Part shown: positions 1-64,000 of the stretch, piece by piece
Layout: each line of letters opens with the position of its first letter
Position numbering within the stretch: position 1 is the stretch's first letter
IMG/VR virus record: IMGVR_UViG_3300007513_000010
Source: a virus
Reading direction: 5' to 3' (one strand)
DNA length: 64,000 nt
The notes under the pieces: generated by a model
What the model was told of the DNA's origin: nothing
Databases searched by the model: none
Seen by the model: only the letters and a program-made list of their open reading frames with translations
Translations under genes and position numbers: made by a program

Positions 1-1
1 T

Positions 2-919
2 AATTCGGTCCCTGTAAAAGTGCTGGACACTGATGAGCAGATTATCGAGAGAATGGTTTTGGCCTCAAATCCTGATATTGACGGACGGATTCTATACAAA
101 GGAGACAGTCCACCATCTGCATATCAGATTTTTAGACTGGAAGATCCGCCTGATTCGTATTCTGATTTCGCTCGAGCAAAGATATATAATGTAACTTATC
201 CTAGGAACATAAGGAATGAGAGAATTTTTAACTTACCACAAGAGACATACATAAAGGGTAAGGGGTTGATACACGATAACCAGATAGAACCAAATAAAGA
301 TTATTATTATATGTTTCGCTCATCTGATCCCGCCGGCATTTCAAACCCTTCTAGGGTATTTAAAATAAGGCTGATATCCTATGAAGATGGGGTCTATCTA
401 GATGTAAAGCCCCACTCATTCAGTAAAAGAAAGAAAATGATAAAGGGAGACTTGTCGCAATTTTTAGAAATAGAGCCATCAGCAATGCAAAGCTCTTATG
501 CACTTAATCTTAATTCAGACCCTAGGGAAGCTTACAAGAGCTGCCCCCCTGCAGGAGAGATCAGGCTTGGCTTGAGCGAAAGTTCAATATGGGGGAAGTA
601 TTACAAACTTAGAATAAGGTCAAAGGTTACTGGAAAGGTTTTGGACGTTAATTTTAAATTTAATTACAAGATCCACGAAAATCTTGAAACAGCTGAGCCT
701 GATGGTTATACACCTGAGGACGAGCCCTGCCCTCCTAGGTCTAAGGTATCGAATTCGTCTTCGGGACTTCCCAACAAGGGGGCGGATTCTGCAAAAAGTT
801 ATACAGGTCATTCTGGGTGGGGGATTTGGCAAGGAAAAAGCACTAGCAAAGCGAAACCAAAAGGGGACAGATATCAAGGTATCGATTTCGATCCGCGACC
901 CCCAAAGGGCTACAAGTGA
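2..919 (+). CDS. 5'-truncated hypothetical protein, probably virion-associated
   Basis: The frame is open from the window edge to TGA at 919. Beta-rich stretch (IEPNKDYYYMFRS resembles an Fn3-like strand); lies in the structural gene block. Confidence 0.55.
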   Translation, partial: NSVPVKVLDTDEQIIERMVLASNPDIDGRILYKGDSPPSAYQIFRLEDPPDSYSDFARAKIYNVTYPRNIRNERIFNLPQETYIKGKGLIHDNQIEPNKDYYYMFRSSDPAGISNPSRVFKIRLISYEDGVYLDVKPHSFSKRKKMIKGDLSQFLEIEPSAMQSSYALNLNSDPREAYKSCPPAGEIRLGLSESSIWGKYYKLRIRSKVTGKVLDVNFKFNYKIHENLETAEPDGYTPEDEPCPPRSKVSNSSSGLPNKGADSAKSYTGHSGWGIWQGKSTSKAKPKGDRYQGIDFDPRPPKGYK

Positions 920-1005
920 TCAGTCTTGGGTTGAAACATTTTTTGTTTGATACTATTTAAATGTGTTGGTGTTGGGTTTTTTTATTGCGTTGTATTAAAA
1001 GTCCG

Positions 1006-1026
1006 AACTATTTACTATAAATAGTT
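1006..1026. promoter_or_regulatory. Palindromic putative late promoter AACTATTTA-CTA-TAAATAGTT, containing TATAAATA
   Basis: Perfect 9-bp inverted repeat of the recurring ACTATTTA motif, ~30 nt upstream of ATG 1056; another ACTATTTA at 952-959. Confidence 0.65.
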
Positions 1027-1055
1027 GTATTTTATTTTGTTAAGGAGAATGATTA

Positions 1056-2000
1056 ATGGCATTTTTAGATAATTCTGGCGATATTTTGCTAGATGCAGTG
1101 TTGACCGACGCCGGCCGCCAACGCATGGCCCGCGGGGAATTTAAGATAACTAAGTTTTCTTTAGGTGATGAAGAGATAAATTACGAACTATTTAACAAAG
1201 ATCACGTTAGTGGTTCCGCCTTTTATGACTTGGAGATAATGCAAACTCCGATTCTAGAAGCTTTCACAAACAACACTTCGACAATGAAGTCGCGACTGAT
1301 GACGATTACGAGAAATAATGTTTTGCATATGCCTATTTTAAAGATAAACACTCAGGCATCTTTGCAAGAAGATAATGGACAGCCTTCTGAGTTCTCGGGA
1401 GGTTATATACTTACTGCGAATCAATCAGCTGAAACTGACACAAGCAATGCTCTCGCTAATGTAAATGGTGTTTTGTACGGAGTAAACCCAAATAATTCTC
1501 AAAGCTTGATCATAGTAGATCAAGGAATTGATTCTAATGGGGACCCTTCTTACACTCAGCCAATAGACGATGATTTGCAAGAAAACCAATATCTTATACA
1601 GGTTGACCATCGCCTTCTTAGGGTGGCCGAGCCAGCCGCAGGTTCCACGCAAAAATATTCTTTTGTCGACGACGATAATATAGCGACATATTATTTCTCT
1701 ATAGGTAAAAACGCAACTATGATTGAAAGCATAGGAGTCATCCCGGATGGAGACCAGCAAAACAAGGCAGCAAAGCAGGTTTTTAAGGGCCCCTTGGGGA
1801 CAAGGTTTAAATTCAAGCTCTCGGCAGCGTTGAATATCAGAGAAAGCACGGCCCTTTTTGATAAGTTGGGCCCGGGCACCACAACTTTTGAGGTAGGTAC
1901 AGTAACTGGCCTCCAGTATTTGGACACAATTATCAGAGTTACCGGCGTGACGACTGGGTATTCGGTAGATATCCCAATAAGAATAATAAGAAAAGCTTAG
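1056..2000 (+). CDS. Putative virion structural (baseplate/tail) protein
   Basis: N-terminus DAVLTDAGRQRMARGEFKITKFSLGD resembles phage tail-collar/baseplate N-terminal domains; SD AAGGAG; follows the late-type motif. Confidence 0.55.
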   Translation: MAFLDNSGDILLDAVLTDAGRQRMARGEFKITKFSLGDEEINYELFNKDHVSGSAFYDLEIMQTPILEAFTNNTSTMKSRLMTITRNNVLHMPILKINTQASLQEDNGQPSEFSGGYILTANQSAETDTSNALANVNGVLYGVNPNNSQSLIIVDQGIDSNGDPSYTQPIDDDLQENQYLIQVDHRLLRVAEPAAGSTQKYSFVDDDNIATYYFSIGKNATMIESIGVIPDGDQQNKAAKQVFKGPLGTRFKFKLSAALNIRESTALFDKLGPGTTTFEVGTVTGLQYLDTIIRVTGVTTGYSVDIPIRIIRKA

Positions 2001-2009
2001 GAGTAAACA

Positions 2010-3224
2010 ATGGCGCAATCTACAGTATTTAAAACTTTTTTAAACTCAGACGTAACAACCACGAAGACACTGCTTCACGAGGCAATACCAATAACGGGAT
2101 CTCTGGTTTCGGGAACCTACGGGAAAGCTGACGGGTCAGATTATGGGGCAGAGCCTCATATAAAGAAGTATTCGCACGGAATGTTTCAAAGCGTGTATGA
2201 CTATCCGCATCTTAGCTCCTCAGCAAATCACATTTTTGATATTTCTACGGGTGTGGCACCCTATGTACCATTTAGTGGATCAGGAGGCACATCAGATTAC
2301 CAAGGTCTTTACACCTCGTCGGCCATGCTTCCTGGTGTCGTAAAGACACAGATGGATAAGAAGAAGAATATCTACATACAAATGGCTCAAATTTTAGCTG
2401 GCTATGATATAAGCGGCTCTGTGAGGCTGTTTGATAGTGATGGGGACTATGGAACCAAAGCAGATAAAATATTAGATCCGATTTTTCTTACCTTTTCTAG
2501 ATTATTGGTAAAGGACGAAATAAAGAAAGGGTCGTTTTCTCTTAGGCTCGGCACAGATCAGTCCTTTGATACACCATTTACTAAGGTGGTAGTTGTGAAG
2601 GACACGGGCGCCGCGTCAAACTACAGAGTTAATTCACCCGCCGGAGAATATGCTTTACTGTATGCTTCGGACGGCACAGATCCAGTAGCAATTGCTGCCA
2701 ATGTCAATTTAGCTGTAGGATTGATATATTATCAAGCAGGGGTGGTTATTTTGGATGGCTCAAAGCTATTCCGCGTTGCCACCACCCCCGGTGCTGGTTC
2801 GAACCCCATACTGGATGCTGATGGTATTCTTGTGGGTTCCAACTCTCCTCACATGCATCATGCTAATGTTGGAGGTGGTAAGACCCACACTCATATTTTT
2901 GCCAGTGGCACGATTGATCAAATGGCCGATGCTGTCAGAAGAAGGATTCAAGACGTTTCGTTTAATAACACTACAGAGTTGAATTCTGCAGTTTATTTTT
3001 GTAGAGCGCACCACAATGAATTCAATTATAGTTCGAATCCTACATATTTGAACGGAAGCCAGCTCAGAGTCAAGAAAAACATACAGGATCCGCCTAGAAG
3101 TTATGTAACTACCGTTGGGCTTTATTCTACTGATAACGAACTTTTAGCAGTGGCCAAATTATCTGAACCAATCAGAAAAGACCCAACAAATGAAGTGACG
3201 CTGAGGGTCCGTCTGGATTACTAA
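2010..3224 (+). CDS. Putative virion structural protein (baseplate/tail-collar-like C-terminus)
   Basis: C-terminal YVTTVGLYSTDNELLAVAKLSEPIRK...LRVRLDY motif, paralogous to the next gene; SD AGGAG. Confidence 0.6.
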   Translation: MAQSTVFKTFLNSDVTTTKTLLHEAIPITGSLVSGTYGKADGSDYGAEPHIKKYSHGMFQSVYDYPHLSSSANHIFDISTGVAPYVPFSGSGGTSDYQGLYTSSAMLPGVVKTQMDKKKNIYIQMAQILAGYDISGSVRLFDSDGDYGTKADKILDPIFLTFSRLLVKDEIKKGSFSLRLGTDQSFDTPFTKVVVVKDTGAASNYRVNSPAGEYALLYASDGTDPVAIAANVNLAVGLIYYQAGVVILDGSKLFRVATTPGAGSNPILDADGILVGSNSPHMHHANVGGGKTHTHIFASGTIDQMADAVRRRIQDVSFNNTTELNSAVYFCRAHHNEFNYSSNPTYLNGSQLRVKKNIQDPPRSYVTTVGLYSTDNELLAVAKLSEPIRKDPTNEVTLRVRLDY

Positions 3225-3225
3225 G

Positions 3226-4446
3226 ATGTTGTTCAAAGAATTTGAATCAACAGATGTCATTCATAACACGATTCTTACCCATCCAAAATATGATTTTTTT
3301 GTATATCAAAACAGGGTGTACAAGAATGAGGAGATATTAAATACAGGATCCTTTCAGAATCTTGAGAAGCACGTGGATCAGGGCAAAGTTAGTCTATATG
3401 AAATAAACGTTAATAGACCTTCAACTCAGTTAATTTATCCTTTTATTACAAAAGAGGGGGCAAGGACATCGTTTAAAACGATTTCTGTTTCAAACTTTTC
3501 TGATTCATCTCAGTTTAACTACGGAGATAAAATTACAGGATCCTACCCTCTTTCTGCCGGCATTAATAGAATTTTAATAAAAGATGGGATAGATATAGGT
3601 TTGTTGAATTTTGAAACTAAAGATACTTACGTTTCTCCTTCCGGTAATAAGAAATATATTCGCTCTTTAAAAACTGTCTTAAATGACAACGCTCGCTTTA
3701 GTCAGCATTATTCTTATTCTTCTTCGTATGGGGACAAGTCTTCCCAAAAGATTAATATGATTTGTGTGCCATCTATTTTGTATGGTTCTAAAATCAAACC
3801 CGGCTCTTTAAAAATGAAGTATTATATTTCTGGTAGTCTAGTTGCGGAAGTAAATGATAAAAATTTAAATGGAGAATTAATAGAAACCACCGGATCAAAC
3901 AAGGGCTCTGTCGCAGGGGTTGTATTGTATAACCACGGTTTAATGTTGCTTACAGGGTCTTGGAAAGTACACGCAACACATACAGAAAAATATGAAGGAG
4001 CCACAGCCGGTAATCTCTCACCTAGATGGAACAACTTTGGTGCAGGTATGCCCATGGTTGGGGACACTTATGAGTTTACTGGAATACCTTCTTCTAGTTT
4101 TGGGCTTCAATTTGAAGGTGTAAGCAAGATACCCACATTAACTCTGTTCGCCCATTCAGAAAAAGGGGAACATAGTTTTTCAAATAACCCGACATACATT
4201 AAATCCGGAAGTGCCGCAGAACACAATTTGACCTTAAAAAAATACTTAGAGAAGCCCGCGACAATTAAAAATATTGTAGATTCCGTTTACTCAAAGCATG
4301 AAGAGTCCTATGAGCCAAGAACATTTATATCTTCGGTTGGAATTTATGATGAAAACTATAATCTAATTGGTGTTGCAAAGCTAGCAAACCCTGTAAAAAA
4401 GAAGATGAATAGAGACTATACATTTAAATTAAAGCTTGACTTTTAA
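3226..4446 (+). CDS. Putative virion structural protein, paralog of 2010-3224
   Basis: Shared motifs IKxGS, G(L/V)xxYxxG, SxNPTY and C-terminal FISSVGIYDENYNLIGVAKLANPVKK...FKLKLDF. Confidence 0.6.
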   Translation: MLFKEFESTDVIHNTILTHPKYDFFVYQNRVYKNEEILNTGSFQNLEKHVDQGKVSLYEINVNRPSTQLIYPFITKEGARTSFKTISVSNFSDSSQFNYGDKITGSYPLSAGINRILIKDGIDIGLLNFETKDTYVSPSGNKKYIRSLKTVLNDNARFSQHYSYSSSYGDKSSQKINMICVPSILYGSKIKPGSLKMKYYISGSLVAEVNDKNLNGELIETTGSNKGSVAGVVLYNHGLMLLTGSWKVHATHTEKYEGATAGNLSPRWNNFGAGMPMVGDTYEFTGIPSSSFGLQFEGVSKIPTLTLFAHSEKGEHSFSNNPTYIKSGSAAEHNLTLKKYLEKPATIKNIVDSVYSKHEESYEPRTFISSVGIYDENYNLIGVAKLANPVKKKMNRDYTFKLKLDF

Positions 4447-4465
4447 TATATTATTCTGATATAAT
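4436..4465 (+). promoter_or_regulatory. Sigma70-like early promoter
   Basis: TTGACT-N18-TATAAT directly upstream of ATG 4473. Confidence 0.55.
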
Positions 4466-4472
4466 ATTTAAT

Positions 4473-5006
4473 ATGTTAGTACTTGGCTTGGACATTTCTA
4501 CTAGTATCTCGGGCGCGACCGTACTTGATTCTGCTGGTGCAATGCTTTACAATGAGTCTTGGGATACAAGAAATAAGAAATATTTCCCATCGATCTACCA
4601 CAAGGCGCGCCAGATCAGGGACAAGTTGCAAGATATTAAGCATCAATATTATATTGAAAACGTTCTCATAGAACAATCATTACATTCGTTTAGATCTGGT
4701 TTTTCTTCGGCTCAGACTCTTTCGACACTATCCAGATTTAATGGTATAGTTTCTTGGATGTGTTGTGATATTTTTGGAATAGAACCTCACCTTATTGCTG
4801 CCACAACTGCAAGAAAGCAGTCTGGACTAACGATCAGGAGAGGGGAAAATTCAAAAGAAAAGGTTCTTAAGTTTGTTATTGACAACGAGCCTAGTTTTCT
4901 GATAGAATATACTAAACATGGAAATCCCCGCCCTGGGACATATGACAGGGCGGATAGTTATGTCATCGCGAAAGCAGGCTTAAATTGGAAAAACTCAACA
5001 TCTTAG
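4473..5006 (+). CDS. RuvC-like Holliday junction resolvase
   Basis: N-terminal VLGLDIS, central LIEQ and C-terminal DRADSYVIA match the RuvC catalytic D/E/D-x-x-D pattern. Confidence 0.8.
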   Translation: MLVLGLDISTSISGATVLDSAGAMLYNESWDTRNKKYFPSIYHKARQIRDKLQDIKHQYYIENVLIEQSLHSFRSGFSSAQTLSTLSRFNGIVSWMCCDIFGIEPHLIAATTARKQSGLTIRRGENSKEKVLKFVIDNEPSFLIEYTKHGNPRPGTYDRADSYVIAKAGLNWKNSTS

Positions 5007-5905
5007 TTTCAAACTTAGGAAACTACTATCAAAATAATCAAGAATATTTGTTTCGTTGCCCAAAATGTGAACATCCCAAAAGGAAACTTTCTGTAAATTT
5101 AGAAAAAGGGCTCTTTAAGTGTTGGGTCTGCAGTTATTCAGGAAAATCAATAGGCAAGATGCTAAAAGACTATTTTCCATATGCGGAATATTCAAAGTGG
5201 TCAGAGGTGTCATCAGAAATAGACTTGTCTAAATATGAAGAAATATTCCAAGAACATCAGAACGTAGATTCTAGAGAAGAGGTAACCCTCCCCAGACACT
5301 ATAAATCTCTTTCTGCAAAATATAAAAAAGAGTTTATAAAACCTCTGACCTACCTTCAGAACAGAGGCCTTACCACAGCAGACATACTGCAGTGGAAGGT
5401 TGGATTTTGTGATTATGGAGAGTATGCTGGCCGTATTATTGTGCCCTCGTTCGACGCTCAAGGCGCACTGAGTTATTATATTGGGAGATCTTATTATGAA
5501 AACTCCTACAAGTATAAAAACCCGAAACACAGCAAGGATGTTATATTTAACGATATTTTATTAGATTGGAAATCTGACTTGGTTTTGGTGGAAGGGGTCT
5601 TTGACGCTATAAAGGCAAAGAATGCAGTACCACTACTTGGCTCTACTCTGAAAGAAGGATCCAGACTTTTTAAGAAGATCGTGCTTCATCGCCCAGATGT
5701 TTATTTGGCTTTGGATCCCGACGCGGACGACAAGGCATATGAAATTTCAGCTCTTTTGGGCCAATATGGGATAAATACATTTAAAGTTGATATTTCGGGG
5801 TTTGCAGATGTTGGAGAAATGACAAAGAAAGAATTTTTAAATAGGAAATCAAATGCTTCTTTTATAGCTTCTGGTGACTATTTAATGTATAAATTAAATT
5901 TCTAA
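4985..5905 (+). CDS. DNA primase (Zn finger + TOPRIM)
   Basis: CPKC...CWVC zinc finger, GRIIVP, YYIGR, KYKNP, VEGVFD and LDPDA TOPRIM motifs; TTG start overlapping the RuvC-like gene. Confidence 0.85.
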   Translation: MEKLNILVSNLGNYYQNNQEYLFRCPKCEHPKRKLSVNLEKGLFKCWVCSYSGKSIGKMLKDYFPYAEYSKWSEVSSEIDLSKYEEIFQEHQNVDSREEVTLPRHYKSLSAKYKKEFIKPLTYLQNRGLTTADILQWKVGFCDYGEYAGRIIVPSFDAQGALSYYIGRSYYENSYKYKNPKHSKDVIFNDILLDWKSDLVLVEGVFDAIKAKNAVPLLGSTLKEGSRLFKKIVLHRPDVYLALDPDADDKAYEISALLGQYGINTFKVDISGFADVGEMTKKEFLNRKSNASFIASGDYLMYKLNF

Positions 5906-5917
5906 AGGAGACTATTC

Positions 5918-6100
5918 ATGGAAATTACCAAAAAACAACTTAAGAATATTATTAAGGAAGAGATGGAAATATTGTCCCGAACAGGTGATATAGATTCTCT
6001 AACAGAGGTAGAAAGAAGGTTTTTTAAAGAACTCCTAGAGAGGCTTTCACCACAAAATTTAGCTGAGTTTGGTATTAAAAAAACGCAACAGAGTTCTTGA
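5918..6100 (+). CDS. Small protein, possible internal head protein
   Basis: SD AAGGAG; N-terminus MEITKKQLKNIIKEE; preceded by ACTATTTA at 5877-5884. Confidence 0.6.
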   Translation: MEITKKQLKNIIKEEMEILSRTGDIDSLTEVERRFFKELLERLSPQNLAEFGIKKTQQSS

Positions 6101-6125
6101 TTTTTGGAAGCAGTTCTGCTATACT
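6097..6125 (+). promoter_or_regulatory. Sigma70-like promoter with extended -10
   Basis: TTGATT-N17-(TGc)TATACT upstream of ATG 6147. Confidence 0.6.
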
Positions 6126-6146
6126 TATTATTAGTATGGAGAGAAC

Positions 6147-9100
6147 ATGAAATTTGCACACATAGCCGACACCCACATTCGAAATTTAAAGTATCACTTT
6201 GAATATCGCGAGGTCTTTAGGCAACTATATAAATCACTAAAAAACAACAAAGTAGACTATATCATCCACTGTGGTGATATTGCACACACTAAGACACAAA
6301 TTTCCCCAGAATTTGTGGATATGTGTAGAGAGTTTTTTGAAAACCTTTCAGCAATTGCCCCAACATATATTATTCTTGGTAACCATGATGGCAACCTTCG
6401 TAATGGCAGTCGACAAGACGCTATATCGCCAATAGTAAAAGCAATCAATTCTCCTAATTTGATCCTGCTTAAACACGCCGGCGAAACCCCGTTATCATCG
6501 GGGTTTGTTCTCAATGTTTTATCGGTATTTGATGAAGATAACTGGGTTAAACCCTCCAACAGAGAATCTATTAACATAGCCCTGTATCACGGCGCGATTA
6601 GTAAATCAAAAACCGACACCAATTGGACACTGGGGGGAGATCACGATATTGGCATTTTCGGGGAATTCGACTTTTCGTTCCTTGGGGATATACATAAGAC
6701 TCAGCAATTAGATAAAGAGGGAAGAATCAGATACGCGGGATCGACAGTTCAGCAAAATTTTGGGGAATCACTCGACAAAGGTTATTTGCTTTGGGATATT
6801 AAAGACAAAGAAGATTTCACCGTCGACCATATAACCTTTGAAAACCCAAAGCCTTTCATTACATTAAATCTAACAAGAAAAGGAAACCTTCCGAGAAGTA
6901 AGCCCCCAGAAGGGGCAAGGTTGAGAATAGTTTCAGAGAACAATGTATCGCTAGATAAAGTGAGAAAGGCCGTCGACACGGCAAAATTTAAATATAATCC
7001 AGAATCAGTAACCTATCTTAATAGAGCTGCAGGCAAGCAGATTACAATCGACGTTCCAGACTCTTCGACAAAAAAGGACCTAAGAGACCTCAAGACTCAA
7101 GAACAGCTGATACAAGAATATCTGAAAGAATATGATGCATCAGAAGAGGTCTTAAAAAGAGTCTTCGAGCTTAACAAAAAATATAACTCCCACATCGAAG
7201 GAACAGAAGATACATTTAGAAATGTGCACTGGTCACTTCAGAAATTAGAGTGGGACAATCTTTTTAATTATGGAGAAGGCAACATGGTTGATTTTTCAAA
7301 GTTAGAGGGCATTGTGGGTATTTTTGGCAAGAATTATTCTGGAAAATCTTCTATTGTGGACTCTTTGCTGTACACCATGTACAATTCGACTTCGAAGTCA
7401 ATAAGAAAAAACCTCAACATTATCAATCAAAACCACTCAGAGTGTAATGGTACCGCGACGATTAGGATAAACGAGACAGACTATATCATCGAGCGCGAAT
7501 CAAAAAAATATACAAAAAGGCTACATGGTGTAGAAACCATAGAAGCTAAAACCGATTTAGATTTTTATGAAGATGATTTTTCAGGGGAAACCGTAGAGCT
7601 AAATGGAACATCCAGGCAAGATACTGATAAAAACATTCGTAAATATTTTGGTTCTTTGGATGATTTCTTGTTAACATCTATGGCTAGCCAATTAAATTCA
7701 CTAACTTTTGTAAACGAAGGTTCAACAAAAAGAAAAGAAATTTTAGCTAAATTTTTAGATCTTGAAATATTTGATAAAAAATTTAGAATGGCGAAAGAAG
7801 ACTCTGCGTATACATCAGCAGCTCTAAAGAGACTATCAGGAATCGATTTCGAATCAGAAATAAACAACATTAAGTCTCAAATTTCAAAAAGCCAACTTCA
7901 AATAGAGACAAACAAGGCCTTGTGTTTGGAGCACAGGGAAGAAATTTCATTGACTTCAGAAAAATTGGAAGAAACACAGGGGAAAATCAACTCAGTTCCT
8001 GCAGAAATTATCGACCCGGTGATTGTCGGTCAAGAAATTGCAGACAAAAAGGCATTAATATTAAAATCCTCCAGAGAAAGAAAAAATGCAATATCAGAAC
8101 TCTCAGAGAGTAAAAGGAAATTTGAAAAAATTGAAGACTTCTTATCAGAGTTCGACATTTCTTCATACGAAGAGAAGAAAAAAATAATAAATGGAAATGA
8201 GGAAAAACTAACAGAGATGATTGCCTCGTTGAAAGAGGAGTCTGAGTTCAAATCTTTAAACGAAAAAAAGAAAAATTTATTGTCAGAAGTTCCGTGCGGT
8301 AGTCAATACCCAACGTGCAAGTTTATTAAAGATGCGCACTCTGCAGTTCAATTGTTGGAGATAACCGACAGAAACATGGGAAATTTATCGCAAAAAATAA
8401 ACAATTTGGGTGCAAAGATAGCAGAATTAGAACCAGAAAGAGTGAACAGTCATATCGATAAATACAACTTGTTAATTGATAAAAGAAACTCTCTTGCAAC
8501 TTCTGTTGCTTCTTCTAGGTTGCGAATAGAAAGAGCAGACGCTCTTTTATTTAGGGAGCAGGTAGAGTTAGAGAAATTAGAAGAAAAAAATACAGAATAT
8601 CATGAAAATAGGGATGCAATTGAAAACCTAAAGGGCTTGATCTTGACGCGCAATTCTTTTAAGAAAGATTTGAAGGAACAAGAACAGCAGCTAGAATCTT
8701 GCGAGCTTGCAATTATAAAGCTCCACAAGCGCCTAGGCGCCCGCGAACAAGAGCTAAAGCAAATGAAGAAAACTTATAAAGAATATCAAACTTTGCAAGA
8801 AGACTTTGCCGCATACCATCTGCTTATGGTGTGTTGTCACCCAAACGGTATTGCTTATGATATTATAAAAGACAGGTTGCCAATTATAAATCAAGAAATT
8901 GCAAAAATCTTGACAAACATTGTAGAATTTGAGATTTTTATTCAAAACGATGACAAGAAGCTTGATATCTTTATAAAGCACCCCAAGCACGAACCACGCC
9001 CCCTAGAAATGGGTTCCGGAGCAGAAAAAACAATAGCGTCTATGGCGATTCGTTTGGCGTTTTTAACTGTTTCAAGTTTGCCCAAGTCGGATCTATTTAT

Positions 9101-9284
9101 TTTAGATGAACCTGGGACTGCTTTAGACGAAGATAATATGGAAGGTTTTGTTCGAATTTTAGATATGATACGAGGTTATTTTAAAACAGTCTTGTTGATA
9201 TCTCATTTAGATAATTTAAAAGATTGCGTAGATATGCAAATTAACATTGAAAGAAAGGGCGGATACGCCCACGTAAATATATAG
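6147..9284 (+). CDS. Fused Mre11/SbcD nuclease and Rad50/SbcC ATPase (T4 gp47-gp46-like)
   Basis: Phosphoesterase motifs DTH, GD, GNHD, YHG, GDIH and YAGS, then Walker A GKNYSGKSS, long coiled coil, signature-like GSGAE, Walker B FILDEP and H-loop LISH, all in one ORF. Confidence 0.9.
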   Translation: MKFAHIADTHIRNLKYHFEYREVFRQLYKSLKNNKVDYIIHCGDIAHTKTQISPEFVDMCREFFENLSAIAPTYIILGNHDGNLRNGSRQDAISPIVKAINSPNLILLKHAGETPLSSGFVLNVLSVFDEDNWVKPSNRESINIALYHGAISKSKTDTNWTLGGDHDIGIFGEFDFSFLGDIHKTQQLDKEGRIRYAGSTVQQNFGESLDKGYLLWDIKDKEDFTVDHITFENPKPFITLNLTRKGNLPRSKPPEGARLRIVSENNVSLDKVRKAVDTAKFKYNPESVTYLNRAAGKQITIDVPDSSTKKDLRDLKTQEQLIQEYLKEYDASEEVLKRVFELNKKYNSHIEGTEDTFRNVHWSLQKLEWDNLFNYGEGNMVDFSKLEGIVGIFGKNYSGKSSIVDSLLYTMYNSTSKSIRKNLNIINQNHSECNGTATIRINETDYIIERESKKYTKRLHGVETIEAKTDLDFYEDDFSGETVELNGTSRQDTDKNIRKYFGSLDDFLLTSMASQLNSLTFVNEGSTKRKEILAKFLDLEIFDKKFRMAKEDSAYTSAALKRLSGIDFESEINNIKSQISKSQLQIETNKALCLEHREEISLTSEKLEETQGKINSVPAEIIDPVIVGQEIADKKALILKSSRERKNAISELSESKRKFEKIEDFLSEFDISSYEEKKKIINGNEEKLTEMIASLKEESEFKSLNEKKKNLLSEVPCGSQYPTCKFIKDAHSAVQLLEITDRNMGNLSQKINNLGAKIAELEPERVNSHIDKYNLLIDKRNSLATSVASSRLRIERADALLFREQVELEKLEEKNTEYHENRDAIENLKGLILTRNSFKKDLKEQEQQLESCELAIIKLHKRLGAREQELKQMKKTYKEYQTLQEDFAAYHLLMVCCHPNGIAYDIIKDRLPIINQEIAKILTNIVEFEIFIQNDDKKLDIFIKHPKHEPRPLEMGSGAEKTIASMAIRLAFLTVSSLPKSDLFILDEPGTALDEDNMEGFVRILDMIRGYFKTVLLISHLDNLKDCVDMQINIERKGGYAHVNI

Positions 9285-9296
9285 GAGATTTTGAAT

Positions 9297-9515
9297 ATGG
9301 CACGCTTTAAAGCGTTTATGGACAGATATACAGAGAGGTTTATTTCTAGAAAATTTTTGGCTTGGATAACAGCTACGGTTTTGTGCTTATATGGGTCAGT
9401 AACAAGTGATAATTGGACAGCGATTACGCTAGCTTATATTGGCACTCAAGCACTGGTAGATATGGCAGTTCAGTGGAAACACGGCCCGAGATTATATTCG
9501 AGAGATATGGAATGA
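9297..9515 (+). CDS. Putative holin
   Basis: About 72 aa; SRKF followed by two hydrophobic segments; SD GGAG; first of three translationally coupled membrane genes. Confidence 0.5.
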   Translation: MARFKAFMDRYTERFISRKFLAWITATVLCLYGSVTSDNWTAITLAYIGTQALVDMAVQWKHGPRLYSRDME

Positions 9516-9916
9516 GTTGGCTGATAGTTAAAAAGGTACTAAAAGAGTCTTGGATTTGGCTAAAAGAACATTGGCAACTGCCGTTCTTGTTTGTATGGAC
9601 GATCGTGGTATATGTTTTAACCAGAAGAAACACAGACTCTTTAATAGAGGTGGTGGAAGCCAAAAAAGAGTCTTACAGGAGGCAAGTTGAAGCTTTACGA
9701 AAAAGTCACAATGATGAACTGTTAAGAAGAGATTCCCTGGAAGACAAGTATGAAAAGGTTTTAGAAGAAGTCGAAAGAAAATTCGAATCAGAAGAAAAAA
9801 GAATATCAGAAGAAAACAAAAATAAGATAAAAGAAGTAATAGTTAAATCAAAAGGAAATTCAGATGAAATTAGAAAAAGAATTGAAGAGGAATTTGGGTT
9901 CAGGTTTGTGGAATAA
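9512..9916 (+). CDS. N-terminal TM + coiled-coil protein (i-spanin-like)
   Basis: ATGA overlap with the holin-like gene; TM LPFLFVWTIVVYVL followed by a charged coiled coil. Confidence 0.45.
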   Translation: MSWLIVKKVLKESWIWLKEHWQLPFLFVWTIVVYVLTRRNTDSLIEVVEAKKESYRRQVEALRKSHNDELLRRDSLEDKYEKVLEEVERKFESEEKRISEENKNKIKEVIVKSKGNSDEIRKRIEEEFGFRFVE

Positions 9917-10379
9917 GATTTTTGCGTTTGGTCTTATCGCGACGCTTTCTCTTCCTGTCTACGCGCAACCCAACACTAATGATATTCCTCTGCCGCCCGT
10001 TTCGTTTTCTCGAGTTACTGATGGGGAAATATTAAATAGTATCGGCCTTGACCCAATTGGTGGAGCATGGTGCTATGACGATGAGGCAAATGCCATTCTT
10101 ATTACCGCCCCAGCAAGAGAGAGGTCCAAATGCGAACTCAAACTTATGTACGAACTAGAGAAGCAAAAAGTTAAATATCAGTTTGAGATTGATAAATTAA
10201 AACTAAGAGTCGACACGCTAACCAACCAACACAGGGAAATCAACCTTATAAAAGATAGAGAGATCGACCGCTTAACCGAAGCGGCAATAAAAAGGCCAAA
10301 TGATTATACTGCTTGGTGGGCAACAGGGGGTTTCGTGACAGGAGTTTTGACAACCCTGGCAGTAGTTTTATCTCTATGA
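9864..10379 (+). CDS. Secreted coiled-coil protein with C-terminal TM (spanin-like partner?)
   Basis: Signal-peptide-like IFAFGLIATLSLPVYA-QP, coiled coil, C-terminal WWATGGFVTGVLTTLAVVLSL. The true start may be TTG 9906. Confidence 0.45.
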   Translation: MKLEKELKRNLGSGLWNKIFAFGLIATLSLPVYAQPNTNDIPLPPVSFSRVTDGEILNSIGLDPIGGAWCYDDEANAILITAPARERSKCELKLMYELEKQKVKYQFEIDKLKLRVDTLTNQHREINLIKDREIDRLTEAAIKRPNDYTAWWATGGFVTGVLTTLAVVLSL

Positions 10380-10711
10380 CAGACAAAAAAGATTACAATA
10401 AGATAGCTAAAATCGAAAAAGCGATCGCTGAAAAATATGGCAAGGAAGCAACAAAGAACCCTAAGTCCGGATGGAACCAGCAGAAAGAAAAAGAGCACTT
10501 AAAGAGTCTTAAAAAGTTTTATAAAAGAAAAGAAAATAAACTTCGCACACCAAAGGAAGAAAAGGGATCCAGAACCTGTCCGGTTTGTGAAACCTATTCA
10601 CTAGATTTGTCAGATGATATTTATATGAGTAAATATTGTTGTTGTTTTCGTTGTTTTATACAGTATGTCGAAGACAGAGAAGAAAGGTGGCTTTCTGGGT
10701 GGCGCCCTTAA
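10376..10711 (+). CDS. Hypothetical protein with Zn-binding Cys motifs
   Basis: ATGA overlap with the previous stop; CPVC...CCCFRC. Confidence 0.6.
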   Translation: MTDKKDYNKIAKIEKAIAEKYGKEATKNPKSGWNQQKEKEHLKSLKKFYKRKENKLRTPKEEKGSRTCPVCETYSLDLSDDIYMSKYCCCFRCFIQYVEDREERWLSGWRP

Positions 10712-10769
10712 TTAATTATTTATTGCTAAGTTCAAAATACGGAACTATTTATTAGGAGGAGTGCAAAAT

Positions 10770-11279
10770 ATGGCAACAACATTAGAAATTGTAAATGGAA
10801 TCTCCCAAGTGATGGCCAACTCACACGACGGAGCAACAAATGATAAATTCGAACCTTTATTGGTAGGACTAGAAAGAGAAGAGGGGAACCCTATTACTGA
10901 TTCCAGGGTTGTAGATGGTTTCTCAGTAAGAATCCATGGTGGGAACAGGCTGTGCATATACTACAACCTAGAGCCCCCGCTCAAAGAGGTTCACGGAAGT
11001 TCTTTCGAATCGGATATAGAATCGAGAATAGAGAAAATAAAGTCATTTATCCAAAAAGAATATAAATCTATTACTGGGCGCGCCCTATCACTATCAGATC
11101 CGGAGGAGGTCAAAGTTGTCGTAGAGTATCTTTCTAGAATAAGGACTTCGGTAAGGGCGCACAAAAGCTATAAGATAGGGGGAGTGACCTCAGAGCCAGT
11201 GGGCGAAGAGAGCGAAGATCGATTAGAAGATTCTTTTAAAAAGTGGCTTTCACAGGGTAAGAACGACAAGTTGTTCTAA
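10770..11279 (+). CDS. Hypothetical protein immediately upstream of terminase
   Basis: SD AGGAGG; ACTATTTA at 10744-10751; TAATG overlap with the terminase gene. Confidence 0.65.
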   Translation: MATTLEIVNGISQVMANSHDGATNDKFEPLLVGLEREEGNPITDSRVVDGFSVRIHGGNRLCIYYNLEPPLKEVHGSSFESDIESRIEKIKSFIQKEYKSITGRALSLSDPEEVKVVVEYLSRIRTSVRAHKSYKIGGVTSEPVGEESEDRLEDSFKKWLSQGKNDKLF

Positions 11280-12865
11280 TGGTTTTTCGACTAACCAAAA
11301 AACAAATAATAAAAGAAATTCTGAAATGCGGCAAGCAGCCAGATTATTTTATAAACAATTATTGTAAAATCACCCATCCTCAAAAAGGGCTAGTCCCCTT
11401 TCACTTATATGACTTTCAAAGAGATTTAGTAGAAAAATTTCAAGATCACAGGTTTAATGTTATATTAAAGGCCCGCCAGTTGGGCATATCCACTATTACG
11501 GCGGCCTATGTGGTTTGGCTGATGCTTTTCCATAGAGAGAAGAATGTCCTGGTCATCGCGACCAAATTTCACACGGCAGCAAACTTGGTTAAAAAGGTGA
11601 AAACGATCATAAGAACGTTACCAGAGTGGCTGCAGATTTCAAAAGTCAGTATAGACAACAGAACTTCATTCGAATTAACAAACGGCTCTCAAATAAAAGC
11701 CTCATCGACTTCTGCCGATGCGGGTCGCTCAGAGGCATTATCTCTTTTAGTGGTTGACGAGGCTGCACATGTTGAAAACCTTTCTGAATTATGGGTTGGC
11801 TTGTATCCCACACTTTCTACTGGCGGCCGCTGCATAGCCCTCTCTACTCCAAATGGTGTAGGTAACTGGTTTCACAGGACGTATGTGGACTCTGAATCTG
11901 GTTCAAATGACTTTTTTCCAACAAAATTGCCATGGGATCTACATCCAGACAGAGATGAAGAATGGTTTGAAAAAGAAACAAAAAACATGTCTAGAAGAGA
12001 AATCGCCCAAGAGCTAGAGTGCAACTTCAATATGTCAGGCGAGGGGGTTTTTGATCCTACGGATCTCGAACGCTTGCAAGCATCAATTTTAGATCCAAAA
12101 TATAGAACTGGCGTAGACAGAAACTATTGGATATGGCAAGAGTATGATCCCTCCGCGACCTACCTGTTAACAGCAGATGTGGCAAGAGGAGACGGACAAG
12201 ATTTTTCGGTGTTTCATGTATTTAAACTTGAAACAATGGAATTGGTAGCAGAATACAGGGGAAAATTAACACCCGACTTGTTCTCTAGGGTGGTGCATGA
12301 CGCTGGAAGAGAGTACGGAAATTGCTTGTTGGTTGTGGAAAACAATTCAGTTGGTTTTGCGGTTCTTGAGAAGCTAAAGGAGTACAATTATCCTAATTTA
12401 TATTATTCAATAAAGTCTACTCATGAGTTCGTAGAACAATATCAGGCAGAAGTTATGAACAATTCAGTCGCCGGGTTTACCATGACTTCCAAAACAAGAC
12501 CCTTGGTTATAGCGAAGATGGAAGAATTTATTAGAAATGACCTAATTAAAATATACTCGCCAAGATTGCTGAGCGAGATGAAAACTTTTATTTGGCACAA
12601 TGGAAAGCCAGAAGCTATGAGATCATATAACGACGATTTAGTAATTGCTTGCGCCATCGGGTGCTGGATAAGGGACACGGCTTTGGTTGTCAATCAAAGA
12701 GATGCCGAATACAAGAAAGCTATGTTATCTTCGATAACTAAATATAATAACAATTTAGATACCGCAATTAACGGTATGATTAAGCAAAAAAATACCAAAA
12801 TGTATGATAGGATAAAAGAGCACAGTAAGAACGTTGATAACTATTCGTGGCTGTATAAAGGATAA
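11279..12865 (+). CDS. Terminase large subunit (T4 gp17-like)
   Basis: LYDFQ Q-motif, KARQLGIST Walker A, LLVVDEAA Walker B, STPNG, nuclease ADVARG and DDLV. Confidence 0.95.
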   Translation: MVFRLTKKQIIKEILKCGKQPDYFINNYCKITHPQKGLVPFHLYDFQRDLVEKFQDHRFNVILKARQLGISTITAAYVVWLMLFHREKNVLVIATKFHTAANLVKKVKTIIRTLPEWLQISKVSIDNRTSFELTNGSQIKASSTSADAGRSEALSLLVVDEAAHVENLSELWVGLYPTLSTGGRCIALSTPNGVGNWFHRTYVDSESGSNDFFPTKLPWDLHPDRDEEWFEKETKNMSRREIAQELECNFNMSGEGVFDPTDLERLQASILDPKYRTGVDRNYWIWQEYDPSATYLLTADVARGDGQDFSVFHVFKLETMELVAEYRGKLTPDLFSRVVHDAGREYGNCLLVVENNSVGFAVLEKLKEYNYPNLYYSIKSTHEFVEQYQAEVMNNSVAGFTMTSKTRPLVIAKMEEFIRNDLIKIYSPRLLSEMKTFIWHNGKPEAMRSYNDDLVIACAIGCWIRDTALVVNQRDAEYKKAMLSSITKYNNNLDTAINGMIKQKNTKMYDRIKEHSKNVDNYSWLYKG

Positions 12866-12873
12866 GAGGTTTA

Positions 12874-14877
12874 ATGGCTGAGAAAAAAACAAGTAGAAAC
12901 CCGGACAGTTTACTCTTTAGGAGGCTTACTCGCCTTTTATCGGGCCCACTAACAAATTATAGAACACAAACAAACCACAGACTAAGAAGAATTGATTTAG
13001 ACAAGTATGCACAAAGGTTTGTTTCGGTCAGCGGCCGCCAATTTAAGAAAACGGCCTATGATCCCTATGCCAACCTACAGGCAAATGTCTTAGCAGCACA
13101 GCAGCGTACAGAAAGGTACGTAGATTTTGATCAAATGGAATACACTCCTGAGATTGCATCGGCTTTAGATATTTATGCAGACGAAATGACCACTCATAGC
13201 AAGATACAACCCTTGTTGAATATCGATTGCCATAACGAAGAAATAAAGTCAATTCTTGAATCGCTATATTATAACATTATCAACATAGAATATAATCTTT
13301 TTACCTGGTGTCGCTCGATGTGTAAGTATGGAGACTTCTTTTTATACATGGATATCGATGAGATTAGAGGAATCCAGAGCGTGATAGGGTTACCTTCGCA
13401 AGAAGTGGAAAGAATGGAAGGAGAAGATAAATCAAATCCAAACTATGTGCAGTTTCAGTGGAACTCTGCAGGGATGACGTTTGAGAATTGGCAAGTAGCA
13501 CACTTTAGAATATTGGGAAATGATAAGTATAACCCATACGGAACAAGCACTCTGGAGCCCGCCCGCCGTATTTGGAGACAACTAACATTATTAGAAGACG
13601 CGATGATGGCGTATCGAATTGTTAGATCTCCAGAGAGAAGAGCCTTCTATATTGATGTAGGCAATGTTCCCCCACAGGACGTTGAACAATTTATGCAAAA
13701 GGCTATGACCCAAATGAAGAGGAATCAAGTAGTTGACCCCACTACTGGCCGTGTGGACTTAAGGTATAATCCGATGTCGATAGAGGAGGACTATTTTATA
13801 CCTGTGCGAGGTCAAATGAGTGGAACCAAGATAGAATCTATTAAGGGAGGACAATACACCGGAGACATTGATGATGTCAAATACCTGAGAGACAAGCTGT
13901 TCTCTGCCTTGAAGATACCTCCGTCTTATTTAGCTAGGTCGACAGAAGGAGGAGAAGAGGATAAAAGCACTTTAGCCCAAAAGGATATTCGCTTTGCAAG
14001 AACGGTACAAAGACTTCAAAGGTCGGTAACTACGGAACTTGAAAAGATAGGAATTGTTCACTTGTATGTTCTGGGATATAGGGAGGAGGATCTGGTTTCA
14101 TTTAAGATCAACCTGAATAACCCTTCAAAAATTGCAGAACTTCAAGAACTAGAGCACTGGAAGACCAAGTTTGAAGTCGCGACAGGCGCCACCGAAGGAT
14201 TTTTTAGCAAAAGATGGCTGGCTCAAAAGATGTTTGGTATGACTCAGGATGAGTTTGTGAGAAATAGAAGAGAGATGTACAATGATCGAAGGTTTGATGC
14301 TGCTCTCGAATCGGCCGGCGAGATGGAGCAAGCTGCCCAAACAGCAGGCGCCGACGCCGGCGCAATGGGAGCCGAGCCCGGAGGTATGGGCGGCGTCGGA
14401 CCCGAGGCTGAGCTGGGTGGAGACATGGGTATGGGTGGCGAAGGTGGAATGGAGGCACCCGGCGACGCCGGCGGAGAGGCTGCACCAGAACCAGAAGCAG
14501 AGGGCGCTTTATTGGCCGCACCCGGCAAGAGAGACGATGATACTTTTAAGTGGGTCACTCCTGACGGCCGTACAACCACCTCACGATCAAAAGGCAAGAA
14601 ATATACACCACGAGACAAGAAGGGAGGAGACAGAAGAAAAACATCCGGCCCTAGAAAGAAAACATATAAAGGATCTTATGCCTCTGAGAAGTCCAAATCC
14701 ACCCCAAGGAACGTTTTTCCGGGGGCGCTGGATTTAATGAGTATAGGTAGGGGGATTTATGAGAATAAAGAAACTACTTATAGTAGAGAAGAGAAAGAAA
14801 TTTTAACTTTAAACTTAGAATTAAAACAGTTGCACGAATCATTAAAATCGAGGAAAAAAGATGAGACTAAAACATAA
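12874..14877 (+). CDS. Portal protein (T4 gp20-like)
   Basis: LLEDAMMAYRIVRSPERRAFYIDVGN, EEDYFIP, DIDDVKY motifs typical of gp20; long low-complexity C-terminal tail. Confidence 0.95.
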   Translation: MAEKKTSRNPDSLLFRRLTRLLSGPLTNYRTQTNHRLRRIDLDKYAQRFVSVSGRQFKKTAYDPYANLQANVLAAQQRTERYVDFDQMEYTPEIASALDIYADEMTTHSKIQPLLNIDCHNEEIKSILESLYYNIINIEYNLFTWCRSMCKYGDFFLYMDIDEIRGIQSVIGLPSQEVERMEGEDKSNPNYVQFQWNSAGMTFENWQVAHFRILGNDKYNPYGTSTLEPARRIWRQLTLLEDAMMAYRIVRSPERRAFYIDVGNVPPQDVEQFMQKAMTQMKRNQVVDPTTGRVDLRYNPMSIEEDYFIPVRGQMSGTKIESIKGGQYTGDIDDVKYLRDKLFSALKIPPSYLARSTEGGEEDKSTLAQKDIRFARTVQRLQRSVTTELEKIGIVHLYVLGYREEDLVSFKINLNNPSKIAELQELEHWKTKFEVATGATEGFFSKRWLAQKMFGMTQDEFVRNRREMYNDRRFDAALESAGEMEQAAQTAGADAGAMGAEPGGMGGVGPEAELGGDMGMGGEGGMEAPGDAGGEAAPEPEAEGALLAAPGKRDDDTFKWVTPDGRTTTSRSKGKKYTPRDKKGGDRRKTSGPRKKTYKGSYASEKSKSTPRNVFPGALDLMSIGRGIYENKETTYSREEKEILTLNLELKQLHESLKSRKKDETKT

Positions 14878-15685
14878 TAAGAAAAGAAATACTGCGTTTG
14901 TTTATGAGGCTTTAATCCGAGAATTGACAACTTCAATTATTAAGAAAAACAGAAACAAACAAAACAAGATCGTTTCAATTATAAAGGAGCATTTTCATTC
15001 CGAAAGTTCTTTGAATGAAGAGTTGGGGCTTTATCGGTCTATTTACGAGACAACAGAGATAGATAAGAACCTCGCAGAGAAAATAGTAAGTGAGGCAAAA
15101 GTCTGTTATTCTAAATTGGATAAAAAGAAAATTTTCAAGGAACAAAGTAATCTCATAAACAAGATTAATCGAGTTTTATCTAATAAGATATTCACAAAAT
15201 TTGTACCAAATTATAAGAGCTTGGCATCTGTATATTCTATTTTTAATGAAAAGCTTCCAGTTCACGACAGAGTTCTTTTAGAAGAAAGGATAGTGGGTCA
15301 GATGTCATCCTCAGTCGACCACCCGACAGAAGATATAAAGGAGCCAATAGACAACATTGTTTACAAAACATTCACAGAGCAGTTTAACAAAGAATACTCA
15401 GAAGGGTTGCTAGAGGAACAGAAAGAGCTGCTAACAAGATACATTTCATCCTTTTCAGACAATTCTTTGTCTCTGAAGATTTTTTTGAACGAGGAGGTTG
15501 GAAGGTTAAGGGGGATTCTCGAAACTTCCAGGACAAAAGAGTTGGTGACTAGCAATCCTGATATCGACAAAAAGATTACAGAAGTGCTAGAGATACTTGA
15601 ATCATACAAAAAAGTAGCAATAAACGAAGACATGATGGAAGAAGTGTTAAAGATTCAGAAGCTTGCAGCGGAGCTAGGTGAGTAA
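14861..15685 (+). CDS. Hypothetical head-module protein
   Basis: Helical 274-aa ORF between portal and protease; ACTACTTA at 14773-14780. Confidence 0.65.
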   Translation: MRLKHNKKRNTAFVYEALIRELTTSIIKKNRNKQNKIVSIIKEHFHSESSLNEELGLYRSIYETTEIDKNLAEKIVSEAKVCYSKLDKKKIFKEQSNLINKINRVLSNKIFTKFVPNYKSLASVYSIFNEKLPVHDRVLLEERIVGQMSSSVDHPTEDIKEPIDNIVYKTFTEQFNKEYSEGLLEEQKELLTRYISSFSDNSLSLKIFLNEEVGRLRGILETSRTKELVTSNPDIDKKITEVLEILESYKKVAINEDMMEEVLKIQKLAAELGE

Positions 15686-15688
15686 GCT

Positions 15689-16237
15689 ATGTCGATAGAT
15701 GTAAAGATAAAAGGGATCCCAGTTCCGATTCATTTAAGTGCCCGCCGCACTTTGGATGGAAATATCTTAATTCTTGACCACGAAGATCTAGATATTGTTG
15801 TAATGAAAGAAAAAAAGAAGTGTATTTCTTTCCCAAAGAACGAGATGTCTGATAAGGTTTATTCTTCACAAGACAGGATGTACAAGTTTCTTGTAAAAAA
15901 GGGTGTGGTTGACCCCGGGTCGATTAGGGGAGGTAATGTATATGGCTCTCTTGAAGCCGATATTATAGAGTCCTCAATCCCGGGCGTAGATTCAATCCAA
16001 GCTACTTTATATAGCTTGTATGAATACGTTAAGGAGGAGCGTCCATATTTTGGTAATCTGAAGAAGATTGAAGATGATCATCTCGACCATGTGCTGCATC
16101 CTGATTCTGAACACTCTACTGAGTTGGGAGACGTACCGCACGCTGCAAAGAAGGGGTCTCACGATTCTCGTGTGCGTCCGTTTGGTATGATGTATAATTA
16201 TTCTGTATTGCGAGAAAGCGAAGGCGAGGAAGATTGA
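15689..16237 (+). CDS. Hypothetical protein
   Basis: 182-aa ORF tightly packed in the head operon. Confidence 0.6.
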   Translation: MSIDVKIKGIPVPIHLSARRTLDGNILILDHEDLDIVVMKEKKKCISFPKNEMSDKVYSSQDRMYKFLVKKGVVDPGSIRGGNVYGSLEADIIESSIPGVDSIQATLYSLYEYVKEERPYFGNLKKIEDDHLDHVLHPDSEHSTELGDVPHAAKKGSHDSRVRPFGMMYNYSVLRESEGEED

Positions 16238-16590
16238 GTTTATTATATTTTGTATTAATTGCTTTTGGGTTTACTCAGATTATAGTATATGGGAAGATTT
16301 TAGATAAAGTTCGCCCTACACGAGGGTGGTTTGCAGAGCTTTTATCCTGTCCTATGTGTGTGGGTTTTCATGTTGGTTGGATTTTGTGGTTGTTTAACGA
16401 TTATACTGAACTATTTACTTATGATTATAGTTTGGCGACGGGATTCGGTTTGGCATGTTTGAGCTCAGGTACAAGTTATATATTAAACATGATCTTTGGA
16501 GATTGTGGCATAAAGATTGATTTAGGAGGTAAACATGAGACCATTGACAAAAATAAGATGGATGATTCGACCGGTCGCCAATTGTTGTAA
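16234..16590 (+). CDS. Small membrane protein with CxxC (DUF1360-like)
   Basis: Hydrophobic segments and ELLSCPMCVGFHVG motif. Confidence 0.55.
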   Translation: MSLLYFVLIAFGFTQIIVYGKILDKVRPTRGWFAELLSCPMCVGFHVGWILWLFNDYTELFTYDYSLATGFGLACLSSGTSYILNMIFGDCGIKIDLGGKHETIDKNKMDDSTGRQLL

Positions 16591-16600
16591 AGGATCATAG
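16535..16600 (+). CDS. Putative 21-aa peptide MRPLTKIRWMIRPVANCCKGS (absent from ORF track)
   Basis: Full SD AGGAGGT 4 nt before ATG 16535; TAG at 16598-16600; followed by a GCGGG/CCCGC hairpin. Confidence 0.5.
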   Translation: MRPLTKIRWMIRPVANCCKGS

Positions 16601-16646
16601 TTGATGCGGGTGGCCCCCGCTTTTAGAGTTGGAGTATTTATAAGAG

Positions 16647-17249
16647 ATGAAACTGTTAAGAGAATATTACGAATTATGTGAAGGTGGTATATGCCAGGAT
16701 TTGCTAACTGAAGACGAAAAACGTCGAGTGGCAAATGGTGCTATTATCTTATCGGGTGTTATGCAGATGGCTGAAACTCAAAATGGCAATGGTCGCATAT
16801 ATCCCCGAAGTGTCCTGATGAGAGAGGTCAAAAATTATAAGAAAATGGTGGAAGAGAGGAGAGCCTTGGGAGAATTAGATCACCCAGATTCTTCTGTTAT
16901 AAACTTGGCTAACTGTTCTCACTTGGTCACAGAGATTTGGTCGGATGGGGACAAGGTCATGGGAAAGATAGAAGTTTTGAACACTCCTTCTGGAAATGTA
17001 TTGAAGTCTTTGATAACAGCCGGCGTAAAGTTGGGAATTTCTTCAAGGGGAATGGGCTCAGTTAAAGAATCAAATGGTGCGACCATGGTCGAAGATGATT
17101 TCACTTTAATTTGTTTTGATATGGTTTCGGATCCTTCCACCCCAGGCGCTTTTATGATGAAGGAGGCCCGCGAGAAGCCGAATATATTTACAAAAGCAGA
17201 CAAAATTAGCAGATCTTTGAATGAGATATTATATAAGCGTGAAAAATGA
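16647..17249 (+). CDS. Prohead core protease (T4 gp21-like)
   Basis: NGNGRIYP, ALGELDHP, SHLV, GISSRGMGS and DMVSDPS motifs. Confidence 0.95.
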   Translation: MKLLREYYELCEGGICQDLLTEDEKRRVANGAIILSGVMQMAETQNGNGRIYPRSVLMREVKNYKKMVEERRALGELDHPDSSVINLANCSHLVTEIWSDGDKVMGKIEVLNTPSGNVLKSLITAGVKLGISSRGMGSVKESNGATMVEDDFTLICFDMVSDPSTPGAFMMKEAREKPNIFTKADKISRSLNEILYKREK

Positions 17250-17668
17250 AGAAATCAGAACTTAAAGAAATGATAAAAGACTGTGTGAAGGAGGTTCTTT
17301 TTGAGGAGGGGACGCTTTCGACAATTATTGCAGAAGTTGCTTATGGGCTTACTTCCGCAAGGTCTTTGGTGGAAAAGCAAAACACTGTGGAGGTTGTGCA
17401 GCCTGCAAAAGACAATTCTCTTAATTTGTCGCAGCAGGCTCAGCGCAAAAAACTAGAAGAGACGAAAAAAAAGATGCTGGACGCTATAGGAAACTCTTCA
17501 ATGAAGGGGATCTTTGAGGGGACAGAACCTTTGAGATCTGGTGGTGCTCCGAACTCAGAAACTTCACCTTCTTCGCCGCTTTCACATATTGCACCGGGCG
17601 ACGCGGGTGTTGATATATCTGGAATCTTAAACATTGCAGGGTCTAGCTGGGAAAGGTTAAAAAAATAG
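17246..17668 (+). CDS. Hypothetical head protein
   Basis: N-terminus MKKSELKEMIKDCVKEVLFEE resembles ORF 5918; ATGA-coupled to the protease gene. Confidence 0.65.
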   Translation: MKKSELKEMIKDCVKEVLFEEGTLSTIIAEVAYGLTSARSLVEKQNTVEVVQPAKDNSLNLSQQAQRKKLEETKKKMLDAIGNSSMKGIFEGTEPLRSGGAPNSETSPSSPLSHIAPGDAGVDISGILNIAGSSWERLKK

Positions 17669-17677
17669 GATTGTATA

Positions 17678-17902
17678 ATGGCAAAGCCAGTTCATGTTGA
17701 AGTATATATAAGAGACCAAGAGCAGTTTGCGAGAATGTTGAAGAAGTTTACGAGAAAGGTTAAGAAATCTGGCATTCTGGATGAAGTAAGAGAAAGAAGA
17801 CACTACACCAAAAAGTCAGAAAAGAGAAGATTGAAGAGGGCAAACAAAAAAAGACGCTCTCAAGAGTCAACAAATAAGCACAAAGAAAAGTTTAAAGACT
17901 AG
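17678..17902 (+). CDS. rpsU: Phage-encoded ribosomal protein bS21
   Basis: VxIRDQE-F-RMLKKFTRKVKKSGILDEVRERRHYTKKSEKRR matches the bS21 pattern (ALRRFKR..G...E.R.RE.YEKPS..R). Confidence 0.85.
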   Translation: MAKPVHVEVYIRDQEQFARMLKKFTRKVKKSGILDEVRERRHYTKKSEKRRLKRANKKRRSQESTNKHKEKFKD

Positions 17903-17927
17903 TTATACAATAGGAGAATAGTTTAAG

Positions 17928-18350
17928 ATGGCAGCAAGCACAAGCTCAGGATTTCATACACACAGTAGTTGGGGTAGAACGAGAAGACCAAAAAATATCG
18001 CAGGTGCAGATAAGACAGCGGTTGTTCACGTAGCATCCATTGCCGCGGCAAAGGCAATAACGGACGCCCAAATCGCGGCCGGCTCGACTAGTTTAGCTAA
18101 ATCAGCAAGTGGCGTGTATTCAACACAAAATCAAAGGTTTTTGCACTTAATTTCTAGCACCAATGGGACAGTTGTGAACGTTTGGGTTTTTCACTACGCC
18201 TCCGGTAAATGGTCTGAGTTGTTGATAGGCGCCGAAACTGTAACGCTTGCGGCAGCTAAAACAAAAATTATAGAAATCGCTGGGGCCGATTTAGTAGCAT
18301 TCAACGTCACTAATGCTTCGGATGTTCATGCCGCCTGTTCTACCTTCTAA
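17928..18350 (+). CDS. Hypothetical virion protein
   Basis: SD AGGAG; ACTAGTTA at 17898-17905; Ala/Ser/Thr-rich beta-type composition. Confidence 0.6.
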   Translation: MAASTSSGFHTHSSWGRTRRPKNIAGADKTAVVHVASIAAAKAITDAQIAAGSTSLAKSASGVYSTQNQRFLHLISSTNGTVVNVWVFHYASGKWSELLIGAETVTLAAAKTKIIEIAGADLVAFNVTNASDVHAACSTF

Positions 18351-18440
18351 ATTTTACTTCTTTTTATAAAACTAGTTACTAATTATAAGAGAATACTCTT
18401 TTTTGTATACGTATATTGAATTTCAGGAGTTAGTAATTAT

Positions 18441-19607
18441 ATGTCTTCGTTACTAGAAAAGGCTATTGTTGATGCAAAAGCTTTAAAAGAGGCTGCATTG
18501 AAAAATGCTGAGAATATTGTTATAGAGAAATATTCTCAAGAAGTCAAAAGTGCCATGAACACCCTTCTCGAGCAAGAAGCCGACCCAATGGCCGACCCAA
18601 TGGCCGACCCAATGGCCGATCCAATGGGTGATCCCGAAGCGACCGAAGATGACGACACCGGAGCAGATTATATTGAAGACATTCCAGACGGTTTTCGGGC
18701 CGACCCCGAAGATGATAGACTTATACGAATTAACTTAGACCAGCTTGAGGCAGATTTTGATGATCTGGCCGACGAAAAAGAGTTGGCAGACTTAGAAAAG
18801 TATGTACATCCAGACGGCGATGATCAGATGGAGATAGGTCTTGAAGATTTGGAAGATCTTTCTGCAGAAGAAGACTTTGGCATGGGTGACGATATGGGGT
18901 TCGATACGGAAGTTGCGCCAGATGCAGCCGCCACTGATGTTGCTCCCGCTCCCGAAGCAGGCGGCCTTCCCCCGCTGCAAGAAGAGGTGGACGTCGACTT
19001 GAACATGCTTTATGAAGAATTAAACACCGCAAGCATTCCGAAAGAAACTGATACGGGCTGGGCAGGAAGCGCAGATCCCGATGCAGAAGACAGGCTCAAA
19101 GCCCGGGATGCAGGCGCTAATGGTGACGCGTGCAAGAAGTGCTCCGGAGAAGATGATGACGCTCCGTGTACCTGTCCCAAAGAAGACTCAAAAGAAATAC
19201 AAAAAGAAAATATTATTTTAGGCAAAGCAGCTTTGAAATTTCGTAAAGAAAACAAGAAACTCAAATCTGTTTTGAAGACTTTGCAAGAAAAGTTGGAACA
19301 AGTGAATGTCTCCAACGCGAAGCTATTATATATCAATCAGACTTTAGAAAACCCCTCCTTGAATGAGCGACAAAAACAAAAAGTTGTCGAAGCGATTTCC
19401 AAAACTGATTCGGTACAAGAAGCGAAAACTATTTTTGAAACACTTAAACATGCAGTGGGAACAACAACAAAACAAACTGTTCCAGATTCGCTGAATGAAG
19501 TTGCAAGTAGGAAATCGTCGCTATTAATTGCTGCTAGACAGCAAACAAAAGAGGACGCTGGAAATCCTTTCTTCGATAGAATGAGAAAACTAGCAGGTAT
19601 AACATAA
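18441..19607 (+). CDS. Prohead core scaffold protein (T4 gp22-like)
   Basis: Acidic and coiled-coil; directly upstream of the major capsid gene; several L-x-E protease-type sites; ends RMRKLAGI. Confidence 0.75.
   Translation: MSSLLEKAIVDAKALKEAALKNAENIVIEKYSQEVKSAMNTLLEQEADPMADPMADPMADPMGDPEATEDDDTGADYIEDIPDGFRADPEDDRLIRINLDQLEADFDDLADEKELADLEKYVHPDGDDQMEIGLEDLEDLSAEEDFGMGDDMGFDTEVAPDAAATDVAPAPEAGGLPPLQEEVDVDLNMLYEELNTASIPKETDTGWAGSADPDAEDRLKARDAGANGDACKKCSGEDDDAPCTCPKEDSKEIQKENIILGKAALKFRKENKKLKSVLKTLQEKLEQVNVSNAKLLYINQTLENPSLNERQKQKVVEAISKTDSVQEAKTIFETLKHAVGTTTKQTVPDSLNEVASRKSSLLIAARQQTKEDAGNPFFDRMRKLAGIT
18579..18635 (+). repeat. 12-bp coding tandem repeat GCCGACCCAATG (ADPM x4 + GDP)
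   Basis: Three exact copies, one with a single mismatch, and a partial fifth. Confidence 0.9.
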
Positions 19608-19639
19608 AAAAATAAAGAATTTAAGGAGGTTACTATACC

Positions 19640-21580
19640 ATGTCTGTTTTACAGAAATTAACTGAAGGTATTGTTTCTCGTGACGTTGGTCGCGAGGGTG
19701 AAGCACTACTTTCTAAGTGGCAAAAGACTGGTCTTTTAGAAGGACTAGACACTGGCCGCAATAAGCAATCCATGGCCGTTCTCCTGGAGAACCAGGCCAA
19801 AGAGCTTCTTCGTGAGGCTTCTTCAATGTCTGCAGGTGATGTCGAAGGCTTCGCCGCAGTTGCATTCCCAATCGTTCGTCGTGTATTCGGTGGATTGATT
19901 GCAAACGACCTTGTGTCAGTTCAGCCAATGAGCTTGCCATCTGGTCTTATCTTTTTCCTTGACTTTGTCCACAGCCCGGATACTCGTGCGAATGTCCGTG
20001 CCGACCGCGGTGACTCTGTTTATGGCGGCAACGTCGTAGCTCGAGCCGTGACTGGTGGAGTCGATTTGGAACTAAGCACCACGACGGCCGAGCAATCCGG
20101 ACCCGGTGGGTTTTACGATCTCAATACTGGTCGTACGCATACCACAGGCGCTATCAACGCCGCGGACTCGGAGGGCTTTCAGTTCCTTAATACTCCCGCC
20201 ATCGGCACCCTCGCGGCCGGCGGCGCCTTGATCTCTGCACTAACCGAAGCAGAAAAGAAGATCATTGATTATGATCCAGACATTTTGGACCTTGGGGCAA
20301 AAGACTCCACAGCTAGAATTTTGGTTCTTGATGGAGCAGATGACGTAGACGGCGGAACCATGGGCCGACACCTCGTGGGTCTAAATAAAGACGCTTTAAC
20401 AGCCATAGATCTTCAGCGTGACGACAACGGCCACATTGTGGTTTATGATGCCTCCACGAATGACACCCATCGTCTTATGGGCGCTGCAGCCACTGAGCCA
20501 GTTCAGCTTGTTCGGCGATTAACTAAATTGCAAAAAGTTGGCGGTAAGGACTACGTGAGGTTCGTCTTGGTTTGCGGCTCAACGATCATGGTCGATGCCT
20601 CAGCCGGCCAGAACGGCGCCGGCGACGCGCCGCTCGTGTTGCATGTCGACCGCGCTGACACCCGTGATGCAGCCCTCGATGATGCTGACAACTTTGGTAT
20701 TCGATTTCCAATTTCAGATCAGTTTGTTTCGGGTGGTGATCCATCCGGCTTGGGTGCAGTTGCTGGTTCTTCTTCAGCTCAGGGCTGGGAACTCGAAGGA
20801 AGCGAAGATATGGCTGAGATCGATATCAAGGTCGACTCTATCGCCGTAACTGCTCAGACTAAGAAACTCAAGGCTAAGTGGACTCCTGAGTTGGGTCAAG
20901 ATCTCAACGCATACCACAACCTTGACGCAGAAGTAGAGCTAACGGGCATCCTTTCAGAGCAGATTGCTTTGGAAATTGACCGTGAAATTCTTGGAGATCT
21001 AGTCCAGGGAGCTACAGCCGGCACTCGCTACTGGAGCCGCGCCCCGGGCCTCTTTGTTGACGCACAGGGCCAGGAACTTGGCGCAACCTCTGCAGCACCT
21101 GACTTTACTGGTACTGTTAGTGAGTGGTATGAGACGCTCATTGAAACTATCAACGATGTTAGTGCTCAGATTCATAGAAAGACGCTCCGCGGAGGCGCAA
21201 ACTTTGTTGTTTGTTCCCCTGAGGTTGCAAACATTCTTGAGTTCACGAGCGGCTTTCGCGCAAGTGTTGTTGCAGACCAGGATAAGGGCACTATTGGCGC
21301 CCTAAAGACTGGTTCGCTCAGTAAGAAGTTTGATGTTTTTGTTGACCCTTACTTCCTGCGAAATGTGATCCTTGTGGGTCGCAAGGGAAGCTCCTTCCTT
21401 GAGAGTGGCTATGTGTACGCCCCGTATGTACCGCTGCAGGTCACTCCTACCATCTTCGGTGTCGAAGACTTCGTGCCTCGCAAGGGTGTGATGACTCGAT
21501 ACGCTAAGCAGATGGTTCGTCCCGACTTGTATGGCATCGTCATCGTACGAGGCTTGCTTGGTGAGGCCGGCGCTAGTTAA
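19640..21580 (+). CDS. Major capsid protein (T4 gp23-like)
   Basis: LLENQ, VSVQPMSLPSGLIF, KLKAKWTPELGQDL, EIDREIL, YAPYVPL and GVMTRY motifs; SD AAGGAGGT. Confidence 0.97.
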   Translation: MSVLQKLTEGIVSRDVGREGEALLSKWQKTGLLEGLDTGRNKQSMAVLLENQAKELLREASSMSAGDVEGFAAVAFPIVRRVFGGLIANDLVSVQPMSLPSGLIFFLDFVHSPDTRANVRADRGDSVYGGNVVARAVTGGVDLELSTTTAEQSGPGGFYDLNTGRTHTTGAINAADSEGFQFLNTPAIGTLAAGGALISALTEAEKKIIDYDPDILDLGAKDSTARILVLDGADDVDGGTMGRHLVGLNKDALTAIDLQRDDNGHIVVYDASTNDTHRLMGAAATEPVQLVRRLTKLQKVGGKDYVRFVLVCGSTIMVDASAGQNGAGDAPLVLHVDRADTRDAALDDADNFGIRFPISDQFVSGGDPSGLGAVAGSSSAQGWELEGSEDMAEIDIKVDSIAVTAQTKKLKAKWTPELGQDLNAYHNLDAEVELTGILSEQIALEIDREILGDLVQGATAGTRYWSRAPGLFVDAQGQELGATSAAPDFTGTVSEWYETLIETINDVSAQIHRKTLRGGANFVVCSPEVANILEFTSGFRASVVADQDKGTIGALKTGSLSKKFDVFVDPYFLRNVILVGRKGSSFLESGYVYAPYVPLQVTPTIFGVEDFVPRKGVMTRYAKQMVRPDLYGIVIVRGLLGEAGAS

Positions 21581-21602
21581 TATTTGACTAGCTAGCAAAT
21601 TT

Positions 21603-21640
21603 AAAGCCCCTTCATTAATTTGAAGGGGCTTTTTGTTTTT
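21603..21640 (+). terminator. Rho-independent terminator after the major capsid gene
   Basis: AAAGCCCCTTCA-ttaatt-TGAAGGGGCTTT followed by a T tract. Confidence 0.9.
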
Positions 21641-21719
21641 AGGAAACTATTTACAGTATAGATAAGGATAAGGCGATTTATGCCTTGAAAATTTAAAGCA
21701 TAAAAAGGAGATCATTTAA

Positions 21720-22133
21720 ATGAGTAAATTAGGAAGATATAGTGCGGATAGAAAGAAGATTGAGGCACTCTCAGCAGCAAAGAATGTTGAAGTTGCAGAT
21801 TGCGGAACTATCTTCATGGCGGGTAACTTTACAGGCGCGATCGTTTTACCAGCAGCATCAGCAGCAGGAAAAGGCTGGTGGTGTAAGATTGTTATGTCGG
21901 CAAATCTCACTGCAGGTAACATTACTGTAGATTTGACAGGCTCTGATACAATTGAGCTTGTGGCTTCTGCCGCAGTCGACGGTGCAACGGTTGTTCTCAC
22001 CGGTGGCACTGCTCAGGTTAACATCATCGACGATGTAGCACTAAAAGGTGATCAGTTGGAGATTTTTACAGACGGTACCTCTTGGTACGCTCTTGGGTGC
22101 GTTGCTGTAGCAACTGCTCTCACAACCTCTTAA
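21720..22133 (+). CDS. Putative capsid decoration/fibre protein
   Basis: Follows the capsid gene with its own ACTATTTA (21646-21653) and SD AAGGAG; LPAASAAGKG...DGTSWY beta-sandwich-like pattern. Confidence 0.5.
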   Translation: MSKLGRYSADRKKIEALSAAKNVEVADCGTIFMAGNFTGAIVLPAASAAGKGWWCKIVMSANLTAGNITVDLTGSDTIELVASAAVDGATVVLTGGTAQVNIIDDVALKGDQLEIFTDGTSWYALGCVAVATALTTS

Positions 22134-22164
22134 TAAATAATAACTTCGCCTTATCAATAGAATC

Positions 22165-22199
22165 AGCCCCAAGTCTTATGGCTTGGGGTTTTCTATTTT
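22165..22199 (+). terminator. Rho-independent terminator
   Basis: AGCCCCAAGT-cttatg-GCTTGGGGTT followed by a T-rich tract. Confidence 0.8.
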
Positions 22200-22240
22200 A
22201 TGAAACTACTTATTATATAGCCTAGACAAAGGAGTTTATA

Positions 22241-22675
22241 ATGGGCAAGAGAAACAAGAGACTTACAAGAGCAAAATATGCGAAGAAATATGCAGCGATT
22301 CGCGAAACGATCGCAAGATTAACAGGATCCACAGTCGAGGTCGTCGACGCGATAGTGGAGGATTCCCCTGAAATCATCGAGCCGGCACTCGAAACCGTCG
22401 AAGAAGCACTAGCTAGCATTCCGAATGCTTTAGTACAGATAAAGGAAACAACCACGACAGATAACACGAACAATGAATCGGCCACAACAGAAACGAACAA
22501 CGAAACGGCTGAAACAGAGACGGTGACAAGGCCAACGACGACTACGAAGAAAGCAACGACCACAAAGAGAGTTGCGACACCAAAGAAGACTAGTACAAAA
22601 AAGCGCACAAACACTAACAAGACAAACACAACTCGTCGCACAACGAGAAAAACTAAAGCAGCTGCGAAAGCTTGA
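22241..22675 (+). CDS. Low-complexity protein with Lys/Arg/Thr-rich histone-H1-like tail
   Basis: SD AAGGAG; ACTACTTA at 22205-22212; basic N-terminus, acidic middle, KKATTTKRVATPKK-type C-terminus. Confidence 0.65.
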   Translation: MGKRNKRLTRAKYAKKYAAIRETIARLTGSTVEVVDAIVEDSPEIIEPALETVEEALASIPNALVQIKETTTTDNTNNESATTETNNETAETETVTRPTTTTKKATTTKRVATPKKTSTKKRTNTNKTNTTRRTTRKTKAAAKA

Positions 22676-22743
22676 GGCTTTTATTGAGTCCGTTAACTAT
22701 TTAGTTTGATAACATTCTTTATAAACAAGCGAGGACTCAATGA

Positions 22744-24378
22744 ATGTCGGTACCTGTTCTTACTCCATCAAGCGCAATTAGTGCAGTAACACTTCCTGCA
22801 ACAGGAAGCTTTGCAAACGTCGATGCACATGTTCCATATAGAATATATTCAGATGAATCGGCACCCCTTTATTCATCGATGTTTGTTTCTGGTGCAACAG
22901 AGCAAGTATCCTATGTTTATAAGAAATTGGGTGGCGATGTACTTGATATAGAGTTGACTGAGGGGAGCGTCTATTCCGCTTACGAAGAGGCAGTACTAGA
23001 ATACTCTTATATATTAAACTTACACCAAGCAAATAACGTCATTTCTGATGTTTTGGGCAACTCTACTGGATCCTTTGATCATAAGGGGAATCTGATGTCG
23101 GGCTCTGATCTGTATGCATCTCTTGATGGTCAACATGTTGCGCTTAAGTATCCTCTTTTTGATTATGCCATGGCTCGACGCGTCAGTGAGGGCATCTCCG
23201 CAGAAATAGGACTTAAAGGCAGCAACAATCATTATTCTGCATCCTTTGCAGTGACTGATGGAATTCAGGACTACAATTTGCAGACGATTTTGGACAACGA
23301 GGACGGCACTGCTGCCACCGCTACAATAACCGTTACATCAGATGCCGATGCAGCGGGGCTCAATGGGGACTCTTTTAAGCTAGTCGACTCTCAAGGTCGA
23401 GTAGCAAAATTTACTTTTGATTCTACGACAGCAGAAACGGTAAATGGCAGAATAGGGTTGAACGGGGTGGCAGACGTTGGCCCCATTTCTATAGCCATAA
23501 TGAATGCAATAAATGACTCGAGTGTTAATCTAAAGGTTACAGCAACCAATCCCAGCCCGGGCACACTTACACTTACGCAAGATATAGCAGGCACGGTAGG
23601 GAACAAATCAGTTGATTTTTCAGGGGTTACAGATATTTCTTCAACAGACTTCACTTCAGGCGCCGGGTCTGAATATGTCGGAAGAATTAATGGCCGAAAA
23701 ATACTAATAACCAAGGTTTATTATAAGACTCCGGCCGCAATGTGGAGGTTCTTTGGCTATTATGGGGGGTTAAACGTAGTTGGAAACCTCCATAACTATG
23801 GGCAATTTTCAGATGATTCCTCCTTTCAACTTGTGCCAACGTGGCAAAACAAGCAACAATCTTTAGCATTTGAGGATGCGATTTACACTAGGATGTCTCA
23901 TTATTCGTATGAGATAAGGAATAATTCTACAATAAGATTATATCCTATACCATCGGCACACACGCCCGATCACATGTGGATAGAGTTTACTGTACCATCT
24001 GACGTTTGGGAATCGGAGGATACACAGACCGGCGGCGTAAACAATTTGAACACAATTCCTTTGGGTAATTTGCCATTTGAAAATATAAACTCGATAGGAA
24101 AGCAATGGATTCGAAGATTTGCCCTAGCATTGTGTAAAGAGACTTTGGGGCAAGTTAGGAGTAAGTTTAATTCTATCCCTGTACCTGGGGACAGCATAAC
24201 GCTGAATGGTACGGCTTTATTATCAGAGGGCAAAGAAGAGCAAGAGAAACTTAGAACCGAACTCAAGGAGACTTTGGCAGAAATGACATATAGTAAGCTT
24301 GCAGGTGATGATGCTACGTTAATAGAAAATTCACAGAAAGTTATGACCCAGGTACCAAACTATATATTTGTAGGATAA
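22744..24378 (+). CDS. Neck/head-tail adaptor protein (T4 gp13-like) with inserted domain
   Basis: KLGGDVLDIELT N-terminus and WIRRFALALCKETLGQVRSKF...LNG..L..EG C-terminus; ACTATTTA at 22696-22703. Confidence 0.8.
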   Translation: MSVPVLTPSSAISAVTLPATGSFANVDAHVPYRIYSDESAPLYSSMFVSGATEQVSYVYKKLGGDVLDIELTEGSVYSAYEEAVLEYSYILNLHQANNVISDVLGNSTGSFDHKGNLMSGSDLYASLDGQHVALKYPLFDYAMARRVSEGISAEIGLKGSNNHYSASFAVTDGIQDYNLQTILDNEDGTAATATITVTSDADAAGLNGDSFKLVDSQGRVAKFTFDSTTAETVNGRIGLNGVADVGPISIAIMNAINDSSVNLKVTATNPSPGTLTLTQDIAGTVGNKSVDFSGVTDISSTDFTSGAGSEYVGRINGRKILITKVYYKTPAAMWRFFGYYGGLNVVGNLHNYGQFSDDSSFQLVPTWQNKQQSLAFEDAIYTRMSHYSYEIRNNSTIRLYPIPSAHTPDHMWIEFTVPSDVWESEDTQTGGVNNLNTIPLGNLPFENINSIGKQWIRRFALALCKETLGQVRSKFNSIPVPGDSITLNGTALLSEGKEEQEKLRTELKETLAEMTYSKLAGDDATLIENSQKVMTQVPNYIFVG

Positions 24379-24393
24379 TGAGGTTCTAATAGC

Positions 24394-24882
24394 ATGTCTG
24401 ATAATAAATGGGAACAACCGGCTAAGCCACCTCCTCCGATGTTTGTCGGAAAGAAGGAAAAAGACTTTGTAAAGCAGGTTAACGATGAGGTTATTGAGCG
24501 CGTCGTAGGTCAGACGATTCTTTATCATCCTATCAGTATAGAACACACGAACTTTCACACTCTCTATGGAGAGGCGATTGAAAAGAATTTTTTAAACCCA
24601 ATTAGGGTCCACGCGCTGGTTAAATATACGTCTCAAGAAACTACAACAACAAGCTTGGGTGTCGACAGGATAGAAAAGATAGATGTGTTTTTTCACAAAA
24701 GAAGGTTGACAGAGGATCAAGACCTTTTTGTTAGGGAAGGCGACTTTATACTGTTCGGGGAACAATATTATGAAATATTGACTCTCGAGGAGCCGAAATG
24801 GCTGTTCGGACAAGTAGAATCCAAATTCGAAATTGCAGCATCCTGCGTAAGAGCAAGAGAGGGACTTTTTGATGCAAGCTGA
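24394..24882 (+). CDS. Head closure/neck protein (T4 gp14-like)
   Basis: LYGEA, REGDFI and YYEI pattern; position between gp13-like and gp15-like genes. Confidence 0.7.
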   Translation: MSDNKWEQPAKPPPPMFVGKKEKDFVKQVNDEVIERVVGQTILYHPISIEHTNFHTLYGEAIEKNFLNPIRVHALVKYTSQETTTTSLGVDRIEKIDVFFHKRRLTEDQDLFVREGDFILFGEQYYEILTLEEPKWLFGQVESKFEIAASCVRAREGLFDAS

Positions 24883-26098
24883 GTATGATAAAGATCACAG
24901 CCTTTTAAAGCTTTACTTCAACCCTTCGACAATTGAAACGATAGACAGGGCAATGATGAACTATGTGGAAAAGCTAAAGCTATTTTCAGAAACAAACAAG
25001 GGTTGGAAGAAAGTACCTGTTATATGGGCTTCTGCAGAAAGGGCATTTCAGAGTAAGAAGGATTCTGAAATTCGAGACGCTAGCGGTATGCTTAAGTTGC
25101 CACTTATAACTGTAGCTAGAACAGAGATGACTAAAGATCCTGCTAAGCGCGCCGCATTTCACGGAAATGTTCCAGAGATTAACGATGAACAGGGCGGCGC
25201 CATTGCCACACATCGAGTGATATATCAAGATAAGTCACGAAACTTTGCCCATGCAGACAATAATCGAATGTTTAATCAGTCTGGCTTCCCTCGCGAGAAT
25301 AAGAAAAAAGTATACAAAACAATTTCTGTGCCAATGCCAGTTAATATTTCTGTAAAATATGATATACTTATAAGAACAGAGTATCAACAGCAGCTAAATG
25401 ATTTGATGCTGCCCTTTATAACAAAACCCGGGACCATAAATTTCGTGTCGATATCAGAAGAAGAGCATAAGTACGAAGCGTTTATAGATCAGGGATTTAC
25501 GCAGACCACCAACCTAGATAATTACACTTCGGAGGAAAGAAGATTCGAAACCAAGATTTCTGTCTCTGTTATCGGGTATTTGGTGGGAGAAGGAAAGAAC
25601 AGAGAGCGTCCTCATTTTGCAGTGAGGGAAAATTTCGTAGAGATTAAGACACCAAGAGAGAGAATTTCTTTAAGAGAAATTCCAGATCATGAGTATGGCG
25701 CATATTATGGTCTGGCCGGCGTTACAATGCAGGAACTGGTTAGAGAATTTGGACCTTCGTTTGTGGGTCAAAACTTTTCTAATATTCCTGCTATTGGGGC
25801 AGGTTTTATGGGCGGTTTTCAAAATAGTGGAAATGTTGTGACTACCAATAATTTTTCGACAGTGCTTAATGAGTTTTTCGCCTTTCGAGAACTGATAAAG
25901 GACACCGGCGAAGCTGCCGGCAGAAATTTTACAACCTCAAAGGACGTGAAATCAGACAGTGAGACGATTTTCGTCGACGGTCAGTTGCAATTTCCTGGAG
26001 CGAACAGAGACTATACGATACTAAATCGAAATATTACTTTTAATTACAACATAGATGAGGATTCTACTGTTTTTTGCACCTATATAATAGACAGGTAA
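24872..26098 (+). CDS. Tail terminator/sheath stabiliser (T4 gp15-like) with C-terminal extension
   Basis: KVPVIWASAER, LKLPLITV and MPVNISVKYDI motifs; position in the neck-tail block. Confidence 0.7.
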   Translation: MQAEYDKDHSLLKLYFNPSTIETIDRAMMNYVEKLKLFSETNKGWKKVPVIWASAERAFQSKKDSEIRDASGMLKLPLITVARTEMTKDPAKRAAFHGNVPEINDEQGGAIATHRVIYQDKSRNFAHADNNRMFNQSGFPRENKKKVYKTISVPMPVNISVKYDILIRTEYQQQLNDLMLPFITKPGTINFVSISEEEHKYEAFIDQGFTQTTNLDNYTSEERRFETKISVSVIGYLVGEGKNRERPHFAVRENFVEIKTPRERISLREIPDHEYGAYYGLAGVTMQELVREFGPSFVGQNFSNIPAIGAGFMGGFQNSGNVVTTNNFSTVLNEFFAFRELIKDTGEAAGRNFTTSKDVKSDSETIFVDGQLQFPGANRDYTILNRNITFNYNIDEDSTVFCTYIIDR

Positions 26099-26114
26099 AG
26101 GAGGATATAAGGCA

Positions 26115-26573
26115 ATGAGTCTCAAAGACAGACTAAATAAAGTTTTGGATCGGATAGACGATCTATCTAGCAAATTAGAACTATCAGAAAAGGAGAAAAA
26201 GGAAATGATCGAAGACCCAATTGCATCTCAGATTGAGGAGCTTTTAGAAGAAGAGGGGGGACAGGAGGCCGACCAAGCTGGCCAGCCGGCTAGTCCCCCA
26301 CCGCGCCTGGAGATTGAGTGGGAGGCTGTGGCTCCAATCGTCCAGTTACGTAACGCCTCTAACAGCTTGAGAAGTTCGCTCTCGGAGCTTTGTATTGAAT
26401 ACGAGATAAGAAAGAGAAAAATTATGAACTCTTTGGAAGCAATTGAAACTAATCTTGCCGAGAGAGTACAAGAGTTGAGAGATTCAAGTGGCCTTCCAGA
26501 AGAAGCGATGTATAACTTACGACTTCCTGACGAACCAAACGATTCAGGTGAGTTTATCTTGAGAGAAGAATAA
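26115..26573 (+). CDS. Hypothetical acidic coiled-coil protein
   Basis: SD GGAGG; 152 aa. Confidence 0.6.
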   Translation: MSLKDRLNKVLDRIDDLSSKLELSEKEKKEMIEDPIASQIEELLEEEGGQEADQAGQPASPPPRLEIEWEAVAPIVQLRNASNSLRSSLSELCIEYEIRKRKIMNSLEAIETNLAERVQELRDSSGLPEEAMYNLRLPDEPNDSGEFILREE

Positions 26574-26643
26574 GAAAAGACCGTCAGGCATATCTTTTAT
26601 TCTTTTTGTTAAAGAAAACAAACTCAGGGAGACTATTTATAAC

Positions 26644-26874
26644 ATGAGCAATGATAAGAAAACTTATGTAACAAGCGATATCGGAATCGCCGCGTACCTA
26701 CAACTTCATAATTTTAAACTACTTAGTTGCAAAAGATTGGACAGTGGAAAATTCTATTTCGAATTTGATGACGCCTCGGATGAGTGCCAAATGAGATCTT
26801 TAGAATTTTTACAGTCCGACTTTTGCAAGTTTGATAACATAATAAGAAACTTAAAAAAAGTATTGTTCTCTTAA
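26644..26874 (+). CDS. Small hypothetical protein (DUF5659-like)
   Basis: TSDIGIAAYL...FYFEF pattern; ACTATTTA at 26632-26639. Confidence 0.55.
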   Translation: MSNDKKTYVTSDIGIAAYLQLHNFKLLSCKRLDSGKFYFEFDDASDECQMRSLEFLQSDFCKFDNIIRNLKKVLFS

Positions 26875-27017
26875 AGAACTGAATTACTATATACATTAGA
26901 GTGTTTGTCTAGTAACTTCAGTTAATCTTTCCTTTAGTTTTCCCCCTTTTTATTTAATAATTTTTAAATTCAGTTTTGTCGCAAAATGGTCCTATCTTTT
27001 ATAGGAGGAAAAAATAG

Positions 27018-30000
27018 ATGGCAAAAGCAACAGGCTCCATTACAATTAATGGAAATCCGGATACAGATGGAAGTACCGTTGTCGTCGACGATGGTCAAGG
27101 TACGATCCACAGTGAAGTCACGTTTAATACCAGAGACGGCCCCACAGACCACAATGTAACGTCGAAGAACGCAAACTTGTTTACGACTTCAACGAATAGC
27201 ACCTCTTCAAGTCGCCCTCAAATGTACTTGAGGATTGGTGGAGGTAACTGGTCGTACAATAGTTTCGACGATGATTGGGGTATGGATGGAACCTACCCTG
27301 CAAAGCTGTGGATATCTGATACAGTAGGTAATAAAATATCTATTAGATTTTCCACTGCGACGTCAGGAACTTCCGGTTCAGCCGTCGATGATGCTTACAA
27401 CAGTCAATCTCGTAAGATCTCGACTGGCGTATACGAAGTAACAGCCAATAACGGCGTTACTGGTATTGTTGGTGGTATAATCTATGGTATCAAGGTTTGT
27501 ATACAGGATGCTATTGATAATGATAGTTTCGACTTAACAGTTTTAGTTAAGAATGGCTCAAATGCAACACAGACGAGTACCACTCCCAGTACAAGTATGA
27601 CTCAGTTATATTTGTACTCCCCGGAGAGTACAGACAGAGGTCCAGAACATGCCGGTATATCGGTTGGTCTGGATAGGCACAGCGGATCTTGGACAACCAC
27701 ATCTTCCGCTTCTGAGTATTTTGGTATTGCTGCTTATGCATCACATTCAGGGAGTAATTATGCTATTACGAATTTGAATGCATATGATACAGTTGGCTAT
27801 TGTTGGAAGGGTACTCCATATGAGGTTTCACATGGAGACTTAACAGCAGCAGAGATTGCTGATCAACTTAAAAAACTGATCAACGCATTGCCGATAGCGA
27901 TTACAGCAACAGTTAGTTCGAATGTAGTTAGTTTAACGAACGATGCCCACGGAACGGGGGCTAATGTAACCATAACAACAAACGACTCTACTAATTTTGG
28001 TGTCTCTGGCATGTCCGGTGGCAGCGCACAAGGTGGAGGAGGAGGATCAACACAAATGGCAAGAACAATGCTAAACAACAACCGGCTAGCAATAACAACT
28101 GCTCTGTTACCGCAAGATATAAACGAGCAGAATACTCAAGCTGACCTAGGTAGCACCTCAATGGAGTGGGGCGACCTTTATATGGCTGATGGCAAGGCTA
28201 TCAAACTTGGTCATGACCAAGAAGTTACGTTAACTCACGTTGCAGATACTGGTATTCTTTTGAATTCCAGCATGCAGCTCCAATTTGGTGATTCTGCAAC
28301 TCATATTAAGCAGGTCTCTGACACCAACCTGGAGATTGAAGCAGATGGATCAGTTATTCTCGATGCGCCTGTTCTTGATCTTCAAGATGACGGAGTTATC
28401 GTTAAGTTTGGCGATGATTCGGATGTCACCTTGACACATATCGCAGATACAGGACTTCGTTTGAACTCAACAATGGCACTTCAGTTCAACGACGCATCAC
28501 AATATATTTATGCTCCGTCAGCAACTGTGCTTGATATTCACGCTACTGATGAGGTAGAGATTACTGCAACTCTCTGTGATATTAATGCAAACCTGGATGT
28601 TTCAGGGACATATACCGGCGGCGGCCTGATGACCGTCGGCGGCAGTATTGTGATTCCAGACGCTGGCACAATTGGTTCCGCTTCGGACACTAACGCAATC
28701 GCTATTTCTAGTGGTGGTGTTGTTTCTGTTTCGGCCACCACTGACGCGTCCAGCTCAACAAGCGGTGTCCTCACTGTTGCTGGTGGTATGGGTGTTGCTA
28801 AAAAGCTATACGTTGGTACAGACTTGGACGTTGACGGCACAGCCAATCTTGACATTGTTGATATTGATGGCGCTGTAGACATGGCAAGTACACTAACCAT
28901 CGGCGGCGTTACCAAAGTCGGCTCTGCGGCTGGTAGTGGTGTAGATGCTTATCTTTACACTGCAGGCACAGCTGCTCATGTTGGTATTCAATGGGATGCT
29001 GATGGTGCGACAGAAGGTATGTTGATCGGTGGTGCAGATGATCACGGTGTGGACTTTAAGTTCTTCGGTGAATCAGCTGGTAAATTTGTTCACTGGGACA
29101 TGTCTGGAGACGAGCTTGTTCTTGGTTCCTCTGCAAAGTTATCATTTAACGACGCTGCCGGCGACGAAACCATCCTTGCCTCAGCCGACGGTCACTTGGA
29201 GGTTAATGCAGGTACTACTCTCGATATGACTGCTCCGACTGTTGATATTAATGCGGCGACAGCTGTCACTATCGATACCCCTGGTATTACGGTCACAGAT
29301 TCAACCACAAGTAGTGCCACAGAGGGTGGATACATACGATTGGCATCAGACGACGGTGCCGCCTTGGCCGACGATCATCGACTAGGTGTAATTGAGTTCG
29401 CTGCCGCAGAGGACGGTTCGAGTACCATGACAGTAGGTGCAAGAATTGAAGCTATCGCTGATGCCACCTGGTCGGACACCGAGAACGGTGCAGCATTAGT
29501 TATGTATACAACAGACGGCAATGCTGCACAATCTGAAGTATTGAGGCTGGATAGTGATAAGTTGGCAACTTTTGCCGGCGCCGTTACCGTAACAGGTGAC
29601 CTTACGATCAACGGTACTACATCGACTGTCAACAGTACAGTTGTTACAATTGATGATCCAATCTTTACGTTGGGTGGTGATACAGCACCTAGTTCAGATG
29701 ACAATAAAGACCGTGGTATTGAATTCCGTTATTACGATTCCGCTGCTAGAATTGGTTTTATGGGTTGGGATGATAGTGCAAGTGGTTTTACACTGCTTAG
29801 CGCTGCATCAAACAGCTCAGAAGTATTTTCTGGTACTGCTGCTCCATTAGTTATGGGCGGTTTGACAGCTACGACTATTGGTGCTACTGGCGCCTGTACT
29901 CTAGCCAGCTCTTCCGGTGTGACTACCATTGGTGCAACAACAGGTGCTACTGTTTCGGCAGCTGGTATTATAAATGTTAATAATGCGACTGATGCAACTT

Positions 30001-31571
30001 CTACTACTGACGGCTCACTTCAAACTGATGGTGGGTTAAGTGTCGCCAAAGCAATCTATAACGGAACTTCCGTTGTTCTTGCTGCAGATTCTGGTACTGT
30101 AACAATGGGTGCAACAACAGGCGCGGTAGTAACAGCGGCTGGCATCCTAAATATTAATAACCAAACTGATGCATCTTCGAAGACCGACGGTTCATTACAG
30201 ACCGACGGTGGTTTGAGTGTTGCTAAAAAGGCTTATGTCGGTACTGGACTTACAGTTGAGGCTGGTGGTATTGAAGTTGATGCTGGTGATGTTAACATCG
30301 ACAGCACTACTGCTGCTTCTAGTAAAACTACTGGTGCTCTCAAAGTTGCCGGTGGTATCAGTGCTCAGCTGAAGGGTCACTTCGGTACTGGACTTACAAC
30401 CGATTCTGGTGGTCTTACTGTGACTGCTGGTGGCGTTGAAGTTTCTGCTGGCCGTGTTCTCATTGATGATACAACTGATGCTACGACCACATCCGATGGC
30501 GCCCTCGTGGTCGCCGGCGGCATAAGTTGTGGTGAGGATGTCGTCATTGGTAATGATTTGGACCTGCTCTCTGACGGCGCGATCATGAACTTTGGCGCAG
30601 ACCAAGATGTTAATCTAACCCATGTTCATGACACAGGTCTTCTGTTGAATAGCAGCCGCCAGCTCCAGTTTGGTGATTCTGCAACGCATATTAAGCAGGT
30701 TGCAGACGGCCAATTAGAAATGGAAGCTGATGTTGCTATTCAGCTTGATGCTCCGATTATCGACTTTGAAGATGACGGTGTTGTTTTGCAGTTTGGTGAT
30801 GGTGATGATGTCACCTTGACACATGTTCATGATGCAGGGCTTCGCGTGAACTCAACAATGGCACTTCAGTTCCAAGATGCTGGCACCAAGATTTGGTCAT
30901 CAGAAGATGGCCAGCTTGATCTCCAGTCTGACGGAACCATGGTAGACTCCATTCTTTTGAATGGTTCTGCTGGTGGCGTGAAGATAAATTCAGCACTAGA
31001 TGGTAACGCCGCGGCGATTCACCTTGATTCGGCGTCAGGTCTTACTTTTGCAGGCGGTGATCAAGATGATTCAGTTTATTTTGAGAACAGTCCCATTCAG
31101 ATGGAGCAAATTTCTGCACCTTCGACTACGACTGATAAGTTATATAACGTTTCTGGCGTTCTTTATTGGGCAGGCGCCCGTATTGGCGCACAAGCAGGGC
31201 ACGGTATTAAGGATACCTCTGGTACCTTTTCCATAGTTTCAGTAGAGCATTCATTTATGTCTGCATCTACTTCAGACTTTGTTACCGGCAATGTTGCGGT
31301 CGCTGGCGGCGCAGTGGCAAATACCTGTTCATTCACAGGCGCTGCTGGTCAAGCGCTCTCCGGTTCGATACAAGTCTACTTGAACGGTATGCTTCTTACA
31401 CGCTCCGGATCAATCTCTGATAAGGGTATGTCAGCAGCGATGCAGGCAACCGCTTCGAGCTACTATGACTACCGTTTTGATAGTTTGTCTACCCCAACTA
31501 AGGTCTATCTGGAAGACTCATTGGACAGCGATGATGTTCTTACTGTTAGATTTATTGCAAGGTCGGACTAA
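27018..31571 (+). CDS. Large repetitive fibre-like virion protein (1517 aa)
   Basis: Gly/Thr/Ser/Asp-rich with repeated A(T/S)SxTxGxLxxxGGxxVAK units and TIDDPIFTLG...DRGIEF fibre-like segment; SD AGGAGG; followed by a terminator. Confidence 0.75.
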   Translation: MAKATGSITINGNPDTDGSTVVVDDGQGTIHSEVTFNTRDGPTDHNVTSKNANLFTTSTNSTSSSRPQMYLRIGGGNWSYNSFDDDWGMDGTYPAKLWISDTVGNKISIRFSTATSGTSGSAVDDAYNSQSRKISTGVYEVTANNGVTGIVGGIIYGIKVCIQDAIDNDSFDLTVLVKNGSNATQTSTTPSTSMTQLYLYSPESTDRGPEHAGISVGLDRHSGSWTTTSSASEYFGIAAYASHSGSNYAITNLNAYDTVGYCWKGTPYEVSHGDLTAAEIADQLKKLINALPIAITATVSSNVVSLTNDAHGTGANVTITTNDSTNFGVSGMSGGSAQGGGGGSTQMARTMLNNNRLAITTALLPQDINEQNTQADLGSTSMEWGDLYMADGKAIKLGHDQEVTLTHVADTGILLNSSMQLQFGDSATHIKQVSDTNLEIEADGSVILDAPVLDLQDDGVIVKFGDDSDVTLTHIADTGLRLNSTMALQFNDASQYIYAPSATVLDIHATDEVEITATLCDINANLDVSGTYTGGGLMTVGGSIVIPDAGTIGSASDTNAIAISSGGVVSVSATTDASSSTSGVLTVAGGMGVAKKLYVGTDLDVDGTANLDIVDIDGAVDMASTLTIGGVTKVGSAAGSGVDAYLYTAGTAAHVGIQWDADGATEGMLIGGADDHGVDFKFFGESAGKFVHWDMSGDELVLGSSAKLSFNDAAGDETILASADGHLEVNAGTTLDMTAPTVDINAATAVTIDTPGITVTDSTTSSATEGGYIRLASDDGAALADDHRLGVIEFAAAEDGSSTMTVGARIEAIADATWSDTENGAALVMYTTDGNAAQSEVLRLDSDKLATFAGAVTVTGDLTINGTTSTVNSTVVTIDDPIFTLGGDTAPSSDDNKDRGIEFRYYDSAARIGFMGWDDSASGFTLLSAASNSSEVFSGTAAPLVMGGLTATTIGATGACTLASSSGVTTIGATTGATVSAAGIINVNNATDATSTTDGSLQTDGGLSVAKAIYNGTSVVLAADSGTVTMGATTGAVVTAAGILNINNQTDASSKTDGSLQTDGGLSVAKKAYVGTGLTVEAGGIEVDAGDVNIDSTTAASSKTTGALKVAGGISAQLKGHFGTGLTTDSGGLTVTAGGVEVSAGRVLIDDTTDATTTSDGALVVAGGISCGEDVVIGNDLDLLSDGAIMNFGADQDVNLTHVHDTGLLLNSSRQLQFGDSATHIKQVADGQLEMEADVAIQLDAPIIDFEDDGVVLQFGDGDDVTLTHVHDAGLRVNSTMALQFQDAGTKIWSSEDGQLDLQSDGTMVDSILLNGSAGGVKINSALDGNAAAIHLDSASGLTFAGGDQDDSVYFENSPIQMEQISAPSTTTDKLYNVSGVLYWAGARIGAQAGHGIKDTSGTFSIVSVEHSFMSASTSDFVTGNVAVAGGAVANTCSFTGAAGQALSGSIQVYLNGMLLTRSGSISDKGMSAAMQATASSYYDYRFDSLSTPTKVYLEDSLDSDDVLTVRFIARSD

Positions 31572-31592
31572 TAATCTGCCTTGTTAAGATCG

Positions 31593-31618
31593 AGGGGGGC
31601 TCCGGCCCCCCTTTTTTT
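31593..31618 (+). terminator. Rho-independent terminator
   Basis: AGGGGGGC-tccg-GCCCCCCT followed by a T tract. Confidence 0.9.
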
Positions 31619-31706
31619 AATTTCTTTTTAGATAAGACCAAACTATTTATATTACGTAAGGTTATTTTAATTTTAGTTATCCCATTTAATCGAGGAGATA
31701 AATTAT

Positions 31707-34700
31707 ATGTCAGCTAGAAAATTTAAGTTTGTATCGCCAGGAATCTTTCTAAAAGAGATAGATCAGTCACAGATCCCTGCAGATGCCCCCGCCATTGGCC
31801 CGGTAATAATAGGTCGCACAGAGCATGGCCCAGCGATGCGGCCATATAGGGTTAGATCTTTTGATGAATTTGTGAGAGTATTTGGCGGCCCTACGCCTGG
31901 CTGTCAGGGTGAAGATATCTGGCGAAACGGCGGAGCTAGTTTAGCACCGACCTATGCTGCATATGCTGCGCAAGCATATTTAACGGCAGACATAGATGTC
32001 CCGGTTAATATTGTTAGACTTTTAGGGATCAAGCATCCAGAGGCAACTGACGCCGGCGAAGCCGGGTGGGAATCCAGCCAGGCATGGGGTATGTTTACAT
32101 ATAGATCTTCATCCCTCGGTACTGATCTGACTGCACCCGATATGCGCCTAGCTGCTGTATTCTATGGAGACTCAGCCTTGACAGCAAGCCTTGTGGGTAT
32201 CCAAGCCCACAAGGCGGGCACGAACGCTGAACTAACTGCAAGCCAGATAGGTATTAAGGCAGGTGCCAATGATAAATTTAAGATTAGATTTTCAAACGGG
32301 ACAACAACTACTTCTCCTTATACGATCTCGTTTAACCCTAGTAATACAGATTTCGTTAGAAGCGTCTTGAACACCAATCCTGTTTTGAATAATTCTACAA
32401 TTTCTTCTCCAAGGTCTGGATCATTGGAGCAGGCCTACTGGCTAGCGCATTCGTTTGAAGATACGGCACTTGTTCATTCTTCAAGTGCTGATACGAATCA
32501 CTTGTGTGGAATCACAATACCTCTTCAGACCACCACCGCAGCAGGTTCTAAGACTCACATGGGTGATTTCAATGAAGAGGCCCGTGCCGCTCGCTCAGGG
32601 TGGATTTTCTCTCAAGATATGGGAGTCTCTGGTTCGTTTAATCCGATGTCCACAACAAATGCCCCACAAAAATTATTTAGATTTGTTTCGCTTCATGAAG
32701 GGGAGGACATATCTCGAAGATACAAAGTTTCAATCGAAGACATAAGGCTTCCAGATGCCAATGCTGTTAATCCTTACGGTTCTTTCACGGTTAGTATCAG
32801 AAGGACGCAGGATAGAGATGATAACAAGCATGGAGTAGTAGAAACTTTCACTGGATGCAGCTTAAATCCAAATTCATCAGATTATATTGCAAGAAGGATA
32901 GGAGATACTTACCATTCGTGGGACAACTTCGAGCAAAGGTATAAACATTATGGAAATTATAAAAACATTTCAGAGGTCGTTCGCATCGAGATGAATAATG
33001 ATGTAGACTCTGGTATGGCTGAACCCTCTTTGGTGCCTTTCGGGTTCTTGGGTCCAATAAAGCCAATTGATTTTTCTCAATCTGTTGGCTCGGCTGTGAA
33101 CACAAAATGGATTAATTTCAATCCTCCCGCAAGAGCATCCGCTACGATTATGGTTGATACTGCCAGCGGCTGGTCAACGACGCCCCTCACATTAATATTA
33201 ACAAACTCTGACGGTACATCTGTTACTTTTACAGTTCAAGGTGGCGTCAATGATTACTCCGCGGCCAACAGAACAGGCAACATTAGACTCACGGGAATAA
33301 ATGGCAACAAGGCGACGCTCGCTGATAACTTTAAATCAGCGCTTGACCTGGCCGTTTTGGTCGGCCACCTAGACATGACAGTTTCCGCGCCAGCCAGCGA
33401 CGGGGCCGCGGCCACAGTTATCACACTAACTCAACTCACATCAGGTGCCCCAGGCAATAAGCCGATTGGAGGCACAGCCGTCAGCGGCGATAAAGTGAAA
33501 GTCAACCAGACATCTGCCGGCGGAGCCCAAGGCGAAAAGACTTTTGTATCAGGGGTGGGCGCGCGCCAAACATACCATGTCGCACCCGCTTTGGACATGC
33601 ATAATAGTACTCCTAAATTTGTGTGGCCTAAGATGCAAACTGTTGCGACTGGAAATGTCGAACAATTAGAGACAACTTATTTTGGCTTTACTCCTCACGA
33701 CCTAACAGTTGCTGGTGAGATAGTCGGCGCCCGGACTTTTAATGATGCTTATAAAGATTATATTCGTATGCTGCCAAAAGATCTTTTGGATGCAGACGGC
33801 ATCTTAAGCAGTTCAGACGTTGAGAAAGAGTATTCTTGGGCGTTTAGCTTGGATGACGTGATCCTTACTTCGTCTATTAACGGCCTCCCTTCTCTTGGTG
33901 GGGTTACACCCACATCGGTCTACTATGCTTCTGGCTCCCGCGCGACATATCACCCTGACGACTCTTCTTATACTGCTCGAGCTTCGGCAAGAGATCTGTT
34001 GAGAATGGGGGTAAACCAGTTCACTCTCCCGTTGGTGGGTGGTTTTGATGGCACAAACATAAAAGAGGCTGATCCATTTAACAACACAGCGTTGGGAGAC
34101 TCTACTTCCACGTCGAAAAATAATTACGCTTGGGCATCCGTCGAACGCGCTATTCTGTCAGTCAGGGATCCAGAGGTGGTTGAATGCAATGTCATGGCGG
34201 CCCCTGGTATCACAAATGAGGCTCTTGCGAATAAGCTTGTTTCCGTTGCAGAATCAAGGGCTGACACTTTGGCAATAATTGACTTACCTAACGTGTTTAT
34301 CCCTCCTCACGAGGCGAAAAAGGATAGCTTTAAGAATCGCCTAGGAACCACTGCAAAGCAGGCAGCCAGAGATTTGAAGGAGAGAGGGCTAAGTTCTAGT
34401 TACGGCTGCGCTTATTATCCTTGGGTTAAGGTGGCGGATACGCTGTCAGATGCTCAAGTTTGGCTGCCCCCTTCTGTAATAGCTTTGGGTGTCTTCGGGT
34501 ATACAGAGGAGAGGGATGAGATCTGGTTTGCCCCCGCAGGCTTCAACCGCGGCGGCTTAAACCAGGGTAATGCGGGCCTTCCGGTCTTAAATGTGTCAGA
34601 ACACTTGAGCTCGAAAGAGCGCGACGTTCTATATGATGCCCAAGTTAATCCAATAGCCAAGTTCCCATCGGAAGGTCTGGTGGTCTTTGGCCAAAAGACC

Positions 34701-35042
34701 CTGCAACAAACAAGCTCTGCACTTGATAGGATAAATGTTAGAAGGCTTTTGATCTACGTGAAGAAGGAAGTTTCAAAAATCGCCTCGACACTACTTTTCG
34801 ATCAAAATGTTCAGGCAACCTGGAACAGGTTCTTGGGCAAGGTAAATCCATTCTTAAGCAGTGTCAAGAGTAGGCTTGGGTTGTCGGACTTTAAAGTTAT
34901 ATTGGACGACTCTACGACAACTCCGGACCTAATAGATAGAAACATAATGTATGCTAAAATATTCCTAAAACCTGCTCGCGCCATTGAGTTTATTGCTATT
35001 GATTTTATTATCACCAGTACAGGAGCTTCTTTTGAGGATTAA
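31707..35042 (+). CDS. Tail sheath protein (T4 gp18-like) with insertions
   Basis: VSPGIFLKEID N-terminus, YYPWV, WFAPAGFNRG, VNPIA, FGQKTLQ, DRINVRRLL and KPARAIEFIAIDF; ACTATTTA at 31642-31649. Confidence 0.95.
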   Translation: MSARKFKFVSPGIFLKEIDQSQIPADAPAIGPVIIGRTEHGPAMRPYRVRSFDEFVRVFGGPTPGCQGEDIWRNGGASLAPTYAAYAAQAYLTADIDVPVNIVRLLGIKHPEATDAGEAGWESSQAWGMFTYRSSSLGTDLTAPDMRLAAVFYGDSALTASLVGIQAHKAGTNAELTASQIGIKAGANDKFKIRFSNGTTTTSPYTISFNPSNTDFVRSVLNTNPVLNNSTISSPRSGSLEQAYWLAHSFEDTALVHSSSADTNHLCGITIPLQTTTAAGSKTHMGDFNEEARAARSGWIFSQDMGVSGSFNPMSTTNAPQKLFRFVSLHEGEDISRRYKVSIEDIRLPDANAVNPYGSFTVSIRRTQDRDDNKHGVVETFTGCSLNPNSSDYIARRIGDTYHSWDNFEQRYKHYGNYKNISEVVRIEMNNDVDSGMAEPSLVPFGFLGPIKPIDFSQSVGSAVNTKWINFNPPARASATIMVDTASGWSTTPLTLILTNSDGTSVTFTVQGGVNDYSAANRTGNIRLTGINGNKATLADNFKSALDLAVLVGHLDMTVSAPASDGAAATVITLTQLTSGAPGNKPIGGTAVSGDKVKVNQTSAGGAQGEKTFVSGVGARQTYHVAPALDMHNSTPKFVWPKMQTVATGNVEQLETTYFGFTPHDLTVAGEIVGARTFNDAYKDYIRMLPKDLLDADGILSSSDVEKEYSWAFSLDDVILTSSINGLPSLGGVTPTSVYYASGSRATYHPDDSSYTARASARDLLRMGVNQFTLPLVGGFDGTNIKEADPFNNTALGDSTSTSKNNYAWASVERAILSVRDPEVVECNVMAAPGITNEALANKLVSVAESRADTLAIIDLPNVFIPPHEAKKDSFKNRLGTTAKQAARDLKERGLSSSYGCAYYPWVKVADTLSDAQVWLPPSVIALGVFGYTEERDEIWFAPAGFNRGGLNQGNAGLPVLNVSEHLSSKERDVLYDAQVNPIAKFPSEGLVVFGQKTLQQTSSALDRINVRRLLIYVKKEVSKIASTLLFDQNVQATWNRFLGKVNPFLSSVKSRLGLSDFKVILDDSTTTPDLIDRNIMYAKIFLKPARAIEFIAIDFIITSTGASFED

Positions 35043-35106
35043 AAAAATATTTTAAACTAATTAATAAGTGAGTTATAATTATAACTCTAATAGGAGATCT
35101 AATAAT

Positions 35107-35742
35107 ATGCCATTTTGGAGCGAAATCAGCATAGAGCCAAAAAGAAAATTTAGATGGTTACTCTATTTTTCTGGCCTACCACAGTTTGTAGTTAAGTCGG
35201 TATCTAAGCCAAAGTTCAACATTGGATCTCAGACTCATGATTTTTTAAACTATAAGTTTAATTACCCTGGAAAGGTGGAGTGGCAGTCGCTAAGCATGAC
35301 GTTGGTCGACCCAGTCCAGCCGGATGCAGTCAAAAGTTTTATGCAGATTTTGGAGAATTCGGGATATCAGATGCCAGATGACTTTGTAACAGCAGCCACA
35401 GGACAGTCCGCATTGGGGGGAATCAAGTCTATAACAAAACAATCTATGGTTACATCATTGGGCGGAGAGATACAAATAGTTCAGCTTGCTTCCCGCGCAA
35501 GGCCAGAAACTGACGGCCCCGCAGGGATAATGCGACCAGTAGAAAAGTGGACAGTCCACAATCCAATAATTACATCAGTTGATTTTGATGATCTGGATTA
35601 TGGTAACGAAGAAATAATGAATATTAAAATCGAAATGAAGTATGATTGGGCAAACCTTGATCGCTCACCAGCCGGAGGCGGTTGGAATACTTTTAATTTA
35701 GAGTCGCCCAACTCTAATATAAATGATTTTACGGGCGAGTAA
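35107..35742 (+). CDS. Tail tube protein (T4 gp19-like)
   Basis: EPKRKFRW, KSVSKPK, YPGKVEW, DLDY and MKYDWA; directly after the sheath gene; ACTAATTA at 35056-35063. Confidence 0.85.
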   Translation: MPFWSEISIEPKRKFRWLLYFSGLPQFVVKSVSKPKFNIGSQTHDFLNYKFNYPGKVEWQSLSMTLVDPVQPDAVKSFMQILENSGYQMPDDFVTAATGQSALGGIKSITKQSMVTSLGGEIQIVQLASRARPETDGPAGIMRPVEKWTVHNPIITSVDFDDLDYGNEEIMNIKIEMKYDWANLDRSPAGGGWNTFNLESPNSNINDFTGE

Positions 35743-35765
35743 TATTAGACAAAGCAGAGGAGTGA

Positions 35766-36629
35766 ATGTCTAGAAATAATTCGAAGAGGCTACAAGCTTC
35801 TTCTGTAAACGAAGTGCCAGTTGAGGCAATGTCACCTCACCCGCCGCACACAACCGCGAATCTAATTGGAGATATCTCTTTAGTTGTGCCTACTCAAACT
35901 GTAGAACTCCCATCAAGAGGAATGTTCTACAAGGAAGGCACCAGTCTATTCGGGAAAGAATCAATAGAAATAAAAGCCCTCACAGCAAAAGAGGAAGATA
36001 TATTATCGTCTGCAGAATACCTAAAAGCAGGGACAGTTTTTGATAAACTGTTGGACAGCATAATAATAGATAAGACGATAGACCATACAGAGCTTTTATC
36101 GGGAGACAAGAATGCTCTCCTTATCGCAGCTAGAGTTTCGGGTTATGGTCCGGAGTATCTTGTTACAAAGGAGTGCCCTCACTGTAACAAAGAGTGTGAA
36201 TTTACCTATGATCTTACGATCGCAAAACCAGAAGAAGAGACTCTAGATGAAGTGGAGTTTAGGGAGGGTCTGTTTTGGACACATTTACCTAAATCGAATA
36301 TTTCAATTGGTTTTAGGTTGATGACCGGCAAAGATCGGAAGTTCTTGGATAGTCAGGCAGAGAAAAAAGGAAAATTAAACTTAGAAACCACACAGTTGTT
36401 AGATTTTTTGAGATATGTTATTGTTGAAGCTGGTGGCTCCCGAGATCCACAGCTGTTGAATCAGTTTGTTGAGATAATGCCTGCTCTAGATTCTAGAAAA
36501 TTAAGAAAAACGTATAATGAAGTCATGCCAGACTTGGATACTAAACAAAGTTTAGTGTGTAGCTCTTGTTCCCGGGAACATGAAAGCGAGGTATGGTTTG
36601 GCTTAAACTTTTTTTGGCCTGACGTCTAA
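35766..36629 (+). CDS. Tail assembly chaperone / baseplate hub assembly protein (gp26-like)
   Basis: VELPSRG, TAKEEDIL, GDKNALLIAAR..GYG, two CxxC pairs, ends FFWPDV; between tube and tape measure genes. Confidence 0.75.
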   Translation: MSRNNSKRLQASSVNEVPVEAMSPHPPHTTANLIGDISLVVPTQTVELPSRGMFYKEGTSLFGKESIEIKALTAKEEDILSSAEYLKAGTVFDKLLDSIIIDKTIDHTELLSGDKNALLIAARVSGYGPEYLVTKECPHCNKECEFTYDLTIAKPEEETLDEVEFREGLFWTHLPKSNISIGFRLMTGKDRKFLDSQAEKKGKLNLETTQLLDFLRYVIVEAGGSRDPQLLNQFVEIMPALDSRKLRKTYNEVMPDLDTKQSLVCSSCSREHESEVWFGLNFFWPDV

Positions 36630-36780
36630 ATATATGGAGTCTGTTTATGAGCAGATCTTTTACCTTAAAACTGTTGGAAATTGGCAATTCCTAGAAGCAT
36701 ACACTCTACCAATACCTCTCCGCGATTGGTTTTTTAAGAAACTAGTAGAATTTAAAACCCCCCCTGAACAAAAAACTTAA
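36607..36780 (+). CDS. +1-frame ORF (...FFGLTSKYMESVYEQIFYLK...LPIPLRDWFFKKL...), probable frameshift extension of the chaperone; ATG at 36634
   Basis: The frame opens right after TAA 36604-36606 at the T7 run 36609-36615 and fills the gap before the tape measure gene; no SD before ATG 36634. Confidence 0.65.
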   Translation, partial: TFFGLTSKYMESVYEQIFYLKTVGNWQFLEAYTLPIPLRDWFFKKLVEFKTPPEQKT

Positions 36781-36799
36781 GCTTGCTGATAATTAGTGT

Positions 36800-38521
36800 A
36801 TGACTGATAAATTAAAAGATGCCATCAAGGGTATACAAGACGCGGCCGGCGCCCTCGACGACGCAGCGAAGGATCTTGAGGCCCATCGCCGCGGCACCGG
36901 AGGGGGAGGCAGACCACCACCAAGAAGAAGGAGTCCACAACCCGGCCGGGGGTCCTCCGGCCGCGGGGGATCTAGCGGACCAGGGTACCGCGAAAGAGCA
37001 ACAGAATATACTAAAGATTCTTTTAGAGATTCCAGGTACAAGACAAGACTTGGTGTAGATTCTTACTCTCAAGATATTGACGCGCTTATAGCTATTGATG
37101 CGCGCTATGCTCAGATGACAGGGAAGCACATGAACGATGTTGAGGGGTCGTGGGGAAGTGCAATTTCGACCATGTCTGGCGAGATGCGGAAATTTGTCAT
37201 GGATGCCCCTCAAATGTTAGATAGAATTTTGGATTTACCAATTACCATGAGAGCGGCAACTGTTGATATGGCCAAGGATAAGAACTTGGCAAATCAGTTA
37301 GCTAAAACTGTTGGCTTTTTTGACGAACTAGGAATATCCGCGGAAGAGACGATGGGCGTTTTAGATATGACTACAATTGGTTTCGAGGCTTCGTCTCAGG
37401 AGGCAATGGCCCTTGCAGTATCGGTAAGAGATATGGCAAAAGAGTTGGGCAAAACCCCAGAAGAGTTGATGCAGGATTATTCACAACTGCAAAAGACTTT
37501 ATCGTATTCTCTAGATAAAATAAATTCAGAGTTCCGCAAGCTTGAAATTCAATCTCGAGCCACCGGCATTCCAGTAGGAGATTTGGCGGATACTTTTGGT
37601 AGTCAACTTGACACGTTTGAAGGGTCTGCTGAAGCAGCCGGAAAACTGAATGCGGTCTTGGGAGGCTCCTACTTGAATTCTTTGGAGCTTTTGAATGCTA
37701 CCGAATCGGAAAGAGTGGACATGGTCAAAAAGGCAATGAAGGCCGCTGGTACAAATTTACAAGACCTACAAAAGGGAAAGGGTTTTGGCTTGAAGGCTAT
37801 TGCCAGCTCTTTGAATCTTCCAATTGATCAGACTCGAAGACTCTTGTCTGGTCGAAGCGAAGAGGTCATGAAAGATCTGCAGAAGAAAGGAATAAAGGGC
37901 CCTAGTATGGACACTGCTGAATTAGAGGGCTCTCTAGACGATTTGGGTTCTGAAGTGCAGAGACTACACGGCCCAATGAATGAGATGATTTTGCAAATAA
38001 GAGGGATGAAAGATAAGGCTCAACTCGAACCGACCGGAATGGCGGATCAGGAAAAGGCCGGCGGTTTGCTTAACTTTTATTTAAGAATGGTGGAACACTC
38101 CCTAAAAAGAGACGACGCCCGCAAACCCGGCGACCCTCTGAGAGACAAATCCGGCATGTTTACTGGCCTTAGCGCACTTAAGGATGTTTTAGATGATAAG
38201 AACATTTTACCTAAAGAGAAAATTATAAGACTCAATCTGTATGTCAAGCAATTAGAGGCCGCTTCTTCTGCGCTTGAGAGATTAAAAGTGCCCATTCCGA
38301 CAGTGATCGCTGAGCCGATGGCAGCAAAAGCGGCCTCTAAGAAGAACCCCTTGCAAAGAGTCCGACCGCCAGCCCCCGGGGCACGCCACACCGCCGGAGC
38401 CGGTCCGCCTGCCGGCCCCGGTGCAGGTACCGGTGCAGGTACCAGTACTGTCATAAATGTCAAACTTCCTAATGGCAAGGTAGTTAGGAATATTGCAGTT
38501 GAGTTCTTAAGGAATTTATAG
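36800..38521 (+). CDS. Tape measure protein
   Basis: Helical Ala/Leu/Met-rich; LDTFEGSAEAAGKLNAVLGG segment; position after tube and chaperone; 573 aa. Confidence 0.7.
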   Translation: MTDKLKDAIKGIQDAAGALDDAAKDLEAHRRGTGGGGRPPPRRRSPQPGRGSSGRGGSSGPGYRERATEYTKDSFRDSRYKTRLGVDSYSQDIDALIAIDARYAQMTGKHMNDVEGSWGSAISTMSGEMRKFVMDAPQMLDRILDLPITMRAATVDMAKDKNLANQLAKTVGFFDELGISAEETMGVLDMTTIGFEASSQEAMALAVSVRDMAKELGKTPEELMQDYSQLQKTLSYSLDKINSEFRKLEIQSRATGIPVGDLADTFGSQLDTFEGSAEAAGKLNAVLGGSYLNSLELLNATESERVDMVKKAMKAAGTNLQDLQKGKGFGLKAIASSLNLPIDQTRRLLSGRSEEVMKDLQKKGIKGPSMDTAELEGSLDDLGSEVQRLHGPMNEMILQIRGMKDKAQLEPTGMADQEKAGGLLNFYLRMVEHSLKRDDARKPGDPLRDKSGMFTGLSALKDVLDDKNILPKEKIIRLNLYVKQLEAASSALERLKVPIPTVIAEPMAAKAASKKNPLQRVRPPAPGARHTAGAGPPAGPGAGTGAGTSTVINVKLPNGKVVRNIAVEFLRNL

Positions 38522-38566
38522 TTTGGTGTTTTTGTGTCAAAATTAAAACAGAAGGAGGGGTAAGGT

Positions 38567-39256
38567 TTGATACCTTTTCATGAAATAGTAAACAATACAG
38601 GTTATTCAATAAGCATTAAGCACGTTGCAACAGGGAGAGCCATTAGTTTTCCTTGCTTTATGACGCAGTTTTCAGACGACTATTCTGTAGACTGGTCACC
38701 CGAAACTGTGTATGGTCGTATGGATCCTATCCAGACGTACAAAGGCACTACAAGAAAAATTCAAATTGACTTCGACGTCTTGGCTGAAAACGAACAGAGA
38801 GCAGAAGAGAACATGATTGCAGTGAGAGAGTTTATTCGCTTTATGTATCCCAAGTATACCAGAATAGATGACACTGGATTGGTCCGGACCTTGTCAGCTC
38901 CTCCTCTCCTGAAGATTAAGTTTGCAAACTTAATTGAAAGCTCGACAACAGGAGAGGGTATACTCGGAGCTATTTCTGGCTTTCAATACAAGCCTGTGCA
39001 CGAGTCAGGGTATGTGATGCCCCGCGCAGGTGTTATTTTTTCTAGAGCTTTTTCAATTTCTCTATCGTTCGACGTTTTGCACGATCACGATGTTGGGTGG
39101 AGCGAAGAAAACACTTGGCTTGGAGGCCCAGACTATCCCTATGGTTTGGAGTCAAAAGAACTTGTACCAAATTCGAAGAGGTTGTCGCCTAGCAGTATTA
39201 ATGCGGACCCTAGTGACCCGGTCAACGCTGCGCGTCGCCGAGAGATGTTAAAGTGA
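38567..39256 (+). CDS. Baseplate tube-initiator protein (gp48/gp54-like)
   Basis: FSDDYSVDW, YGRMDPIQTYKGTTRKI and APPLLKIKFANLI; TTG start with SD GGAGG. Confidence 0.7.
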   Translation: MIPFHEIVNNTGYSISIKHVATGRAISFPCFMTQFSDDYSVDWSPETVYGRMDPIQTYKGTTRKIQIDFDVLAENEQRAEENMIAVREFIRFMYPKYTRIDDTGLVRTLSAPPLLKIKFANLIESSTTGEGILGAISGFQYKPVHESGYVMPRAGVIFSRAFSISLSFDVLHDHDVGWSEENTWLGGPDYPYGLESKELVPNSKRLSPSSINADPSDPVNAARRREMLK

Positions 39257-39266
39257 GGGTCTTAAC

Positions 39267-39605
39267 ATGACAGACAGGAACGAAAAGAGAGAAATATTAA
39301 TAAACAAGAGCCGGCTTTACAAGAGAAAAGCAAAGTCTAAAAATCTTAATTTTTTTCGTCAGTATAACTCGATGAAACTGAATACGCTGACTCCTGATGA
39401 TGTTGCAGAATTGACGGTCATTGATCATTTGTGGAAATCTGGGGACAGATATTATAAATTGGCCTATAAATATTATGGTAGTACTGATTTATGGTTTCTT
39501 TTGGCATGGTTTAATAAGAGGCCAACAGACCATCATGTTACCTTAGGTACCCCAGTGCGTATTCCTTTGCCACTTGAAAAAGTTCTGTACTTATACAACA
39601 AATAG
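39267..39605 (+). CDS. LysM-like baseplate protein (gp53/P2 gpX-like)
   Basis: GDRYYKLAYKYYGSTDLWFLLAWFN...GTPVRIP. Confidence 0.75.
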   Translation: MTDRNEKREILINKSRLYKRKAKSKNLNFFRQYNSMKLNTLTPDDVAELTVIDHLWKSGDRYYKLAYKYYGSTDLWFLLAWFNKRPTDHHVTLGTPVRIPLPLEKVLYLYNK

Positions 39606-39620
39606 GGCTATAATACTAAG

Positions 39621-42155
39621 ATGGAATTCAACGAACAGAAGTATTTAATTTGGAGCAAATTCATAAAGGAAGAACTGAATACACAATCTAGCTTTTCAAA
39701 AAAAAGAGAAACGGCCGTTCCATTAAATACAGTTACAAGTCTTACTGAAGACCCATCATCGACGTTGAGCAAGATCTTGTCTGCCAACCTCATTAAATCT
39801 GGCAAATCAAAGAGGGCTTTTGTGGACATGCCCACTCACAAACTATCCATGCTTGTGCCGTTTATACAATTATACAAAGTTGTCGGCGACGCATACCAGC
39901 CATTTTATTTTCCTAGACACCACCAGGAGATGGAAATAGAGTCGATAATGTCTGAAGGTGGGCGCTTGTCGGGATCGGGAATTAAGAGTTTTGATATAGT
40001 GTTTGAAGGGAAGGACACTTTTACAGCTGACAAGCTATTGAGATGCAATTTAAATTTCTATATCCAGGATATGAAGTCTCTTTTTAATTCTCCGGGTGGA
40101 AACTTTGCACCTTTGGCAGAACTGATCACAGCGCGCGCTCCGAATCAATTTATCATTGACTCTAAAAACAAGGCACACGCAGAACAGGTAAACAAATCTA
40201 GGTCTATCGAGATAAAGGTAGACCTAGGTTGGTCAGTATACCCGGAGATGTCAGAAGAATTCACTTCAGATGAGATTGAGGCAGTAAGAAACAACACGGT
40301 CTCCTTAAGGCTAACCTTGGTGGACCATAATATTAATTTTGCACAAGAGGGGGTTCTGACAATATCGGCCAGCTATATTGGAAGACTGGAATCCATGTTA
40401 GATAATAAAACTTCAGATATCCTGGTTTCTTCTGAAGATTTAAATTATTTTGCTAATATAAACAAGCAAATAGACTCTTTGAAAAAGGAATACAAAGAGA
40501 ATGATTCGGTGGTAGATAAGAAAGAAGAGGCAGTGATAGAAGAGGAGTCGAGAACAGCCCTGATTCAGAATTTTAGCACGATACTGGATCGTCTTGATCC
40601 TAAACAGAAGAGCTCTTTTTTTACAGAAGATATAACTCTCGCAAAGGAGGAAGAGTTTTTCGAATCTATTCAGACAAGTAAAAAGAAAAACAACGAAGTT
40701 GATAGCTCTAGGAAGAAAGCCGTCCGCGCCGCATCCGGCACTCCACCGCTAAACAAGCCTCAAAATAAAAAGAAATCAAAGAGAAAAAAGCCAAATCTAG
40801 CAGAAAGGACCATAAATTATATATATTTAGCAGACTTGATGGAGCAGGTCATGATAATTCTTAACGAAAACTATATGGCAATCAATGATGCAAAGATAAA
40901 AAAACAGCTAGAGTCTTTTAGGATAATCTTGGCAGACTTTCGCCTTTCTATCGTGGAAAAAAAGGGAGAAGCCTCCATTGCCACTATGCCATTTTCATTA
41001 GGGGAATTTCCCATATCCATAAGGGCGTTTTCAGAGTGGTTCAGAGACAACATAATAAAACCAGCTAAAGTTAAGTTTGGTTTTATGACATTCCTAGAGA
41101 CGATGATCAATGACTTGGTTTATGGTTCTCTGAGTAAGATGAATTACCGCGACGCTCCAATAATTAATGAAAATGTTAAATTTGGCATTGCTTCTGTGGT
41201 TTCATTGAGTGGTCATGGCAAGCTAAAGGGAAAAACTAAGATAAAAGCGGACGACATGCCCAGTTTTTCCGCAACTATGAGCACCAAACAGTTTGACAAT
41301 GATGTGGATTATATGATATTCTATTCTTATGTATCTGCGCAACCTTCGCAAAAAAATAAATCTGGTGATATAAACAAGGATGAGAAGGATGGAGTGTTTC
41401 ACCTATATCTTGGTCAAAACAGGGGAATAATTAAGGAAATAAACTTCAACAAGGTCGACCTTCAATATAGGAAGGAGTTTTTGATAGCAAATAGTTACTC
41501 TTTGTTTGACGAATTGAGACTGCCGTACAATGCGAGCATTTCTATGTTTGGAAACACCATTTTCCGCCCGGGCAGCCAACTTTATATAAACCCCTCAAGT
41601 ATAGGACTGGGAGACCCCAGAAACAAAAACTCTCCCGCAGTTCGTTTGGGCCTAGGCGGGTACTACACGGTGACTAAGGTGACTATGGACTTGAATGAGA
41701 CCACCTTTAACACAAACTTGGACGCGGTCTTTACTGGCTGGCCAGAAGCTAAGGGTGTTGCGGGGAAGCTTGCAAAACAGACCGCCATTCAGGTCGCAGC
41801 CGCCTCACAGATCGATGCCACCGCGACCACAGGGGGTTCTTCTCCAGATCCAAACCCAACACCCTTTAATAGGGTCTCTAACCCGGTGAATCCTCATTCG
41901 AATGTCACGCCGTCTTCTGTTAAATCTGGACGCCAGATAAGGAATGATCATTTGGCCGCAGCACAGTGGGCTTATAATAATCCTGGCCAGGTCCATTCTG
42001 AGTATGATATTAGCAGACAGACAGGTACTGTCACCGGAGGGCAGGCTGCAACCATGATAATGGTGCGAAAGAAGAACCATTTTCGTCATTTTGACTTTTT
42101 GTTTGACTCATCTGGAAACGTTATCCCAACTAGTGGTTGGAATCAAGGCCCGTAG
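39621..42155 (+). CDS. Putative baseplate hub protein (gp27-like)
   Basis: C-terminal YNASISMFGNTIFRPGSQLYI...GGYYTVTKV hub-type motif; position after the LysM-like gene. Confidence 0.55.
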   Translation: MEFNEQKYLIWSKFIKEELNTQSSFSKKRETAVPLNTVTSLTEDPSSTLSKILSANLIKSGKSKRAFVDMPTHKLSMLVPFIQLYKVVGDAYQPFYFPRHHQEMEIESIMSEGGRLSGSGIKSFDIVFEGKDTFTADKLLRCNLNFYIQDMKSLFNSPGGNFAPLAELITARAPNQFIIDSKNKAHAEQVNKSRSIEIKVDLGWSVYPEMSEEFTSDEIEAVRNNTVSLRLTLVDHNINFAQEGVLTISASYIGRLESMLDNKTSDILVSSEDLNYFANINKQIDSLKKEYKENDSVVDKKEEAVIEEESRTALIQNFSTILDRLDPKQKSSFFTEDITLAKEEEFFESIQTSKKKNNEVDSSRKKAVRAASGTPPLNKPQNKKKSKRKKPNLAERTINYIYLADLMEQVMIILNENYMAINDAKIKKQLESFRIILADFRLSIVEKKGEASIATMPFSLGEFPISIRAFSEWFRDNIIKPAKVKFGFMTFLETMINDLVYGSLSKMNYRDAPIINENVKFGIASVVSLSGHGKLKGKTKIKADDMPSFSATMSTKQFDNDVDYMIFYSYVSAQPSQKNKSGDINKDEKDGVFHLYLGQNRGIIKEINFNKVDLQYRKEFLIANSYSLFDELRLPYNASISMFGNTIFRPGSQLYINPSSIGLGDPRNKNSPAVRLGLGGYYTVTKVTMDLNETTFNTNLDAVFTGWPEAKGVAGKLAKQTAIQVAAASQIDATATTGGSSPDPNPTPFNRVSNPVNPHSNVTPSSVKSGRQIRNDHLAAAQWAYNNPGQVHSEYDISRQTGTVTGGQAATMIMVRKKNHFRHFDFLFDSSGNVIPTSGWNQGP

Positions 42156-42166
42156 GAGAAAAAGAG

Positions 42167-43345
42167 ATGGTAAAATTAACTGGAGAAAATAGCCTAGGAA
42201 TTACTGACCTGTATGACGCGCGTAAATTTTATAAAGAAGATTTCTATCCTGTTGAAGCCTTGTCGGAAATGCCCATAGATTTTTTATATGAAAATCCAAA
42301 TTATGGGCTGATAAATGAACAAGATGAGACAGTATATGTGTTGACAGACGAAGAGAGAGTAAATTTAAAAAAATTTGATACGGCTAGGGTATATGGTCTT
42401 AATTTTGTCGTCGATGCGTTTCACTCATTTAGAGAAGAGTTTTTACATGATGTGAGGGAGAATAGAATACCTTCGCTGCCAATAATAGGTGAACTCCTCC
42501 CGGCTGAATCGCATATTGACTTCGAAGAGCTTTATTTTAACTACTTAAGGAGCATGGAAGACTTTCTGATAAATGAATATATTGTTGACCATCATATTAT
42601 CAATTTTGAGGATCTTTTGGGCGCCATAAGAGAGTTTGTTTTGACGATGGCAAAAGATCATCCGATAACTAGAAGCGGCTTTATAGATTCTCGAAATTGC
42701 CCCCTGACTGCCTCCGGCCTGATTGTTGATGTTGGAAAACAGGACTGTTCTTCGGACCCTTTCAAGGGTGACCTCATCCAAAGCCGCGGCTTTGCTTGTT
42801 TCGTTCAGTATGCTGCTAGGCATGGTTTTTTAGTAGATAAAAACGCGCCCTGGCGTCTTGTCTGTGATACGCATTCAGAAAAAATGAGGAAGTATATGCT
42901 TCCCTATGCTAGCAGTGCTTTATCTAACGAGCAGATTTTAAACACTCGATATAGGGTGAAGTCTCACTACGATGATATATATGACCTACAAGATTACATA
43001 TTTAGAATGTATAAGTCGTTGATAAGGGTGAGCCCTTATTATATTCGCAGAGAGGGTAAAAAAAGATCTTTCATTTCTAGAGAAAATATGGTATGGTATA
43101 ATCAGAAGAAGTTTGATAAAATGTTTTGGCTTAAGTTGCTTTTCGACACGCGGATTGCAGAAATAGGTCATCCATCATCGTACCCGGAGTACGATTTAGA
43201 ATTAAAAGAGATACAAGATACGTTTCGAATTTTGGGTATGAGGTCCGCGCTAGGTAAATTGGGCGCAACAGTATCAAAAAGAAAAAAAAGAAACACTAGT
43301 ATCAATAGCTATGAACCAACAAAAGTGAAAGATTATATAAGATGA
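42167..43345 (+). CDS. Hypothetical protein
   Basis: SD AGGAG; aromatic-rich; HGFLVDKNAPWRLV segment; ATGA-coupled to the PolA-like gene. Confidence 0.6.
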   Translation: MVKLTGENSLGITDLYDARKFYKEDFYPVEALSEMPIDFLYENPNYGLINEQDETVYVLTDEERVNLKKFDTARVYGLNFVVDAFHSFREEFLHDVRENRIPSLPIIGELLPAESHIDFEELYFNYLRSMEDFLINEYIVDHHIINFEDLLGAIREFVLTMAKDHPITRSGFIDSRNCPLTASGLIVDVGKQDCSSDPFKGDLIQSRGFACFVQYAARHGFLVDKNAPWRLVCDTHSEKMRKYMLPYASSALSNEQILNTRYRVKSHYDDIYDLQDYIFRMYKSLIRVSPYYIRREGKKRSFISRENMVWYNQKKFDKMFWLKLLFDTRIAEIGHPSSYPEYDLELKEIQDTFRILGMRSALGKLGATVSKRKKRNTSINSYEPTKVKDYIR

Positions 43346-44406
43346 CGGCAGCGTTAATTGAGCTGACAACAGAAGAAGAAAAATACCTTTGGAAATATGA
43401 GCCCACCCTCGCGACTCAAGAAAGCACTTATTTATACTTGTACACTCTAGGCGCAAAGCTGGACGATATTCTTCCGCTTGAAATTGCATCTGAACTGAGT
43501 AGATATAGAGAAAAGGTGAAAGCAATTTTACTTACTTATAAAACTGCGAAAATAGAAGCTTCAAATTACAATTACAGAGAACTGATTCCAGAACATGTGT
43601 ATGAAAGATATGAGATGTATCATTCTCTTGCTCAAGGGTGGGTTGCAAAGAATGTTCCAAAACCCCGCCATTATAATATTTTAAGCAAGGCTCACGAAGT
43701 TGTGGAAGACATAGGCAGCCGCCGCCTTGGAAACTTAGAACAAAAGGTAAAATATAATATCTTCGGAACAAAAACAGGAAGACTCACCACTCAACCTGGA
43801 TCATTTCCTATTTTAACTTTACCAAAAAAGGAAAGGTCCCAAATAACTCCACAAAATGACCTTCTTGTCGAGATAGATTTTAATGGCGCTGAAGTGAGGA
43901 CTCTTTTGGCTCTGTCTGGAACTTCACTACCCGCAGATGATATACATTCGTGGAATATGAAGATGTTACCACCATGGTTAACCAGAGAGGAGGCGAAAGA
44001 AAAGTTCTTCGCTTGGCTGTATAATCCTGCCTCCAAAGAAGAATGCTTTTCAGGAGCCTATGACAAGAGTATCTATAAGAGACACTGGAAATCTGGAAAC
44101 CTTAACACCCCATATGGGAGAGAGATAGAGGTAGAGGAAAGTAAAGCTTTAAATTATCTCCTTCAATCAACCACAAGCGACATTGTGGTGGAGAACACGC
44201 ACAAAATAATGCTACAGCTAAAAGAAAGGGAAAGCTTTCTGTCATTCATGATGCACGACTCGGTTGTTTTAGATTTTTCTTCGAAGGACCTGGCTATTTT
44301 AAATAATATTTTAGAAGAGTTTAAAATAACCAGACTAGGAAAGTATCAAACTTCTGTTAGAATAGGAAAAGATTATTACAATATGAGGGAGATCTCAAAT
44401 GCTTAA
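43342..44406 (+). CDS. Minimal family A DNA polymerase-like protein (palm/fingers only)
   Basis: TKTGRL, motif A DFNGAEVR, DIH, motif B REEAKEKFFAWLY, ALNYLLQST and motif C MHDS. Confidence 0.75.
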   Translation: MTAALIELTTEEEKYLWKYEPTLATQESTYLYLYTLGAKLDDILPLEIASELSRYREKVKAILLTYKTAKIEASNYNYRELIPEHVYERYEMYHSLAQGWVAKNVPKPRHYNILSKAHEVVEDIGSRRLGNLEQKVKYNIFGTKTGRLTTQPGSFPILTLPKKERSQITPQNDLLVEIDFNGAEVRTLLALSGTSLPADDIHSWNMKMLPPWLTREEAKEKFFAWLYNPASKEECFSGAYDKSIYKRHWKSGNLNTPYGREIEVEESKALNYLLQSTTSDIVVENTHKIMLQLKERESFLSFMMHDSVVLDFSSKDLAILNNILEEFKITRLGKYQTSVRIGKDYYNMREISNA

Positions 44407-45250
44407 AATCGTTTCAATCGGCACACCGGCCAAAAATTTGGCGGCAAAATTTTCCAGATTTGAAAATTATGATTTTTTTGCTTTCGATGATGTTCCAGCT
44501 GAAGAAATTAAAAAACAATTTCTGTTACCCAAGCTGGAGTCTCCAGAAGAATATGAGTCTGTACGCCTTCCCGGTTTAGATAAGTTTTTGAAAAAAGTTT
44601 CTGGCGAAGTATTGTTATTAGTTTGTGGCGCTTCCATTTGCTCGGGCGTCACTTTAAGGTTGATGGAAAAGGTTTACAAAAATTGTACAAAAAAAATAAA
44701 AATTCTTTATATTTTGCCAGAGGTGGGATTGCTGAGTAGAACGAAATCACTACAAGAACGAACAGTTAGGAATGTCTTGCAGGAATATACCAGATCTGGA
44801 CTATTTGACAAAATGACTATTGTGTCCAATGCCGAAGTGGAAAAATCGATGGGGAATTGTACCATATTGGAATATTATGACAAACTTAATGAAACGATAG
44901 CCTATACCTACCACATGATTGAGGTTTTTAAGAACTCTAAACCTATTTCAAGTACGGTTTCGAAAATTGATGAATGCTCTAGGATTTCCACAATTGGTGT
45001 TTCCTCTTTGGAAAAATCTGAATCTGATTTGTTTTTTTCTATTGACGATGTGCGTGAAATCGTATATTATTATGGAATAAGTGAAAAAAAACTAAATAGT
45101 GAAAAAAACTTATTTCGAAAAATTGTAGAATCTATAAAAAGCAAAACAACAGAATACACTAGAGCATCATTTAGCATATATCAGACAAAATATGAAGACG
45201 ACTATGTTTACATTGAACATTATTCCCCTCGAGTACAAAAAAACACTTGA
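44399..45250 (+). CDS. Divergent tubulin/FtsZ-like protein
   Basis: KIVSIGTPAKNLAAKF (T1-like), LLVCGASICSG (degenerate GGGTGSG), ILPE, IVSN and YYDKLNETIA occur in tubulin/FtsZ order. Confidence 0.5.
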   Translation: MLKIVSIGTPAKNLAAKFSRFENYDFFAFDDVPAEEIKKQFLLPKLESPEEYESVRLPGLDKFLKKVSGEVLLLVCGASICSGVTLRLMEKVYKNCTKKIKILYILPEVGLLSRTKSLQERTVRNVLQEYTRSGLFDKMTIVSNAEVEKSMGNCTILEYYDKLNETIAYTYHMIEVFKNSKPISSTVSKIDECSRISTIGVSSLEKSESDLFFSIDDVREIVYYYGISEKKLNSEKNLFRKIVESIKSKTTEYTRASFSIYQTKYEDDYVYIEHYSPRVQKNT

Positions 45251-45275
45251 CAGAAAGATAAAAATTTAGTATAGT
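45247..45275 (+). promoter_or_regulatory. Strong sigma70-like promoter
   Basis: TTGACA-N17-TATAGT upstream of the SSB gene. Confidence 0.8.
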
Positions 45276-45343
45276 ATATACAGTTGGTCGGGAAATTTGC
45301 CGACCTGCTTTAGCCACAGAGTAAAAAAACAAGGAGAAAAACT

Positions 45344-46102
45344 ATGGCATTAAACTTAGACGCAATGCGCGCAAAATTAGACAAATTAAACGGAAAAGGT
45401 GACGGCACTAGAACTCAGTTCTGGCGCCCAGATGATGGTGAAAACAATATTCGAGTAGTCTCGACGCCAGATGGCGATCCCTTTAAAGAAAGGCATTTCC
45501 ACTATAATGTAGGTACGTCAGGCTTTTTGTGCCCGAAGAGAAACTTTGGAGACAACTGCCCTGTTTGTGATTTCGCAAACAAGCTGTGGAACGAAGGCAC
45601 CGAAGAATCGAAAAAGCAAGCAAAAGATCTTTTTGCGAAGCAAAGGTTTTTTTCCCCTGTTCTGGTTAGAGGCCAGGAAGACCAAGGCATCCGCGTCTGG
45701 GGTTTCGGAAAGATGGCTTATGAAAAGCTGTTGACAATTGTGCTAGATCCGGATTATGGTGATATCACAGACCCAGAAACAGGAAACGATCTGAAGATTA
45801 TGTACGGAAAGCTGCCTGGCGCATCATTTCCGCGGACAGATATTCGTCCACGCCCGCGAAAGTCGCCTCTTTGCGATGACGCCGTCGGAGGAGATGACCG
45901 CTGCGCCGAACTTCTGGAAACAATTCCAGAATTCGAAACTTTATTCGAAAGAAAATCTTCAGAAGAAGTGGCAGCAATTTTGGACCAGTTCTTGTCAGCT
46001 GACGGCGGAAATGACGAGATCCAAAAATTTGGTGAACAAAATGTCGCGACCAAGCCAGTGAGCAATGTTGAGGCTGCTTTTAACGACCTCCTAAATCAAT
46101 AA
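45344..46102 (+). CDS. Single-stranded DNA-binding protein (T4 gp32-like)
   Basis: FWRP, HFHY...CP...CPVC Zn site, VWGFGK, DITDPETGNDL, acidic tail ending FNDLL. Confidence 0.85.
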   Translation: MALNLDAMRAKLDKLNGKGDGTRTQFWRPDDGENNIRVVSTPDGDPFKERHFHYNVGTSGFLCPKRNFGDNCPVCDFANKLWNEGTEESKKQAKDLFAKQRFFSPVLVRGQEDQGIRVWGFGKMAYEKLLTIVLDPDYGDITDPETGNDLKIMYGKLPGASFPRTDIRPRPRKSPLCDDAVGGDDRCAELLETIPEFETLFERKSSEEVAAILDQFLSADGGNDEIQKFGEQNVATKPVSNVEAAFNDLLNQ

Positions 46103-46235
46103 ATATTAGCGCAGGAGGGCCCGGCTTATAGGGGCCCATTGTATAATAATGAGGGTGTTGCAAAGTCAACCATAGACCACTGATTTCTAATGATGAATGA
46201 TTGGGGCCCAAGATAACAAGAAAAGGAGAAACATT

Positions 46236-47609
46236 ATGAATACAAAAACAATCATGCTCAAATTGAGCAAAAATTCATCAGTGGCTAGAGTGCCACTAAA
46301 CAGCAAAGGGGTTATGCAGTATATTTTTTGCATCAATGCCCTTGACCCGGGAGACATCGCGATGATTCCCAAAAGTAAGTCTCAGCCAAGAGATTTGGAT
46401 ACGAACTCTCCAAAGATCGCGGCGATTAGAAAGTCAATGCGCGAAAAGCAAGGTCTTTCTGTAAAGAATGGAGGACTGGAGATAACAATAGACCCAGATT
46501 CATTTCAGTATAGTGAAGAAGACGGTTGGGTCAAATTCACATGCTCTACTAAGTTTTGCGGATCATGGGACGGCCAACATACCACCGCAGCAATTTTGCA
46601 AGAAATTGCAGATATTTTACAGGGTAGATCCGAGGTCGGATTTGAGTTTCAAACTTGTAGAATAGTGCTGACGGAGGATTCTTATTTTGACTCCTTAGAA
46701 GAGAGGAGAGAGGTTGCTTGTGCAATCAATCATCGCACTCCTCAGGAGCCTCGCTCAGAGCATAATGTCAGAGGCGACTTTGATACACTAAAGAACAACT
46801 TGACAAAGTCATTTGGAAATATTGGTTTCAAGCAGAATCAAAAATATCCTCAGACCCTTGAGATTATACCAAAAGATTCCAGTGTAACAGAAGTTACAGC
46901 ACTTTTGGCTCAGTATATGGGTCTTAGTGCTTATGATGGGCAGGACATCGAATATGCCAATAAAGCAAGAAGAAAAGGAGCTAGAATCGTAAAGGACTTC
47001 TGGCCCAAAACAGCAAGTTACTCTGAGTTTTCAAGCCAGGTAGTTACTATGGCGGATACAACATTGGAAATCTGTGATTATATTCAGGACTCTTGGAGTA
47101 CCATCAATGGTTATGAGAACTACCGAGTTTTGAGAAAGCACTCGAAAACTAAATTTAACAAACCCGTGAACCTTAAGGAATCTGAAAGATACATTTATCA
47201 CAGATTTACCAAACCTTCAGTGGCTGTTGCAAACCCTAGTATTACAACTTCTTTGGAAGTGAAAAGTGCAATTTTGGAAGATTTCCTGCCAGTTGTTTTA
47301 AGAGCAGTCCTAAATTGCGTGGTAAAGGTTGATAACAAATATAAAGGAAATGGAGGTCCTCTGTTTTCTTTGAATATTCCACTTTCTGAGATTAAGGATT
47401 TTTGGGATTTTGCAAAAGAAGAAGTTTTAAAAGAATTTGAAGAAATTTTTTGCAAGAACTTTCAAACTGCAAATTATAGAACTTTTATTATTGTGGAGAA
47501 TCATTTGATTTGGAACAAGGTGAGTCAAAAGGTCAATGGCCTCTATACAGACTATCAGCTTTCATCTGTAAAAACGGCAATGAAAGCAATAGAGGTGGCA
47601 AATGGCTAA
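46236..47609 (+). CDS. AIPR/ParB-Srx-fold-like protein
   Basis: QPRD, KNGGLEI and WDGQHT motifs resemble AIPR-family N(N/G)G...NG(G/Q)QT and ParB-like DGQHR; SD AAGGAG before ATG 46236. Confidence 0.45.
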   Translation: MNTKTIMLKLSKNSSVARVPLNSKGVMQYIFCINALDPGDIAMIPKSKSQPRDLDTNSPKIAAIRKSMREKQGLSVKNGGLEITIDPDSFQYSEEDGWVKFTCSTKFCGSWDGQHTTAAILQEIADILQGRSEVGFEFQTCRIVLTEDSYFDSLEERREVACAINHRTPQEPRSEHNVRGDFDTLKNNLTKSFGNIGFKQNQKYPQTLEIIPKDSSVTEVTALLAQYMGLSAYDGQDIEYANKARRKGARIVKDFWPKTASYSEFSSQVVTMADTTLEICDYIQDSWSTINGYENYRVLRKHSKTKFNKPVNLKESERYIYHRFTKPSVAVANPSITTSLEVKSAILEDFLPVVLRAVLNCVVKVDNKYKGNGGPLFSLNIPLSEIKDFWDFAKEEVLKEFEEIFCKNFQTANYRTFIIVENHLIWNKVSQKVNGLYTDYQLSSVKTAMKAIEVANG

Positions 47610-48723
47610 GGCTTCCAAACTCAAAAAGGGTGCTTTAGATATTGCTTCTATCAGAGGCATTATCAACAAGAAGGCTGGTAGAGAGGTTGCTCACTCACTT
47701 CAGGATAATAATCCAACTGAAGTGAGTGAATGGATCTCTACCGGATCAAGGTGGTTGGATTCAATTATCTGCAAGGGGAAGCTTGCTGGCATACCAGTCG
47801 GTAAGATTTCGGAGATTGCCGGCTTGGAAGCAACCGGCAAATCATTCATGGCTGCACAAGTGGCTGGTAATGCTCAGAAGATGGGCATTGACGTGGTTTA
47901 CTTCGATTCCGAGTCAGCCCTTGACCCAAGTTTTCTAGAAAGAGCAGGTTGCGACCTAGAGCGCCTTATGTATGTTCAGGCTGAATCAGTTGAATTTGTC
48001 CTGGAGACTATTGAAGAGTTGCTAGGGACAGGGAACAAGTGGCTGTTTATATGGGATTCCCTGGCTCTAACACCTTCTATGTCAGATGTTGAGGGGGATT
48101 TCAACCCTCAGTCATCGATGGCTGTAAAGCCAAGGATTTTATCTAAGGGTATGTCAAAATTGACAGTACCAATCGCTAACAGTAAAGCAACGTTTCTTGT
48201 ACTCAATCAGTTAAAAACAAATATTACACGGTCACCATCTGAGGCTATGACAACTCCTTATGTAACCCCAGGGGGCAAAGCGATGCATTATGCTTATTCT
48301 TTGCGAATTTGGCTTACTGGGCGAAAAGCTAAAGCCTCTTTTGTGCAAGATGATAATGGTTTCAGGATAGGTTCAGAAGTCAAAGCAAAGCTTGAAAAAT
48401 CTCGTTTCGGTACAGCCGGCCGACATTGCAATTTTAAGATCCTATGGGGGGACGAGAGTATCGGAGTCCAAGATGAGGAGAGTTGGTTTGATGCGATTCA
48501 GGTCTCTGATAGGCTTCTCCAATCAGGGGCTTGGTTTACTTTGGTTCAGAATGATGGTACTGAAGTAAAGTTCCAGCGCAAGAACTGGGTAAGCAAGTTG
48601 GCCGATGAAAAATTCAAACAAAGTGTCTTGACAATTATGGACGAAGATGTTATTATGAAGTTCAAGAATAGAGAAGGCAAAGCTGACGATTTCTATGACA
48701 CGGAAGATCCTCCGGTCGAGTAA
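47602..48723 (+). CDS. recA: RecA/UvsX-like recombinase
   Basis: ISTGS, GIPVGKISEIAGLEATGKS Walker A, FDSE, WDSL, NQL and TPGGKA. Confidence 0.92.
   Translation: MAKASKLKKGALDIASIRGIINKKAGREVAHSLQDNNPTEVSEWISTGSRWLDSIICKGKLAGIPVGKISEIAGLEATGKSFMAAQVAGNAQKMGIDVVYFDSESALDPSFLERAGCDLERLMYVQAESVEFVLETIEELLGTGNKWLFIWDSLALTPSMSDVEGDFNPQSSMAVKPRILSKGMSKLTVPIANSKATFLVLNQLKTNITRSPSEAMTTPYVTPGGKAMHYAYSLRIWLTGRKAKASFVQDDNGFRIGSEVKAKLEKSRFGTAGRHCNFKILWGDESIGVQDEESWFDAIQVSDRLLQSGAWFTLVQNDGTEVKFQRKNWVSKLADEKFKQSVLTIMDEDVIMKFKNREGKADDFYDTEDPPVE
48628..48656 (+). promoter_or_regulatory. Sigma70-like promoter inside the 3' end of recA
   Basis: TTGACA-N17-(TGt)TATTAT. Confidence 0.55.
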
Positions 48724-48739
48724 CGATTAGCTCAACAAC

Positions 48740-48767
48740 GCCCAGCTCTTTGCTGGGCTTTTTTTTT
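48740..48767 (+). terminator. Rho-independent terminator after recA
   Basis: GCCCAGC-tcttt-GCTGGGC followed by T9. Confidence 0.85.
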
Positions 48768-48777
48768 GGAGAATGCA

Positions 48778-49737
48778 ATGAAGAGAGTAATGATTGTAGA
48801 CGCGTTTAACCAATTTATTCGTGGCTATATTGTGGACCCTAGTAAAAACCCCAATGGTAATCCAATTGGTGGAATGAGGACTTTTGTAAATATTTTAAAT
48901 AAAATCACAAGAGAAATTAAGCCAGACATGATTGTTGTTGTTTGGGATGGTCAAGGTGGTTCTCAAGCCCGCCGCGCCATGAACAAAGATTACAAAGCGG
49001 GTCGTAAGCCCCTGAGGGTTAACTGGTCTACGGAAGAAATGACCCCACAAGATACAGACAATAATAAGCTCTGGCAACAGATAAGAGTAGTGGAATACTT
49101 AAATCAAACACCCATAGTTCAATTTATGGAACCTGCAGTAGAGGCAGACGACGTAATCTCTTATGTTAAAGCTTCAAGCATGTTTCTGGAATGGCAAAAA
49201 GTAATTGTTTCAGCAGATAAAGATTTTATACAACTTTTGGACGACAAGACTGTTCTGTTCCGACCTATACAGAAAGAGGTTTTAAATAAAAACTCTGTCA
49301 TAGAGAAATATAAAATTCATCCTAACAATTTTGCACTCGCTCGAGCCCTATCTGGGGACCCTAGCGACAACCTGCCGGGCTGCCCTCGTGTTGGATTGGG
49401 AACAGTGGCCAAAAGGTTTCCGTTTATGATAGAGGAGGAAGAGGCGTATATATCAGACATACTAGAAGAGTGCAGAAAGGATGAGAGCGGGCTAAAAGTT
49501 TATTCTAATGTCTTGGAGTCTGAGCAACTCATTAAAGATAACTATGCGATTATGCAACTTTCTTCACCCTCTTTGTCAACACAGTGTCGTACCCGAATAG
49601 ATGAAACTTTTGAAGAATACTCTCCCCATTACAACCAAACCGAACTAAGAAAGTTGATGATCAAAGATGGTGTTTTAACAGTAAACATCGAGTCTTTAGA
49701 GCAGAAGTTTAACGATATTATTACTTCCTTTTCTTAA
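48778..49737 (+). CDS. 5'-3' exonuclease / flap endonuclease (T4 RNase H, Pol I N-terminal domain)
   Basis: IVDAFN, VWDG, YKAGR, EADD, SADKDFIQL and GDPSDNLPG..VG. Confidence 0.92.
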   Translation: MKRVMIVDAFNQFIRGYIVDPSKNPNGNPIGGMRTFVNILNKITREIKPDMIVVVWDGQGGSQARRAMNKDYKAGRKPLRVNWSTEEMTPQDTDNNKLWQQIRVVEYLNQTPIVQFMEPAVEADDVISYVKASSMFLEWQKVIVSADKDFIQLLDDKTVLFRPIQKEVLNKNSVIEKYKIHPNNFALARALSGDPSDNLPGCPRVGLGTVAKRFPFMIEEEEAYISDILEECRKDESGLKVYSNVLESEQLIKDNYAIMQLSSPSLSTQCRTRIDETFEEYSPHYNQTELRKLMIKDGVLTVNIESLEQKFNDIITSFS

Positions 49738-49755
49738 GAAAATGCGGTATAATTA

Positions 49756-49787
49756 ATAAAACAACGATAAAACAACGATAAAACAAG
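49756..49787 (+). repeat. 11-bp tandem repeat ATAAAACAACG x2.9 upstream of the helicase gene
   Basis: Copies at 49756, 49767 and 49778 (last one partial), just downstream of TATAAT at 49748-49753. Confidence 0.8.
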
Positions 49788-49796
49788 GAAACTGCG

Positions 49797-51194
49797 ATGG
49801 AAGCAGAAACTAACTTTTCAAGATTTGGAAAGTCTTTCCAAGAAGACTTGTGCCACCTTATTCTTAATGATCGCCCCTTCGCAGATCAGATGTTCGAAGT
49901 TTTAGATCTTAATTTTCTAGAATTAAAGCATCTTAGGGTATTTATAGGCAAAATAAAGCAATATAGAGCGAAATACGAAGTACACCCTACTTCAAAAATC
50001 ATGGCAACAATAATTAGATCAGGTCTTGAAGATCAGCCAGATTCTGTAAAGATTAGAATTAGAGAGTATTATGCAAAAGTACTATCCTCGGGAATTCTGC
50101 CAGATTCGGCAGATTACACCAAGGATATCGCTTTAGATTTTTGCAGGAAACAAAAACTAAAAGAGGCTCTCATGAGGTCGGTCGATTTAATAAAATCGTC
50201 TTCCTTTGATGAGGTGTCAAAAGTGATAGACAACGCCTTAAAGCTTGGATCGGACAATGACCTGGGATATGATTATTTAACAGACTTCGAAGCCCGATTT
50301 GCGTTGAAGTCTAGAGACCCAATAACAACGGGTTGGCAGCATATAGATGAGGTAGCGAAGGGCGGCCTTGGCAAGGGCGAGCTAGGGGTGGTTGTGGCAC
50401 CTACTGGTGCAGGCAAATCGATGGTCCTGGTCCATCTAGGCGCCCATGCTTTAAAAGCCGGGAAGAACGTTCTACACTACACTCTTGAGCTGGCAGACAC
50501 CGTTGTGGCCAGCAGATATGATTCAGCTATAACTGGGGTTAATCTCAATAATCTGACGGTCTTTAAAGAGAAGATATATGAAGAAATAAAAGATATAGAA
50601 GGACAGTTAATAGTCAAAGAATATCCAACGAGATCAGCGTCAATTCAGACTATTAAGAATCATTTAGATAAGTTACGTCGAAGAGGCTTTAATCCAGATT
50701 TGATAATTGTGGATTATGGCGATTTGATAAAACCAGAATTTTCAAAAAAAGACGAAAAAAGGCACCAACTCGAGACTATTTACGAAGAGTTGAGGGGCCT
50801 AGCACAGCAGCACGAGTGTCCAATTTGGACCGCTTCACAAACAAACCGCTCAGGATTAAATGCAGAGGTGATCACCATGGAGTCCATTTCGGAAGCTTTC
50901 AACAAATGTTTTGTTGCGGATTTTATCTTTACTGTTTCAAGGACCATAGAAGACAAAAATACAAATACGGGAAGATTCTTTATAGCCAAAAATCGTAACG
51001 GCCCCGATGGGCTAATCTATCCTATTTTTATGGACACTGCAAATGTGAGCATAAAGGTCCTAAACCAAACGAACGAGAGTATTAATGAGATTATAGATAA
51101 GTCTTCAAAGGAGAGACTAGAGAATTTAAAGCAAAAATACGCAGAATTTAAAAGCAAAAACAAGGAGGGTGAGTTTAGTGGAGTTATCAAATAA
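49797..51194 (+). CDS. Replicative DNA helicase (DnaB/T4 gp41-like)
   Basis: APTGAGKS Walker A, TLEL, IIVDYGD, WTASQTNR and KNRNG. Confidence 0.92.
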   Translation: MEAETNFSRFGKSFQEDLCHLILNDRPFADQMFEVLDLNFLELKHLRVFIGKIKQYRAKYEVHPTSKIMATIIRSGLEDQPDSVKIRIREYYAKVLSSGILPDSADYTKDIALDFCRKQKLKEALMRSVDLIKSSSFDEVSKVIDNALKLGSDNDLGYDYLTDFEARFALKSRDPITTGWQHIDEVAKGGLGKGELGVVVAPTGAGKSMVLVHLGAHALKAGKNVLHYTLELADTVVASRYDSAITGVNLNNLTVFKEKIYEEIKDIEGQLIVKEYPTRSASIQTIKNHLDKLRRRGFNPDLIIVDYGDLIKPEFSKKDEKRHQLETIYEELRGLAQQHECPIWTASQTNRSGLNAEVITMESISEAFNKCFVADFIFTVSRTIEDKNTNTGRFFIAKNRNGPDGLIYPIFMDTANVSIKVLNQTNESINEIIDKSSKERLENLKQKYAEFKSKNKEGEFSGVIK

Positions 51195-53040
51195 AATTTT
51201 GTCAGATATTACGGTGCACATGAAATACGCAAGGTACATCCCTGAAAAGAAGAGAAGAGAAACGTGGGAAGAATTAGTAATTCGAAACATGAATATGCAC
51301 TTAAGAAAGTTTCCAGAATTAGAACTACAGATTCACAAGGCATACAAGCTTGTGCACGAAAAGAAGGTGCTCCCCTCTATGAGGTCTATGCAGTTTGGTG
51401 GCAAGCCCATCGAAGTTGCTCCAAATCGAATTTTTAATTGTGCCTTTATGCCAATTAATGATTGGAGATCTTTTAGTGAGGCCATGTTTTTGTTGTTGGG
51501 CGGTACTGGCGTGGGATACAGTGTTCAACGCCATCACGTGGAGTGTCTCCCGGAGATAAGAAAACCAAACCCTAAACGTTCTCGTCGATTTTTGATCAAT
51601 GATTCCATTGAGGGGTGGGCCGACGCTGTGAAAGCCCTCGTGAGGTCTTATTTTTTTGGAGGTTCTCGTATACGCTTCGACTACTCAGATATCCGACCAA
51701 AGGGTGCGAATTTAGTTACTTCTGGCGGTAAAGCCCCCGGGCCACAGCCGCTGCGAGAGTGCTTGGTAAAACTCGAGGGTATGTTTTCTGAAAAAGAAGA
51801 AGGCGACAAGCTTGAGCCAATCGAGGTCCATGACATGGTTTGTCACATTGCGGACGCGGTCTTGGCAGGAGGCATCCGCCGCGCCGCCTTAATTTCATTG
51901 TTTTCTGCAGATGATCGAGAGATGATTGCTGCAAAGGCCGGGTCCTGGTGGGAACAGAATCCTCAGAGAGGGCGCGCCAATAATTCTGTGGTGTTGTTGA
52001 GACACAAAATTGATAAAGATTATTTTATGAATTTGTGGCATCGCGTACGCGCATCAGGCGCCGGCGAACCCGGGTTTTATTTTTCCAACGATAAGGATTG
52101 GGGCACCAACCCTTGTTGCGAAATCGGTCTCCGACCGAACCAATTTTGCAATCTGACAGAGGTCAACGTTTCCAATGTTGAAGATCAGGAAGACCTAGAG
52201 GACCGAGTTAGAGCCGCCGCATTTATAGGAACCCTGCAAGCAAGTTATACGGATTTCCATTATCTTAGAGATGTTTGGAGGAAAAACACGGAAAAGGACG
52301 CACTGATAGGCGTGTCCATGACCGGTATCGCATCCGGCAAGATATTAGATCTTGATATGAAAGCTGCAGCCCTGGAGGTCAAGAAAGAAAACCGCCGCGT
52401 AGCTATGCAGATTGGAATCAAGTTCGCCGCGCGCACTACCTGCGTCAAGCCCGCAGGCACCACCAGTTTAGTTTTGGGCACTTCTTCTGGAATCCATGCT
52501 TGGCATGCAGAGTTTTACTTAAGAAGATTAAGGGTTGGAAAGTCGGAATCTATTTATACATTTTTGCAAGAAAATCACCCGGAACTTTTGGAGGATGAAT
52601 ATTTCAGCCCTCACACAACTGCTGTAATTTCTGTTCCACAATCAGCACCAGGAAGTGCAATTTTAAGATCAGAGTCAGCGTTGCAACTCTTAAAGAGGGT
52701 GAAATCAGTGACAGATGGGTGGGTTAAGCCAGGCTTTCAAAAGGGCCAAAACACACACAATGTTTCTGCAACAATATCAATCAAAGATGCGGAATGGGCA
52801 GATGTTGGAGAGTGGATGTGGGAAAACAGGAATAGTTACAACGGGTTATCGGTTTTGCCATATGACGGAGGGACATATGTCCAGGCACCTTTCGAAGAAT
52901 GCTCAAAAGAAACATATGAAGCTATGTTATCTTCTTTAAGAGATTTGGATCTTTCTAAAATAGTTGAAATTGAAGATGAGACCAACCTCACTAGTGAGTT
53001 GGCCTGCGCAGGCGGCGCATGCGAAATTAATTTTATATAA
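51178..53040 (+). CDS. nrdJ: Class II (adenosylcobalamin-dependent) ribonucleotide reductase
   Basis: KYAR...RRETW, LPSMR, FNCAF, GTGVG, RRAA, TNPCCEI, CNL, KPAGT and C-terminal CAGGAC; no beta subunit nearby. GTG 51178 chosen from SD GGAGG. Confidence 0.88.
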   Translation: MELSNKILSDITVHMKYARYIPEKKRRETWEELVIRNMNMHLRKFPELELQIHKAYKLVHEKKVLPSMRSMQFGGKPIEVAPNRIFNCAFMPINDWRSFSEAMFLLLGGTGVGYSVQRHHVECLPEIRKPNPKRSRRFLINDSIEGWADAVKALVRSYFFGGSRIRFDYSDIRPKGANLVTSGGKAPGPQPLRECLVKLEGMFSEKEEGDKLEPIEVHDMVCHIADAVLAGGIRRAALISLFSADDREMIAAKAGSWWEQNPQRGRANNSVVLLRHKIDKDYFMNLWHRVRASGAGEPGFYFSNDKDWGTNPCCEIGLRPNQFCNLTEVNVSNVEDQEDLEDRVRAAAFIGTLQASYTDFHYLRDVWRKNTEKDALIGVSMTGIASGKILDLDMKAAALEVKKENRRVAMQIGIKFAARTTCVKPAGTTSLVLGTSSGIHAWHAEFYLRRLRVGKSESIYTFLQENHPELLEDEYFSPHTTAVISVPQSAPGSAILRSESALQLLKRVKSVTDGWVKPGFQKGQNTHNVSATISIKDAEWADVGEWMWENRNSYNGLSVLPYDGGTYVQAPFEECSKETYEAMLSSLRDLDLSKIVEIEDETNLTSELACAGGACEINFI

Positions 53041-53043
53041 GTG

Positions 53044-53072
53044 TTGATTTAAATGTAAAAAATTGGTATAAT
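53044..53072 (+). promoter_or_regulatory. Sigma70-like promoter
   Basis: TTGATT-N17-(TGg)TATAAT upstream of the GroES-like gene. Confidence 0.7.
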
Positions 53073-53115
53073 TTATATTAACATATATAGGTACAGCAAA
53101 ATAAAAGGAGCTACA

Positions 53116-53445
53116 ATGTCTAGAATTCTTGAGAGAATGAGGCCGGTTAACCGCCACCTTTTAATTATTCCGCACACAAAAAAGAAAGAACAAACACGTG
53201 GGGGGGTTCTGCTTCCGGATGGGTTTGATGACACTCCCGGGCGTTACTCTGTGGTAACTGTTGTGGATGCCGCCTCAGATTGTTCAAAAGATTTTAAAAG
53301 ATTTTCGCTAGAAAGGTACACTGAGACTATAGATAGAAAGGCCGTGGTGGAAACTTCAATGATAGAGGAGATTGAAGTTAATGATAAAAAGCATCACTTA
53401 ATACTAGAAAATTATGTAGTGGGGATCATAGAGTCGCCATCATGA
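53116..53445 (+). CDS. GroES-like co-chaperonin
   Basis: MRPVNRHLLI...EQTRGGVLLPD mobile loop and C-terminal LILENYVVGII. Confidence 0.75.
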   Translation: MSRILERMRPVNRHLLIIPHTKKKEQTRGGVLLPDGFDDTPGRYSVVTVVDAASDCSKDFKRFSLERYTETIDRKAVVETSMIEEIEVNDKKHHLILENYVVGIIESPS

Positions 53446-55475
53446 TGTGGAAGTCTACGTTTGTTATTTTACTTGTTTGCTTGTTTTCTTGTCAAGAAAA
53501 TGTGAGATCTGAATACTCCTCAGATTCAGCTTTAGACTCTGCAGTTCGCATTGCTGTTCCTGACGCCCGCCCTGATCGCCCACCTGTTCCTGATATTAGA
53601 ATTATTTATCCTCGGTATGATTTAGGTCCGGATGCCATTGTCGACGCAGCCCCTCCGCCCCCTGTGTGTGAAAGACTGGGTCTCAGAGAGCCGTGTGAAA
53701 TAGAGGGTCTGCATGGGCCTTGTGCTACCGGAACAAAGGTCTGCAATATAACTCACTGGTCGGCCTGTACCCCGATAAGTTTTCCAAGAATAGAGATTTG
53801 TGACGGCTTGGACAATGACTGCGACGGCCGCCTGAACGAGGCACCCAACAGTTTGCATGAAGAACAAGAAGACCCTCAAAATCTTTTGTTATCTCGCGCT
53901 TGCTACACTGGTTCCCCCGGTACACAAAAAAACGGCCCATGCCACCCGGGTGTATCCGTTTGCAGAGAGCGCACGCGTAATACTGATGCTGGTGTGGAAA
54001 ACTATTATGATTATGGAGAGTGTGAACAACAGACTGTGCCCTCAGAAGAGGAATGCGATACCATTGACAATGACTGCGATGGCAACACGGACGAGGGCGT
54101 GTTAAATATCTGTAATCAGTGCGGACCGGACCCTATTGAAGTGTGTGACGGCTTAGATAACGATTGTGACGACGACACTGACGAGGGGGTTCTGAATGAT
54201 TGCGGCGAGTGCGGCGAATTACCCCGAGAGTTGTGCGACTTTGTTGATAATGACTGCGATGGAAGTATAGACGAAGACTTTGCAGACGAAGTCTGTGCAT
54301 GCGACCACCCCGATTATGTACCTCAGCCAGAAACTTGCAACGGTGCTGATGATGATTGCGACGGTTTTGTTGATGAAGGTCCCGCTGGCGGACCTTTGTC
54401 AATGCTTTGTTCGACGGATTTGATTACGAACGAGGTCATAACGTACGAAAGAAGAGAAGATGGTCCCGAATATGTTGCAGGAGATTGTCGCTTAGGGGCG
54501 GCTTTCTGTGAATCAGTTCGCAACGCACAAGGAGAATTAGAACATGGATACTTTGATTGTCAGCAGGAGATCCGCCCAGGAATCGAAAGGTGCAATGATG
54601 CAGACGATGATTGCGATGGCTTGGCAGATGAGGACTTTGAACAAGGATCGGTTGCTGTTATGATGGTGGTCGACGTTTCAGGTTCCATGGATGAGGGAGA
54701 ATTAACCGCTGCGTTTACAGCGACAAGAGATTCAGTTCGCCGATTGTTTAATGATGGCATAGTAGATGTTTGTTATATGTTGGCTATAGTGGGGAATGAT
54801 GATATGCCAGACCCTTATTTATTTTACCCTGCAGACACGTGTGTTCCTGGGGTTGAAGATCCACCGGTTGTCCCAATTGAAGACATGGCAAACGCGGTCA
54901 ATACTTTGCGCCTCAACTTGCGAGCTGGCAATATTAATCAAGGTGGTGGCACAGAAAATACTTTAGATGCTATGGGGCGCTTTTTTACAGATGACAGGAT
55001 AGACTGGGACCGGGATGGAGCTAACGATAACATTCTTTGGAGTACAAGCCGCCCCGCTGCACGTATTCAAGGAGTTGAAGATGCTTGGGATGTAGATCTT
55101 AGTCAATATACCCACAGGATTGTAATTGTGATAGGTGACGAGCCGGCCCAAGGTGCAGAATGGAACAACCATGCAGTTGCTACGGCCATGGCGCACGCAA
55201 ACGGCATGGCTTTCATTATTGGGAACAGGCAAAACGCTCACAGTTATCAGCCATTAATAGATTTTGGAGCAGTTCACAGCCCTGGCTTGCAGGGATTCGG
55301 AAATCAAAATCAACAACAGATTATTGACACTGTGGTAGAGGCCATTGAAGAGGCAGCATGTATCAATAACAGGGAAGAAGAGGAAGAAGAAGGGGCAGCT
55401 CTTACGAAAAGCACCAGATACTATTACGCTTCTGCATTAACGAGAATGAATTACAGGCTAAGGATGTGTTTGTAG
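53442..55475 (+). CDS. Lipoprotein with six ExC(D/N)xxD(N/D)DCD Cys-rich repeats and a VWA domain
   Basis: Lipobox-like LFSC after a hydrophobic N-terminus; PDA/DA linker; repeats such as EICDGLDNDCDG; MIDAS DVSGS, GGTE and IGDE. Confidence 0.8.
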   Translation: MMWKSTFVILLVCLFSCQENVRSEYSSDSALDSAVRIAVPDARPDRPPVPDIRIIYPRYDLGPDAIVDAAPPPPVCERLGLREPCEIEGLHGPCATGTKVCNITHWSACTPISFPRIEICDGLDNDCDGRLNEAPNSLHEEQEDPQNLLLSRACYTGSPGTQKNGPCHPGVSVCRERTRNTDAGVENYYDYGECEQQTVPSEEECDTIDNDCDGNTDEGVLNICNQCGPDPIEVCDGLDNDCDDDTDEGVLNDCGECGELPRELCDFVDNDCDGSIDEDFADEVCACDHPDYVPQPETCNGADDDCDGFVDEGPAGGPLSMLCSTDLITNEVITYERREDGPEYVAGDCRLGAAFCESVRNAQGELEHGYFDCQQEIRPGIERCNDADDDCDGLADEDFEQGSVAVMMVVDVSGSMDEGELTAAFTATRDSVRRLFNDGIVDVCYMLAIVGNDDMPDPYLFYPADTCVPGVEDPPVVPIEDMANAVNTLRLNLRAGNINQGGGTENTLDAMGRFFTDDRIDWDRDGANDNILWSTSRPAARIQGVEDAWDVDLSQYTHRIVIVIGDEPAQGAEWNNHAVATAMAHANGMAFIIGNRQNAHSYQPLIDFGAVHSPGLQGFGNQNQQQIIDTVVEAIEEAACINNREEEEEEGAALTKSTRYYYASALTRMNYRLRMCL

Positions 55476-56212
55476 ACGGGTTGGTAATAGGAGGAAGCTT
55501 GCAGGCTTATTTGTATGCGATTTCCAAGGGCCTGTACATAATAGACAACACAAACAGTGCACCAAAGGCGCTTCCTCATGATCAGGTTTTTCAAAGTCGC
55601 CTACTGCCACAGCTGGAATTTTTCCAGTCAATGTTGGGCAAGTCGTTGCTCGCCGGGAGGCCTGACTCTTTAAAAGTTTACGCAGATCGTTGCAAAATAG
55701 TAAAAGGAAGAAGTACCAAAGAGGTAGCCTTTAGTCAGTGCTACATCTTCGACACGACAGCAGTTAAGTGTTACGACAATGACCTTGCCCCTCAAAACGG
55801 AAAAGTCAAAGTTACCGATTATTTTAAATTTAAAAATATGAAAAAAAATATTAATTTTAATACGTTAAGTACCTTAGATTCTTTTGTTTCAGAAGTGCAG
55901 TTTGTAAAATCTTCTAGCTCTAGTGTGGATTCGCCACATATCGGAGGTTGTCTAGCAATATCGCACCTTATGGAGAGTGATCTAGAAAAGTTTGACTTTT
56001 CAGATACCATGGTCAGATTTAAGTTGCTGGACCTGTTAAGAAAGAAGGGGTTCAAAGGAAAGAGGTCAGGCGTGTATAAGGATGGTTCAACTAAGTACGC
56101 CAGCATGAAGCTTTTTCATATAGATCGTTCAGTGGAACAGTACTCTTGTTTATATAAGGATAGTGATACTGTTAAGTTTCTTGGTTTATCGACTGAGAAA
56201 GCTTTAGATTGA
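55466..56212 (+). CDS. Hypothetical protein with degenerate Rossmann-like N-terminus
   Basis: DGLVIGGSLQAYLYA resembles the first beta-alpha unit of an FAD-binding fold but lacks the full GxGxxG. Confidence 0.5.
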   Translation: MFVDGLVIGGSLQAYLYAISKGLYIIDNTNSAPKALPHDQVFQSRLLPQLEFFQSMLGKSLLAGRPDSLKVYADRCKIVKGRSTKEVAFSQCYIFDTTAVKCYDNDLAPQNGKVKVTDYFKFKNMKKNINFNTLSTLDSFVSEVQFVKSSSSSVDSPHIGGCLAISHLMESDLEKFDFSDTMVRFKLLDLLRKKGFKGKRSGVYKDGSTKYASMKLFHIDRSVEQYSCLYKDSDTVKFLGLSTEKALD

Positions 56213-57069
56213 AAACTCCTAGAGAAAAGAAAAAGACAAACACCGTAGGTGTTATACCTGTTTCGGGCTGGTCGGATCGCTTAGGGTTTATCTGGCCTGA
56301 TTGTTGCTCTCCTGTTGGTTTGTCTTATATGGCTATAGAGAGGAGCATCTTGGAGTGTGCGTATGCTGGATGTAGTTCGATATGGGTTGTTTGCAACGAC
56401 GCGTCGGCCCCTTTGATAAAAGAGAAGATAGGTGATTATATTATCGCCCCTCATTGTTATGAGTCAAGACCGTACGTTAAATACTTTAAAGAACACATAA
56501 AGCATGTTCCTGTTTTTTATGTTCCGGTTCACCCTAAGGATCGTGACCGTAGAGATAGTTTAGGTTGGTCTGTTCTACACGGGTGCTTGAGTGCCTTCCT
56601 GGTTTCATCTCAAATAAGCTCTTGGATTGCACCAAGAAAATATTATGTTAGTTTTCCTTATGGCTTGTATGACCCTCTTATAGTGAGGGACCACGTTAAA
56701 GAAATAAACTCTGAAAAGAACTTTTTCTTATCTTTTGGCGATCTCACGGTCCGGGATAATTTATATCTTGGGTTTACGATTTCTCCAGATGAGTGGAAAC
56801 AATTGCGTTATGATCTAAAAATTTCTTGCACTGGTGGAGATAAAAGCATCCCGTATTATAAAAGATGGTCATCACGATATTTTACCCTTGACAAAATATT
56901 TAAAAATGATAATATAGTAGTAGACAAGAAAAGAGAAATTAAAAAATATCACGACTTATCTAGCTGGGACTCGTTAGAAAAGTTTTATAAATCTTCCCTA
57001 TCGCTCGAAAAGCCGGCCGATAGAATAATTGGTCCGTTTTATTATAAAGGAATATACGAAATTGAATAA
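56209..57069 (+). CDS. Divergent sugar-nucleotidyltransferase-fold protein
   Basis: VGVIPVSG..DRLG...P...PVG....IERSILECAYAGCSSIWVV follows the NTP_transferase N-terminal layout. Confidence 0.5.
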   Translation: MKTPREKKKTNTVGVIPVSGWSDRLGFIWPDCCSPVGLSYMAIERSILECAYAGCSSIWVVCNDASAPLIKEKIGDYIIAPHCYESRPYVKYFKEHIKHVPVFYVPVHPKDRDRRDSLGWSVLHGCLSAFLVSSQISSWIAPRKYYVSFPYGLYDPLIVRDHVKEINSEKNFFLSFGDLTVRDNLYLGFTISPDEWKQLRYDLKISCTGGDKSIPYYKRWSSRYFTLDKIFKNDNIVVDKKREIKKYHDLSSWDSLEKFYKSSLSLEKPADRIIGPFYYKGIYEIE

Positions 57070-60000
57070 CAGACAATCGCCTAGCATACCTTTCGTTGGT
57101 CTGCACGCCCACTCAGTAGCGGGCTCTCCGTTTGATGCTCTTGGTTATCCACAAGAACATATGGAATATGCTTATGAGAACGGTATGGATGCCCTAGCGC
57201 TCACCGACCACGGCAACGCTAATGGGTTGGCATACCAAGTCTTGCATGCCAAAGAGATGAAGAAGCAAGGGAAAGATTTTAAGCCAATTTTTGGAGTGGA
57301 GGCTTATTTTATACCATCTGTCTCTAATTGGAAAAAAGATTATGAGAGAATTAAATCAGAAGCCAAGAGAAAATCAGAATATGAGGTAGACTCATCCGGG
57401 ACTACGGTTGAAGACGAAGAATCAAAGAAAAAGATGAAGTCCACCCTCAACAAGAGAAGGCATTTAATCCTGCTGGCCCAGAATCAAACAGGCTTGCAAA
57501 ATATATTTAAAATGATCTCACATTCATACATCGGAGACAGTTTTTATCGCTACCCTCGCGTAGATTATGCACTGCTAAAGAAGCATAACGAAGGCGTAAT
57601 AGCTGCTTCGGCTTGTTTGGGGGGTGTCTATGCAGGTGATTATTGGGAGAACAGAGATTTTGGAGCCGATGCAGTCCTCACTGCAATGAGGTCGACCACC
57701 CAAAAAATGGTAGATATTTTCGGTCCAAGATGGTATGGGGAATTACAGTGGAACAATATTCCAGAACAACATGAACTTAATCAGTATATTATTCAGATGC
57801 ACTATGAACACGGTATAGATCTCATATCTACAGCCGACAGCCATTACTATTCACCCAATGCCTGGAAAGACAGAGAACTCTATAAAAGACTCGGCTGGCT
57901 CGGCCGCGGCCGCCCAGACTACTTATCAGAAGAGTTGCCCACTTCTGTGGAAGAGATCGGCTACGAACTATACCCCAAAAATGGAGATCAGATGTGGGAA
58001 TCATATCTTGAGTATTCTAAGTTGGCAGGTATCAAATATGATGACGACTTGGTGATGAATTCTATCACCAAGACACACAAGATTGCACACTCGATGATAG
58101 AGGACTTTATCCCAGACAATACAGTGCGATTACCAGACTTTGTAGTCCCGGAGGGCTCCACCCCTGCTCAGGCTCTTGCTGCATTGTGTGTTGAGGGCTC
58201 TCGCACTCTGGGTTTTTCTGGTAATCAATTTTATACTGATCGATTAAAGACAGAACTTGAGGTTATAGAGTCTAGAGGTTTTTCAAAATACTTTTTAACT
58301 ATGAAGGCCATTTCCTCCCGAGCAGAACAAAGCCAACTAGTTGGTCCTGGCCGCGGCTCAGCCGCAGGTTCGCTGGTTTCATACGCCCTGGGAATAACCC
58401 AGGTGGACCCGATAAAATACGGCCTTCAGTTTGAAAGGTTTCTAACAAAGGGAGGCTCAGGATATCCTGATATAGATTATGATGTTTCAGACCCAATGTC
58501 GTTAAAGGAAAGTTTGATAGAAGAGTGGGGGGACGACACTGTGGTTCCGATCACCAATTGGAACACACTTCAGTTGAGGTCCTTGATCAAAGATATATCT
58601 AAATTTTATGGTATCGAGTTCACCGAGGTCAACAATGTGACGAGCAAAATGGTTTATGAGGCTACGCCGCTGGCTAAAAAGGAGCATGGCATAACTGCGG
58701 GAGTCTATGTTCCGACGTTTGAAGAATTGATGAAATATTCTTCCACCTTGCAGGAATTCTTAAACAAGTACCCACAAGTCAAGACGCACGTTAGCGCGCT
58801 TTATGGTCAAACCCGATCCGCATCCCGTCATGCTGGCGGCGTAGTGGTCGGCGAAAATCTCAATACGTGGATGCCGCTCATAAATAGCGGCGGCGTCCGC
58901 CAAACTCCGTGGTCGGAAGGGCAACATGTAAGGCACCTCGAACCTATGGGTTTTATTAAGTTTGATATCTTAGGTCTTGCGTCGCTTAGAATGATGGAGG
59001 GTGCTATAGAAAGGATCCTGCAGCGACACCAAAACATAGAGAGTCCCACCTTCGATGATATAAAGGGTTTTTATGATTCGAATCTTCATCCGGATAGCAT
59101 AGATTTATCAGACGAAGGCGTGTGGAGGAACATCTTTCACAAAGGAAAATGGGCAGGAATATTTCAGTTTACTGAATCTGGAGCGCAGTCTTTCTGCAAA
59201 AACGCAAAACCAAACAACATAACAGATTTAGCAGCAATAACAAGTATTTACCGCCCGGGCCCATTGTCTGCGGGGGTTGATAGGATGTATGTGGGGGCGA
59301 AGCACGCACCAGAAGAGGTGGAATACATTAATGATACTTTTAAAAAAGTCACAGAGGAAACTTATGGTTTTTTGATTTTTCAGGAGCAAATTGCCATGTT
59401 GGCGCACAAGCTTGGAAAAAACCTTTCTCTTGACGAGGGAAATAAACTTAGGAAGCTTTTAACAAAGAAGGGGGCCGGCGAAGTTCAAGAACAGAAAGAT
59501 AAAATTTGGCTTAAGTTTCGAGAAGGTTGTGTAGAAAAGGGTATGCCAAAGTGGCAAGCTAAGGAAATATGGGACAAGTTTGAATATTTTTCAGGATATG
59601 GTTTTAACAAATCACATGCAGTATCATATTGTATTTTATCTTTTCAGTGTGCTTGGCTGCTGAATTATTACCCTGTTGAGTGGCTTGCTGCATATTTGGA
59701 TAAAGAGCCAGAAAAGAAAAAAGAGCGTGCTATTGCAACTGCAAAATCGTATGGGTTTAATATAGAGCCGCTAAATATAAACACTTCGGGGTCACAGTGG
59801 GACATCGCAGAAGACGACAAAACACTTATACAGCCCCTTTCATCTATTAAGGGATTGGGGTCTGCAGCAATTGAACAAATTATAAACAATAGACCCTTCA
59901 ACACTATTGAAGAGTTTTTGTTTCATGATGACATTAAATATTCGAAGCTAAATAAGAAAGCTTTGGACGCTTTGGTCAGAAGCCAGACACTAAATATACT

Positions 60001-60493
60001 CATGGATGAGCGGTTCACTGGTCTTAAGCATTTTTGGTCTGCAATCGCCGTCGATCGACCTAGAAAGCAGAAAAATTTAGAAGAAAACGTAACAACGTAT
60101 GCTCCAGAGGGAGACTTTACCGAGGAAGAAAAGTTAGAATATCAAGTATCTTTAACTGGTGTTTTTCCAATTAATGCGGTTGTCACGGATGCTGTCCGTA
60201 GAAAATTAGACGAGCTATATATTCCCCCCATTTCTGAGTATGATCCAGATTTGGGCGTAACTTGGTTTATACCTAGAGAGTGCATTCTGAAGAAGTCTAA
60301 GAATAATAAAAACTTTTATGTAGTAAAAGTAATAGATGATAACAACGAGACAAATGTGATAAGATGCTGGGGTGTCGACCCAGAAAAGGACCTTATTCAT
60401 ATTAATAGGCCGTACATGGCTCGTCTTAAATATGATCCTAATTGGGGCTTCTCTACGTTTAGTGTGAGAAAGATGTTTAAACTGTTGGCATAG
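57062..60493 (+). CDS. dnaE: DNA polymerase III alpha subunit (family C)
   Basis: PHP motifs LHAHS, LTDHG and ADSHY; GPGRGSAAGSLV; catalytic PDIDYD; HAGGVV, KFDILGL, GIFQF, YRPGP, FQEQ and GFNKSHA. Start TTG 57062 (track start 57029). Confidence 0.95.
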   Translation: MNNRQSPSIPFVGLHAHSVAGSPFDALGYPQEHMEYAYENGMDALALTDHGNANGLAYQVLHAKEMKKQGKDFKPIFGVEAYFIPSVSNWKKDYERIKSEAKRKSEYEVDSSGTTVEDEESKKKMKSTLNKRRHLILLAQNQTGLQNIFKMISHSYIGDSFYRYPRVDYALLKKHNEGVIAASACLGGVYAGDYWENRDFGADAVLTAMRSTTQKMVDIFGPRWYGELQWNNIPEQHELNQYIIQMHYEHGIDLISTADSHYYSPNAWKDRELYKRLGWLGRGRPDYLSEELPTSVEEIGYELYPKNGDQMWESYLEYSKLAGIKYDDDLVMNSITKTHKIAHSMIEDFIPDNTVRLPDFVVPEGSTPAQALAALCVEGSRTLGFSGNQFYTDRLKTELEVIESRGFSKYFLTMKAISSRAEQSQLVGPGRGSAAGSLVSYALGITQVDPIKYGLQFERFLTKGGSGYPDIDYDVSDPMSLKESLIEEWGDDTVVPITNWNTLQLRSLIKDISKFYGIEFTEVNNVTSKMVYEATPLAKKEHGITAGVYVPTFEELMKYSSTLQEFLNKYPQVKTHVSALYGQTRSASRHAGGVVVGENLNTWMPLINSGGVRQTPWSEGQHVRHLEPMGFIKFDILGLASLRMMEGAIERILQRHQNIESPTFDDIKGFYDSNLHPDSIDLSDEGVWRNIFHKGKWAGIFQFTESGAQSFCKNAKPNNITDLAAITSIYRPGPLSAGVDRMYVGAKHAPEEVEYINDTFKKVTEETYGFLIFQEQIAMLAHKLGKNLSLDEGNKLRKLLTKKGAGEVQEQKDKIWLKFREGCVEKGMPKWQAKEIWDKFEYFSGYGFNKSHAVSYCILSFQCAWLLNYYPVEWLAAYLDKEPEKKKERAIATAKSYGFNIEPLNINTSGSQWDIAEDDKTLIQPLSSIKGLGSAAIEQIINNRPFNTIEEFLFHDDIKYSKLNKKALDALVRSQTLNILMDERFTGLKHFWSAIAVDRPRKQKNLEENVTTYAPEGDFTEEEKLEYQVSLTGVFPINAVVTDAVRRKLDELYIPPISEYDPDLGVTWFIPRECILKKSKNNKNFYVVKVIDDNNETNVIRCWGVDPEKDLIHINRPYMARLKYDPNWGFSTFSVRKMFKLLA

Positions 60494-60505
60494 GGAGAAA
60501 AAAAG

Positions 60506-61168
60506 ATGGCAAAATTAACAGGTCTCTGCGCAAGGGTGATAGCAGAACAATACAAGAGGGTATTTCAAAACAAGGGGTATGCTTTTTTTGAAAATGGAGA
60601 TTTTAACTTAAACATTGTGGGCGTCCGAAACGATTCGGGCGACGCTTCAAAATTTGACGATGCGATAGTTTTGCTGTATAAAGAAGCTGGCTCTTGGGTT
60701 TGTGATATATACACCGTTACAACTGAGCCCGGCACAACTATACTAAAGAGACCGCTAAAATCGGTTCGACACAAAGGGACTGCAATTTTAGTTCCAGATC
60801 AATATCGAGCAGCGTACAAAATCGGCACCCACAAGGGTTCAAGTACCAGAGGCTACACAGCTTTGATACAACGGGGCAAACGCGTTAGGGTTTGGAGAGA
60901 TAATAATCGGGACGCCAAACCTGATTATCACGGCCCGGAGGAGTCGGGGTGGTTCGGCATCAACATTCACAAACACAGAGGCTCGGATGCCAAAGTTAAT
61001 ACGGGTGGCGTGTCAGCAGGCTGCCAGGTGTTTCAAAGCAGCAAGGATTTTCATGAATTTATGGAAACCTGTGAGGAATCTGCAACCCGGTGGGGCAACT
61101 CATTTACTTACACCTTGTTGGAGCAGAAAGATATAACAAATTTAGGATTGGAGTATGATATTGTCTAA
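60506..61168 (+). CDS. Putative endolysin with YkuD/L,D-transpeptidase-like catalytic motif
   Basis: GINIH-x14-SAGCQV matches the YkuD H-x14-17-(S/T)xGC dyad; SD GGAG. Confidence 0.55.
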   Translation: MAKLTGLCARVIAEQYKRVFQNKGYAFFENGDFNLNIVGVRNDSGDASKFDDAIVLLYKEAGSWVCDIYTVTTEPGTTILKRPLKSVRHKGTAILVPDQYRAAYKIGTHKGSSTRGYTALIQRGKRVRVWRDNNRDAKPDYHGPEESGWFGINIHKHRGSDAKVNTGGVSAGCQVFQSSKDFHEFMETCEESATRWGNSFTYTLLEQKDITNLGLEYDIV

Positions 61169-61622
61169 AGAAAGATTAAAAGTTTTTAAAGTGAGGGAAG
61201 GCGCAAAATTGCCAGTGAGGGCCCACCCGTCGGATGCGGGCATGGATCTGTTTTTTTGTCCGGATGTGGAAGGTTTGCATTCAGTCTTAAGGCCGAACCA
61301 AACCGCCTTACTGGAGACGGGGTTAAAGATTGGTGTACCCCAAGGGTATATGTTGCAGATAATGAATAAGTCTGGAATAGCGTCAAAGAGACGCCTCGTA
61401 ACTGGGGCATGCGTCGTCGACGCTGGTTACGATGGTGAGATTTATGTTAATTTGCACAATATTGGGGATAAGATCCAGGTCATTGAGCCAGGGCAAAAAA
61501 TAGCACAGGCTGTGCTCATTCCGATCTCCCTTCCGGAGATAGAAGAAACCCTAAAAGATAGGGTATATGATTCCGACACTGCTCGCGGCGACGGCGCGTT
61601 TGGTTCAACAGGAGACAAGTAA
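61155..61622 (+). CDS. dut: Trimeric dUTPase
   Basis: AGMDL, KSG, VVDAGYDGEI, KIAQ and RGDGAFGSTG (motifs I-V). Confidence 0.93.
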   Translation: MILSKERLKVFKVREGAKLPVRAHPSDAGMDLFFCPDVEGLHSVLRPNQTALLETGLKIGVPQGYMLQIMNKSGIASKRRLVTGACVVDAGYDGEIYVNLHNIGDKIQVIEPGQKIAQAVLIPISLPEIEETLKDRVYDSDTARGDGAFGSTGDK

Positions 61623-61840
61623 TGGGCTTAAAACGAAAACTAGAGAGAAAGCAGATGACTAGCTTTTTTAAACAGTTTAAAAAAAGAATGAAACAATTCA
61701 AGAGTATGGTGCGGTGCACAGTCTGCGAACGCCCACCGGCACCCGGCGAGAATATTGATTCTTGGCGTATAAAACAGCAGAGTGAAAATATTGATCTGGT
61801 TTGTGTTGATTGTCACGAATCAGAAAAGGAGAAAACATGA
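61622..61840 (+). CDS. Small Zn-finger protein
   Basis: CTVC...CVDC; overlaps both neighbours. Confidence 0.6.
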   Translation: MGLKRKLERKQMTSFFKQFKKRMKQFKSMVRCTVCERPPAPGENIDSWRIKQQSENIDLVCVDCHESEKEKT

Positions 61841-62871
61841 TAGAAGGGATGCTGCAAAAGTGCCTATCGTTTGATGATGTCTTGCTGGTTCCAAAAAAGA
61901 GTGACATTGAAAGTAGAGATCAAATTTCTATAGGCTCATTTTTGGGAGGTTTTTCTTACTCGATACCTATTATTTCAAGCCCAATGGATACTGTTACAGA
62001 AGGGGTTATGGCTTCTGCCATGGCTAACGCAGGAGCCCTAGGGGTTGTCCACAGATACAACACTATTGCTGAACAGTGTCAGATTATTCAATCAGCCCGG
62101 AATGGCTGCAAGTCTGAAAAAGCAACACTTGCCGCCGCAATCGGTGCCAGTGGGGATTTTCTCTCCAGGGCCACCAGCTTGGTTAACGTAGGAACAAATA
62201 TTTTATGCATCGATGTCGCCCATGGGCATCACGCCATGGTCGAACGGGCCCTTAAAAGCTTGAAAGATTCTTTCGGCGAAGATATTACACTCATAGCAGG
62301 CAACGTGGCCACGGCAGAGGGGTTCTCTGATCTAGAAGATTGGGGCGCTGATGCAGTTCGTGTAGGGATAGGGGGAGGTTCAATATGCAGTACCCGACTA
62401 CAGACTGGCCATGGCGTTTCTACTTTTCAATCAGTTGTGGCATGCCGTTTTGTCCGAAAACATGCAAAAATCATTGCAGATGGTGGTATCAAGAAGGCGG
62501 GAGACATTGTTAAATCGATTGCTGCCGGCGCCGATTTTGTTATGCTGGGGTCTTTATTGGCGGGAACAGACCAGGCCCCCGGCCAGTGTATTCAGACTGC
62601 TGATGGCGAACGTCACAAGGTCTATAGAGGCATGGCATCACGAGAAGCCCAGCTAGATTGGAGAGGTGAAGTGCGGTCATTCGAGGGGATTTCCTCCTCG
62701 GTTCCATATAGGGGAGACGTGGCTGACATCTTATCCAGCCTGAGTAAAAACATAAGGAGCGGATTTTCCTATTCAGGCGCGATCAGCCAAGAAGAACTAA
62801 GAGAAAGAGCAACATTCATTCAGCAGACATCTGCCTCTCAGGTAGAAAGTCACACGCATGTGTTGTTATGA
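61837..62871 (+). CDS. IMP dehydrogenase / GMP reductase family protein without CBS domains
   Basis: [42 protein letters not shown] and YRGMAS. Confidence 0.9.
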
Positions 62872-63188
62872 TATCCAGGTTAAAGAAGATTGTTTTTGAA
62901 GATACGGAAGTGAATCACGCCTCCCTTAAAGTAAGGCTACGTCATGACGGCATCCGGCAGGGCGAATTCTTTCGTTTTATGTTGCAGAAATATATTGAAT
63001 GTGCAGACCCGATGGTCTTTCTTGTTCAGGAACTCCGCGAGGAGAAAGGCAAATATGGGCGCACCCGTAATCGAAAAATTTCAAGAGATATACAATCCGG
63101 TCAAGATCTTTTAAAAAAGTTTAAATTATCAGACTCTCAGAAAGAAGACATATATGACCTTCTGGAAAAAGAACATGGAGATCTATGA
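62868..63188 (+). CDS. Hypothetical protein (possible ribbon-helix-helix)
   Basis: KKIVF strand followed by two helices; ATGA-coupled. Confidence 0.5.
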   Translation: MISRLKKIVFEDTEVNHASLKVRLRHDGIRQGEFFRFMLQKYIECADPMVFLVQELREEKGKYGRTRNRKISRDIQSGQDLLKKFKLSDSQKEDIYDLLEKEHGDL

Positions 63189-63448
63189 AAGAGAAGAAAT
63201 CAGATGTATTGTTAAGAGTTCTGCCTTCTTGTGCTAAAGATTGTATTAATTCAGGTGAATCGTGTGATGAAAAACAATGCAGATATTGGATAGAATATGA
63301 GAGTGAAAAAAATTGTACTTTGATTTCTATAGAGGAGAACGGCAACATGACATTAGAAGAAACTGCCAAAAGATTAAACTTGAGTGTGGTAAGGGTTTTT
63401 CAAATACAAAAAAAAGCTTTAGCTAAAATAAAAAAACAGTTAAGATAA
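63185..63448 (+). CDS. Stand-alone sigma70 region-4 HTH protein with Cys-rich N-terminus
   Basis: MTLEETAKRLNLSVVRVFQIQKKALAKIK matches sigma4 TLEEVG..F.VTRERIRQIE.KAL.KL; five Cys upstream. Confidence 0.75.
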   Translation: MKEKKSDVLLRVLPSCAKDCINSGESCDEKQCRYWIEYESEKNCTLISIEENGNMTLEETAKRLNLSVVRVFQIQKKALAKIKKQLR

Positions 63449-63529
63449 ATTCGGTTTTTTTAAAAATCAAACACTATTTACTGTGTACCTGTACTATATT
63501 ATTGTACTGTCACATAAAGGAGAAAAACA

Positions 63530-64000
63530 ATGAGCAACAAAAAATTACTTTCTGAAGGTACTGTCAGAAGGTTCATGAAGCTGGCGTCAATCAACCCTGG
63601 CTTGACTAGCACTTTTATTTCCAAAGAGGCTGAGCCCGAGATAGAAGTAGACTACAACCTCTTTCTTGAGGCCATGGACGAGGATCCTGCGGCTGAAGAA
63701 GAAGCTGCGGACATGAGCCTGGAAGGAGAAGAAGCACTCTCAGATGAGGGCGGCATGTCAGAAGAGGGCGACCTTGATCTAGAAGACGAGGAGGACGACC
63801 TTGATCTAGAAGACGAAGAAGGCGACCTTGACCTGGAGGCCGGCGAAGAAGGTGAAGACGGCGATGTCACAATGACGGACGAAGAAGTCGAAGCGTTTAT
63901 TTCTTTTGGAAAGAAGCTTGAAGCAGCGCGCGACCAAGGCGCCGAGCTTGGCGATGACATGGGCGAAGAAGATGATCTTGATATGGAAGATGATCTTGAT
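63530..64000 (+). CDS. 3'-truncated highly acidic protein, probable internal head/core protein
   Basis: ACTATTTA at 63473-63480, SD AAGGAG, MSNKKLLSEGTVRRFMKLASI then D/E-rich DLDLEDEE repeats; runs off the window end. Confidence 0.7.
   Translation, partial: MSNKKLLSEGTVRRFMKLASINPGLTSTFISKEAEPEIEVDYNLFLEAMDEDPAAEEEAADMSLEGEEALSDEGGMSEEGDLDLEDEEDDLDLEDEEGDLDLEAGEEGEDGDVTMTDEEVEAFISFGKKLEAARDQGAELGDDMGEEDDLDMEDDLD

What the first reader, a model, noticed from the sequence alone, without database searches (positions are those of the whole stretch)
42167..45250. Coupled three-gene unit: unknown protein, mini-PolA and degenerate tubulin/FtsZ
The three ORFs overlap (ATGA at 43342; 8-nt overlap at 44399) and sit between the baseplate block and the SSB promoter. 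The third follows the tubulin/FtsZ motif order, but its GTP-binding glycine loops are eroded (IGTPAKN, CGASICSG) and it has no obvious PhuZ-like C-terminal tail. Known phage tubulins (PhuZ, TubZ) position DNA. A possibly GTPase-dead tubulin tied to a minimal polymerase is not a system I recognise. It could be a replication-organising scaffold or an FtsZ inhibitor.
Basis: inference. Interest (0 to 1): 0.7.

Follow-up and report, generated by a model that had tools for sequence, protein, structure and literature searches.

The report
Minimal phage tubulin beside mini-PolA
An uncultured marine T4-like ("Far-T4") phage carries a real but stripped-down 283-residue relative of tubulin/FtsZ next to a small exonuclease-less DNA polymerase I gene; it belongs to a large, uncharacterised, phage-only family whose function is still unknown.

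Summary
Three ORFs (42167-43345, 43342-44406, 44399-45250) overlap by ATGA and by 8 nt. They lie between the baseplate genes and a strong sigma70-like promoter in front of the gp32-type SSB gene.

ORF3 has a tubulin/FtsZ fold. The AlphaFold2 model has pLDDT 94.3. VIA-align gives Z 24.5 to CetZ, 22.8 to TubZ and 20.3 to FtsZ; the next fold scores Z 9.4 or less. No Pfam, PHROG or NCBIfam model detects it.

The family is large: at least 590 IMG/VR contigs and 896 clusters at 50% identity. It is almost phage-only, and members are about 265-300 residues with no C-terminal tail.

Family-wide conserved residues sit at every nucleotide-contacting element, so "GTPase-dead" is not shown. The window's loops (SIGTPAKN, GASICSG) are a variant conserved within its sub-clade, not random decay.

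ORF2 keeps all polymerase motifs but has no exonuclease domain.

The order p844-ORF1-PolA-FtsZ-like-gp32 held in every sampled locus with room. Promoter layout and evolutionary rate pair PolA with the FtsZ-like gene, and ORF1 (LAS-like fold, no zinc ligands) with the baseplate operon.

The function is inferred, not shown. This scan already reached a similar verdict on other DNA (e1-5879635).

The parts
42167..43345 (+). ORF1, 392 aa. Function unknown. Its central domain resembles the Hedgehog/DD-peptidase (LAS) fold but has no conserved zinc ligands. It is probably the last gene of the baseplate/tail operon.
   Evidence: The ORF is listed. Pfam, PHROG and NCBIfam give no hit. The AF2 model has pLDDT 90.8. 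The top 12 VIA-align hits are all LAS fold, Z 5.2-7.4; Foldseek gives E 0.035 to VanXY. No His is conserved, and 'APWR' stands where LAS enzymes have 'xWH' (the WH motif is from my own knowledge). No promoter motif lies upstream of it in 0 of 58 loci. Its identity to relatives (29%) matches that of the 844-aa baseplate-block protein (28%).
43342..44406 (+). ORF2, 354 aa. Minimal family-A DNA polymerase: palm, fingers and a short thumb only, with no 3'-5' or 5'-3' exonuclease domain.
   Evidence: PF00476 scores 33.9 bits against a cut-off of 34.3; phrog_17 gives E 4.5e-12. It aligns to KlenTaq in three blocks. Motif A is EIDFNGAEVR, motif B is REEAKEKFFAWLY and motif C is MHDS. These residues are conserved in at least 60% (most in at least 90%) of 62 family members.
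44399..45250 (+). ORF3, 283 aa. Compact, tail-less member of the tubulin/FtsZ superfamily, from a new phage-restricted family.
   Evidence: The AF2 model has pLDDT 94.3 and pTM 0.92. Foldseek against the PDB gives FtsZ at E 2e-12 and TMq 0.71, plus TubZ and CetZ. VIA-align gives Z 24.5 to CetZ, 22.8 to TubZ, 20.3 to FtsZ and 16.3 to PhuZ, with non-tubulin folds at 9.4 or below. The ESM Atlas's own model has TM 0.86-0.88 to viral TubZ-like clusters.
44385..44391 (+). Shine-Dalgarno sequence GAGGGAG for ORF3, lying inside the 3' end of ORF2.
   Evidence: Read directly from the sequence.
45247..45275 (+). Sigma70-like promoter TTGACA-17-TATAGT. It overlaps the ORF3 stop codon and starts the gp32 transcript, so it marks the 3' boundary of the unit.
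   Evidence: It is the best site of the region, 11 of 12. The pattern is enriched in the window: 6 matches against 1.06 expected. The same motif lies upstream of gp32 in 47 of 80 loci. It is aligned in A3.
45284..45307 (+). Conserved 8-bp hairpin with loop GAAATTTG in the gp32 mRNA leader, followed by the conserved CTTTAGCC (45308-45315).
   Evidence: Alignment A3 covers 31 loci. In one search, 97.2% of cells pair, 8 of 8 pairs show compensatory changes, and the covariation score is 0.929 against 0.346 for shuffles (0 of 500 reach it). No Rfam family reaches its gathering score.

Best explanation
ORF3 is a genuine, minimal member of the tubulin/FtsZ superfamily. It is 283 aa, has both domains and has no C-terminal tail. 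It belongs to a large uncharacterised family confined to marine 'Far-T4'-type myoviruses.

The family keeps conserved residues at every nucleotide-contacting element: T1 G-x-G-x-x-G, an invariant Glu in T2/T3, T4 G-[SAG]-G-x-[IV]-S-G, T5 P-[DE], the T6 Asn and the H7 Tyr and Asn. It therefore most likely binds a nucleotide and assembles head-to-tail like TubZ, PhuZ or CetZ. That step is inferred.

In most relatives the gene is transcribed together with an exonuclease-less but catalytically intact PolA from a sigma70-like promoter embedded in the 3' end of ORF1. This makes a two-gene operon at the head of the replication module (gp32, RecA/UvsX, FEN, DnaB, RNR, DnaE).

The mini-PolA plus the separate FEN most likely supply Pol I-type gap filling and primer removal, while DnaE replicates the genome. 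That division of labour is inferred.

The tubulin-like protein most plausibly organises or positions replicating phage DNA or the replication machinery. This is inferred from gene context and by analogy with TubZ and PhuZ.

ORF1 is more probably the last gene of the baseplate operon than a partner of the other two genes.

The window's copy belongs to a sub-clade with a conserved variant of the two glycine loops (S-x-G-x-P-A and G-A-S-x-x-S-G). That looks like altered, not abolished, nucleotide handling.
For: Fold.

Family size and phage restriction: 114 homologues; at least 590 IMG/VR loci; 896 clusters at 50% identity, 354 of them at E<=1e-30; only 3 MAG contigs among 185,579 species genomes.

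Nucleotide elements over 250 members: G8 99%, G6 84%, G11 82%, G77 96%, S82 72%, P107 90%, N144 86%, Y159 83%, N164 88%. E50 is invariant over the 53 sequences of A1. The register against E. coli FtsZ puts these on T1, T4, T6 and H7 (the score is not significant, but the register agrees with the fold).

Sub-clade variant: T4 reads 'GAS' in all of the closest relatives, which are 44-74% identical.

Synteny: PolA lies upstream in 68 of 68 loci with room; the two genes overlap or lie within 1 nt in 39 of these (43 within 200 nt); gp32 lies downstream in 70 of 71.

Promoter motif TTGAC[AT]-N16-18-TAnnnT within 200 nt upstream of each gene: PolA 42 of 64, gp32 47 of 80, FEN 25 of 54, ORF1 0 of 58, p844 0 of 29, the FtsZ-like gene 4 of 79, RecA 1 of 67.

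Rate classes, as median identity to the window: p844 28% and ORF1 29%; PolA 39% and FtsZ-like 40%; FEN 51%, gp32 57% and RecA 72%.

PolA motifs are conserved. DnaE, FEN, DnaB and RNR are present.
Against: No biochemical property was tested, or could be tested, here.

The canonical tubulin signature GGGTG[ST]G is absent from the whole family, and the window has lost 2 of 3 T1 glycines and 1 of 3 T4 glycines.

No acidic residue of the T7 region is strongly conserved; the best position is 64% D/E. Polymerisation-stimulated hydrolysis is therefore doubtful.

There is no tail, no TubR-like gene and no centromere-like repeat, so how the protein would couple to DNA is unknown.

In the window itself, and in its closest relatives, no promoter is seen before PolA. 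Here the three genes may simply be read through from the baseplate operon.

The whole region is collinear in this lineage, so synteny alone does not prove a functional link. Other genes are inserted between PolA and the FtsZ-like gene in 25 of 68 loci. No fused PolA-tubulin form was found.
Confidence: 0.45

Rival explanations
1. One reading: a nucleotide-independent or hydrolysis-dead tubulin-fold scaffold that binds the mini-PolA directly. It would act as an accessory or tethering subunit and would not form a dynamic filament.
For: The genes overlap or lie within 1 nt in 39 of 68 loci (43 within 200 nt) and share a promoter. The two proteins evolve at the same rate, 39% and 40%. The glycine loops are non-canonical and the T7 region has no conserved acid. 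The most conserved motif of the family, VLQEY[TA]RSG (Q128, R132 and S133 at 97-99%), is not a known nucleotide motif and could be a partner surface.
Against: All base-contacting, ribose-contacting and phosphate-contacting elements still carry conserved residues, which would not be expected if nucleotide binding were irrelevant. Other genes are tolerated between the two genes in 25 of 68 loci. No fused form exists. Flavobacterium phage immuto has a related PolA in the same module but no tubulin-like gene.
Confidence: 0.2
2. A host-takeover factor. The tubulin-fold protein would cap or co-polymerise with host FtsZ and so block or redirect cell division during infection.
For: It shares the fold with FtsZ (Z 20.3). 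It lacks the tail that anchors FtsZ to the membrane, as a capping subunit could. Degenerate loops would suit a poison subunit.
Against: Identity to FtsZ is only 10-14%, and the best structural matches are CetZ and TubZ rather than bacterial FtsZ. The gene sits in the replication module next to a polymerase, not among early host-takeover genes. The family stays conserved across phages that probably infect different hosts. Nothing tests an interaction with FtsZ.
Confidence: 0.12
3. The adjacency is only lineage collinearity. The tubulin-like protein would have a role unrelated to PolA or replication, for example positioning capsids or virion assembly sites, or shaping the cell as CetZ does. The 'unit' would then be an accident of a conserved backbone.
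For: The whole stretch p844-ORF1-PolA-FtsZ-like-gp32-RecA-FEN is collinear in all sampled loci. The best structural match is CetZ, a cell-shape protein. In the window no promoter separates the trio from the late baseplate genes.
Against: In most relatives PolA and the FtsZ-like gene share a sigma70-type promoter of the kind also found before gp32 and FEN. They do not carry the ACTATTTA motif that marks the virion genes.
Confidence: 0.18

Closest known systems
TubZ (type III plasmid partition GTPase of Bacillus pBtoxis/pXO1-type plasmids; also Clostridium botulinum phage c-st)
   Same: Two-domain tubulin/FtsZ fold: Z 22.8 to 4ei7, 21.0 to 3m8k and 19.4 to c-st TubZ 4xcq. The Atlas model has TM 0.86-0.88 to viral TubZ-like clusters. 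Both are encoded by a mobile replicon, and the T1 loop is of G-x-G-x-x-G type.
   Different: About 100 residues shorter and without a C-terminal tail. There is no TubR-like gene and no tubC-like iterons nearby. PF00091 and the TubZ_C models do not detect it. T4 reads G-[SAG]-G-x-[IV]-S-G, and GASICSG in the window. The gene lies inside a lytic-phage replication module.
PhuZ (tubulin of phiKZ-like, nucleus-forming jumbo phages)
   Same: A phage-encoded member of the tubulin superfamily, thought to act on phage DNA during infection.
   Different: A weaker structural match: Z 16.3 (3rb8), 16.4 (3zbq) and 15.7 (9pm9). It has no acidic C-terminal tail of the kind PhuZ needs for filament contacts (that requirement is from my own knowledge). 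The genome is about 180 kb and is a Far-T4-type myovirus. The presence of chimallin was not tested.
CetZ (archaeal cell-shape tubulin-family protein)
   Same: The best structural match: Z 24.5, rmsd 2.9 A over 261 residues (3zid_B), and Z 23.3 (4b45).
   Different: CetZ is archaeal and chromosomal, is about 60 residues longer with a C-terminal extension, and is detected by PF00091. Sequence identity is only 11-15%.
FtsZ
   Same: Same fold: Foldseek E 2e-12 and TMq 0.71, VIA-align Z 20.3. The order T1/T4/T6/H7 is the same.
   Different: It has no linker and no conserved C-terminal peptide. It has no GGGTGTG and no NxDxxD T7 motif. Neither HMM nor hhalign gives a significant match.
Polymerase domain of bacterial DNA polymerase I (Klenow/KlenTaq), for ORF2
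   Same: Motifs A, B and C and the TGRL motif are present and conserved. The phage also encodes a separate FEN/5'-3' exonuclease.
   Different: Only 354 aa, with no exonuclease domains and shortened thumb and fingers. Motif C reads HDS instead of HDE. It coexists with a DnaE-type Pol III alpha.

Membership tests
Tubulin/FtsZ superfamily (ORF3) | Two-domain fold: a Rossmann-like GTPase domain, the core helix H7 and a C-terminal domain | tested here: met
   Model pLDDT 94.3. Z 15-24.5 to 17 tubulin-family representatives over residues 1-283, with the next fold at Z 9.4. Foldseek E 2e-12. The independent Atlas model agrees.
Tubulin/FtsZ superfamily (ORF3) | Tubulin signature motif [SAG]-G-G-T-G-[SA]-G in loop T4 | tested here: not met
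   The window reads G-A-S-I-C-S-G. The family consensus is G-[SAG]-G-x-[IV]-S-G, with G77 96%, G79 60%, S82 72% and G83 60%.
Tubulin/FtsZ superfamily (ORF3) | Glycine-rich T1 loop (G-x-G-x-x-G) | tested here: inconclusive
   The family meets it: G6 84%, G8 99%, G11 82%. The window reads S-I-G-T-P-A and keeps only G8.
Tubulin/FtsZ superfamily (ORF3) | Catalytic acidic residue in the T7 loop (FtsZ NxDxxD; alpha-tubulin E254) | tested here: inconclusive
   No acidic position in residues 179-195 is conserved above 64%.
Tubulin/FtsZ superfamily (ORF3) | Detected by the Pfam Tubulin model PF00091 | tested here: not met
   No Pfam hit at E<=0.1. No PF00091 hit at E<=10 in the six frames of the record, while 13 of 14 control genomes were detected.
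Tubulin/FtsZ superfamily (ORF3) | GTP binding, GTP hydrolysis and nucleotide-dependent polymerisation | not testable with these tools
   This needs biochemistry.
TubZ type III partition system | Adjacent TubR DNA-binding adaptor and tubC centromere repeats | tested here: not met
   The neighbours are PolA (or a MazG-like gene) and gp32 in all loci. No iteron-like repeats were found in 41900-46300.
TubZ / PhuZ | Extended C-terminal tail used for filament or adaptor contacts | tested here: not met
   The last strand ends at residue 276 of 283. Nearly all listed family members are 264-300 aa.
PhuZ (nucleus-forming phages) | Co-occurrence with the chimallin shell protein | not tested
   No chimallin search was run. 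The record is only 70% complete.
Family A DNA polymerase (ORF2) | Motifs A (D..E), B (RxxxKxxxFxxxY) and C (HD) | tested here: met
   The motifs read EIDFNGAEVR, REEAKEKFFAWLY and MHDS. They are conserved in 62 relatives. PF00476 scores 33.9 bits, just under its 34.3-bit cut-off.
Family A DNA polymerase (ORF2) | 3'-5' exonuclease (proofreading) domain, as in Klenow or T7 polymerase | tested here: not met
   The whole 354-aa protein aligns to the polymerase domain only (KlenTaq residues about 130-540).
LAS / Hedgehog-DD-peptidase zinc hydrolases (ORF1) | Fold | tested here: inconclusive
   The top 12 VIA-align hits are all LAS fold, but Z is only 5.2-7.4 over 99-138 residues. Foldseek gives E 0.035.
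LAS / Hedgehog-DD-peptidase zinc hydrolases (ORF1) | His/Asp/His zinc ligands | tested here: not met
   No His is conserved at 60% or more in 35 homologues. Invariant R230 stands in 'PWR'.

The most novel reading that the evidence does not exclude
The family is a new, minimal class of cytomotive or scaffolding tubulin. It would work together with an exonuclease-less PolA in ordinary (non-jumbo, non-nucleus-forming) marine phages. For example, it could form a nucleotide-dependent filament or ring that concentrates or tethers the gap-filling polymerase and nascent DNA into a replication factory, without any TubR-type adaptor or C-terminal tail.
Probability: 0.15. Interest if true: 0.85.

Novelty: new variant of a known kind. 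Interest (0 to 1): 0.6.

Why it matters
Known phage tubulins are PhuZ of nucleus-forming jumbo phages and TubZ of phage c-st. They are about 315-380 residues long and depend on C-terminal tails and, for TubZ, on an adaptor.

This family is among the smallest complete tubulin/FtsZ-fold proteins, at about 265-300 residues. It lacks the canonical signature motif and any tail. It is invisible to Pfam, PHROGs and NCBIfam, yet it is a core gene of an abundant marine phage lineage (at least 590 IMG/VR contigs, 896 clusters at 50% identity).

If it polymerises, it would show how little of the tubulin scaffold is needed for assembly. It would also extend cytoskeleton-assisted DNA replication to ordinary-sized lytic phages. 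If it does not polymerise, it would be a rare example of the tubulin fold reused as a non-filament nucleotide switch or adaptor.

The canonical-loop clade and the window-type 'GAS' clade form a natural comparison for how the glycine loops tune nucleotide handling.

Tried and rejected
- Cultured phages: blastn of the unit and tblastn of ORF3 and ORF1 against 50,697 cultured-phage records gave no match. Profiles A1 and A2 found nothing in Flavobacterium phage immuto or Microcystis phage Mel-JY01.
- Split-tubulin idea: the two small ORFs that occupy the same slot in immuto are not a split tubulin. The genes upstream in Mel-JY01 are not homologues of ORF1 or PolA.
- Family libraries: Pfam, PHROGs and NCBIfam gave nothing for ORF1 and ORF3. 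PF00091 gave no hit in the six frames of the record.
- Sequence links to solved structures: the family profile against PDB sequences gave only chance hits at E>1. hhalign against E. coli FtsZ was not significant (E 0.16) and was used only for register.
- Fusions: no fused or longer forms were found. Nothing longer than 314 aa appears among the top 150 representatives.
- TubR/tubC: the small gene found between PolA and the tubulin-like gene in relatives is MazG-like, not a DNA-binding adaptor. No iterons were found.
- ORF1: the ESM Atlas gave no usable lead. The reading of ORF1 as an active peptidase is rejected because no zinc ligands are conserved.
- gp32 leader: Rfam gave only a weak freshwater-2 hit below threshold.
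- Literature: five full-text searches and three papers read turned up no description of this family. The Far-T4 paper (PMC4360716) mentions neither tubulin nor FtsZ. This shows absence from the held library only.
Full report
CONTEXT

The window is bases 60343-124342 of a 126,975-bp IMG/VR virus record estimated to be 70% complete. Almost all long ORFs (at least 120 aa) are on the + strand. Upstream of the finding lie the major head, tail sheath, tail tube, baseplate hub and baseplate wedge genes. Downstream lie a gp32-type SSB, a RecA/UvsX-like recombinase, a FEN/5'-3' exonuclease, a DnaB helicase, a class II RNR, a DnaE-type Pol III alpha, a dUTPase and a GMP reductase/IMPDH-like gene.

The capsid protein is closest to those of Flavobacterium phage immuto, Microcystis phage Mel-JY01 and Rhodothermus phage RM378. 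This places the phage among the uncultivated 'Far-T4' myoviruses described in PMC4360716. No cultured phage matches the unit at the DNA or protein level.

OBSERVATION

The three ORFs, the ATGA overlap and the 8-nt overlap, the two quoted loop strings and the lack of a tail are all as described. The best sigma70-like site of the region, TTGACA-17-TATAGT (11 of 12), overlaps the ORF3 stop codon and precedes gp32.

ORF3: FOLD

With a 53-sequence alignment (A1), AlphaFold2 gives a model with pLDDT 94.3 and pTM 0.92.
- Foldseek against the PDB returns FtsZ (E 2e-12, TMq 0.71), TubZ and CetZ over about 314 aligned columns.
- An exhaustive VIA-align search gives CetZ Z 24.5 (rmsd 2.9 A over 261 residues), CetZ2 23.3, TubZ 22.8 and 21.0, tubulins and BtubA about 20, FtsZ 20.3, phage c-st TubZ 19.4 and PhuZ 16.3.
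- The first non-tubulin fold, an SDR Rossmann protein, scores Z 9.4.
- The ESM Atlas's own model has TM 0.86-0.88 to viral TubZ-like clusters. One cluster of the protein's own family carries an automatic 'Tubulin/FtsZ GTPase domain-containing (Fragment)' label. The fold has therefore been noticed by automated annotation, although I found no paper on it.

No sequence method detects the relationship: Pfam, PHROGs and NCBIfam, PF00091 over the six frames, the profile against PDB sequences and hhalign against E. coli FtsZ (E 0.16).

ORF3: FAMILY

- There are 114 homologues in the word-indexed search.
- There are 896 representative clusters at 50% identity, 354 of them at E<=1e-30.
- At least 590 IMG/VR contigs carry a member.
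- Only three MAG contigs among 185,579 species genomes carry one.
- Members are about 265-300 aa. No form of 497 aa or longer was found.

ORF3: NUCLEOTIDE POCKET

Over 250 near-full-length members the conserved positions are:
- T1: G6 84%, G8 99%, G11 82%.
- T4: G77 96%, G79 60%, S82 72%, G83 60%.
- T5: P107 90%, followed by D/E 90%.
- T6: N144 86%.
- H7: Y159 83%, N164 88%.
- E50 is invariant across the 53 sequences of A1.

The hhalign register puts these on FtsZ T1 (GGGGGN), T4 (GGGTGTG), N165 and F182/N186.

All six glycine positions are kept in 107 of 250 members. The window (SIGTPAKN; GASICSG) has lost G6, G11 and G79. Its T4 'G-A-S' is shared by all of its nearest relatives, which are 44-74% identical. 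That indicates a conserved variant rather than decay.

No acidic residue in the T7 region is strongly conserved; the best position is 64%. The most conserved motif is the family-specific VLQEY[TA]RSG at the end of H5.

I conclude that nucleotide binding is likely, that hydrolysis and polymerisation remain open, and that 'GTPase-dead' is unproven.

ORF2

ORF2 aligns with KlenTaq in three blocks that span the polymerase domain only. Motif A (EIDFNGAEVR), motif B (REEAKEKFFAWLY), motif C (MHDS) and the TGRL and NY..QST motifs are conserved in 62 relatives.

It is therefore a probably active polymerase with no exonuclease domain. It sits beside a separate FEN and a DnaE. The simplest reading is a split Pol I function for lagging-strand maturation. 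That is inferred.

ORF1

ORF1 has 40 homologues, and its model has pLDDT 90.8. The top 12 VIA-align hits are all Hedgehog/DD-peptidase (LAS) fold, but Z is only 5.2-7.4, and Foldseek gives E 0.035. No histidine is conserved, so it is not a zinc peptidase.

SYNTENY AND OPERON STRUCTURE

I examined four metagenome contigs and 80 IMG/VR loci. The order is always p844 - ORF1 - PolA - (insert) - FtsZ-like - gp32 - ... - RecA - ... - FEN.
- PolA is upstream of the FtsZ-like gene in 68 of 68 loci with room.
- The two genes overlap or lie within 1 nt in 39 of these loci, and lie within 200 nt in 43.
- In the other 25 loci another gene, usually MazG-like, lies between them.
- An ORF1 homologue lies directly upstream of PolA in all 59 loci with room. 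My script flagged 10 of these as 'not adjacent', but only because of over-long ORF calls.

The promoter motif TTGAC[AT]-N16-18-TAnnnT occurs within 200 nt upstream of each gene as follows:
- PolA 42 of 64, where it is embedded in the 3' end of ORF1
- gp32 47 of 80
- FEN 25 of 54
- ORF1 0 of 58
- p844 0 of 29
- the FtsZ-like gene 4 of 79
- RecA 1 of 67

It is concentrated in the virion genes up to position 35056.

Median identity to the window falls into three classes:
- p844 28% and ORF1 29%
- PolA 39% and the FtsZ-like gene 40%
- FEN 51%, gp32 57% and RecA 72%

Together these results pair PolA with the tubulin-like gene and ORF1 with the baseplate operon. In the window and its nearest relatives no promoter is seen before PolA. 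Here the trio may be read through from the late operon.

Flavobacterium phage immuto has PolA-SSB-RecA-FEN-DnaB in the same order but no tubulin-like gene. PolA therefore does not require it.

VERDICT

The fold and the synteny are shown. Nucleotide binding is a strong inference. Polymerisation and a role in organising replication are inferences from context and analogy.

The family fails the sequence-level definitions of tubulin/FtsZ and the system-level definitions of TubZ and PhuZ (no adaptor, no tail). I therefore file it as a new variant within the tubulin superfamily and not as a member of any named family.

An earlier follow-up in this scan (e1-5879635) reached essentially the same verdict on a different genome. 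I re-derived it independently here and added the operon, rate and loop-variant analyses.

Noticed in passing
window 45247-45343: The gp32 mRNA leader has a sigma70-like promoter, then an 8-bp hairpin with the conserved loop GAxATTTG (45284-45307), then the conserved CTTTAGCC. The hairpin is conserved in 30 other loci, where 97.2% of cells pair, 8 of 8 pairs show compensatory changes and 0 of 500 shuffles reach the observed score. No Rfam family reaches its gathering score; the only hit is a weak freshwater-2 match at 15.3 bits. It is a candidate translational operator for gp32 autoregulation, by analogy with T4 gene 32 (my own knowledge).
   Followed up: yes
L003:6740-6790, L005:6545-6580 and about 35 other loci (3' end of the ORF1 homologues): A sigma70-like promoter, often with an extended -10 (TGnTAtAnT), is embedded in the coding 3' end of the ORF1 homologue, 7-165 nt before the PolA start. 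It is found in 42 of 64 loci. It is absent in the window and its closest relatives.
   Followed up: partly
L067:5681-6004, L049:5690-6004 and about 18 other loci: A gene of about 105 aa lies between PolA and the tubulin-like gene in many relatives but not in the window. Its KLVRDRIPEII...EE.EF...P..EE.AD..EV sequence looks like a MazG-type NTP pyrophosphohydrolase. That identification is from my own knowledge and was not checked against a family library.
   Followed up: partly
window 46197-47609: A 470-aa ORF lies between gp32 and RecA. It has no family match and is found in only 3 of the ORF sets sampled. It is a variable insertion in an otherwise collinear module.
   Followed up: no
window 952-35063 (+ strand): ACTANTTA (mostly ACTATTTA) is enriched, with 25 matches against 8.75 expected and 0 of 100 shuffles reaching that count. 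It is concentrated upstream of virion genes, while gp32 and FEN carry sigma70-like promoters. This fits the earlier first-reader note e1-5786828 about a non-T4 late promoter.
   Followed up: partly
window 53442-55475; L037:1466-3391: A 677-aa protein carries repeated MopE-type 'CDGxDNDCDG' metal-binding motifs. A 641-aa protein with the same repeats is inserted between PolA and the tubulin-like gene in locus L037.
   Followed up: no
L014, L027, L064, L078, L080, L083 (C-termini of ORF1 homologues): Many ORF1 homologues end in a Gly/Ser-rich tail that finishes ...GGG(S)Y*. I read this from the DNA printed. The window's ORF1 ends instead in a basic KRKKRN... segment.
   Followed up: no
window 57029-60493: A DnaE-type Pol III alpha with a PHP domain (1154 aa) coexists with the mini-PolA. 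No primase was identified in the part of the window that I scanned.
   Followed up: no

What the first reader, a model, noticed from the sequence alone, without database searches (positions are those of the whole stretch)
53442..55475. Phage-encoded Myxococcota-style surface lipoprotein (Cys repeats + VWA/MIDAS)
It has a lipobox, an Asp/Pro/Ala linker, six ExC(D/N)xxD(N/D)DCD repeats and an intact-looking MIDAS VWA domain. This repeat and linker style is characteristic of myxobacterial and related deltaproteobacterial surface proteins, so it hints at the host. It is ATGA-coupled to GroES behind a sigma70 promoter, so probably early. Inference: the phage remodels the infected cell surface, for superinfection exclusion or for adhesion and cell-contact behaviour that could help spread in a social or predatory host.
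Basis: partly seen in the sequence, partly recalled or inferred. Interest (0 to 1): 0.7.

Follow-up and report, generated by a model that had tools for sequence, protein, structure and literature searches.

The report
Integrin-like lipoprotein of marine phages
An uncultured marine T4-like phage, and hundreds of its relatives, encode a large lipid-anchored protein with a calcium-binding, disulfide-rich stalk and an integrin-type binding head. It is probably placed in the infected cell's envelope, but its target, its purpose and the phage's host are still unknown.

Summary
ORF 53442-55475 (+) encodes 677 aa:
- a conserved lipobox (LFSC, Cys17);
- a disordered Asp/Pro/Ala tether;
- six ExC(D/N)xxD(N/D)DCD repeats (Pfam PF11617, E 6.7e-21);
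- a C-terminal domain that folds as a VWA domain (Z 15-16 to integrin beta-I and TFIIH p44 VWA) with invariant DxSGS, E505 and D566.

The gene overlaps GroES by ATGA, follows a sigma70-like promoter, and lies in the DNA-replication block.

The architecture is a phage family. All 75 fetched IMG/VR loci carry it, out of 382 confirmed matches. The nearest ESM Atlas clusters are 100% viral. Its VWA subtype has only 253 hits among 1.84 billion proteins and no full-length match in 201 Myxococcota genomes.

Cellular similarity, mostly to Myxococcota, covers only the repeats (27-43% identity, genomes of 56-75% GC against 42% for the phage). The closest known analogue is the Myxococcus gliding adhesin CglD, by architecture and not by orthology.

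The host inference is unresolved. Capsid relatives infect Flavobacterium, Microcystis and Rhodothermus, and a bS21 comparison was indecisive.

The function is inferred: an envelope-anchored ligand binder made before lysis, most likely masking a receptor or surface structure. An adhesin role is the main rival.

First readers of this scan noted the same kind of gene in six other phage genomes. None of those notes has been followed up.

The parts
53044..53072 (+). sigma70-like promoter (TTGATT, 17 nt, TG-TATAAT) ahead of GroES
   Evidence: Consensus scan, 10 of 12 matches plus an extended -10; sequence read. A consensus match only.
53116..53445 (+). GroES/gp31-like co-chaperonin gene with a strong Shine-Dalgarno (SD) site (AAAGGAG); its stop overlaps the lipoprotein start
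   Evidence: Pfam Cpn10 E 8.6e-4; phrog_3188 co-chaperonin GroES E 4.9e-5; sequence.
53442..53445 (+). ATGA start/stop overlap (translational coupling; no SD of its own)
   Evidence: Read from the sequence. No GGAG/GAGG in -20..-4. Not conserved in relatives.
53442..55475 (+). Whole lipoprotein gene (677 aa plus stop)
53442..53492 (+). Signal peptide with lipobox L-F-S-C; Cys17 is the predicted lipidated first residue of the mature protein
   Evidence: Cys17 is invariant in 59 sequences, and the residue before it is A/G/S in all 26 rows. Helix 3-14 in the model.
53493..53666 (+). Disordered Asp/Pro/Ala-rich tether (aa 18-75)
   Evidence: Composition; pLDDT below 50 for aa 18-69; variable in length among homologues.
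53667..54641 (+). Cys-rich stalk (aa 76-400; 31 Cys, 83 Asp+Glu) with six MopE-type repeats and small beta-hairpins
   Evidence: PF11617 E 6.7e-21; nearly all Cys invariant; pLDDT 77-96.
53799..53840 (+). MopE-type repeat 1 (aa 120-133, CDGLDNDCDG...)
   Evidence: Regular expression.
54054..54095 (+). MopE-type repeat 2 (aa 205-218)
54144..54185 (+). MopE-type repeat 3 (aa 235-248)
54234..54275 (+). MopE-type repeat 4 (aa 265-278)
54336..54377 (+). MopE-type repeat 5 (aa 299-312)
54591..54632 (+). MopE-type repeat 6 (aa 384-397)
54642..55376 (+). VWA (integrin I-like) domain, aa 401-645
   Evidence: AlphaFold pLDDT 87; Foldseek probability 1.0; Z 15-16; profile against integrin alpha-X E 4.3e-5.
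54672..54686 (+). MIDAS motif D411-V-S413-G-S415
   Evidence: Invariant across both paralogue types; aligned to DGSGS of the integrin alpha-X I domain.
54951..54962 (+). T504-E505-N-T507 loop; E505 is invariant and is the candidate second MIDAS ligand (an acidic residue here would resemble integrin beta-I)
   Evidence: The spatial role is inferred; model coordinates could not be inspected.
54990..55028 (+). DxDxDG-like acidic loop inserted in the VWA domain (aa 517-529, DDRIDWDRDGAND); candidate extra Ca2+ site of the 'V' type
   Evidence: D517, D518, D521 and D525 invariant; absent from the 'W' type. Ca2+ binding is inferred.
55137..55142 (+). D566-E567 at the end of strand beta4 (third MIDAS element)
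   Evidence: Invariant; aligned to the MIDAS Asp region of integrin alpha-X.
55377..55472 (+). Poly-Glu stretch and C-terminal tail ending R-M-C-L (hydrophobic-Cys-hydrophobic at the C-terminus)
   Evidence: By my count of the tails, the motif is kept in 30 of 33 syntenic loci. Low pLDDT. Function unknown.

Best explanation
The gene encodes an exported protein made by the phage during infection and anchored in the host envelope by an N-terminal lipid.

Anatomy, shown by sequence, conservation and modelling:
- an SPII-type signal peptide with an invariant lipobox Cys;
- a disordered tether of about 55 residues;
- a rigid stalk of six MopE-type Cys/Asp repeats, presumably locked by disulfides and loaded with Ca2+;
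- an integrin beta-I-like VWA head with a complete MIDAS (D411-x-S413-x-S415, E505/T507, D566).

Inferred mechanism:
- The gene is transcribed with the replication genes from a host-type promoter and translated by coupling to GroES.
- The precursor goes through Sec and the lipoprotein pathway into an oxidising compartment. That means a diderm host with a periplasm, or a surface-exposed location.
- The MIDAS metal then captures an acidic side chain of a conserved ligand in or on the host envelope.

Most likely purpose: occupying or masking a surface or envelope structure, such as the phage's own receptor. That would exclude superinfecting phages and keep progeny from being wasted on infected cells and debris. 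This is the logic of T5 Llp and of Cor, but with an unrelated and far larger protein.
For: - Lipobox conservation.
- Disordered tether and confident Cys-rich and VWA modules.
- PF11617 repeats.
- VWA fold and MIDAS register, with MIDAS residues invariant across two paralogue types only 20-22% identical in this domain.
- 37 Cys imply an oxidising compartment.
- Position in the replication block, conserved as DnaB-RNR-GroES-(thyX)-lipoprotein-orf248-orf286-PolIII alpha in about 35 loci.
- A sigma70-like promoter, with no late-type ACTANTTA motif immediately upstream of the operon (nearest copies lie inside dnaB at 50775 and dnaE at 57918).
- All 75 fetched loci of a virus-only family keep the architecture, so it is under selection in phages.
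- The loops around the MIDAS are strongly conserved within a type, which fits a conserved ligand.
- Precedent: T5 Llp is an early-made lipoprotein that blocks the receptor FhuA (PMC9586334).
Against: - No experiment exists, the host is unknown and no ligand is known.
- Known exclusion lipoproteins (Llp, Cor) are 10-fold smaller and unrelated.
- An integrin-like head on a long stalk looks at least as much like an outward-facing adhesin (CglB/CglD) as like a receptor plug.
- Lipidation, localisation (inner or outer membrane, periplasmic or surface face) and metal binding are all inferred.
- Expression timing rests on consensus motifs only.
- In a second phage lineage the gene sits beside large unannotated proteins that could be structural.
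Confidence: 0.4

Rival explanations
1. It is a virocell adhesin. The protein is displayed on the outside of the infected cell and makes it stick, in a Ca2+/Mg2+-dependent way, to neighbouring cells, particles or prey. This would work as CglB and CglD do for Myxococcus, and would bring new hosts close to the burst.
For: The architecture parallels CglD: a surface outer-membrane lipoprotein, Cys-rich (4.1%), with Ca2+-binding repeats and a beta-integrin-like VWA with MIDAS (bioRxiv 10.1101/2023.10.19.562135). The nearest non-viral Atlas clusters are Myxococcota TSP3+VWA+MopE proteins (score 0.81-0.84, a lead only). A long tether and stalk suit reaching outward. VWA heads of pilus adhesins are among the fold matches.
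Against: No orthology to any Myxococcota VWA was found. Surface exposure needs a host-specific lipoprotein export route that cannot be inferred. The benefit to a lytic T4-like phage is speculative. Nothing distinguishes this from the masking model in silico.
Confidence: 0.25
2. It is a periplasmic envelope modulator. Anchored to the inner or outer membrane and facing the periplasm, it binds a host envelope machine or peptidoglycan-associated protein to stabilise or rewire the envelope during infection. Examples would be control of lysis timing, blocking an envelope-based defence, or standing in for the missing lipoprotein partner of the spanin-like genes.
For: Lipoproteins face the periplasm by default in most diderms. 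In one relative a lytic-transglycosylase-like gene lies directly upstream; I recognised its motif by eye in the ORF list.
Against: It lies 43 kb from the lysis-like genes. At 677 aa and with this fold it is unlike any spanin. The transglycosylase adjacency was seen in the ORF list of one relative (L051) and was not looked for in the others.
Confidence: 0.15
3. It is a virion or virion-assembly component, for example a decoration or fibre-associated protein, and the lipobox is incidental.
For: VWA domains occur in some phage structural proteins (BFVD hit 'virion structural protein' of PaMx28 at E 3.8e-3). In the second lineage the gene follows a 1662-aa unannotated protein.
Against: An invariant lipobox Cys in 59 sequences is hard to explain for a cytoplasmically assembled virion part. 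Disulfide-rich repeats need export. The gene lies in the replication block, away from the ACTANTTA-marked virion genes.
Confidence: 0.07
4. It is a metal (Cu/Ca) scavenging or buffering protein, as the Pfam name 'Cu-binding_MopE' suggests.
For: PF11617 match; 83 acidic residues in the stalk.
Against: PF11617 is described only as a 'putative metal-binding motif'. The family profile does not hit the solved MopE structure at E below 1. The conserved MIDAS VWA head points to protein-ligand binding.
Confidence: 0.05

Closest known systems
CglD (and CglB) of Myxococcus xanthus: cell-surface outer-membrane lipoprotein adhesins of the gliding focal-adhesion machinery (bioRxiv 10.1101/2023.10.19.562135; PMC9946355)
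   Same: N-terminal lipoprotein anchor. Cys-rich and disulfide-stabilised. Acidic Ca2+-binding repeats ahead of a beta-integrin-like VWA domain with DxSxS...T...D MIDAS. The order of domains is the same.
   Different: CglD is 1130 aa, with COMP/thrombospondin-type DxDxDG repeats and EGF-like modules; the phage protein is 677 aa with PF11617 MopE-type repeats. No full-length VWA match to the phage profile was found in 201 Myxococcota genomes (best 27 bits, beta1-MIDAS segment only). It is encoded by a lytic phage, with no Glt apparatus in sight. This is an analogue or a distant relative, not an orthologue.
T5 Llp and Cor-type phage lipoproteins (superinfection exclusion by blocking the receptor FhuA; PMC9586334, PMC13673623)
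   Same: A phage-encoded lipoprotein made early and targeted to the host envelope. The best-supported functional logic is the same.
   Different: Llp and Cor are small single-domain proteins with no VWA and no repeats. There is no sequence similarity: no hit in 50,697 cultured-phage records. The target here is unknown.
Integrin beta-I and alpha-I domains and other VWA/MIDAS adhesin heads (e.g. Streptococcus sanguinis PilB minor pilin, Plasmodium TRAP, B. thetaiotaomicron BatB)
   Same: Same fold (Z 14.5-15.5, about 180 residues, rmsd 2.8-3.1 A). The MIDAS register is conserved. The invariant Glu in the second MIDAS loop resembles beta-I domains.
   Different: 9-15% identity. No hybrid or PSI domains. 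An extra DxDxDG-like loop and a C-terminal hydrophobic-Cys-hydrophobic tail.
Myxococcota/Bradymonadia 'putative metal-binding motif-containing' (MopE-related, PF11617) surface proteins
   Same: Same repeat family, 27-43% identity over aa ~80-400. Some also carry a VWA domain (P0083; Atlas clusters).
   Different: They have different partner domains, and those checked do not match the phage's VWA domain: P0075 and P0083 do not align to it. Their genomes are 56-75% GC against 42% for the phage.

Membership tests
Bacterial lipoprotein precursors (SPase II substrates) | Positively charged n-region, hydrophobic h-region, lipobox [LVI][ASTVI..][GAS]C within about 35 residues of the start | tested here: met
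   K4, hydrophobic residues 6-16, L-F-S-C17. Cys17 is invariant in 59 homologues, and the residue before it is A/G/S in all 26 rows. A strict PS51257-style regular expression fails only on Cys13 at -4.
Bacterial lipoprotein precursors (SPase II substrates) | Actual diacylglyceryl modification and LspA cleavage | not testable with these tools
   Needs expression, globomycin sensitivity and lipid labelling. SignalP was not available.
Pfam PF11617 Cu-binding_MopE (putative metal-binding motif) | HMM score above the gathering threshold (27 bits) | tested here: met
   74.7 bits, E 6.7e-21, 5 stretches; six motif copies by regular expression.
VWA domain superfamily | Rossmann-like alpha/beta VWA fold | tested here: met
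   The model (pLDDT 87) gives Foldseek probability 1.0 against integrin, collagen VI and vWF A domains, and Z 15-16 over about 180 residues.
VWA domain superfamily | Match to a Pfam VWA model above its threshold | tested here: not met
   VWA_2 scores 15.6 bits against a cut-off of 27, E 0.026, over the beta1-MIDAS segment only. A family profile does reach the integrin alpha-X I domain at E 4.3e-5. So this is a divergent subfamily.
VWA domain superfamily | Complete MIDAS (DxSxS, a Thr or acidic residue, Asp) | tested here: met
   D411, S413, S415, E505 and D566 are invariant, and T507 is nearly so. The register against integrin alpha-X is shown. Metal binding itself was not testable.
CglD/CglB gliding adhesins | Sequence orthology to the Myxococcota proteins | tested here: not met
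   The VWA profile found no full-length match in 201 Myxococcota genomes or in 4 named ones. No CglD sequence was at hand for a direct alignment.
CglD/CglB gliding adhesins | Lipoprotein + Cys-rich + Ca2+-binding repeats + MIDAS VWA architecture | tested here: met
   compared with the description in bioRxiv 10.1101/2023.10.19.562135. The repeats are MopE-type rather than TSP3/COMP-type.
CglD/CglB gliding adhesins | Functional association with the Glt gliding apparatus at the cell surface | not testable with these tools
   The host is unknown; no Glt genes are in the phage window.
Llp/Cor-type superinfection-exclusion lipoproteins | Homology to Llp or Cor; a small single-domain lipoprotein | tested here: not met
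   No tblastn hit in 50,697 cultured-phage records and no PHROG hit. The protein is 677 aa.
Llp/Cor-type superinfection-exclusion lipoproteins | Blocks the phage's own receptor | not testable with these tools
   Needs the host and the phage in culture.
Spanins (o-spanin or u-spanin) | A small lipoprotein next to or embedded in an i-spanin gene in the lysis cassette (or a C-terminal transmembrane segment for u-spanins) | tested here: not met
   677 aa, in the replication block. No C-terminal transmembrane helix in the model.

The most novel reading that the evidence does not exclude
These phages carry the first 'viral integrin' of the prokaryotic world. It would be a surface-displayed, Ca2+/Mg2+-dependent adhesin that reprogrammes how the infected cell sticks to neighbours or particles, and so shapes transmission in the ocean. 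The family would also mark a so far unrecognised group of marine, low-GC, Myxococcota-like hosts of Far-T4 phages.
Probability: 0.15. Interest if true: 0.8.

Novelty: new variant of a known kind. Interest (0 to 1): 0.55.

Why it matters
Phage-encoded envelope lipoproteins are known only as small receptor plugs. Integrin-like VWA lipoproteins are known only as bacterial adhesins. This is a large, conserved, virus-only family that joins the two ideas. It sits in a fixed slot of the replication module of abundant uncultured marine T4-like phages, and it also occurs in a second phage lineage.

If its ligand is the phage receptor, it offers a handle on receptor identity, and so on host identity, for a phage group whose hosts have been an open question since 2015 (PMC4360716). 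If it is an adhesin, it would be a new way for a virus to alter the behaviour of its host cell.

It also warns against reading MopE repeats in a phage as a host label. Six other first-reader notes in this scan make that same inference.

Tried and rejected
- I took genomic context from IMG/VR loci instead.
- **Cultured phages.** tblastn gave no hit. PHROGs and NCBIfam gave no family.
- **Cellular orthologue of the VWA domain.**
  - The word-based region search found only the same family.
  - The exhaustive profile search found 253 hits, all of the same architecture or fragments of it.
  - Two hits named 'MopE-related protein [archaeon]' sit on 32-45 kb contigs. I suspect they are phage DNA binned into a MAG, but I did not check.
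  - 201 Myxococcota genomes gave only 20-27 bit partial hits.
- **Host by bS21 (window 17678-17902).** Best identity was 47% in Myxococcota, 45% in Bacteroidota and 41% in Pseudomonadota samples, which is indecisive. The five low-GC Myxococcota genomes with the best bS21 gave no match at all to the lipoprotein.
- **Host by capsid relatives.** They infect Flavobacterium, Microcystis and Rhodothermus, which do not agree with one another.
- **'Fast-evolving slot' idea, replaced.** The 25-30% identities in some syntenic loci reflect a second paralogue type (DWSGSM, 'W') rather than rapid divergence of one gene. One locus carries both types in tandem.
- **Functional link to chaperones, rejected.** The ATGA coupling to GroES is particular to this genome, and DnaK/DnaJ flank the gene in only one locus.
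- **Recent transfer from a high-GC donor, rejected.** GC3 is 0.414 against 0.394 +/- 0.041 for the window's genes.
- **C-terminal tail as an outer-membrane beta-signal.** Only a loose alternating hydrophobic pattern is visible, and the model has low confidence there. I left this as an observation.
- **Neighbours in the second phage lineage.** No Pfam, PHROG or PDB annotation.
Full report

The ORF 53442-55475 (+) is real and encodes 677 aa.
- **Signal peptide.** The N-terminus has K4, a hydrophobic run and L-F-S-C17. In an alignment of 59 homologues Cys17 is invariant, and in the 26 rows printed the residue before it is always Ala, Gly or Ser. A strict PROSITE-style pattern fails only because of a Cys at -4.
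- **Tether.** Residues 18-75 are rich in Pro, Asp and Ala and are modelled as disordered.
- **Repeats.** Exactly six C[DN]xx[DN][DN]DC[DN] repeats lie at aa 120, 205, 235, 265, 299 and 384. Pfam PF11617 (Cu-binding_MopE, 'putative metal-binding motif') scores E 6.7e-21.
- **Coupling to GroES.** The GroES stop and the lipoprotein start overlap as ATGA.
- **Promoter.** A TTGATT-17-TG-TATAAT site and a strong SD site precede GroES.

**The C-terminal domain is a VWA domain with a complete MIDAS.**

Pfam alone is marginal (VWA_2 E 0.026). Three other results agree:
- An AlphaFold model of aa 396-677, built on 56 sequences, has pLDDT 87 and pTM 0.83.
- Foldseek matches it to integrin I domains, collagen VI and vWF A domains at probability 1.0.
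- VIA-align gives Z 15-16 over about 180 residues at rmsd 2.8-2.9 A. The matches are the TFIIH p44 VWA, integrin beta-I domains, Pactolus, the PilB minor pilin and BatB.

A family profile reaches the integrin alpha-X I domain at E 4.3e-5. In that alignment DvSGS lies on the MIDAS DGSGS, and the 'vvlgDE' strand lies on the strand that carries the MIDAS Asp.

D411, S413, S415, E505 and D566-E567 are invariant. They stay invariant between two paralogue types that are only 20-22% identical in this domain. The invariant Glu in the second loop resembles integrin beta-I more than alpha-I. The 'V' type, to which the window's protein belongs, also has a conserved DxDxDG-like acidic loop (aa 517-529).

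The full-length model (pLDDT 83.5) shows five parts in order:
- a signal helix;
- a disordered tether;
- a confident Cys-rich stalk;
- the VWA head;
- a long last helix followed by a low-confidence tail.

**It is a phage family, and it does not look like a recent host gene.**

- The window lies in a 126,975-bp IMG/VR virus record.
- The word-indexed protein search found about 55 clusters of full-length homologues. They come from Tara, JGI and ENA metagenomes, on contigs of up to 158 kb.
In all 75 loci fetched, the matching ORF has 5-8 MopE repeats and a DxSGS motif and is about 620-790 aa. My rough regular expression also found a lipobox in about half of them.
- The ESM Atlas places the protein among clusters that are 100% viral (Uroviricota), at scores of 0.95-0.97.
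- Searching with the VWA domain alone returned only this same family.
- An exhaustive HMMER search of 1.84 billion representatives gave only 253 hits. In the full-length hits the domain sits at the C-terminus of a protein of about 580-790 aa; the shorter hits are probably fragments.
- No cultured phage has the gene.
- GC3 of the gene is typical of the phage (z 0.5), so there is no sign of recent import.

**Context and timing.**

The gene order is UvsX, exonuclease, DnaB, class II RNR, GroES, lipoprotein, orf248, orf286, PolIII alpha.
- This order is conserved in about 35 related loci, often with thyX or another gene between GroES and the lipoprotein. The ATGA coupling to GroES is therefore local to this genome.
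- The major head protein lies 32 kb upstream.
- The motif ACTANTTA is enriched, with 25 copies against 8.75 expected. The copies cluster in the first 36 kb of the window, and none precedes this operon.

Early or middle expression is a reasonable inference, but it has not been measured.

**Two paralogue types share the slot.**

- 'V' has DVSGSM and 'W' has DWSGSM.
- One relative (L002) carries both types in tandem.
- Two others (L010, L021) add a shorter lipoprotein of about 420 aa.
- By my count of the tails listed, 30 of 33 syntenic loci end in hydrophobic-Cys-hydrophobic at the C-terminus, as here (R-M-C-L).
- Members in a second, unannotated phage lineage stop right after the conserved '...DE..C' end of the VWA domain.

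**The Myxococcota question.**

- Named cellular hits are nearly all Myxococcota or Bradymonadia.
- Most of the 80 best loci in 185,579 species genomes are Myxococcota or 'Deltaproteobacteria'.
- The nearest non-viral Atlas clusters are Myxococcota TSP3+VWA+MopE proteins, at scores of 0.81-0.84, which is only a lead.
- The published M. xanthus adhesin CglD has strikingly the same plan. It is a surface lipoprotein, Cys-rich, with Ca2+-binding repeats and a beta-integrin-like MIDAS VWA.

Against using this as a host label:
- The similarity covers only the repeats (aa ~80-400, 27-43% identity), in genomes of 56-75% GC against 42% for the phage.
- The VWA profile has no full-length match in 201 sampled Myxococcota genomes.
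- The nearest cultured capsid relatives infect Flavobacterium, Microcystis and Rhodothermus at 41-47% identity, which confirms the Far-T4 placement.
- The literature leaves Far-T4 hosts open, or proposes Bacteroidetes for one genome (PMC4360716, PMC7198788).

Other host evidence:
- SD use is high: 25 of 49 genes against a 9.7% background. From general knowledge of Bacteroidota translation signals, this argues against a Bacteroidota host.
- The phage bS21 is 47%, 45% and 41% identical to the best Myxococcota, Bacteroidota and Pseudomonadota copies sampled, which is indecisive.
- The low-GC Myxococcota genomes with the best bS21 gave no match at all to the lipoprotein.

The host is unresolved.

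**Mechanism.**

Shown:
- the precursor has all the sequence features of a lipoprotein;
- it has a Cys-rich acidic stalk and a MIDAS VWA head;
- these features are conserved in a virus-only family.

Inferred:
- export and lipidation;
- disulfide and Ca2+ stabilisation;
- capture of an acidic ligand residue by the MIDAS metal;
- action on the infected cell's envelope before lysis.

Ranking of readings:
- **Receptor or surface masking** (superinfection exclusion and protection of progeny, the logic of T5 Llp; PMC9586334) is my best guess, at about 0.4. The loops around the MIDAS are conserved and the gene sits with early-type genes.
- **An outward-facing adhesin** like CglB/CglD is the main rival, at about 0.25.
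- **A periplasmic envelope modulator**, about 0.15.
- **A virion part**, about 0.07.
- **A metal scavenger**, about 0.05.

**Novelty.**

No paper in the library links MopE repeats, VWA domains and phages. I class this as a new variant of known kinds (phage envelope lipoproteins; bacterial VWA lipoprotein adhesins).

First readers of this scan flagged the same kind of gene in six other phage genomes, without follow-up.

One genome in the Myxococcota sample (G200) is unpublished. It contributes only one ordinary bS21 row, and no claim here rests on it.

Noticed in passing
L002:3480-8109; L010:8234-9502; L021:8228-9511: Paralogue expansion in the same slot. L002 carries a 'W'-type (DWSGSM) and a 'V'-type (DVSGSM) lipoprotein in tandem. 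L010 and L021 add a lipoprotein of about 420 aa with three MopE repeats and no DxSGS motif.
   Followed up: partly
window 55377-55472 and the C-termini of L003-L071: A conserved C-terminal tail: a poly-acidic stretch, then an aromatic-rich segment ending hydrophobic-Cys-hydrophobic at the C-terminus (RMCL, GICL, RMCF, KICY...). I count it in 30 of 33 syntenic loci; it is absent from the second phage lineage. It may pair with the conserved Cys640 or dock onto a partner. Its function is unknown.
   Followed up: partly
window 55466-57069: orf248 has an N-terminus that looks Rossmann-like by eye, and orf286 has no family hit. They overlap each other, the lipoprotein's end and the dnaE start. They are syntenic in about 30 loci but only 21-52% identical.
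   Followed up: no
L025-L076 (e.g. L047:544-13620, L039:1438-11213): A second, unannotated phage lineage carries the same lipoprotein architecture. There it sits next to conserved large proteins (1662 aa, 1073 aa, 566 aa, 262 aa = phrog_36119) that have no Pfam, PHROG or PDB match.
   Followed up: partly
L066:1989-9991: In one 201-kb viral contig the lipoprotein lies between full-length DnaK (Hsp70, E 2.7e-246) and DnaJ genes. This occurs only in that locus.
   Followed up: yes
L051:5070-5546; L065:4976-5683: In relatives, a thyX-like gene and, in L051, a small lytic-transglycosylase-like gene lie between GroES and the lipoprotein. Both were identified by eye from motifs.
   Followed up: no
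window 17678-17902: A phage-encoded ribosomal protein bS21 (74 aa, PF01165 in its homologues). It is 60-73% identical to many marine metagenomic copies and at most 47% identical to any cellular copy sampled.
   Followed up: partly
window 952-35063: The motif ACTANTTA is enriched (25 copies against 8.75 expected; 0 of 100 shuffles reach 25). It is concentrated in the first 36 kb of the window, where the head genes lie, and is absent ahead of the GroES-lipoprotein operon.
   Followed up: partly
P0156, P0218: Two family members are annotated in NCBI as 'MopE-related protein [archaeon]', on 32-45 kb MAG contigs. I suspect these are phage contigs binned into an archaeal MAG.
   Followed up: no
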